From assembly GCA_964383685.1 (NCBI GenBank), contig CAYLJH010000001.1, positions 2,806 through 33,467 of the forward strand: 30,662 bases of DNA, in the 5' to 3' direction. Below the pieces are notes generated by a model. That model searched no databases and was not told the origin of the DNA. It worked only from the letters and a program-made list of their open reading frames with translations. The position numbers were made by a program, and so were the translations under genes. Below, in pieces: positions 1 to 30,662 of the stretch (position 1 is the stretch's first letter; every line of letters begins with the position of its first letter). The stretch is from an uncultured Candidatus Bathyarchaeia archaeon (lineage in GTDB: Archaea; Thermoproteota; Bathyarchaeia; TCS64).

Positions 1-1332
1 GGGCAGCACGGGGCTGTTCACCATCCTGATGATGAAGTTCATCTCTGCCTTGACGTCCATCTCAAGGACGTCCACATCGCCGTGCTCCATGGTCGCGTAC
101 GGCGTGTGCCACCACCATCCTCCTCCGCTGTAATTGACGTGGGGATCGTAGAGCTCCTCGGGTCTGCTTGTGGTGATGCTCACGTGGGGCATACCGGTGC
201 CCCAGAAGCTCCCATCGCCTGCCCTCGTGGCCCACCGGAAGCTCTCGACGACCTCACCTGTGACCGCCTTGACGCTCTCAAGTGCCGCCTCCATCACCTC
301 GGTGACCTGTATATCCCTGAACTTGGTCGCACCCTCGGTTCCAGGGCTGTCGATGTTATAGCTCGCTATGCACCTGTGACGCAGCTCGTGCCACCTGAAA
401 TCATTGTACCAAGTTGAGCCCGCGTACCTGCCTATCTCGTGGCCCGGCCAGATTACTATCCTGACGCTCCTCCGCAGGTGCTCCCTCTCCGCGCTGATGA
501 GCCGCGCCAGCTCCAGCACCGCGACGTCACCCGAGAGGTTGTCAACCACGCCGGGGCTGAACGGCGGCGTGTCAACGTGTGCGTTGACGAGGATGAACTT
601 GTCAGCCTCCACGTTGCCCCTGATCTCGGTCTCCAGGAGCGGGATGGACTTCCAGCCGGTATCCATCTCGGAGATAATATGCGCCCGCACGCCTCCCTTC
701 TTCACGACTTCCCTGAGCTCCTGCCCGTCGCTGTTGCTGATGTGGAGCACCGCGGGGATCGTCTGGATATCATGGATGTTGTCCGAGGTTGGGCTCCCTG
801 AGACGCTGAAATCTGCCCTCTGGTGCATGACAAAATCCTTGTAATCGTCCTGCTCGATGACTACCAGGCCGGCGATGCCCATGTTTTGAAGCCTCAACAG
901 GAACCCGGCCCTGAGCCCCATCCAGTCACCGCTTGTCTTCTGCTCGCAGAGAACTATCTTGCCTCTGCAGTCGGCGTAACCCAGCTCCTCGGGCGGGATG
1001 TAAATCATCTCGGCCTCGAACCCCTCGGGGCCTGTTGTGCCCACCTGCCTGTAAGGCGTACACTTGACCTCCATCTCCAAGGGGGACACCACTTTGAGCC
1101 GGCTGTACTTGGGCTGGCTCAGGTATGCCTGGAACCTGTGGACCCTGCACTCCATGCCGTATCCCTCAAACTTTTCCTTCATGTACTGGATGGCGCGCTC
1201 CTCCTCATCGCTGCCGCTGAGAATCGGGGCTATCTCCATCATCTCGTCCCAGTTCCTCAGCATCAACCCCTTGTCGATGCCCCTTTCAAGCCTCCCAAGC
1301 AGCTTGACGGTGTCATCGTTTAGAATGATCAT
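1..1332 (-). CDS. M28-family metallopeptidase with PA domain (3' end runs off window; absent from ORF track)
   Basis: Hand translation from ATG at 1332 stays open to base 1. MIILNDDTVKLLGR... contains NAHVDTPPFSPGVVDNLSG..VLELAR, WPGHEIGRYAGSTWY, NIDSPG and WWHTP, which match M28 Zn-ligand motifs. Confidence 0.85.
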   Translation of the reverse strand, partial: MIILNDDTVKLLGRLERGIDKGLMLRNWDEMMEIAPILSGSDEEERAIQYMKEKFEGYGMECRVHRFQAYLSQPKYSRLKVVSPLEMEVKCTPYRQVGTTGPEGFEAEMIYIPPEELGYADCRGKIVLCEQKTSGDWMGLRAGFLLRLQNMGIAGLVVIEQDDYKDFVMHQRADFSVSGSPTSDNIHDIQTIPAVLHISNSDGQELREVVKKGGVRAHIISEMDTGWKSIPLLETEIRGNVEADKFILVNAHVDTPPFSPGVVDNLSGDVAVLELARLISAEREHLRRSVRIVIWPGHEIGRYAGSTWYNDFRWHELRHRCIASYNIDSPGTEGATKFRDIQVTEVMEAALESVKAVTGEVVESFRWATRAGDGSFWGTGMPHVSITTSRPEELYDPHVNYSGGGWWWHTPYATMEHGDVDVLEMDVKAEMNFIIRMVNSPVLP

Positions 1333-1421
1333 AGAAATACCGTGCAACCGGGCATCCTTAACGTTTGCCAGCCTGTTAAGCACCTTTTTTAACCGTCATG
1401 TAAAGGATCAATTGACTTAAT

Positions 1422-1799
1422 ATGGGATCAAAAATAGGCGACAAGGTCCAGTCAGCCGACTGGAAGAACGAGAAACACGTTCCAGCAATCACTGGCCCCG
1501 ACTCAGTCAAGGCAGGGGAGTGGATAAAACTCAACGTACGGGTCGGAAAGGAGATAGCCCACCCCAACACGGTGGAGCACCACATCAGGTGGATCCAGGT
1601 CTACTACACGCCAGAGGGGGGAAAGTTCACGTTCGACCTCGGCAGGGCCACGTTCAACAGCCACGGCGAGGGCCCGATAACCACGGGCAGCAACGCTGAC
1701 TTTCACTTCACGGCCAGCGCATCGGGCACCATCAACGCCGTAAGCCACTGCAACATTCATGGGCTCTGGGAGAGCAGCAAGAAGCTTACCGTCTCCTAG
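1422..1799 (+). CDS. sor: Superoxide reductase (neelaredoxin / 1Fe-SOR)
   Basis: EKHVP, HPNTVEHHIRWI and CNIHGLWE iron-site motifs; 125 aa. Confidence 0.92.
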   Translation: MGSKIGDKVQSADWKNEKHVPAITGPDSVKAGEWIKLNVRVGKEIAHPNTVEHHIRWIQVYYTPEGGKFTFDLGRATFNSHGEGPITTGSNADFHFTASASGTINAVSHCNIHGLWESSKKLTVS

Positions 1800-1828
1800 T
1801 TTTTCTTATATACTGTAACCGTATATAT

Positions 1829-1848
1829 CGCAAAAAAAATTTTTTCGC
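1829..1848. terminator. Putative bidirectional A8/T6 terminator between the convergent sor and tRNA-Pro genes
   Basis: cgcAAAAAAAATTTTTTcgc gives a T-tract on both strands. Confidence 0.4.
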
Positions 1849-1902
1849 ATAATACCAGTGGCGGGAGCTAAAGAAGCCGTTTTAGGGCTTGTTTTAAAGA
1901 AA

Positions 1903-1979
1903 TGGTGGGACCGCCCGGATTCGAACCGGGGATCTCGCGATCCCGAACCGCGAATCGTACCAAGCTTGACCACGGCCCC
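1903..1979 (-). tRNA. tRNA-Pro(CGG), CCA encoded, no intron
   Basis: Reverse complement folds as a cloverleaf: acceptor GGGGCCG/CGGTCCC, anticodon arm CGCGG-TTCGGGA-TCGCG, T-arm CCCGG-TTCGAAT-CCGGG, 3' ACCA. Confidence 0.95.
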
Positions 1980-2028
1980 GCCGCATTCAAGCGTGGCGTA
2001 CTTATCTAAAAAAGATTCGGAAGGAGGC

Positions 2029-3078
2029 TCAAGCCTCGATAACAGCGTCCCTGATCGTCATGTTCAGCACCGTCTCCGCGATGTCCGCGCCGTACTCGGC
2101 TGTCCTGGATATACTCTCGATGATGAGCCTCAGGGCAGGGATCTCGTCGGGGTTTGCCTGCTTCAGTATCTTGTGTAGGACCTCGGCCTCCATCTCACGT
2201 GTCTTGAGCTCCATCTCCAGGACCTCGTCGGCCTCGTTATAGTCCTCATCGAACACGGACTCCATGGCGTTCTCGAATACCTCCAGCGCGAACTCGCTGA
2301 GACGGGTCAACTCGTCCAGTATCTCGTCGTTCACGGTGGTGAGTGTGAGTGCAAGCCTGTTCTGGGCGATGTTCACGGCGTGGTCTGCCATCCTTTCCAC
2401 GGATTTTGTGATGAGCCTGTAGCCCAAGCAGTCCTTGGGAGATTTCAGGCCACTCTCCTTCAGTATATGACCGTCACTGACAGCGACCTTGAGGAGCCTG
2501 ACGATGTACAGGTTGAACCTGTCCACCTCGTCGTCCATGGCCACAACCTCCCTTGCCAGGTGCGTCTCGTCCATGCCGAGGGCAACGATGGCGTCCCTGT
2601 GCATAGCTGCTGCGATGACGCTCATCCTGCGAAGCGCGTCCTTCACCGATAGCTCGGCGTAGCTCAGCAGCACCTGGAGGGTGAGGTCATGGGGCAGGTC
2701 TGATAATATCTCGGTCCCCACCAGTTTCTTCCTGGTAAAGTCCTTGACCTGGAACTTGACGCCGCTGCTGAGCCTCTGCTGGTTTGACCGGAGCTGCAGG
2801 ATGTTGTAACCCATTAGATAAGCGGACACGACCCTCCGCACTATGCTCCCAGGAGTGTCATCGGCTGCAGGAGTGATAATGACCTTACGTTGATTGTCCT
2901 GCGAGTCGGCCCCCTGAGGGGTTATAATCAGGGTCATATCATCCCTCTGAGTGATCTTGACTACGCTTCCACGCTGGAGACCCATCTGCCCGACCCAGGG
3001 CTTTGGGAGCGAGATGATGAAAGTTGATCCGCCCGTAACCTGTACCTTTCTCAGTTCCTCTCCAGCTGTTGACGGCAT
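2029..3078 (-). CDS. phoU: Archaeal phosphate uptake regulator (N-terminal AbrB-like DNA-binding domain plus PhoU repeats)
   Basis: RKVQVTGGSTFIISLPKPW N-terminus; DDEVDRF and KSVERMADHAVNIA PhoU motifs; SRTAEYGADIAE second repeat. Confidence 0.9.
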   Translation of the reverse strand: MPSTAGEELRKVQVTGGSTFIISLPKPWVGQMGLQRGSVVKITQRDDMTLIITPQGADSQDNQRKVIITPAADDTPGSIVRRVVSAYLMGYNILQLRSNQQRLSSGVKFQVKDFTRKKLVGTEILSDLPHDLTLQVLLSYAELSVKDALRRMSVIAAAMHRDAIVALGMDETHLAREVVAMDDEVDRFNLYIVRLLKVAVSDGHILKESGLKSPKDCLGYRLITKSVERMADHAVNIAQNRLALTLTTVNDEILDELTRLSEFALEVFENAMESVFDEDYNEADEVLEMELKTREMEAEVLHKILKQANPDEIPALRLIIESISRTAEYGADIAETVLNMTIRDAVIEA

Positions 3079-3109
3079 AATATCTCCTAATTCCCTAAAT
3101 CAGGCACGG

Positions 3110-3190
3110 GATAGATATAGTTAATGGAAAAATATTGCCTAAACGTGAAAACTATATAGAAAATATATGGTTTTATTGATTATATCGATA
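3110..3190. promoter_or_regulatory. AT-rich divergent promoter region with repeated TATAT elements
   Basis: CTATATAG palindrome at 3152-3159, further TATAT at 3164 and 3181, between divergent phoU and the phosphoesterase gene. Confidence 0.4.
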
Positions 3191-3251
3191 AAAAAGCCGT
3201 TGGTATGACACCTCGATAACCCATTTATCTCAGCGAGTGCCTGAATAAGAT

Positions 3252-3968
3252 ATGAGGCTGGCTTTTTTATCGGATATACACGCCAATCAGCCAGCGTTAC
3301 TGAATGTCATCGATGATATCGCGAACCAAGAAGTCGATAAAACGTATTGCCTGGGAGACCTTGTGGGATACGGCCCGACCCCAAACCAGGTTATTGATAC
3401 GATACGTTTCCTAAGGTTTCCTACCGTCATGGGCAACTATGACGAGGGCGTTGGGTTCGACCGAGGCGATTGCGGGTGCGCGTTTGTCACGGACGAGGAC
3501 AAGATAAACGGCCAGACGAGCATTGAGTGGACTACAGAAAGGGTCACCCCGGAGAACAAGGAGTTCCTGAGAAAACTCCTTGGTAAGATAAAGTTCACGG
3601 TAGACGGACTCAGATTCCTCCTAATCCACGGGAGCCCAAGGAGGATCAATGAGTACCTCTACGAGGACAGGCCCGAGGCCAGCCTGATGAGAATTCTTGA
3701 TCCACTGGACATTGATGTAATGGTCTGCGGACATACTCACAAGCAGTATCATATAATGGTCGCTGGAATCCACATCATCAACGATGGAAGCGTCGGTAAA
3801 CCCAAGGATGGCGACCCGAGGGCATGTTACGCGATATTAGACACCGATGATGAGCTGTCCGTGGAGTTCAGGAGAGTCGAATACCCAATAGAACTGGTGG
3901 CTGAACGAATAATCGACGCGGGTTTACCCAGGGCGTTCGCCAATATGCTCAGGACTGGCGGCAAGTAA
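3252..3968 (+). CDS. Calcineurin-like metallophosphoesterase
   Basis: SDIHAN, GDLVGYG, GNYD, HGSP and GHTH motifs; also carries DCGC. Confidence 0.9.
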   Translation: MRLAFLSDIHANQPALLNVIDDIANQEVDKTYCLGDLVGYGPTPNQVIDTIRFLRFPTVMGNYDEGVGFDRGDCGCAFVTDEDKINGQTSIEWTTERVTPENKEFLRKLLGKIKFTVDGLRFLLIHGSPRRINEYLYEDRPEASLMRILDPLDIDVMVCGHTHKQYHIMVAGIHIINDGSVGKPKDGDPRACYAILDTDDELSVEFRRVEYPIELVAERIIDAGLPRAFANMLRTGGK

Positions 3969-4003
3969 CCGGTTTATATCCAACCGTTCAACTCCCTCCC
4001 CGT

Positions 4004-4465
4004 ATGTACGATATAAAGGACCTCGTAGAGTGCTCAGAAGACGTAGTTGAGTACATCGAGGCAAGCAAGGAAAACGCGCCCAAATTCATGGAGCAGTACG
4101 AGGCATACAAGCTTGAGTGGGAGGCAGCTACCAAAATCAAGTGCCACGCCGACAAGTACACGGTGTTTGCATTCAGCGCGGAATGGTGCCCCGATTGTTA
4201 CAGGAATATCCCCATCCTTGCTCAGATTCAGGAGAGGACTGGGTTGAAGACCCGTGTCTTCGGTCACCTGAAGAGGGACGCCAAGAACCCAAACAACCTG
4301 TGGGCATGTCCACCAAGCCCTGTGCAGGTTAACGAGTTCAAGGTAGTCAAGATACCCCACATGTTTATCGTGAACAAAGAGGGAGAGGTCGAGGGGGAAA
4401 TAATCGAGAACCCTCCTGAGGGCAAGCTCCTGGAAAGGGCGATCCTTGAGATCCTCGAATCCTAG
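4004..4465 (+). CDS. Thioredoxin-family protein
   Basis: WCPDC active site; cis-Pro-like KIP segment. Confidence 0.85.
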   Translation: MYDIKDLVECSEDVVEYIEASKENAPKFMEQYEAYKLEWEAATKIKCHADKYTVFAFSAEWCPDCYRNIPILAQIQERTGLKTRVFGHLKRDAKNPNNLWACPPSPVQVNEFKVVKIPHMFIVNKEGEVEGEIIENPPEGKLLERAILEILES

Positions 4466-4498
4466 ACTTTTTTATACCAACCACCCTATTCCTGAAAC

Positions 4499-5062
4499 AT
4501 GATCCAGCTTAGCCCAGGCACCGTCCTGTACGTTTTCACCGCCAAGGACGGCAGGGAGGTTATCCTCAGAACCCCCAAGTGGGAGGACCTAGATGACGCC
4601 CTTGAGTTCATCAACAGCCTCGTCGAGGAGGATGCTATGATCCTCATGAACACCAAAAAGACCAGGGAGCAAGAGATTGACTGGCTCGCGGATAACTTGA
4701 AAAAACTTGAGAAGGGAAAGATTATCATGATCGCCGCCGAGGTCGATGGGCGAATGGTTGGAATCGTTGAAGTCAGACCTCACTTTGGAAAGATGAGCCA
4801 CGTTGGAAGCCTCGGGATCTCAATCAAGAAGGAGTACCGAGACATTGGCATCGGTTTTGACCTCATGAAGGAGGCTGAGAAACACGCCATCCACATGAGG
4901 CTCAAAACCATGCAACTAGAAGTTTTCGAAAAGAATGAGCGAGCCATCCATGTCTATGAGAAAATGGGCTACAAAATAACAGGAAAGATTCCCGAAGGCG
5001 TCCTTCAAAACGAAGAGTATATGGACGTCTTGATCATGACGAGAAAACTCCCCTCATCGTAA
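4499..5062 (+). CDS. GNAT-family N-acetyltransferase
   Basis: ISIKKEYRDIGIG acetyl-CoA motif A; NERAIHVYEKMGY. Confidence 0.88.
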   Translation: MIQLSPGTVLYVFTAKDGREVILRTPKWEDLDDALEFINSLVEEDAMILMNTKKTREQEIDWLADNLKKLEKGKIIMIAAEVDGRMVGIVEVRPHFGKMSHVGSLGISIKKEYRDIGIGFDLMKEAEKHAIHMRLKTMQLEVFEKNERAIHVYEKMGYKITGKIPEGVLQNEEYMDVLIMTRKLPSS

Positions 5063-5111
5063 TCAGGACGGTTTCAGATACCTTATTAAATAAACTAATA
5101 CTTTGTAGATT

Positions 5112-5179
5112 GGAGATAGGGATGAGTGTGTATCACTTGGACTGGACGGGTTCCTCCTAAGCGAGGAAACTGATTTTTG
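5112..5179 (+). ncRNA. Candidate small transcript (C/D-box-like sRNA or 12-aa sORF)
   Basis: TATA-like ttattaaa about 5083-5090; GATGA 5121-5125 and CTGA 5170-5173; hairpin TTCCTC/GAGGAA; T-tract 5174-5178. Confidence 0.3.
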
Positions 5180-5248
5180 TAAACCCCCTAGCTCGTACGC
5201 CGGCACTGTAAACCGTTATAGTGCTGTCCATACAAGAGGCGAACAACA

Positions 5249-6385
5249 ATGACAGATAAACCAAAACAGGAAATGGTAGTGACTCCCTGGGAGGTCAAGG
5301 GTGACATCGACTACGACAAGCTCATAGTGCAGTTTGGGGTATCGAGTATGACACCTGAGATCGAGGACAAGATTGCAGAGCACGCCGGATACAAGCACCT
5401 CCAGCTGAGGAGAGGCGTATACCTGAGCCACAGGGACACGGGGTGGTGGATCAAGGAGTACGAGAAGGGAAACAAGGTAGGGCTCTACACGGGCAGGGGG
5501 CCCTCGGGAAACGTACACCTGGGCCACCTGGTTCCATGGTTCTTCTGTGCATACCTCCAGAAGGCGTTCGATGCCGACATGTACTTCCAGATGACGGATG
5601 ATGAAAAATTCCTCCACAGGAGCGACTTGACGCTTGAACAGGCAGTGGGATTCACCTACGAGAACGCGCTGGATGTAATCGCCTGTGGGCTGGACCCGAA
5701 GAAGACGCATATCTTCAGCGACACGGAGGACATCGGGCACCTGTACAAGATCGCGCTGAGGGTCGCCAAGAGGATCACGTTCAGCACGGCGAAGGCTGTT
5801 TTCGGCCTGAATGACAGCGATAACATAGGTAAGATCTGGTATCCGGCCATGCAGGCCATGACCTGCTTCCTCGAATCTGACAGGGAGGGAAGGAACATCC
5901 CGTGCCTGATTCCGGCGGCCATCGACCAGGACCCATACTGGAGGGTAACAAGGGACATCGCCCAGAAACTCGGGTACTACAAGCCTGCCCAGATACACGC
6001 AAAGTTCCTGCCGGGGCTTGCGGAGGGCGGAAAGATGAGCGCGAGCCAGCCGGAGACAGCTATATTCACCACTGACCTGCCCAAGGTGGCGGGAAAGAAG
6101 GTCATGAGGGCTTTCACGGGGGGTAGGGACACCGTCGAGGAGCAGCGCAAGCTGGGCGGCAGGCCCGAGATATGCAACGTCTACGCTTACTTCTACTTCC
6201 TATTCGAGGACGACGACGTGGCACTGGTGGAGAGGGAGACGTCCTGCAAGAACGGTGAGATTCTCTGCGGTCATTGCAAGAACGAGCTGTCCAAGAGGGT
6301 TGAAGCGTTCCTAACTGACTTCCAGGAGAAACGGGAGGCGGCTAGAGAGGTTCTCGACGAGTTCCTCATCAAGCCCGTGGAGTGA
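5249..6385 (+). CDS. trpS: Tryptophanyl-tRNA synthetase, archaeal/eukaryote type (canonical copy)
   Basis: YTGRGPS..HLGH (HIGH), QMTDDEK, IDQDPY, KMSAS (KMSKS), AFTGGRDTVEEQRKLGG anticodon region. Confidence 0.95.
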   Translation: MTDKPKQEMVVTPWEVKGDIDYDKLIVQFGVSSMTPEIEDKIAEHAGYKHLQLRRGVYLSHRDTGWWIKEYEKGNKVGLYTGRGPSGNVHLGHLVPWFFCAYLQKAFDADMYFQMTDDEKFLHRSDLTLEQAVGFTYENALDVIACGLDPKKTHIFSDTEDIGHLYKIALRVAKRITFSTAKAVFGLNDSDNIGKIWYPAMQAMTCFLESDREGRNIPCLIPAAIDQDPYWRVTRDIAQKLGYYKPAQIHAKFLPGLAEGGKMSASQPETAIFTTDLPKVAGKKVMRAFTGGRDTVEEQRKLGGRPEICNVYAYFYFLFEDDDVALVERETSCKNGEILCGHCKNELSKRVEAFLTDFQEKREAAREVLDEFLIKPVE

Positions 6386-6386
6386 G

Positions 6387-7478
6387 GTGTATCAGGTTAT
6401 TGTGGCCAATAAAGCAGTCCTCACCCCATGGGAAGTCTCGGGCAAGATAGACTACCATCACCTCATCGAGAAGTTCGGCACAAAAACGCTCAACCAGAGT
6501 GACCTAGATCGAATGAGGGATCACTCAGGGCGGCTTCATTTCATGCTACGCAGGGGAGTTTTCTACTCGCACCGTGACCTGGACAAGGTCCTTGACCATC
6601 ATGACAGGGGCGGCAAGTTCGCGTTGTACACGGGCAGGGGGCCCTCGGGGCCCGTTCACCTTGGACACCTCGTCCCATGGATGTTCACGAAGCACCTTCA
6701 GGACACTTACGGCAGTAAGCTGCTGTTCCAGTTCACGGACGACGAGAAGATGCTCCTCAGGGAGGATTTTGATGAGACGATTACCAACCACTGGGTACAC
6801 GAGAACGCGTTGGACCTGATGGCGCTTGGTTTTGACCCTGACAACACTGAGTTCATCGTGAACATGAGGCACACCTCAAAGTTGTTCCCCATCGCCCTCA
6901 AGGTGGCCAAGAAGATCACAGGGTCTACGCTGCGGGCTGTCTTCGGGTTCAACGACCAGTCAAACCTCGGGATGATGTTCTTCCCGTCGATGCAGGCGGC
7001 GCCTTGCTTCCTTGAATCGGAGAGGGCGGGCGAACCGGTTCCCTGCCTGGTACCCGCGGGGATCGACCAGGACCCATACTGGAGACTGACGAGGGATATA
7101 GCTAGGAAGCTTGGATACCCAAAGCCCGCCCAGATTCACGGGAGGATGCTGCCAGGGCTCACGGGGAACGCCAAGATGTCATCAAGCCAACCGGAGACGG
7201 CTATTTACATGACTGATGTGCCGGAGCTCGTGGAGAAGAAGATAGAGTATGCCAATGTTCCCGAGGATAGAGTGAACTGTCCACTCTTCCAGTCCCATTA
7301 CTTCCTGCTGACCGAGTCAGACGAGGAGGTTGAGTGGCTCCGCGAGGAGTGTGTTGCGAACCGCAAGTCATGTCAGGAGTGTAAGATGGAGCTATCGGAG
7401 GATGTCAACCGGTTCCTCAAGGCCCACAGGAGGCGCAAGAGGCTCATCAGGAAGAGCGTGGAGAGGATGCTAGAATAA
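6387..7478 (+). CDS. Second TrpRS paralogue with remodelled anticodon-binding domain
   Basis: GTG start 1 nt after the trpS stop. YTGRGPS..HLGH, QFTDDEK, QAAPCF, IDQDPY and KMSSS are intact; the AFTGGR...GG segment is absent. Confidence 0.9.
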   Translation: MYQVIVANKAVLTPWEVSGKIDYHHLIEKFGTKTLNQSDLDRMRDHSGRLHFMLRRGVFYSHRDLDKVLDHHDRGGKFALYTGRGPSGPVHLGHLVPWMFTKHLQDTYGSKLLFQFTDDEKMLLREDFDETITNHWVHENALDLMALGFDPDNTEFIVNMRHTSKLFPIALKVAKKITGSTLRAVFGFNDQSNLGMMFFPSMQAAPCFLESERAGEPVPCLVPAGIDQDPYWRLTRDIARKLGYPKPAQIHGRMLPGLTGNAKMSSSQPETAIYMTDVPELVEKKIEYANVPEDRVNCPLFQSHYFLLTESDEEVEWLREECVANRKSCQECKMELSEDVNRFLKAHRRRKRLIRKSVERMLE

Positions 7479-7509
7479 GACATTTCCATACCCTCGCCAT
7501 ATTCTATCC

Positions 7510-7854
7510 ATGAGCATCGTCCGCAGGCTAGATTCAATTGAAGAGGCAGTGCATCCATTCCTGAAAAACGTAGGGATGAGGACCCTGTACTCAAAGAGGG
7601 AAGATAAAGGGGAGATCACTTGCTTTGTTGTCAGGTGTAAAGTGGGGTCCGAGATAGAGGAGCATATCCACGAAAAAGAGGCAGACATCATCTACGTCCT
7701 CAAGGGCAAGGCGACTATGTGGATAGAAGATAGGGGAGATTTTTCCCTTGAGCCCGGTATGTTCGTAGTTGTCCCAAAGGGACTGAGACATAGAACATAC
7801 GAAGTAGAGAAGGAGCTCCTCATCTACGATGTGTTCACGCCCCCGATGTTCTAG
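7510..7854 (+). CDS. Cupin-domain protein
   Basis: HIHEKEADIIYVLKG and VVPKGLRH cupin motifs 1 and 2. Confidence 0.85.
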   Translation: MSIVRRLDSIEEAVHPFLKNVGMRTLYSKREDKGEITCFVVRCKVGSEIEEHIHEKEADIIYVLKGKATMWIEDRGDFSLEPGMFVVVPKGLRHRTYEVEKELLIYDVFTPPMF

Positions 7855-7855
7855 A

Positions 7856-8617
7856 CTATTTAGCGGTCCAGCCGCCGTCAACGACGAGGCTTGCCCCGGT
7901 CATGAAGCTGCTGTCGTCGCTTGCGAGGAACAATACGGCTCTGGCCTGCTCTATGGGCTCGGCCATCCTGTGCAATGGAACCCCCTCTTCAAGGTAGTTG
8001 CGCCGCTCCTCTGGGTTGGGGTGGTCAGCTATGCCTTTGAGCGCAAGCGGCGTTGCTGTGATGCCAGGGCAGATCGCGTTTACCCTGATACCCGTCGATG
8101 CGAGGTCTAGGGCGAGACCTTTTGTCATCTGGACGACTCCGCCCTTGGCCGCGCCGTACGCGAGGAGGTTTTTCGCCCCAACAAGACCTATTTCAGAAGC
8201 GTTGTTGACGATGTTGCCGTGTCCCTGCTTCTTCATTATGGGCACGACGGCCTTTGAGCCAAGGAAAACTGATTTCAGGTTCACGTCAATGACCCGGTCC
8301 CACTCCTCCTCCGTAGTTTCCAGGCTCTTGTGGATGCTTATTCCGGCATTGTTGAAGAGGACATCAATCCTGCCGTACTCCTTCATCGTCTCCGCCACGA
8401 TCCGTTCCCACAAACTCCAGGACGAGACATCCCCGTGGATGAAAATTGCTTTTCCGCCCTTCTCGTTTATCTCGTCGGCGGCCTTTCGTCCCCTCGGCTC
8501 GTCGATGTCGTTGATGACAAGTTTTGCTCCCTCCTCGTTGAAGAGATGGGCGGTGGTGTACCCGATTCCCCTTCCGCCACCGGTGATGATGACGACTTTT
8601 CCGTCAAGCCTTCCCAT
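7856..8617 (-). CDS. Short-chain dehydrogenase/reductase (SDR)
   Basis: TGGGRGIG, NNAG, YGAAK and VNAICPG motifs; start placed at MGRLDGK (8617). Confidence 0.92.
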   Translation of the reverse strand: MGRLDGKVVIITGGGRGIGYTTAHLFNEEGAKLVINDIDEPRGRKAADEINEKGGKAIFIHGDVSSWSLWERIVAETMKEYGRIDVLFNNAGISIHKSLETTEEEWDRVIDVNLKSVFLGSKAVVPIMKKQGHGNIVNNASEIGLVGAKNLLAYGAAKGGVVQMTKGLALDLASTGIRVNAICPGITATPLALKGIADHPNPEERRNYLEEGVPLHRMAEPIEQARAVLFLASDDSSFMTGASLVVDGGWTAK

Positions 8618-8646
8618 AACAATCGAGAATAGGTAGGTTATTACGG

Positions 8647-9093
8647 TTAAATCTCTTCTCCGGAAGACTCGTCCGTTTTTCTTAGCCATATAACACAGGA
8701 CAGTGTTCCAATGGCGACCAGAACATACGAGGCATAGTTCCAGGAATCACGGTAGAAAGTTGTCTTCACGGTCCCCGTTACCCTGTTTGGGTTCTTGAAC
8801 TCAACAAAAATGGTCTCCGTGGGGTAGACGTTGAATTTACCCGAGCCGTCATCGGTGAAGATTGTCTGAGATTCCCCGTTTGTGGTATATGTTATCTGGA
8901 TTAGCCCCGTTGTGTTCACCTTCACTATGATGTGATGTGGATAGGGGTCTTGCTCGGGGGCAGAGTAGTTGAGGAGTGTAATCTCATCGAGGGAGGGGGT
9001 AACTTGGATGGTCTCTATTTCGTAGTTTAAGTAGAAGACGAGCGCCCCAAGCAGGACCAGCACGACGCTAATGTATAGATATCGCTGCCTCAC
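8647..9093 (-). CDS. Hypothetical membrane protein (N- and C-terminal hydrophobic helices)
   Basis: 148-aa ORF with two TM-like segments flanking a beta-rich region; no family recognised. Confidence 0.65.
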   Translation of the reverse strand: MRQRYLYISVVLVLLGALVFYLNYEIETIQVTPSLDEITLLNYSAPEQDPYPHHIIVKVNTTGLIQITYTTNGESQTIFTDDGSGKFNVYPTETIFVEFKNPNRVTGTVKTTFYRDSWNYASYVLVAIGTLSCVIWLRKTDESSGEEI

Positions 9094-9187
9094 ATTTCCT
9101 CAGGAATCCAACGGGTCCAAGGATTATAACGTGGACGTTTTTAGAAACATTAATGCCTGATATCAGGCTTCAGATTTACTGTATATT

Positions 9188-10714
9188 ATGACGCTTACAA
9201 AAGAGTACGGAAAACTCCTTGATATGACCAAAGAACTCGCGGTGGTGGGCAGCGCGGGCGCTATTCTCCAGTGGGACATGGAGACCAAGATGCCGCCGAG
9301 GGGCGTCGGTTTGAAGAGCGAGCAGCTTGCCTGGATTCAGAAGATAGCGCACCAGCTGCTAACCAGGCCAAAATCAGGCAGTTTAATTGAGTCCCTCCAG
9401 AAGCACAAGGAATATGATAGTCTTGACAACGTCCAGAAGAGGAACGTGTATCTCGCCAGAAAAGCCTTTGACGAGGCTACCAAGCTTCCCGAGGACTTGG
9501 TCGTCGAGATAGCCAAACAGCAGACAATAGGTGTCAACGTCTGGAAAAAGGCCAAGGCGACTAAGAACTGGAAGCTGTTCATGCCTGAGCTGGCAAAGAT
9601 CAAGGCGCTAAAGGAGAAGGAGGCAAGCCTGTTGATGGAGATCAAGGGCGCCAAGGAGCCTTACGATGCTATGATCGACGGTTTTGAGCCAAAGATGACC
9701 GCGGCTAACATCACCCGCATCTTCGACGAGATGAAAAAGGGGCTCATCAAAGGGATGAAGAAGGTCATGGACCAGGACCAGCCGAACCCCGATTTCCTTG
9801 AGAGGCCGGTTCCCGAGGACGTTCAGGTCAAGATAGGGGAGGACATGGCGGAGTTCATGCTCTACGACATCAAATCAGAGATGGCGGGCGGCAGGATAGA
9901 TACCACAGAACACCCCTTCACCACAGGTTACTACACCGACGTCAGGATAACGACCAACTATCACGAGAACCGTTTCATCAGCAGCATATACAGCATCCTC
10001 CACGAGGGAGGCCACGCACTGTACGAGCAGGGGCTGCCAATGGAGTGGATGTACACATCAGCGGGCATGAGCACCAGCTACGGCGTCCACGAGTCCATGA
10101 GCAGGTTCATCGAGAACATGGTGGGCAGGAGCCCCGAGTTCTGGGGATACTACATGCCCAGGCTCAGGGAGTTGACCGGTGACACGTTCAAGGACGTATC
10201 CGAGGAGCAGATGCTCAAGGCCGCCAACTATGTCACACCGAGCAAGATCAGGATAGAGGCAGACGAGGTGACATACGGGATGCACATAATCATCCGCTTC
10301 GAGATCGAAAGGGATCTGTTCAATGGGGGTCTGGAGGTATCTGAGCTCCCGCAGGTCTGGAACCAGAAATACGAGGACTACCTGGGCGTCGAGATCAACG
10401 ACGACAGCGAGGGTGTCATGCAGGACACCCACTGGGCCGCGGGCCTGTTCGGGTACTTCCCAAGCTACGCGCTGGGCAACATCTACGACGGCGTCTGGCT
10501 GACAAAGCTGGAGAGGGACCTGCCCGAGTGGAAACACCACATCGCCAACGGCAGCTTCAAGGAGACAAAGGAGTGGCTCAGGGAGAACGTGTACAGGTAC
10601 GGCAACCTCTACGACCCCGAGGACTTGGTTGAGCACGTCACAGGATCGAAGCTGGTTGTGAAGCCGTTCATAAACTATCTGGAGAAAAAGTTCCAGGCCA
10701 TCTACGGGTACTAG
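9188..10714 (+). CDS. Carboxypeptidase Taq family (peptidase M32)
   Basis: HPF, HEGGH (HEXXH), HES, IRIEADEVTY, GVMQDTHW and GYFPSYALG motifs. Confidence 0.95.
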   Translation: MTLTKEYGKLLDMTKELAVVGSAGAILQWDMETKMPPRGVGLKSEQLAWIQKIAHQLLTRPKSGSLIESLQKHKEYDSLDNVQKRNVYLARKAFDEATKLPEDLVVEIAKQQTIGVNVWKKAKATKNWKLFMPELAKIKALKEKEASLLMEIKGAKEPYDAMIDGFEPKMTAANITRIFDEMKKGLIKGMKKVMDQDQPNPDFLERPVPEDVQVKIGEDMAEFMLYDIKSEMAGGRIDTTEHPFTTGYYTDVRITTNYHENRFISSIYSILHEGGHALYEQGLPMEWMYTSAGMSTSYGVHESMSRFIENMVGRSPEFWGYYMPRLRELTGDTFKDVSEEQMLKAANYVTPSKIRIEADEVTYGMHIIIRFEIERDLFNGGLEVSELPQVWNQKYEDYLGVEINDDSEGVMQDTHWAAGLFGYFPSYALGNIYDGVWLTKLERDLPEWKHHIANGSFKETKEWLRENVYRYGNLYDPEDLVEHVTGSKLVVKPFINYLEKKFQAIYGY

Positions 10715-11049
10715 CCCTCTCTTTTTACAAGTATCCCGCTCTGGGTGTACGAGTTGAGGTAGCTCAGCACGGTCTCCACCTCATCGTCGGTGCAGCCGAC
10801 GAGGATCTTTATCTCTGTATCGGATTTCAGCAGGTCGATTGTGATTATTACCCCGACCACCGCTTTATGATCCATGCTCCCGCGCCAGACATCGATGCCT
10901 GAGCCGTCTCCTCCACTCGTTCCGTCGAGGTAACCGTAATCCAGCGGGTATATCGACTCGGGGAACCTTGGATGCGATGATCCCTCTGGCCTGTCGATTA
11001 CGATCCTGTGCTTTCCGACCAGCTCGTCCAACGCCTCCCAGAAGCCCAT
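10711..11049 (-). CDS. Small inorganic-pyrophosphatase-like protein
   Basis: IDRPEGSSHPRF, YPLDYGYL and DGSGIDVW resemble family I PPase motifs; about 112 aa. Confidence 0.7.
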   Translation of the reverse strand: MGFWEALDELVGKHRIVIDRPEGSSHPRFPESIYPLDYGYLDGTSGGDGSGIDVWRGSMDHKAVVGVIITIDLLKSDTEIKILVGCTDDEVETVLSYLNSYTQSGILVKREG

Positions 11050-11097
11050 GGTGTTCACAGTCTCATTGATATCTCACCTTTACATCATTTTCTCATC

Positions 11098-12060
11098 ATG
11101 AGCCTCCCAGATGAGCTTCGCGCCCTGTACACCAAGCAGAAGTACGGGCTCGTGGGCAGCCACAGCGCGGTGAAGACCTGCCACTGGCAGAGCAGGAGCC
11201 TGAACACAAGGGGGAAGGAGAACTGCTACAAGAACAGGTTCTACGGGATACCCACCCACCGGTGCCTGCAGATGACGCCCGGCGTGGGGCACTGCACCCA
11301 GAGCTGCCTGTTCTGCTGGAGGGCGACGCCTGAGACCCTCGGGGTGGGCTGGGAGCAGACGCAGCCAATTGAATCTCCGGAGGACCCTGAGAGTATTATC
11401 GACGGCTGCATCGAGGTGCACCGGAAGCAGATGTCGGGGTTCGGAGGTAACCCAAACGTGGACAGGGAGATGTGGAAGGAGGCGTGTGACCCGATTCATG
11501 CGGCAATCAGCCTTGAGGGGGAACCAACCCTTTACCCTCGGATCGGGGAGATGGTGGCTGCCTACAAGTCGAGGGGCTTCAAGTCGGTGTTCATCGTGAC
11601 AAACGGGACAAAACCCGAGGTTCTCTCAGAGCTGGGCACTGAGCCGACCCAGCTGTACATCAGCCTCTGCGCACCGGACAGGGAGACCTATGAGAGGACG
11701 TGCCGGCCCATGATCCCCAACGCGTGGGAGAAGTTGATGGAGACCCTTGAGCTGCTTAACAGCTTCAGCTGCCCCACAGTCCTGAGGCACACACTTGTCC
11801 CGAAGCTGAACATGCATAACGCCGAGGGGTACGGCAAGCTGGCGGAGCTGAGTAACGCGACGTATATGGAGCCCAAGGGGGCCATGAGCGTGGGCGGGGC
11901 CAGGGCGCGTTTCAGCTACAAGGAGATGGCGTGGTTCCACGAGATCCAGGGGTTCGCCGCTGATATAGCGGAGGCGTCCAGCTACGGCGTCATAGACGAG
12001 CACGAGCCCAGCAACATCGTGCTCCTGAGCCGCCTTGACAGGGCAGTCAAGCTATACTAA
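11098..12060 (+). CDS. taw1: 4-demethylwyosine synthase (Taw1/TYW1 radical SAM)
   Basis: HSAVKTCHW, CYKNRFYGIPTHRCLQMTP, CTQSCLFC radical-SAM motif, ISLEGEPTLYP; start at MSLPDE. Confidence 0.93.
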   Translation: MSLPDELRALYTKQKYGLVGSHSAVKTCHWQSRSLNTRGKENCYKNRFYGIPTHRCLQMTPGVGHCTQSCLFCWRATPETLGVGWEQTQPIESPEDPESIIDGCIEVHRKQMSGFGGNPNVDREMWKEACDPIHAAISLEGEPTLYPRIGEMVAAYKSRGFKSVFIVTNGTKPEVLSELGTEPTQLYISLCAPDRETYERTCRPMIPNAWEKLMETLELLNSFSCPTVLRHTLVPKLNMHNAEGYGKLAELSNATYMEPKGAMSVGGARARFSYKEMAWFHEIQGFAADIAEASSYGVIDEHEPSNIVLLSRLDRAVKLY

Positions 12061-12079
12061 GCATTATTAACGTCGGCTC

Positions 12080-12568
12080 GTGTATGGGTTCAACATGATC
12101 GATAAAATTGGCGTAAAGACCACGATTGATGAGCTGGTGGCCTTCAAGGTCCTTCCTCCGGGTGCGGACGACGTTATTGAGGCGGCAAAGTTCAGCGGCG
12201 AGGTCTACAAGGCGGGTGCAACGCCCCACGACCCTACCATGGTCCTCTACTACGACCCCAAGGGTTCAGAGGGCTGCAGGAAGGAGGTCATGATCCCCAT
12301 TGAATCGGCGGTCTGCGGACTGGACACGAAGCAGATGCCCGTCCTCAGGGTCGCCTTCCTCGTCTTCAGCGGTACGTATAACCCCATCGAGTTCTATTAC
12401 GGGAAGCTCAACGAGTACATCGAGAAGAATGGATTGAAGCTGGGCTTCGCGATGTGCAGCATCGAGGCGGTGTACCAGCCCGATGAGTTCAACCTGAGCT
12501 ACGGTGACCTCATCGACGAGGACAACCCCGAGACTTGGCGCACCGAGATAATGGTCCCCGTGGAGTAA
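12080..12568 (+). CDS. GyrI-like small-molecule-binding domain protein
   Basis: Internally duplicated fold pattern YYD..K.EVMIPIE and DNPETWRTEIMVPVE; start may be 12095. Confidence 0.65.
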   Translation: MYGFNMIDKIGVKTTIDELVAFKVLPPGADDVIEAAKFSGEVYKAGATPHDPTMVLYYDPKGSEGCRKEVMIPIESAVCGLDTKQMPVLRVAFLVFSGTYNPIEFYYGKLNEYIEKNGLKLGFAMCSIEAVYQPDEFNLSYGDLIDEDNPETWRTEIMVPVE

Positions 12569-12605
12569 ACCCTTTTATCCTCTTCCACATTCTGTTTGTT
12601 TCGCT

Positions 12606-12679
12606 GCGTTCGTGGTATAGTGGTAGAATATTAGCCTTCCAAGCTAATGACCCGGGTTCGAGTCCCGGCGGACGCACCA
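12606..12679 (+). tRNA. tRNA-Gly(TCC), CCA encoded
   Basis: Acceptor GCGTTCG/CGGACGC, anticodon arm TTAGC-CTTCCAA-GCTAA, T-arm CCGGG-TTCGAGT-CCCGG, 3' ACCA; upstream ccttttat TATA-like box. Confidence 0.96.
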
Positions 12680-12773
12680 GTTCTTTAAAACAAACCCTAA
12701 AATGGCTTCCCTTGTTCCCGTCACTGGGTATAAGCGAAAAAAATATTTATTGTGATCAGATGAAAGTGTTTCG

Positions 12774-12806
12774 CCGGGTTCGAGCCCTCGTGGACGCGCC
12801 GTTCTT
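12774..12806 (+). repeat. Degenerate direct repeat of the tRNA-Gly 3' end (att-like scar)
   Basis: ccgggttcgagccctcgtggacgcgcc-gttctt vs 12652-12685 ccgggttcgagtcccggcggacgcaccagttctt; 28/34 identical. Confidence 0.7.
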
Positions 12807-12952
12807 GTATCAAGTAACCTGACATAAGGAGAAAAAAGGTCGGAAAAAGTCCTACTTGGTGGTAAATGGTACCATTTCTCCTACCCAGGGCTTGCCCGGG
12901 CCCCGGTATAATCTAGCCATTGAGTTATATCTCGGCGGCTCAGGGTATGGGT

Positions 12953-13666
12953 ATGCGCATCAGGGCAGTTACCTATGACCTCTGGAACACGCTGGTCCAT
13001 AACCGCAACTACGGCGAGTTTAGGTTGCCCGCGTTGAAGGGGACGCTGGTTGAGCACGGGTACGGCTTTGATGACAGTGTTGTCGAGAATGCCTACATCG
13101 GCGGGTTCCGGTACAGCGGTCGGGTCATCAGGGCGGAGGGCCACAGGCACGTCGAGACCGCTGAGATTGTGGGCGAGGTTTTGAGGCTGTTGGGTGTCGA
13201 GGACGGGGGCGTCCTTGAAAAAATAGTACCATTTTACGAGGACTCGTTCATGTGTGACCCGCCCAAGCTCAAGGAGGGAGTCTTTGAGGCACTGGAATAT
13301 ACAAAAAAGTACAGGGTCGGCCTCGTGAGCGTCACGGGCGTCAGCCCCGGCAGGCTTGTTAGGCAGGTGATGAAGGAGTACGGCATCCTCAGCTATTTTG
13401 AGGCCCTTTCCTTCAGCGACGAGGTGAAGTGGGTCAAGCCCAACGTGAAGCTGTATCAGGCGGCAACAGATGCCCTGGGAATCGCTCCCGAGGATACCGT
13501 GCATATCGGTGACAGCATGAAGGGGGATATCGTGGGGGCCATTGATGCAGGCATGAAGGTTATCTGGTTAAAGACCAAGGCGCAGCCGCGCATCGAGGGA
13601 TACGAGCCTGATGGCGTCATCACTTCTCTACTGGAGCTTCCCGCGGCCCTGCGGTCCTTGGAATAA
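12953..13666 (+). CDS. HAD-superfamily hydrolase
   Basis: TYDLWNTL motif I, VKP motif III, HIGDSMKGDIVGA motif IV; start uncertain (12920, 12947 or 12953). Confidence 0.88.
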   Translation: MRIRAVTYDLWNTLVHNRNYGEFRLPALKGTLVEHGYGFDDSVVENAYIGGFRYSGRVIRAEGHRHVETAEIVGEVLRLLGVEDGGVLEKIVPFYEDSFMCDPPKLKEGVFEALEYTKKYRVGLVSVTGVSPGRLVRQVMKEYGILSYFEALSFSDEVKWVKPNVKLYQAATDALGIAPEDTVHIGDSMKGDIVGAIDAGMKVIWLKTKAQPRIEGYEPDGVITSLLELPAALRSLE

Positions 13667-14240
13667 AAGCACCTACTTGTTTCATGTACTGCCTGTATTC
13701 TTCCCCGAATTGTTCAATCAGCATGGCCTCCTCGTAGATTGACACGAAGTAGTAGCCAAGGATCGCGATCCAGGGAACCAGTGTGACGGCGTTTCCCCAT
13801 ATCAGCGTCATCCCCACGATCATCAGCATGTAGCCGAGGTACGAGGGGTGCCGCACGAGGCTGTAAGGAGCATCAGAGATTATCCGGTGATCCCCGGACA
13901 TGGCCCAGGAGACGGCGTACCGGCCCCGCACCCTGACGCTCCATGCGTGGAGGAGCGCCCCGGAAGCGTAAAAAATGGTACCAAATATTTGGAGGGCGAG
14001 TGAAGGCACGAAAAGTGAGCCGATTGTCGTAAAAATGGTACCATATATTCCGAGATACGCGTAAAAGAGGGACTCCGCGAACAAAAATATGGTACCAATT
14101 AAAGCAATAGTGAAGGAAGGGCTCATCGGGCTCTCAGATGACTCCCTCCCCGTATCGGTCCCCTTGTGCCTGAGGACGTTCTGGAGGCTCACGCCCCAGA
14201 AGACGGCCAACGAGGAGAGTATAACAAGTGAGGGAATCAA
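13620..14240 (-). CDS. Isoprenylcysteine carboxyl methyltransferase (ICMT/PEMT-like) membrane protein
   Basis: PYSLVRHPSYLG and EEAMLIEQFGEEYRQYM motifs; multiple TM helices. Confidence 0.85.
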   Translation of the reverse strand: MIPSLVILSSLAVFWGVSLQNVLRHKGTDTGRESSESPMSPSFTIALIGTIFLFAESLFYAYLGIYGTIFTTIGSLFVPSLALQIFGTIFYASGALLHAWSVRVRGRYAVSWAMSGDHRIISDAPYSLVRHPSYLGYMLMIVGMTLIWGNAVTLVPWIAILGYYFVSIYEEAMLIEQFGEEYRQYMKQVGAFIPRTAGPREAPVEK

Positions 14241-14288
14241 AGTTGAGACAGGTTTTGATTCTTCCTCTGGGATAAGAGTGTTTTCGGG

Positions 14289-15746
14289 CTAGTCCACGTA
14301 CACCGTGATCCGTGATGGATCAAGGGTAAAGCCCCAGCCCGCTGCGTTGAGCTCATCCATTGACGCCCTCAGCCAGTAACCGAACTCCTTCTCGGCGGTG
14401 TTATCAGGGTCCATCGTTGATGTCTCGTCGCCGTTCCCCTCGCTCACGACGCAGAGGATGTTCTTTGAGGCCCAGTAATCAATGGCTACGGGGTCCGTGG
14501 AGGCCGCTATGATATTTACCTCTGTGGCGTGGTCGTACGGAGTCTTTGGCCCGTCCTTGGGTATTGCGTTGATGTGTATGGCGTCGATTATGTTGAGCGT
14601 AGGTACCCTCGTCTGTGCCATCAATGTGCCCATCCCGCCGTCACCGACGGTCCGGTGAGCCCGGTACCCCAGTCCCGCAGTGAGCTTGTCGCTTGGCACG
14701 CCCATGTAGTGCTTGATTGCCCCAGTGACCCCGTAGATCATGTGGGTCTTGAGCACCGGGACGTTGATGACCTTGAGCCTGTCAACGTCATAGTCGTCGA
14801 TCTCGGGCCGATAGATGCCGTACTTGAAGCTGACCTGCGTCCCGTAGGGCGTCGTGAACTTTGGGTACGATACCATGGTGCCCGTCGTGGAGATGACGGT
14901 GGTGTTTACCACGTAGCCGGCCTCGTCATCGCCCTCGGCGAACTCTTGGACCAGGTTTGTTGTGAACTCGTCCCAGAGGGACATGGAGACCTTGTTCACT
15001 GTTGCGTACATGTCCACAACGTCCTGGACTGATTGCCCCCTCTGGAGGGCGTTGTTCATTGGCCAGTCGAGGCTCCCGCCCTTACCAGCGCCTCCATACT
15101 GGGCCTGGCCGTTGTCGGCAACGATGATCTCGCCCTTCCAGCCGTCGGGGTGATCCAGGATGACCCGGATGATGCTGGCCACCAGATCGGTGTTAGTGCC
15201 GCCGCGCTCTCCCCACTGGCAGTTGACCTTGATGAGGACCACGTCATTGGTACCAATGAACCCCTCGGGGCCTTGCGCGATCATCTCCTTGCTTGAAAGG
15301 TAAAACGGCTGACCTTTGTCCGCCATGAGGTCGATGAGCCGGTCAACCCCGTTATCGGCCCCGTTGGTGCCCGTGACAGCGAAAATCACTGACGCGTCCT
15401 CGGCCGAAGCCCTCATCGGTTCAAGTGCGAGTTTCATTGGTGTCAAATCCTTTTCAGGGTCATCACCGCCGCCGAGGTAAATATACCCAATGGATACCAC
15501 CAGGAGGAGCATTAACAGAGGTTTCCAGTCGTCCCTGAGCCGCGATCCCCGGTCCGTTACAGCAAGGATCGGGGCGAGGTACGTCACAAGCCAAAGGTTC
15601 GCGTTCAACGCGGCCGCCTGCTGGCACGGGTAGACCGCCCGACTTGGCTTTGTGCCGGTCCTGACCGTCAGCCAGACGAGGCACGTGAGGCCGAACATGA
15701 AGAAGTTGTCCCTGAACCCGTACAGCGCACGCCTCGGAAGCCCCAT
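14289..15746 (-). CDS. DUF362-domain protein with N-terminal membrane segment
   Basis: VLIKVN, INVPVLKTH..GVTGAIKHYMG and DPVAIDY; N-terminal KPSRAVYPCQQAA; start at MGLPRR. Confidence 0.75.
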   Translation of the reverse strand: MGLPRRALYGFRDNFFMFGLTCLVWLTVRTGTKPSRAVYPCQQAAALNANLWLVTYLAPILAVTDRGSRLRDDWKPLLMLLLVVSIGYIYLGGGDDPEKDLTPMKLALEPMRASAEDASVIFAVTGTNGADNGVDRLIDLMADKGQPFYLSSKEMIAQGPEGFIGTNDVVLIKVNCQWGERGGTNTDLVASIIRVILDHPDGWKGEIIVADNGQAQYGGAGKGGSLDWPMNNALQRGQSVQDVVDMYATVNKVSMSLWDEFTTNLVQEFAEGDDEAGYVVNTTVISTTGTMVSYPKFTTPYGTQVSFKYGIYRPEIDDYDVDRLKVINVPVLKTHMIYGVTGAIKHYMGVPSDKLTAGLGYRAHRTVGDGGMGTLMAQTRVPTLNIIDAIHINAIPKDGPKTPYDHATEVNIIAASTDPVAIDYWASKNILCVVSEGNGDETSTMDPDNTAEKEFGYWLRASMDELNAAGWGFTLDPSRITVYVD

Positions 15747-15781
15747 GATAGGGACTCGGGTAGAGCGGTTTATCTGGTTTT

Positions 15782-16852
15782 CTAGGCCTGGATGCTCTTG
15801 ATTCCCTCTGTGACCATGATGTAGAGCGCCCCCAGGTTGCATGCCAGGCCGACGCTCCCCGCGATAATCGACAGTTCACTCGCTGTCTCGACGTTCATCA
15901 GCCTGAGAACCACTTTTGCGAGCTCGTGTGACTGGATTACACCGCCCACTGTCGCTACGCCCATAGGCATCGCAAGGGTGCCCACGAGATCCCCGTTCTC
16001 GGCCTTGCTCCACTTGGTGAGCGGCTTGTACGTCCCGGTAATTGAGGCGTAGCTGTGAGCTCCCGCCTCCACGGCCCTGGTGTCGTTGCTGGTCGCCAGG
16101 AGCACGCCTATGACGCCGTTCATGACGCCCTTGTTGCTCGTTGACGCCCTGTACGGGTCAGCCCATGCAAAGGCATCCGCGGATATGATGTCATCAACCA
16201 CACCAGCCCCCAGGGTTTCTGCTGGAACGCGGGCGGTTACCGTTACTACCCTCCGTGTTGCCAGGTTAGATAGTATCCTCAGGAGGGTTCGTCCACCGGT
16301 GATCCTTGCGATGGTAGGGGCTAACAGCTCGCACATGGAGTCAATCAAGTTCGCCCCCATGGAGTCCCGTACGTCCGCGAATATCTCGACGATGAGCATC
16401 ATGCCGACGGCTGTGTCCAGCCTCTTGACTTGGATGTCCACGGCTTTCCTTGTCCTTGAAAGCGTATTTGCGTCAACGAGGAGTGCCTCCTTCTCGGCGA
16501 GGACGGCTTTCTCCGCTGCGTCCATGTCCGGGACTTCCAGCACCTGTATCTGCCCGATCATGATGTTTCCTGATGTGGAGGCCGTGAACCCCTCGGGAAC
16601 CAGCCCCGCGCCGATGCTGGCCTGCATGATAACGCTCCTCTCCTCTGTGGCTATTGGTACCAATGCGGTTTTCCCGTTGATGATAAAGTTCTCAGCGACT
16701 CCGATGGGCATCTTGGTGATTCCGATGACGTTCTCGCGCATCTGGTCCGCGGTGTCCATGTCTATCCCGCCGGTGAGTGTGAATAGGTCAAGCTCCTCGT
16801 CTGAGAGTAGCTTCAGGAGTTCGGTTCGCTCGTCGCTCAAGTGGCTTCGCAT
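15782..16852 (-). CDS. Class II HMG-CoA reductase homologue, C-terminally truncated
   Basis: ENVIG, ATEE, DSMGAN, NKGVMNG, NDTRAVEAG and TVGG motifs; ends at EGIKSIQA*, without the GHM.LH flap. Confidence 0.85.
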   Translation of the reverse strand: MRSHLSDERTELLKLLSDEELDLFTLTGGIDMDTADQMRENVIGITKMPIGVAENFIINGKTALVPIATEERSVIMQASIGAGLVPEGFTASTSGNIMIGQIQVLEVPDMDAAEKAVLAEKEALLVDANTLSRTRKAVDIQVKRLDTAVGMMLIVEIFADVRDSMGANLIDSMCELLAPTIARITGGRTLLRILSNLATRRVVTVTARVPAETLGAGVVDDIISADAFAWADPYRASTSNKGVMNGVIGVLLATSNDTRAVEAGAHSYASITGTYKPLTKWSKAENGDLVGTLAMPMGVATVGGVIQSHELAKVVLRLMNVETASELSIIAGSVGLACNLGALYIMVTEGIKSIQA

Positions 16853-16923
16853 GGACTACGCGGGAGGTCAGGGATAAATGTTTCAAAAGAAGAATTTATT
16901 TTAGAGAATAGAAAAGGGAAGGT

Positions 16924-18102
16924 ATGGCTCGTAAAGCACTCCCGTTACTCTGCCTTCTGATGTTTTCATCGTTGATACCGTTCGTCTCTGGTAACGCGCC
17001 AATGATAGTCAACATGGAGTTTCGAGTCCAAGGGTCGGGGGAGGCGGTTCCCGGCCAGGGGTACAGGGTTTACGGAGAGTTCTGGAACAAGGGGCACCTC
17101 AGTAAGACTGAGGTTGTCGTAGAGGTCACACTGAAAGATGACCAAGGTGCCGTTCTTGACGTATTGACTACCATGGTCCGGCCCACGATCATTGACTCAA
17201 ATGCTAAGGCGGGGTTCCTCATCAAGAGCCCTACAACCGCATCTGTTGCCGAGGTAAAGTTCAGGGTCGTGAGTTACACGAAAACGAGGAACACCAATTT
17301 CCTCTACTTGGAGTTGTCTGATATAATGCCGCGCGATACAGGGTTCACTGCTGTACTCTCAAACACCCACGAAAACATCTACGTGTCTGAGGCGGAGGTG
17401 GTCGCATCTTTCTATGACGCTGATGGTAACGTCATTGATATCCAGAGCTACGGCGCAAATGATTACAGTCAATTTGATGCGGGAACCCGCCAAGCCTTTT
17501 TAATTGAAACAAGCAGTGAGTTTGATTCCTACAAGCTGCTCGTGCAGTGCAACAGGGCATCAAGGGTGCCATACGTTAGGATGGAGGTGGAACGCGAGGG
17601 TGCTTTCAGCTCAGAGGTGGAAGAACCCATTATACTCATCCTGAAAGACGACCCCCATAGAAGCATCGAGTACATGGACGTGATCATAACCGACCCCAAC
17701 GGCGACTCAGCTACCCAGCAGTTCTATCTTGGTGGGCTGGGAGACTATAGGTACGGTTTAACACCGGTCATTGCTGGAACCTGGAAAGTTACCGGTGTAA
17801 TGGAGCCGTATCTTGTAAACAACAGCCTTGTCCTAGTTGAAGACGGGGAGTTTGATACCGGATTCCTTGTCTGGGACCCGGACGCAGACAAGGGGAGTTC
17901 AGCAGAGACGCCTGATACGGACGACGCCTCGCAGGAGAACGATACAACTATCGTTGATGAGATAGACGAGGCCGCGTCTTCAGCGTTGGAGCTTTTGGAT
18001 AAACTTCCCGATAGCATGCAAGAAGGCATCCCAGGGTTCCCGTGGGCCTCTGTTATTGTTGCCCTTGTGGTTATTTTCATCCTCTTACCGAGGAAAAACT
18101 AG
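16924..18102 (+). CDS. Secreted cell-surface protein with FxLYD-like Ig domains and a PGF-type C-terminal sorting signal
   Basis: Signal peptide; VTLKDDQGAVLD and ASFYDADGNVID repeats; acidic linker; GIPGFP, then TM helix, then RKN. Confidence 0.7.
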   Translation: MARKALPLLCLLMFSSLIPFVSGNAPMIVNMEFRVQGSGEAVPGQGYRVYGEFWNKGHLSKTEVVVEVTLKDDQGAVLDVLTTMVRPTIIDSNAKAGFLIKSPTTASVAEVKFRVVSYTKTRNTNFLYLELSDIMPRDTGFTAVLSNTHENIYVSEAEVVASFYDADGNVIDIQSYGANDYSQFDAGTRQAFLIETSSEFDSYKLLVQCNRASRVPYVRMEVEREGAFSSEVEEPIILILKDDPHRSIEYMDVIITDPNGDSATQQFYLGGLGDYRYGLTPVIAGTWKVTGVMEPYLVNNSLVLVEDGEFDTGFLVWDPDADKGSSAETPDTDDASQENDTTIVDEIDEAASSALELLDKLPDSMQEGIPGFPWASVIVALVVIFILLPRKN

Positions 18103-18153
18103 TTTTAAAGCGCATCAAATATAATCCGCCCAGTCTTTACAAAGAAGACCAAT

Positions 18154-19059
18154 TTGATCAGCAAGGCAGGGATACCCATTATCGACGCTCACGCCCACTA
18201 CTTCACAGCCAACACCATGAAGAACTGGCTGAAGAGGGGCAGGACCGTCACGAGCTTCACGTCCAGAACCGCGACACGCACGGACATGACGAGCATCGAG
18301 CTCCCGGACGAGACCTGGGACACCGGCCAGAAATGGGTTGACGAGCTGGACAAGTACGGGATCGAGACAATGGGCGTCATGGTGGGTATCGAGGCATACG
18401 ACGAGTTCCTGGAAACAATGAACCGGTTCCCAGGGCGGTTCATCGGGTACGCCAACATAAACCCCAAGGAAGAGGACGCGGCAGCCAAGGTAAAACGGGC
18501 GGCCAAGGACGGTTTCAAGGGAATTAAGCTTTACCCATCCAGCTGGACAGGTCTCAAGGTCTACGACGAGCCATGCTACCCGGTCTACGACGCCTGCCTG
18601 GCCAACGATATGCTGGTCTTCCTCCACTTCGGCATCACCATTGGTGGTCAAGCGGATCTCCGCAACGGCAACCCCATTGACATTCAGGTGCCAAGCAAGG
18701 ACTACCCCGACCTCAACTTCATCATCGCCCACTTCGGGGCAGGCTGGTTCAGGGAGCTGCTGCTGATGCAGTACCAGGCAGACAACGTGTACGGCGACAG
18801 CAGCGGCAGCAACAGCTGGATGAAGTACCTGCCATACGACATCGACCTGAAGCAGATATTCAGAAAGATTATCACCACGGGCGGCAGCCACAAGGTACTG
18901 TTCGGCACGGACAGCACGTTCTTCCCGAGGGGCTGGAGGATCAACATCCTTGAAGCCCAGATGCAGGCGTGCAACGAGCTCAAGTCGGACGGAATCATCA
19001 ACGACGATGACATCTACAAGATGTTCTACGGGAACATCAAAGAGATGGCCCGCCTCTAA
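18154..19059 (+). CDS. Amidohydrolase-superfamily metal-dependent hydrolase (Amidohydro_2-like)
   Basis: IDAHAH, LHFG, IAHFG and LFGTD metal ligands. Confidence 0.88.
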   Translation: MISKAGIPIIDAHAHYFTANTMKNWLKRGRTVTSFTSRTATRTDMTSIELPDETWDTGQKWVDELDKYGIETMGVMVGIEAYDEFLETMNRFPGRFIGYANINPKEEDAAAKVKRAAKDGFKGIKLYPSSWTGLKVYDEPCYPVYDACLANDMLVFLHFGITIGGQADLRNGNPIDIQVPSKDYPDLNFIIAHFGAGWFRELLLMQYQADNVYGDSSGSNSWMKYLPYDIDLKQIFRKIITTGGSHKVLFGTDSTFFPRGWRINILEAQMQACNELKSDGIINDDDIYKMFYGNIKEMARL

Positions 19060-19095
19060 AACATATATTAAGCCCCCGAGTCGCACCCATGTGTC

Positions 19096-20247
19096 ATGGA
19101 TGACGCGGAGCGTAGATCGATTCTCAGGGTCCTCTACGTCACTATTTTCCTGACATCAACCGGTCTTGGTACCACAACTTTCCTCCTGCCCGTCTACGCT
19201 GAGACCCTCGGGGCAAGCTACACAGACCTGGGTTTGATTGGCGCAGTGGGCAACATTGTCTACACAGCCCTCACCCTCGTCAGTGGCTACATGCTGGATC
19301 GGTTTGAAAAGGTGAGTCTCTACCTCGTCTTCACTAGCTTGGGGGTGATTACCATGGCGCTGTTCGCCTTTGTATCAACTATCCCCCAGATAATGATAGT
19401 CAGGGGGCTCCTGGGGTTGGCCTCAGGGACGTTCTGGGTCGCAGCTAGCACGTTGACGGCACAGATTTCTCCCAGGAAGGAGCTTACACAGTCCCTCGCC
19501 AGGTACAACCTGGCCTGGATAAGCGGGTTCACGGTCGGGCCCTACGTCGGTGGGCTTGTATCCTCGGCCTACGGGTACGAGCTCTTCTTCTACAGCCAGG
19601 CCGCGCTCATTACCGTCAGCATCGTGCTAGTCTTGACCAAGATGCGGGGCAAGATAAAGCTGCTGAACGTTTCGAGCCATGAGAAAGCCACCCTGAGCGA
19701 GCTGCGTCCGCTAACCCTCGCCTACCTCACGTTGATACCGTTCACATTTGTCCTCGGCATCTACATGGCCATAATACCGGGGCACATGAAGGTGGTGGGG
19801 CTGTCGGCGTCCATTATCGGCCTGCTTCTAACGGTCACAAATGGGACCCGAGGGCTGGTGTTTCTCAATATCCAGCGACTAGTCAGGTGGGGTACATGGA
19901 AATCAATGTTCACGGCCTCCCTTTTCATGGCCACGTCAATGTTCCTCGTCAGAACCGGTAGCAACGCTTTGACCTTCGGTGTGCCCCTGTTATTCTATGG
20001 CATTGGTTCAGGGATCATGACTCCCGTCGCCATGGATTTCATCAGCAAGCGAACTCCGAAAAGGCTTCTGGGTACAGCCATGGGTGTCCATGAGGCCATA
20101 TACGGTATAGGGATGTGCTTCGGGCCGTTGATTGGGGGAGCAATAGCTGACACCTACTCGGCTTTCACGCTCTACACGATCCTGGTGGGCGTTGCGCTTC
20201 TCATCATGCCCTTCGCGTACCTCATGACACGTGAGCCCAAGCCTTAA
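19096..20247 (+). CDS. MFS transporter
   Basis: About 12 TM helices; GYMLDRFEK motif A; DFISKRTPKRLLGTAMG second-half repeat. Confidence 0.9.
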   Translation: MDDAERRSILRVLYVTIFLTSTGLGTTTFLLPVYAETLGASYTDLGLIGAVGNIVYTALTLVSGYMLDRFEKVSLYLVFTSLGVITMALFAFVSTIPQIMIVRGLLGLASGTFWVAASTLTAQISPRKELTQSLARYNLAWISGFTVGPYVGGLVSSAYGYELFFYSQAALITVSIVLVLTKMRGKIKLLNVSSHEKATLSELRPLTLAYLTLIPFTFVLGIYMAIIPGHMKVVGLSASIIGLLLTVTNGTRGLVFLNIQRLVRWGTWKSMFTASLFMATSMFLVRTGSNALTFGVPLLFYGIGSGIMTPVAMDFISKRTPKRLLGTAMGVHEAIYGIGMCFGPLIGGAIADTYSAFTLYTILVGVALLIMPFAYLMTREPKP

Positions 20248-20272
20248 ACCTGAAACAGGTATCAGGTTCCCT

Positions 20273-20968
20273 GTGCCGAGGAAAAGGAGAAGTCGGCGGG
20301 GCTACCCGGTTGCGGTTCTGATTGGGCTTGAGAACAAACGCTCCATTTTCTGGAACGTTTTCAGTAACTCGGTCAAATCTGGCGTCGTCAAGAAATGGGT
20401 TGACAACGAGTATAACTTCTTCGAGAGCATGGTAGATGAGCTCAGGCCGTCCATCAAACAGGGAATCAAGACCGTTTTACTTGCCTCGGATGACAAGAGG
20501 AAGTTCGATGGTTTCATGGGCCACATCCAGAAGCACCAAGGATGGATGCTCAAAGGGTATGAGCTGAATAGGGTCTCATTCCAGTACGTCGAGGGCTCGG
20601 CGAAGGACGAGGACGACGTGATGGAGCTTGTCAACGCCTCGGGTTTCAGTGACAAGATCAGGGAGGCCGGGGACGGGGACATGAAGCTGGTCATGAGCGT
20701 CCTTGAGAAACGGCTGTCATCAAGGGACGGTATCGAGACGTTGATGTTCTCGCTGGATGAGGCAGAGGACGCGGTCTATGGGGGACGCGCTGTTGAGTAC
20801 ATCATCACCTCCCAGAAGTTTCAGGAGCGGCACCGGCGAAGGGTTCAGCGTCTTTTCCAGGTAGCAGAGAACAAGGGAGTCAAGACCAGGATTTTACCGC
20901 CCAATTCACCGTACATCGGGCGTGTAGCCCAGTTCGGGGGACTCGTCTGCCTGCTGAGGATAACTTAA
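20273..20968 (+). CDS. Pelota/aRF1-like protein (middle plus C-terminal domains only)
   Basis: C-terminus AVEYIIT...VAENKGVKTRI...FGGLVCLLR matches eRF1 domain 3; FFESMVDEL...KTVLLAS resembles domain 2. Start uncertain (20231 or GTG 20273). Confidence 0.65.
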   Translation: MPRKRRSRRGYPVAVLIGLENKRSIFWNVFSNSVKSGVVKKWVDNEYNFFESMVDELRPSIKQGIKTVLLASDDKRKFDGFMGHIQKHQGWMLKGYELNRVSFQYVEGSAKDEDDVMELVNASGFSDKIREAGDGDMKLVMSVLEKRLSSRDGIETLMFSLDEAEDAVYGGRAVEYIITSQKFQERHRRRVQRLFQVAENKGVKTRILPPNSPYIGRVAQFGGLVCLLRIT

Positions 20969-20993
20969 AACAATTGACGCTTACCCTCACGGC

Positions 20994-22944
20994 ATGAAGA
21001 GGCTAGAGGATTACTCTATCTCAAAGATCCCCCCAGGACCCCGTCTCTGATCCCCAGATAAGCCCAGATGATGAGTTTATCGCGTTCACATACACGGAGG
21101 TCAACTACGAGGAGGACAGGTACGACTCCTCCATCTGGCTGAAAAAACCGGGAGAGGTTGGAAAGAAGCTCACCTACGGGAACAGTGATTCATCTCCAAG
21201 GTGGAGTCCAGACGGTAAACAGATTGCTTTCCTTTCAAACAGGTCACCGGTTGAGGGGACAAAGGGCAAGCAGCTCTGGTTGATCCCTGTTGGTGGGGGC
21301 GAGGCAAGAAGGCTTACGGAGGCCCCGTTGGGTGGCAGGAACCCGTTGTGGAGTTCTGATGGTGACTCGATCTATTTCCACAGCGAGGTTGACGTGGGTG
21401 AGAAAGGAGAAGGCAGTGATGTCGTGATAATCAGGCGGCTCCATTACAAGTACGATCCCAGTCGAGGCATCTACGCCGGCCGTAGGATTCACCTGTTCAA
21501 GGTAGACCTCGATGGAAAAGTGGAGCAGCTCACTGATGGGGAGTACGATGTCAGGGATTACGCGGTCCACCCCGACGGGAAAAGCGTGGAGTTCATATCA
21601 AACATGGACGAGGACGCCGATCTCACCTGGTTCAGGTACATCTACAGCCTGAATCTGGAAACAAAGACGGTTTCTACGCTCTTCAACGGCGAGGATAATC
21701 ACGTCGGTAACATGTCGCGGCTCGGTTGGAGTCCCGCTGGTTCCCGTCTTGCATTCACTGGTCGGCCAATAGAGTCAATGGAATATGTAAAGTACAGAAA
21801 TCAAGAACTGTTCACAGTTGATAGAGAAGGTGGGGTCACCGTCCTGACTGCCTCCCTTGACAGGAGGATCGGGGCACCGCCGGTGATCCAGTGGAGCCGT
21901 GACTCGAAATGGGTTTACTTCACAAAGCCCGAGGCAGGATCAAGGCACCTTTGCAGGGCTAACATGAAAGGTGTAATCGAGTCCATCACGGCAGGTGAGC
22001 TGAACGTCAGCGGTTTCTCGGCTGGTGAGTAGATCAGCGCCCTGACGTACACTGATATGAACCATCCATCTGAACTTTACACTCTCAATGGGGGAAAGTT
22101 ATCAAGGGAAACGCGGATGTCCTCGTTACCCGAGGGCTTCACCGCTCCCGAGGAGTTCTGGTTCAATGCAGGTGACGGCGTCAGAGTCCAGGGATGGCTA
22201 ATTCCGCCAAAGGAAACTATTCTAGGGAAACAATACCCGGCTGTCCTCCAGATCCACGGAGGTCCAAGGATACATTTCGGGTACATGTATCAGGGAATAC
22301 AACACGAGTTCCAGGAGCCTTCAACCCACGGATTTGCAGTCGCTTTCACGAACCCAAGGGGAAGCGTCGGGTACGGAGAGGCGTTCTCGGGAATAATCCA
22401 AGGGAACTGGGGTAACAGGGACTACAAGGACCTCATGGAGGCCATGAACCACGTCATCGAGAACTATGATTACGTTGACGGTGAACGCCTCGGGGTCTGC
22501 GGTGGGAGCTATACCGGCTTCATGACAAACTGGATCGTTGGACAGACTGACAGGTTCAGGGCAAGCATCGCGATGAGGAGCATCAGTAACTGGATTAGCA
22601 TGAGCGGCACCAGCTGCGTAGGTTTTGAGCTTGGGTACCCCCAGCACGACCTATCAGGGGGAAAGCCAATGTGGGAGGATTTTGATAACCTGTGGTACAG
22701 GAGCCCCCTCAAGTACGTCGGGAACGTGAAGCACCCCCACATGTTTATACATGGAGAGAAGGACCACCGCTGTCCCATGGAGCAGGCCGAGCAGATGTAC
22801 ACGGCACTCAAACAGCTGATGAGAGTAACCGAGTTCATCAGGTTCCCAAATGAAGGCCACGGGGTGTCAAGGGAGGGTAGTCCCTCTCACAGGGTGGAAA
22901 GGTTACGCCACATAGTGCGGTGGTTTGACCATCACCTGAACTAG
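20994..22944 (+). pseudogene. S9-family (acylaminoacyl/dipeptidyl) peptidase, disrupted
   Basis: ATG 20994 hits TGA at about 21048. The SDPQISPD...WSPDG propeller frame is offset +1 near a C6 run (21029-21034). In-frame TAG at 22030-22032. Catalytic domain has GGSYTG, HGEKDHRC and EGHG. Confidence 0.8.
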
Positions 22945-22967
22945 AATCCCCTTTTTTATCTCATTTA

Positions 22968-23015
22968 ATGATAAATCAGGTTTATTTCATGGAGAACCTG
23001 ACAACAATTTATCAT
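22968..23015. repeat. Imperfect inverted repeat in AT-rich convergent intergenic region
   Basis: ATGATAAAT-CAGGTT ... AACCTG-(acaaca)-ATTTATCAT. Confidence 0.55.
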
Positions 23016-23203
23016 CAACTCGTGAAAATATCCCTATTTTTTTCTCACCAAATGAGAGCTACTCTCTATTAAAATAAATTATGAATTATGTTATTAATAT
23101 ATAATGAGAATATCATGAAAAAAATGGGGCGGCTGGAAAAAAAAGAAACTCTCAACAAGTGAAAACGTTTCGGGGTAGAGAAAAGGTTGAGGGTGCCCAA
23201 AAA

Positions 23204-24583
23204 TCAGGCGTCTGCCATGAATTTCTGGACTTCTTCAAGGAACGTGCTGGGCTTGTATGTGTTGATCATGGTAATCCCCAGCTTCCTCAACTCGGCTATG
23301 CTCCTCTGTGTATAGGGCCTGAATATACTCTTGTGGGCCAGAGGTGATATGCAGGCACAGACACGGACCCCCATATCAGTCATCCTCTGGAGAATCCTAT
23401 AATTCTCGCTGTCCTGCTCTGTCTCCTCCCCCGGCTGGGTGAGCACGAAGTCGCTGAAGATGAAGACCATCCTGTCTCCCCTTTCATTGATCTCAGTAAT
23501 CTGGTCGTATCCCCACTCCAGGCTCTTTCCTGGAAGGGTTCCGCCCCACGTTATGGATGTTCGACCTTGGCTGTACCGCTTCTCCATCTCAGTGGTTGTG
23601 AGGAACATCATAGACACAAGGTCCTCCAGTATGGGGTTCACGTTGACCTCGTCGTAGAAATCCTTCACGATGTGCGTGTTTGACTCGTAAAAGCACAGGC
23701 CGTACTTTTCCCTCCTGAGGCCCCAGAGCAGCGGCACCATGCTCATGATGCTGTAGCTGATGCTGTTGATGCCCTCCAGGTCGTAGAACATTGTGTTGCT
23801 GATATCAAGGATGAACACGATATGGCGCTTCTGCTTCTGGCGCTGCCTCATCAAGAAATCGTCCCACCTTATATCACTGATCTCCCTGCCGAGGTCCAAT
23901 ATGTTTTCCAGGCTCCGCTCCTCGTCTATGAGGTCGGTGTCCTCCCCAGGCTGGTAGGGAACCAGGTTCCTGCTCTTGTGGAAGTCCTCTTTCCTCTCGA
24001 ACTCTCGGCCCAGTTTCAGCAGCTTCTCCTTCAGTAGTTCCATGAGTACCTTGCGGGCCTCCTTCTTTCGGAGTTCCTTGATGTACTTGATTCCCGTCTT
24101 GATTATCTCGTCCTCGCCTGGACCGACGCCGATATCCGGCTTGTTCTCAAAGCTTGAGAACTGGTCTGGGGCAGACTCGTTTGCGGCCATCCCCAGCTCG
24201 TTCTCAAGACCCTTGGCATAGGGCGTGACCTCGATCTGGTCATCAACGGCCTTCTGGAGGAGACTCATAAAGTCCTCTCCATCAAGGCTGGGGTCAGGCA
24301 ACTGCTCCTCCTGGTCCATGTTGACAAGGATCTCGGCCGCCATCTTCTCGGCTATCTGCTGGTTCTCGACGCTGCTTGTGATAACCGCAACGTTTACCAG
24401 GTCATTAAAAGTGAGGTGTCCCTGCCTCATGAAAGGCGGTAAAAGTAGCTTGCCCATGTTGATGCCTTGTCGGGGGCTGGGCTTGTCCTCGCACTCCCGG
24501 TTACGGCGCATACGTGAAATAAACTCAGGGATAAACCAGTGGGCGTATCGGAACGGATAGGTCATATAGACGTTTTCCGACAC
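23204..24583 (-). CDS. vWA-domain protein, MoxR partner
   Basis: FILDISNT MIDAS-like motif, GGT, FIFSDF; acidic linker; GTG start overlaps the upstream ATPase stop (TAGTG). Confidence 0.8.
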   Translation of the reverse strand: MSENVYMTYPFRYAHWFIPEFISRMRRNRECEDKPSPRQGINMGKLLLPPFMRQGHLTFNDLVNVAVITSSVENQQIAEKMAAEILVNMDQEEQLPDPSLDGEDFMSLLQKAVDDQIEVTPYAKGLENELGMAANESAPDQFSSFENKPDIGVGPGEDEIIKTGIKYIKELRKKEARKVLMELLKEKLLKLGREFERKEDFHKSRNLVPYQPGEDTDLIDEERSLENILDLGREISDIRWDDFLMRQRQKQKRHIVFILDISNTMFYDLEGINSISYSIMSMVPLLWGLRREKYGLCFYESNTHIVKDFYDEVNVNPILEDLVSMMFLTTTEMEKRYSQGRTSITWGGTLPGKSLEWGYDQITEINERGDRMVFIFSDFVLTQPGEETEQDSENYRILQRMTDMGVRVCACISPLAHKSIFRPYTQRSIAELRKLGITMINTYKPSTFLEEVQKFMADA

Positions 24584-25482
24584 TACCCTAGCCTCTTTGT
24601 GACTATCTCCTCGATTATCATGTTAATGGTCTTGCCTTCCTCACGTACACGCATCTCCTTGCTGAGCACGGCGGGGGCGAAGAACTTGATGGCGGCGTCC
24701 TCTCCATCGAACCTCTCGATATACTTGTTCACCAGCTTGGTGAGGAAGATACCTGAACGCGGAGATGCCGGGATCTCAAGGCTGGCCGTGTTCCTGGTAG
24801 CGTTGACTATATCATAGATCTTGTTGAGGGCGCTCTCTGGCAGCGAGAAGGCCGGGGTGTTCTCCTTGATGATGGCCATCTCCGTCTCCTTGTCCGGGTA
24901 GTCAAGCCTGATCCAGCTGCCCATCCTGTCCACCAGCACCTTGCTTAGCCTGTAAGTCCCCGCCGTCTCGATTGGGTTCTGTGTTGAGACGAAGGCAAAG
25001 TTCTCGTGGGCCTTCACCATCCCGATGGGGAAAAGGTGGTAGTGGCGCTCCTCAAGGGGCGCGATGAGGCTGTTCTGACAGAACTCGGTGGCCCTGTTGA
25101 GCTCCTGGGCTACAAACAGGCCGCCCTCGACCATGGCCCTGATCAGCGGACCCGGCTCGAAGCTGCTGATGTTCCTGCCGTTGCGTACTACAAGGGCGGG
25201 GTCAAAGCTTCCGATTAGCCTGCTAGGTGTAACGTTCTCGTCGAAGAATACCTCATGGAAGCTCCTGCCCGTGTCTTCAGCGACTTTACGGGCGAGGAGG
25301 CTCTTGCCGACCCCCGGTGGGCCCACGAGGCATGGTGTGATTCCAGTATCAAGGCTGTCTTTGAGAAGATCGTAGGCCGTCCGGTACTGTCCCCTGAGGA
25401 TGACCTTGTGCTCGATTTTGATGTTCTCTACGATGCTCTTCTCAAGCATCTTGCGGAAGCCCTGTTCTTTTTCCGCCAACAT
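24583..25482 (-). CDS. MoxR-family AAA+ ATPase
   Basis: GPPGVGKS Walker A, LIGSFDP, AQELNRA (variant Walker B), STQNPIE sensor 1, DRM Arg finger, SPR sensor 2. Confidence 0.88.
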   Translation of the reverse strand: MLAEKEQGFRKMLEKSIVENIKIEHKVILRGQYRTAYDLLKDSLDTGITPCLVGPPGVGKSLLARKVAEDTGRSFHEVFFDENVTPSRLIGSFDPALVVRNGRNISSFEPGPLIRAMVEGGLFVAQELNRATEFCQNSLIAPLEERHYHLFPIGMVKAHENFAFVSTQNPIETAGTYRLSKVLVDRMGSWIRLDYPDKETEMAIIKENTPAFSLPESALNKIYDIVNATRNTASLEIPASPRSGIFLTKLVNKYIERFDGEDAAIKFFAPAVLSKEMRVREEGKTINMIIEEIVTKRLG

Positions 25483-25612
25483 TTCTAATTCCAGTGGTTT
25501 ACTGCACAGTACGATTTAAGCCTTGTACAAACTAATGTTGTAATATCACGCCTAGAGGCGACAAAAACCCCGTGTTTGAACCAAGTTTTTACGGCAATTC
25601 CCCGGCAAAAGG

Positions 25613-25630
25613 AAAATCTTGTATATATTT
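25613..25630 (+). promoter_or_regulatory. BRE/TATA-like promoter of the CoA-transferase gene
   Basis: aaaatcttgTATATAttt about 35 nt upstream of ATG 25661. Confidence 0.45.
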
Positions 25631-25660
25631 ACCATCACATTAACCCCACTGAGGGATTAA

Positions 25661-26833
25661 ATGGCTCAACTTTTAGAGGATGTAAGGATACTCGACCTGA
25701 CCCACGTATGGTACGGACCATGGTGCACACTGATGCTCGCCGAGATGGGAGCTGACGTAATCAAGATAGAGCCACCATGGGGCAGCCTTGGAAGGCTCAG
25801 CCAGAGGGGGCCAATGTACGGGGGGGCCAGCCCCACGTTCCACCACCTGAACCTCAACAAGAAGGATCTCTCCATCAACATGAAGGACCCGAAGGGGAAG
25901 AAGATATTCCAACAGCTCGTTGAGAAAAGCGATATAGTTGTCACAAACTTCGTCCCAGGCACCATGGAGCGACTGGGGGTCGGTTACGAGGGCCTCAAAA
26001 AGATCAAGCCCGACATCATCTATGCCGCTCTGAGCGGCTTCGGGGAGACCGGGCCGTACAACAAGCGCCCCAGCTACGCCATGATAGCAGAGTCAATCGC
26101 GGGGTTCACCCGGCAGCAGGGAGACAACGTTGACCCCGAGGGTCCACCGTACACCATGACCGGGGCCTTCGGCGACCTGGCACCGGGTACGATGGCGGCG
26201 ATGGCAATCCTAGCGGCGCTACGGTACCGGGACAAGACCGGTATAGGCCAGAAGATTGACGTGGCCCAGCTTGACACCATGTTCGCATACAACGTCAACA
26301 CCACCACGTACTTCGTCAGCGGCAAGGACGAGGCCACAAGGAGGGCCGAACAGGACGAGTTCAGGAAGAACATCATCAACATCGGAGGCATCCACCCCGT
26401 CAAGGACGGACACATCTTCCTCATGGGCTTCAGGGCAAAGGGGATGGACAGGCTCAAGGAGGCCCTGGGCGTTGACGAGGTGACAAAGGAGATGATCCTA
26501 GACCTCATCAAGGACATGACCCGGCTAGAGGCATCGGACTACTTCGCTGACATCGGCCTCCCGTGCTCCATGATCAACTACGCCAGCGAGTCCACCTCTG
26601 ACCCCCACCTGCTGGCGAGGGACATGATCATCGATATGAACCACCCGTTGCTGGGCGACTACAAGGCAGTGAACTTCCCCATAAAATTCAGCGAGACGCC
26701 GGGAAAGGTCCACAGCCCCGCACCGTTGCTTGGCCAGCACAACGAGTTGCTTCTGAAGGAGTACCTGGGCTACACTGACGAGGAAATCAAGGAACTCTAC
26801 AAGGAAGGCGTCCTCAGCCAGAGGCTGACCTGA
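25661..26833 (+). CDS. Family III CoA-transferase (CaiB/BaiF)
   Basis: RILDLTHVWYGPWCT..LAEMGADVIKIEPP, LNLNKK, NFVPG, SGFGETGPY, catalytic GDLAPG, APLLGQHN. Confidence 0.93.
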   Translation: MAQLLEDVRILDLTHVWYGPWCTLMLAEMGADVIKIEPPWGSLGRLSQRGPMYGGASPTFHHLNLNKKDLSINMKDPKGKKIFQQLVEKSDIVVTNFVPGTMERLGVGYEGLKKIKPDIIYAALSGFGETGPYNKRPSYAMIAESIAGFTRQQGDNVDPEGPPYTMTGAFGDLAPGTMAAMAILAALRYRDKTGIGQKIDVAQLDTMFAYNVNTTTYFVSGKDEATRRAEQDEFRKNIINIGGIHPVKDGHIFLMGFRAKGMDRLKEALGVDEVTKEMILDLIKDMTRLEASDYFADIGLPCSMINYASESTSDPHLLARDMIIDMNHPLLGDYKAVNFPIKFSETPGKVHSPAPLLGQHNELLLKEYLGYTDEEIKELYKEGVLSQRLT

Positions 26834-26968
26834 TCCCCTTTCCCCCTGAGCAACGTATCTTTCCCGGATAAAGGACGTTCGCCCGTTTGTCAAATATTCT
26901 ATGAGTATCTTGAACGTCTTTCCATCTCGCACTATATACTATTTACATTCAATAAAACCCATAAAGAC

Positions 26969-27042
26969 AACCTTAAATGCCAGCGAGGGAGGGTTTCTTT
27001 GAAATCGTTACTCTTAGGACCTACGAGGGTAGACTAACGATT
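26969..27042 (+). promoter_or_regulatory. Promoter and structured leader of the OFOR operon
   Basis: aaccTTAAAT box at 26969-26978; inverted repeat AATCGTTA/TAACGATT at 27003-27042. Confidence 0.4.
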
Positions 27043-27059
27043 AACATAGAGGGAAAACT

Positions 27060-27884
27060 TTGATTGAAATAAGGTTTCACGGCAGAGGCGGCCAAGGAGC
27101 TGTAACGGCTTCAAGGATCATCGCCATAGCTGCTTATGAAGAAGGCAAGTATTCCCAGGCAATCCCAATGTACGGCACTGAGCGCCGTGGAGCGCCACTT
27201 ACTGCTTTCGTCCGAATCGACGATGTCCGAGTCAGGGAGCGTGAGCTCGTTCACAACCCCGGCATCAGCATCGTTCTCGACCCCCTTCTCGCTAAACAGC
27301 AGAGCGTTGTAGACAATCTCTTGCCCGGCGGACTTGTTATTCTGAACTCGACCGACGAGCCCAAGGATGTCAAGCTAGGTGGAGACTTCAAGATCGCCAC
27401 TGTTGACGCTACGACTATTGCACTTGAAACTCTTGGAAGGCCGATCACAAACACAGCAATCCTGGGCGCGTTCGCCAAGGTGACTGGACTGATCACCGTA
27501 GAGTCCATCGAGAAAGCTATCACTAAAAACTTCCCTGGCAGGATCGGCGAGATGAACATCGCCGCTGTCAAGAGGAGCTACGCTGAGGTCAAGGGCCCTG
27601 TTCAGGCAACCGTCACTGACGCACCTGAAGAGAAGCTCGACATTCACGTAGGCGGCTACGGTGTACTGAAAGACGTGTCAAGCTGGAGGGTCTTCACCCC
27701 CGAGATTGACGTCGACAAGTGCATCAGCTGCAAGGCATGCTGGATCTTCTGCCCAGAGACATCCATAAACTGGGACGAGGAGACAAAGAAGCCAAGCATA
27801 AGGTATGCCGCATGCAAGGGCTGCGGAATATGTGCAAACGAGTGTCCAACAGACGCAATCGAAATGGTGAGAGTTGAGGCTTAA
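27060..27884 (+). CDS. 2-oxoacid:ferredoxin oxidoreductase, fused gamma-delta subunit
   Basis: TTG start; HGRGGQG and YGTERRGAP (gamma); [12 protein letters not shown] and [12 protein letters not shown] 2x[4Fe-4S] (delta). Confidence 0.92.
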
Positions 27885-27886
27885 AA

Positions 27887-29047
27887 ATGTCATATGAAGT
27901 AATGGTAGGAAACAAGGCAGCGGCGGTCGCATGCAGACTTGCACGCGTTCAGGTTGCCAGCGCATTCCCAATCACACCCCAGACGACGATCACGCAGTAT
28001 CTCAGCGAGATGCACGCAAACGCCGAATGGGACTTTGACTTTGTTAACGTAGAGGGCGAGCTCTCAAGCCAGGTAGTAGTCCAGGGCGCTTCACGTGTAG
28101 GTGCAAGAACCTTCACATGCACAAGCGGCCCCGGCCTCCTATACATGCACCACCCCATGCAGGTCACGGGCAGCGGAAGACTCCCAGTCGTTATGGCAGT
28201 CGTCCACAGGAGCTACAAGGGCATGCAGCCCGACCACAGTGACCTCATGTCACAGCAGTGGACCGGCTGGAGCCACCTATACGTAGAGGACGCACAGGAG
28301 ATCCTGGACAGCCTGCTAATGGCTTACAAGATCGCAGAAGACCCAAGGGTTAGGATTCCCGCGGCAGTCGGTTACGACGGATATGTCCTGAGCTACACCG
28401 CAGAGCCGGTAGAGATCCCAGACCAGGCACTGGTCGACGAGTGGCTTCCACCAAACAAGGCAATGCCAAGCATCCTCCCAGACGAGGTTGATGTTGAAAC
28501 ATTCAGCCGTGGATGGGGCGGAGGAGACCCACAGGATCGATGGAAGACTCACCACGATGCAATCCTAGGAATCGAGGACATTCTCAAGGACACCATGGAC
28601 AGCTTCGAGAAGACATTCGGTCGCCGCTACGGCAACGGGATGATCGAGGAGTACAAGATGGAGGACGCAGAGTGCGCCATCATTGCCATGGGCACCATCG
28701 CGGGCACATGCAAAGCTGCAGTCGATAAGATGCAGAAAGAGGGCAAGAAAGTCGGACTCATCAAGCTGAGGAGCTTCATCCCATTCCCAGAGAACGATCT
28801 CAAGAGATGGGCGAAGACACTAGGCGGAATCGCGGTTGTTGACAGGTCAATCTGTCCAGGCAAGGGCGGCCCCGTCTTCAGCAAGCTGAGGGACGTTTTC
28901 TACGATTTGGAAGATAAGCCTAAAATACTACAGTTCCACGCAGGTCTTGGCGGCAAAGAGGTAAGGGTTCACGACTTTGAGGCAATCGGAGACAAGATCC
29001 TTGACTACGCCAAGGGCGGAAAAGCAGATAAAGTAACATGGGTGTAA
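27887..29047 (+). CDS. 2-oxoacid:ferredoxin oxidoreductase alpha subunit
   Basis: FPITPQT, DHSD and KLRSFIPFP motifs; GLGG near C-terminus. Confidence 0.92.
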   Translation: MSYEVMVGNKAAAVACRLARVQVASAFPITPQTTITQYLSEMHANAEWDFDFVNVEGELSSQVVVQGASRVGARTFTCTSGPGLLYMHHPMQVTGSGRLPVVMAVVHRSYKGMQPDHSDLMSQQWTGWSHLYVEDAQEILDSLLMAYKIAEDPRVRIPAAVGYDGYVLSYTAEPVEIPDQALVDEWLPPNKAMPSILPDEVDVETFSRGWGGGDPQDRWKTHHDAILGIEDILKDTMDSFEKTFGRRYGNGMIEEYKMEDAECAIIAMGTIAGTCKAAVDKMQKEGKKVGLIKLRSFIPFPENDLKRWAKTLGGIAVVDRSICPGKGGPVFSKLRDVFYDLEDKPKILQFHAGLGGKEVRVHDFEAIGDKILDYAKGGKADKVTWV

Positions 29048-29061
29048 GAGGTAGAAAAAAA

Positions 29062-29955
29062 ATGGCTGAAAGAATAACACGTGCACAGATCCCCATGAGC
29101 GAGATGACCATCACACCGGGCAGCGCATGCCAGGGCTGTGGTGCAGCTCTCGCCGCGAGGCTCGCCTTCAAGGCTCTTGGTCCAAACGTTATCAGGCACG
29201 GCATACCCTGCTGTCCAGACAGCGTAACCAAGACACCAAGGATAGGAACGGTCTTCGAGGGCGGCGGCGCTCTCCTGACTGGGACGGTTCACGCGCTCAA
29301 GGCACTAGGCAGGTCAGACGTCAAGGCGGTCGCTTTCTACGGAGACGGCGGTACCTACGACATCGGCTTCCAGGGCCTATCAGGCGCAGCAGAGAGGAAT
29401 GAGAACGTCTTCGTCATCACGAAGGACAACGAGGCTTACATGAACACGGGTAACCAGAGGAGTAGCTCTACCCCCAAGTACTCAAGGACCAGCACAACGC
29501 CGGTCGGTGAGGCAAGCAGGGGCAAGACTACTCACAAGAAGAACATCCCGTTCATCTTCGCGGCTCACTACATACCGTACCTAGCCACGGCAAGCGTCGG
29601 TTATCCAGAGGACTTGATCGCCAAGGTAAACTATGCCAAGGATATCGAGGGCTTCAGGATGCTCATCATTCAGGCTCCTTGTCCAGTCGGTTGGAGATAT
29701 GACCCCGCAATTACAATGGATATTGCAAGGTCAGGAGTCCAGACGGGCGTATGGCCACTAATGGAGATCGAATACGGCGAGAAGTTCAAACTGAACTACA
29801 AACCAAAAGAGCTCAAGCCAGTTAGCGAGTACCTAAAGCCACAGGCAAGGTTCCGCCACATGACTGACGACGAGATCGGCGATATCCAGGGGTTCACGAC
29901 TGCTCGTTGGGAGAGCCTTCTCGACAACGATGCTAAAGGCAAGCTTATGATGTAA
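29062..29955 (+). CDS. 2-oxoacid:ferredoxin oxidoreductase beta subunit
   Basis: ACQGCG, GDGGTYDIG...DNEAYMNTG TPP motif, PCPVGW. Confidence 0.92.
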   Translation: MAERITRAQIPMSEMTITPGSACQGCGAALAARLAFKALGPNVIRHGIPCCPDSVTKTPRIGTVFEGGGALLTGTVHALKALGRSDVKAVAFYGDGGTYDIGFQGLSGAAERNENVFVITKDNEAYMNTGNQRSSSTPKYSRTSTTPVGEASRGKTTHKKNIPFIFAAHYIPYLATASVGYPEDLIAKVNYAKDIEGFRMLIIQAPCPVGWRYDPAITMDIARSGVQTGVWPLMEIEYGEKFKLNYKPKELKPVSEYLKPQARFRHMTDDEIGDIQGFTTARWESLLDNDAKGKLMM

Positions 29956-30035
29956 GCTTCCTCCAAACATTTCCTATTTTTATATTATTTTTAAATACCA
30001 AGACCCCTAATGCACCCTATCTTTGAGGTGTGGGC

Positions 30036-30662
30036 GTGGGTCTTAGAAGCGTGCTGAAGAAACCGGGGATACTGTTGGGCGGTTTCCTCGGCCTCGCCAC
30101 TTTGAGCATAATGAACGCCGCGTACACCAACGTTCTGGACTCAATAAAATCGGACCTGGCTTTGACGTACACATGGACCGGCGCGTTGATGTCCGCTTAC
30201 TTCGTCGGGTACACGCTGGGCCAGATCCCGTGGGGCATACTGAGCGACAGGAAGGGCAGCAGGCTCACCATGAGCCTCAGCGTCCTGGGGGTCAGCCTTT
30301 TCACCCTCCTCTTCGGGTTCAGCGACACCGTGATGAAAGCGGTTGCACTGCGTTTCCTCGCCGGGTTACTGGGGGCCGGCATCTTTGTCCCCGGCGTCAA
30401 GCTTGTCTCCAGCTGGTTCAACTCTGATGAAAGGGGCACCGCCCTGGGGCTTCTTAACATCGGTGGGAGTTCGGGGATGATCCTCGCCTCGTGGTTTGTA
30501 CCGCTCCTGAGCGCCGACATGGGCTGGAACAACGGGCTGAAGTTAACTGGTGGCCTGGGCCTCGCCTCTGCCGCCCTTTGTTACCTGCTCCTGAAGGACA
30601 AGGCCACCAAGGGACGCCCCTTGAACCTCAGGGAGCTACCCGTTGACCGCAGGGAGTTCTGG
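30036..30662 (+). CDS. MFS transporter (runs off window; absent from ORF track)
   Basis: GAGGTG SD then GTG at 30036; frame open to window end; GQIPWGILSDRKGSR motif A; hydrophobic helices. Confidence 0.82.
   Translation, partial: MGLRSVLKKPGILLGGFLGLATLSIMNAAYTNVLDSIKSDLALTYTWTGALMSAYFVGYTLGQIPWGILSDRKGSRLTMSLSVLGVSLFTLLFGFSDTVMKAVALRFLAGLLGAGIFVPGVKLVSSWFNSDERGTALGLLNIGGSSGMILASWFVPLLSADMGWNNGLKLTGGLGLASAALCYLLLKDKATKGRPLNLRELPVDRREFW

Follow-up and report, generated by a model that had tools for sequence, protein, structure and literature searches.

The window, a 30,662-nt stretch of DNA from a Candidatus Bathyarchaeia archaeon (TCS64; GCA_964383685.1, CAYLJH010000001.1, positions 2,806-33,467, forward strand), carries two tryptophanyl-tRNA synthetase (TrpRS) genes arranged head to tail. 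The first, trpS1 (5249..6385, + strand; 378 aa), encodes a canonical archaeal-type TrpRS (copy 1), and the second, trpS2 (6402..7478, + strand), encodes a TrpRS paralogue (copy 2) of 358 aa when counted from a conserved GTG start. As the longest trpS2 ORF is 6387..7478 (363 aa), copy 2 residues are numbered here from 6387. A sequence-only reading had described two diverged, full-length TrpRS genes, and this is borne out: both ORFs were found on the + strand, and their products share 46% identity across 364 residues (E 1e-119). The motifs cited in that reading were each found exactly as given. In profile searches both copies matched PF00579 and TIGR00233 (trpS; cut-off 176.75), copy 2 with a score of 216 and copy 1 above the cut-off as well. 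For the NCBIfam equivalog NF008927 (cut-off 478), the closest equivalog profile to copy 2, copy 1 scored above (489) and copy 2 below (412). The AF2 model of copy 2 had a pLDDT of 82.6 and a TM of 0.85 to P. horikoshii TrpRS (3jxe).

The two genes occupy different reading frames as separate ORFs, divided by a stop codon and 16 nt of spacer. The 1-nt spacing originally given is probably an ORF-calling artefact: because an in-frame stop follows the first GTG (6387) in six loci (L002, L011, L019, L003, L075 and L020), trpS2 almost certainly starts at the conserved GTG within TATTGTGGC (window 6402), which yields the 358-aa product. This start codon is weak and conserved. The Shine-Dalgarno sequence of trpS2 (GGAG-TGA-GGTG, 6379..6389, + strand) overlaps the final codon of trpS1 together with its stop, and the junction is kept in 17 loci. 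The 378-aa copy 1 genes of derived paired genomes finish with PVE codons, instead of the ..IMK end seen in single-copy relatives. Wherever the upstream DNA was readable (24 loci), copy 2 directly follows copy 1, bar one anomalous contig. The contig L018 was rejected as a copy-2-only genome: immediately upstream of its copy 2 stand just the last ~35 nt of copy 1, with unrelated DNA beyond them, and since the contig is only 3.3 kb this might reflect a chimera or a genuine deletion. We conclude that trpS2 is co-transcribed with the housekeeping trpS1 and is probably translationally coupled to it.

Copy 1 is preceded by a conserved leader containing a uORF with a Trp codon. Upstream of this leader, an A/T-rich, TATA-box-like element (ACCTTATTAAAT, 5080..5091, + strand) is conserved in the aligned loci and may form part of the trpS operon promoter. 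The 12-codon uORF (MSVYHLDWTGSS, followed by a stop; 5122..5160, + strand) has its own GGAG Shine-Dalgarno sequence (5112-5115, + strand) and one invariant Trp codon (TGG, 5143-5145). Its 24-nt core is matched exactly in 21 loci and the window, and its frame, length (12-13 codons) and in-frame stop are all kept, with TAA, TAG and TGA each in use. The stop codon lies in the loop of a hairpin (TTCCTC-CTAAGC-GAGGAA, 5151..5168, + strand), on the 3' side of which is a TTTTT (5174-5178). Of 18 unique leaders that were folded, 17 were predicted to form the hairpin, the exception being an incomplete segment (L013), and 84% of the cells of its alignment are paired. Covariation in the hairpin was not above shuffled controls, and the leader had no match in Rfam.

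The neighbouring genes encode a PhoU/MazE-domain protein, a metallophosphoesterase, a thioredoxin-like protein, a GNAT, a cupin, an SDR and an M32 peptidase. Genes for a carrier protein, an NRPS, a cyclodipeptide synthase, NOS or any other biosynthetic function were not found in this neighbourhood, and the neighbours gave no support to a biosynthetic or defence context for copy 2. The thioredoxin-GNAT-trpS order is not tied to copy 2, since genomes without it share that order. Finally, in the window and 23 related loci there was no second tRNA-Trp or odd tRNA, just tRNA-Pro(CGG) and tRNA-Gly(UCC).

Anticodon region and active site of copy 2

In human TrpRS bound to tRNA, each tRNA extends across both subunits, as the sequence-only reading had stated for the dimeric enzyme, and the CCA anticodon is wrapped by the alpha10-alpha11 loop (PMC1538984). 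C34, C35 and A36 are contacted by Phe377, Ser378, Gly380, Arg381, Asp382, Ile384, His387, Leu426, Thr427, Gly428 and Lys431 (PMC1538984). The 12-residue deletion reported for copy 2 (KKVMRAFTGGRDTVEEQRKLGGRPEIC versus KKIEYANVPEDRVNC) was seen against copy 1, with a similar gap against P. horikoshii TrpRS 3jxe, and the deleted segment, which had been taken for an anticodon-reading element, indeed maps to the loop that wraps the anticodon in the human complex (PMC1538984). Helix alpha11 is missing, as is most of the alpha10-alpha11 loop, and the eroded remnant (ANVPEDRVN, A289-N297; 7251..7277, + strand) replaces the 21-residue AFTGGRDTVEEQRKLGGRPEI of copy 1, whose own anticodon loop (AFTGGRDTVEEQRKLGG) is intact. 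In the alignment the anticodon-contact residues are retained by copy 1 and mostly missing or altered in copy 2: Phe377, Gly379, Gly380, Arg381, Asp382, Ile384 and His387 have been deleted or substituted, Leu426 is Ser and Gly428 is Gln (human numbering). Among 274 canonical sequences these lost or altered positions show 98-100% conservation, and almost all columns that are conserved in the 274 yet variable or deleted in copy 2 lie in the anticodon pocket. The possibility that a short loop is common in single-copy archaeal TrpRS was checked, and it occurs in none of the 274 canonical archaeal sequences aligned.

The replacement of GEILCGHCK by NRKSCQECK had been listed as a further loss; this holds for Leu426 and Gly428, while the cysteines and the lysine are unchanged. 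In the same way, the claim that copy 2 lacks the anticodon-recognition elements is right for most of the pocket, but the two side chains that read C35 survive. The Ser378 position is occupied by Thr in 80% of the derived members of the clade and by Val in this window. The counterpart of the strictly conserved Lys431, Lys333 of copy 2, is found in 98% of derived members and 59/60 clade members. This lysine adjoins a [4Fe-4S]-type motif, Cys298-x23-Cys322-x6-Cys329-x2-Cys332-Lys333 (7278..7385, + strand), as defined from T. maritima TrpRS (PMC2954223). The C-x23-C-x6-C-x2-C motif is present in both copies, and its four Cys are 100% conserved in 50 derived copy 2 members; cluster binding is putative. 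The strongly basic tail, put forward as a special trait, is matched by EHQRRRKKAEK at the equivalent place of P. horikoshii TrpRS and is ancestral.

Within the derived clade the loop has a mean pairwise identity of 0.30 versus 0.69 for the remaining protein, and it is minimal in size and variable in sequence. It is intact in the basal copy 2 members P0045, P0048 and L015, and its length differs among P0043, P0047, P0041 and P0044. The loop has undergone decay rather than redesign, stepwise and differently in each sub-lineage. Copy 2's own anticodon pocket has decayed.

The surviving C35-reading residues raise the question of whether copy 2 could be a free-standing, homodimeric TrpRS with simplified, bacterial-like anticodon reading, in which C35 but not C34 or A36 would be recognised through the Thr and Lys equivalents and perhaps the Fe-S site. 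Such an enzyme might be a back-up, or act on a tRNA-Trp poorly handled by copy 1, for example one with a modified C34. We regard this as unlikely, though with real points in its favour. Retention of the Thr in 80% of sequences within a loop of 30% mean identity is in keeping with it, as are the 98% retention of the Lys431 equivalent and the invariance of the four Cys. Bacterial TrpRS, without helix alpha11, has been proposed to read mainly C35 via Thr222 and Lys269 (PMC1538984), and Han et al. put forward position 34 or a modified anticodon as the contact of the Fe-S cluster (PMC2954223). However, the Thr is replaced by Val in this window, the variation of the loop between sub-lineages looks like drift and not like a new recognition surface, and many different residues take the place of Gly380 and Gly428, which read C34 and C35 with their main chains. 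Human Lys431 mutants alone cost ~290-790-fold, so a protein that has lost most of the pocket should be a poor enzyme. Furthermore, a free-standing enzyme leaves the strict adjacency to copy 1 without a reason, and none of the loci examined has a second or odd tRNA nearby for it to serve.

Outside the anticodon region, copy 2 retains its whole Trp/ATP active site, together with the residues contacting the tRNA acceptor end. HLGH and KMSSS are present, and HxGH/KMSxS are invariant or nearly so in the 60 clade members, in which Tyr159, GRG, Gln194, Thr196, Asp198, Glu199, Gln284, Asp312 and Gln313 are invariant. The Trp pocket (Tyr159, Gln194, Glu199, Gln284 and Gln313 in human numbering; residue roles in PMC2275098) is thus complete in copy 2 and 100% conserved in its clade, with Lys or Arg at position 200 (human Lys200). 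Among acceptor-end and backbone contacts, Asp99 is conserved in 92%, Arg/Lys at position 106 in 94%, Thr259 in 100%, Ser261 in 98%, Phe267-Gly268 and Arg321 in 100% and Lys326 in 90% or more. Lys102, which is linked to discriminator-base reading, is Lys/Arg in only 50% of derived copy 2 members. Two changes are specific to the clade and adjoin active-site motifs: Met195 to Phe in 50/50 derived members and AIDQ to GIDQ in 98%. Copy 1 keeps HLGH, KMSAS and the entire Trp pocket, 100% conserved in 134 A-clade sequences.

An intact adenylation site next to a decayed anticodon pocket could also mean that copy 2 activates Trp or an analogue for another acceptor, such as an RNA, a carrier protein or a small molecule (compare MshC, GluQRS and the amino acid:carrier-protein ligases). 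The fixed Phe195 and GIDQ beside the active-site motifs and the relaxed Lys102 would fit. We nonetheless consider this reading improbable: the residues that touch just the acceptor stem and CCA end of the tRNA, at a distance from the adenylate (Thr259, Ser261, Arg321, Lys326 and Arg/Lys106), stay conserved, the direct Trp ligands are all unchanged, and biosynthetic neighbours are missing, with identical neighbours flanking single-copy trpS. It is just as doubtful that copy 2 has ceased to be a tRNA-Trp(CCA) synthetase and, since reading of positions 34 and 36 is lost, places Trp on an NCA-anticodon tRNA, another RNA or a non-RNA molecule.

Distribution, selection and loss

Copy 2 is not strain-specific, a possibility raised at the outset: it comprises ~50 protein clusters forming one clade in Bathyarchaeia (100/100 bootstrap). 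Complete genomes with the pair exist as well, CP070784.1 among them. Copy 1 belongs to an 'A clade' (100/100) that takes in single-copy genomes too. In an NJ tree the A and B clades have 100/100 support each, the placement of B relative to A and other Bathyarchaeia TrpRS has ~50%, and copy 2 falls inside a well-supported (96-98/100) group of Bathyarchaeia-like, archaeal-type TrpRS. The tree alone does not distinguish tandem duplication from transfer within the class, but duplication is favoured because L015 and L013 are basal in both the A and the B clade and adjacency is constant. The best explanation is that copy 2 is an old tandem duplicate of trpS in a Bathyarchaeia lineage.

Omega for copy 2 was 0.074 (window vs L004) and 0.172 (L019 vs L003), and for copy 1 in the same comparisons 0.062 and 0.089. 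The copy 2 values of ~0.07-0.2, which span divergences with saturated dS, are far from the neutral value near 1 against which they were checked, and copy 2 is under purifying selection. It evolves ~1.7-2 times as fast as copy 1. Copy 2 is also dispensable, being often lost or inactivated: it is absent from the close relatives L096, L098 and L105 despite identical gene order, one lineage (L001, 5 assemblies) has an in-frame TGA, and the copy 2 of contig L106 is frameshifted. UGA-to-Trp recoding was rejected as an account of the TGA, which aligns with Gln/Lys/Arg and not with Trp; copy 1 itself ends in TGA. Copy 1 was inspected for traces of a co-adapted dimer interface: at the clade-specific columns that distinguish it from copy 2, it has identical residues in paired and single genomes, a pattern that speaks neither for nor against such an interface. 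A change of QAAP to QAMT in copy 1 proved to characterise a sub-lineage, irrespective of whether copy 2 is present.

The repeated loss with unchanged gene order, the TGA lineage, the frameshift and the faster evolution might all indicate that copy 2 has no productive catalysis and is either a slowly decaying linked duplicate or a regulatory 'poison' subunit lowering the number of active tRNA sites in TrpRS dimers. This we find very improbable. The low dN/dS, maintained across divergences with saturated dS, speaks against it, and neutral decay is incompatible with the invariance of every catalytic residue in 60 sequences of 57-93% identity. A pure poison subunit would have no need of an intact active site.

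A possible heterodimer and its precedents

In class Ic synthetases each tRNA bridges the dimer: its anticodon docks on one subunit, and its acceptor end enters the active site of the partner. Since copy 2 has an intact catalytic site but has mostly lost its anticodon-reading loop, it probably works only with copy 1. Our preferred reading, held tentatively and at somewhat less than even confidence, is that copy 2 is an accessory subunit that forms a heterodimer with copy 1 and borrows its anticodon domain. Copy 2 would most likely act within this TrpRS1:TrpRS2 heterodimer, where tRNA-Trp would be held by the copy 1 anticodon domain and charged in the copy 2 active site. Copy 2 could then do without its own anticodon loop, with its catalytic core still under purifying selection. 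Copy 1, fully competent, would also work as a homodimer, and its self-sufficiency would allow copy 2 to be lost.

Fixed gene adjacency is typical for subunits of one complex. The heterodimer is indirectly favoured by the strict trpS1-trpS2 adjacency, the conserved Shine-Dalgarno sequence that covers the stop codon of copy 1, and the weak GTG, and also by the combination of invariant catalytic residues, kept acceptor contacts, decayed loop and purifying selection. The inter-subunit salt bridge Lys178-Glu185 of P. horikoshii has Lys182/Asp189 as its counterpart in copy 1 and Arg183/Asp190 in copy 2, so that nothing obvious stands in the way of cross-dimerisation. Several observations argue against a heterodimer. 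There is no complementary decay in copy 1, whose active site is 100% conserved, and copy 2 is frequently lost or inactivated. Copy 1 functions without copy 2 in L096, L098 and L105, which leaves the benefit of a heterodimer unexplained. Retention of the Thr (80%) and the Lys431 equivalent (98%) is unexpected for an idle anticodon domain, unless the two play a structural part or serve the Fe-S site. Finally, with Lys102 conserved as Lys/Arg in only 50%, full use of the acceptor-binding platform of copy 2 is less likely.

Duplicated synthetases are common. A close likeness is to the double-length TyrRS pseudo-dimer of trypanosomatids such as Leishmania major and T. brucei. This duplicated class Ic synthetase relies on cross-subunit tRNA binding, and its catalytically active half has its own anticodon domain disabled by a short deletion, 6 residues long in Leishmania, a precedent for the heterodimer proposed here (PMC8319005). 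There, the copies are fused in one polypeptide and the asymmetry is complete because the other copy has lost KMSKS; here, the genes are separate and probably translationally coupled, copy 1 has lost nothing and copy 2 can be dispensed with. By analogy, the trpS1/trpS2 pair would be a two-gene, half-finished version of that asymmetric pseudo-dimer. Copy 2 shares with the P. horikoshii (3jxe) and human enzymes its fold, N-terminal PW hairpin, HxGH, KMSxS, Trp pocket, AIDQ-type motif, Lys431 equivalent and basic C-terminal helix, and differs from them in missing helix alpha11 and most of the loop and in the replacement of Leu426 and Gly428. It resembles the T. maritima [4Fe-4S] TrpRS (2g36) in having C-x(21-24)-C-x6-C-x2-C in the anticodon-binding domain, although that enzyme is of bacterial and copy 2 of archaeal type. 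Han et al. found the motif in only one copy in organisms with several TrpRS (PMC2954223), whereas both copies carry it here.

A second TrpRS beside the housekeeping gene is also known from D. radiodurans (TrpRS II, the NOS partner) and from Streptomyces (an indolmycin-resistant TrpRS) (PMC9437257). These auxiliary enzymes are divergent (~30% identity), bacterial-type, separately regulated and tied to NOS or antibiotic production (PMC9437257), a link that does not apply to copy 2; unlike copy 2, they have no reported loss of anticodon-binding elements. Paralogues that heterodimerise with the housekeeping copy, as proposed here, include Anabaena ThrRS (T1/T2) and SLIMP-SerRS; these are class II enzymes, and their reported asymmetry lies in metal dependence or loss of catalysis and not in the anticodon loop. 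In the literature searched we found no description of a conserved archaeal paralogue with catalysis kept and an anticodon pocket decaying in visible stages.

If copy 2 acts alone, it would be either a TrpRS with relaxed anticodon reading, attractive for genetic-code engineering, or an enzyme that activates Trp for a new acceptor; in the latter case it would represent a new archaeal aaRS-derived enzyme. If the heterodimer is real, the pair would be a natural intermediate towards the asymmetric pseudo-dimer of trypanosomatid TyrRS, one in which the genes for the two halves have not been joined and one half can still work by itself. As intact, half-eroded and fully eroded loops exist in living lineages, the evolution of asymmetry in class Ic synthetases would then be directly testable.

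Tandem TrpRS genes and their junction

The sequence-only reading had described two diverged TrpRS genes in tandem, the second with a 12-aa deletion, and both features were recovered. Copy 1 (trpS1) occupies 5249..6385 on the + strand (378 aa), and the longest ORF of copy 2 (trpS2) follows on the same strand at 6387..7478 (363 aa; its residues are numbered from this start). These class Ic synthetases are 46% identical across 364 residues with a single internal gap of 12 residues, and a similar gap appears when copy 2 is aligned with its best match among solved structures, P. horikoshii TrpRS (3jxe, E 4.5e-91). Both copies match PF00579 and TIGR00233 trpS; against the closest NCBIfam equivalog, NF008927 (cut-off 478), copy 1 scores above the cut-off at 489 and copy 2 below it at 412. 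An AlphaFold2 model of copy 2 (pLDDT 82.6, pTM 0.84) adopts the TrpRS fold (TM 0.85 to 3jxe), with helix 279-287 passing through a short loop into helix 299-308 and helix alpha11 absent. The basic tail of copy 2, earlier singled out as a special trait, is ordinary: P. horikoshii TrpRS carries EHQRRRKKAEK there too. In copy 1 the QAAP motif beside the Trp-binding Gln284, otherwise invariant, is altered (5840-5869 reads YPAMQAMTCF). The proline of this motif is 100% conserved among 140 other archaeal TrpRS and throughout the copy 2 sequences; QAMT or QMMV has taken its place in a sub-lineage of the copy 1 clade, whether the genomes are paired or single-copy.

The junction, compared across 17 related loci, has the form ...GAG TGA GGTG followed by 8-9 nt and TATT GTG GCn. 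Because it is so conserved, and because in several of these loci the first GTG of copy 2 is immediately followed by an in-frame stop, the conserved start is almost certainly the GTG at 6402, giving 358 aa and replacing the 1-nt spacing first proposed with a spacer of 16 nt. The Shine-Dalgarno sequence of copy 2 (GGAG/GAGGTG) overlaps the copy 1 stop codon, and its start is a weak GTG throughout the related loci; together with the 16-nt spacer, this argues for co-transcription and translational coupling of the two genes. In derived paired genomes the 378-aa copy 1 has the C-terminus ..KPVE, and the codons for it hold this Shine-Dalgarno sequence; single-copy trpS genes end in ..IMK. From the C-terminal signature we infer that roughly 40% of the 121 clusters in the copy 1 clade (A clade, which includes single-copy genomes) are paired.

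Leader and gene neighbourhood

Copy 1 is preceded by a conserved 5' leader (5080-5248) containing a uORF of 12-13 codons, MSVYH(L/S)DW..SS*, at 5122-5160 with its own Shine-Dalgarno sequence, a CCUC/GAGG hairpin (5151-5168) holding the uORF stop codon in its loop, and a second hairpin (5203-5224). The first 24 nt of the uORF are identical in 22 loci, genomes lacking copy 2 included, where the TrpRS are only 63-93% identical. Three observations point to translation: 3-nt indels leave the uORF frame undisturbed, TAA, TAG and TGA all serve as its stop, and the lone Trp codon is invariant. Since synonymous sites of the uORF are frozen too, the leader is under RNA-level constraint as well. Sequence conservation alone backs the 5151-5168 hairpin, for which covariation was not significant, and an Rfam search of the leader returned no match. 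The leader may represent leader-peptide control of an archaeal synthetase operon sensing Trp-tRNA supply.

Directly upstream of trpS1, at 4004-5062, lie genes for a thioredoxin-like protein (PF14595) and a GNAT acetyltransferase. Where a locus extends far enough upstream, the pair is nearly always present, even between deeply diverged members of this Bathyarchaeia group and with or without copy 2; it is found at homologous positions in L013, L015, L096-L099, L103, L104 and L106, and is missing in L105. About 3.5 kb downstream, at 11008-12060, is a gene for a radical-SAM protein with a wyosine-formation domain (a Taw1-like tRNA modification enzyme); its order relative to tRNA-Pro(CGG) (1903-1979) and tRNA-Gly(UCC) (12606-12679) is conserved.

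Distribution and loss of copy 2

The organism belongs to Bathyarchaeia; its nearest species representative, MAG SI048_bin30, shares 93% and 91% amino-acid identity with it in the two copies. Relatives of copy 2 number ~50 at the 90% cluster level (57-93% identity), after which values fall to ~52% for ordinary TrpRS. In an NJ tree of 124 sequences the A clade and the copy 2 clade (B) each receive 100/100 bootstrap, B branches are ~1.7x longer than A branches, and the placement of A and B relative to each other among Bathyarchaeia TrpRS lacks resolution. Copy 1 lies immediately upstream in all B loci with readable upstream DNA (the window, L001-L004, L011, L013-L017, L019-L022, L024, L075, L097, L099-L101, L103, L104 and L106) bar L018, and these loci include one in the complete 2.3-Mb genome CP070784.1. 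On L018, a short contig, the similarity to the other loci breaks off ~35 nt upstream of the copy 1 stop: within positions 1-310, only the last ~35 nt of copy 1 and the Shine-Dalgarno sequence precede copy 2, and the initial 258 nt have no counterpart in any other locus. Either the contig is chimeric or copy 1 has really been deleted, in which case copy 2 would stand there by itself.

Copy 2 is absent from some close relatives that share the gene order (L096, 83% identical to copy 1; L098, 74%; L105). In one lineage copy 2 is interrupted at ~codon 23 by an in-frame TGA (VVE*FG; L001 10082-10084, likewise L099-L102), which lies within a ~190-nt region identical in all five independent assemblies, the remainder of the gene being intact; the gene may have been inactivated recently, or translation may begin at an internal start. 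In L106 the copy 2 frame shifts near codon 222 (about 4790-4805), with an intact reading frame on either side; this may mark a genuine pseudogene or an error of assembly. Judged by clade distribution, adjacency, absences and sporadic damage, copy 2 is an old gene, passed on vertically and always accompanied by copy 1, and it is dispensable; the earlier concern that it might be strain-specific is thus answered by phylogeny and synteny. No archaeal tandem TrpRS pair is described in the reviews and literature searched, where the multi-TrpRS cases are the NOS-associated TrpRS II, the indolmycin-resistant TrpRS (both PMC9437257) and the two TrpRS pairs of CPR bacteria.

Anticodon pocket, selection and function

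In the human TrpRS-tRNA complex the tRNA bridges the dimer, its anticodon on one subunit and its acceptor end in the other, and the anticodon pocket is built from helices alpha10, alpha11 and alpha14, the alpha10-alpha11 loop wrapping the CCA triplet (PMC1538984). C34 is read by Arg381, Ile384, His387, Leu426, Thr427 and Gly428, C35 by Ser378, Gly380, Arg381 and Lys431, and A36 by Phe377, Ser378 and Asp382 (PMC1538984). With AFTGGRDTVEEQR and LCGHCK, copy 1 is canonical at all of these positions. In copy 2, ANVPEDRVN substitutes for the loop and alpha11, and SCQECK replaces Leu426 with Ser and Gly428 with Gln. The sequence-only claim that copy 2 lacks the anticodon-recognition elements, including the change from GEILCGHCK to NRKSCQECK, therefore stands for these segments and fails for the Lys431 equivalent and the cysteines, which are kept. 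In each copy four cysteines are spaced as C-x(21-24)-C-x6-C-x2-C, the motif with which T. maritima TrpRS binds a [4Fe-4S] cluster (PMC2954223); in organisms with several TrpRS only one copy is reported to carry it (PMC2954223), whereas here both copies do.

The loop was eroded by degrees. Basal B members (proteins P0045 and P0048, and locus L015) still have the full AF(A/T)GGR.TVKEQRELGG loop and Gly428, P0043, P0047, P0041, P0044 and P0049 have intermediate loops of differing lengths, and derived B members retain a minimal linker of 8-9 residues. Across these sequences the trajectory looks like a relaxation of constraint following duplication rather than a single adaptive redesign. Among 1.84 billion representative proteins, in a library without names so that matches carry no taxonomic placement, a profile search found further TrpRS-like sequences without the FTGG loop; a B-clade fragment aside, they have no Cys motif and a eukaryotic look. 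They include several single-length paralogues and P0242, a 793-aa double-length eukaryote-like TrpRS with asymmetric decay: its N-terminal half retains HxGH and the anticodon loop and misses KMSxS, and in its C-terminal half KMSSS survives, HIGH and TDDEK are gone and the anticodon loop is eroded.

A strain-specific copy 2 with a dN/dS near 1 had been named as refuting the first interpretation. Nei-Gojobori values were far below 1, at 0.074 for copy 2 (copy 1, 0.062) between the window and L004 and 0.172 (0.089) between L019 and L003; in more distant pairs synonymous sites are saturated, and copy 2 still gives <=0.28. These selection data disfavour neutral decay or a pure poison subunit, which we regard as improbable. 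When 134 A-clade, 140 other canonical and 60 B-clade sequences were compared, every catalytic and Trp-pocket residue was invariant in all three groups, and B retained the acceptor-side contacts Asp99, position 106, Thr259, Ser261, Phe267-Gly268, Arg321 and Lys326, with Lys102 relaxed (Lys/Arg in 50% of derived members). Charging of a non-tRNA acceptor would sit poorly with these conserved acceptor-stem contacts and an ordinary gene neighbourhood, and we consider it improbable. The near-invariant canonical positions that are variable or deleted in derived B lie almost all in the anticodon pocket (Gly291, Gly292, Gln299, Gly303, Tyr314, Gly336 and Gly341 in copy 1 numbering), and mean pairwise identity in derived B is 0.30 in the loop vs 0.69 in the rest of the protein, compared with 0.79 vs 0.79 in canonical enzymes.

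Within derived B the four cysteines are conserved in 100% of members, the Lys431 equivalent in 98%, and Thr at the Ser378 position in 80% (Val in the window copy). The main rival, a homodimeric copy 2 with bacterial-style recognition centred on C35, seems to us rather unlikely. Our best, still tentative, reading is that copy 2 pairs with copy 1 as a heterodimer subunit and borrows its anticodon domain. It does not explain the conservation of Thr378 and Lys431, the relaxation of Lys102 or the advantage over copy 1 homodimers. Binding of tRNA across subunits would free the anticodon pocket of copy 2 while its active site and acceptor platform remained under strong selection, and the selected catalytic and acceptor sites, the freed pocket and the fixed, coupled gene position match this prediction. 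The nearest parallel known is the trypanosomatid TyrRS pseudo-dimer, in which the catalytically active half has a 6-residue deletion in the anticodon domain (PMC8319005); copy 2 likewise bears an active site and an anticodon-domain deletion, and would be the subunit whose partner, copy 1, supplies that domain.
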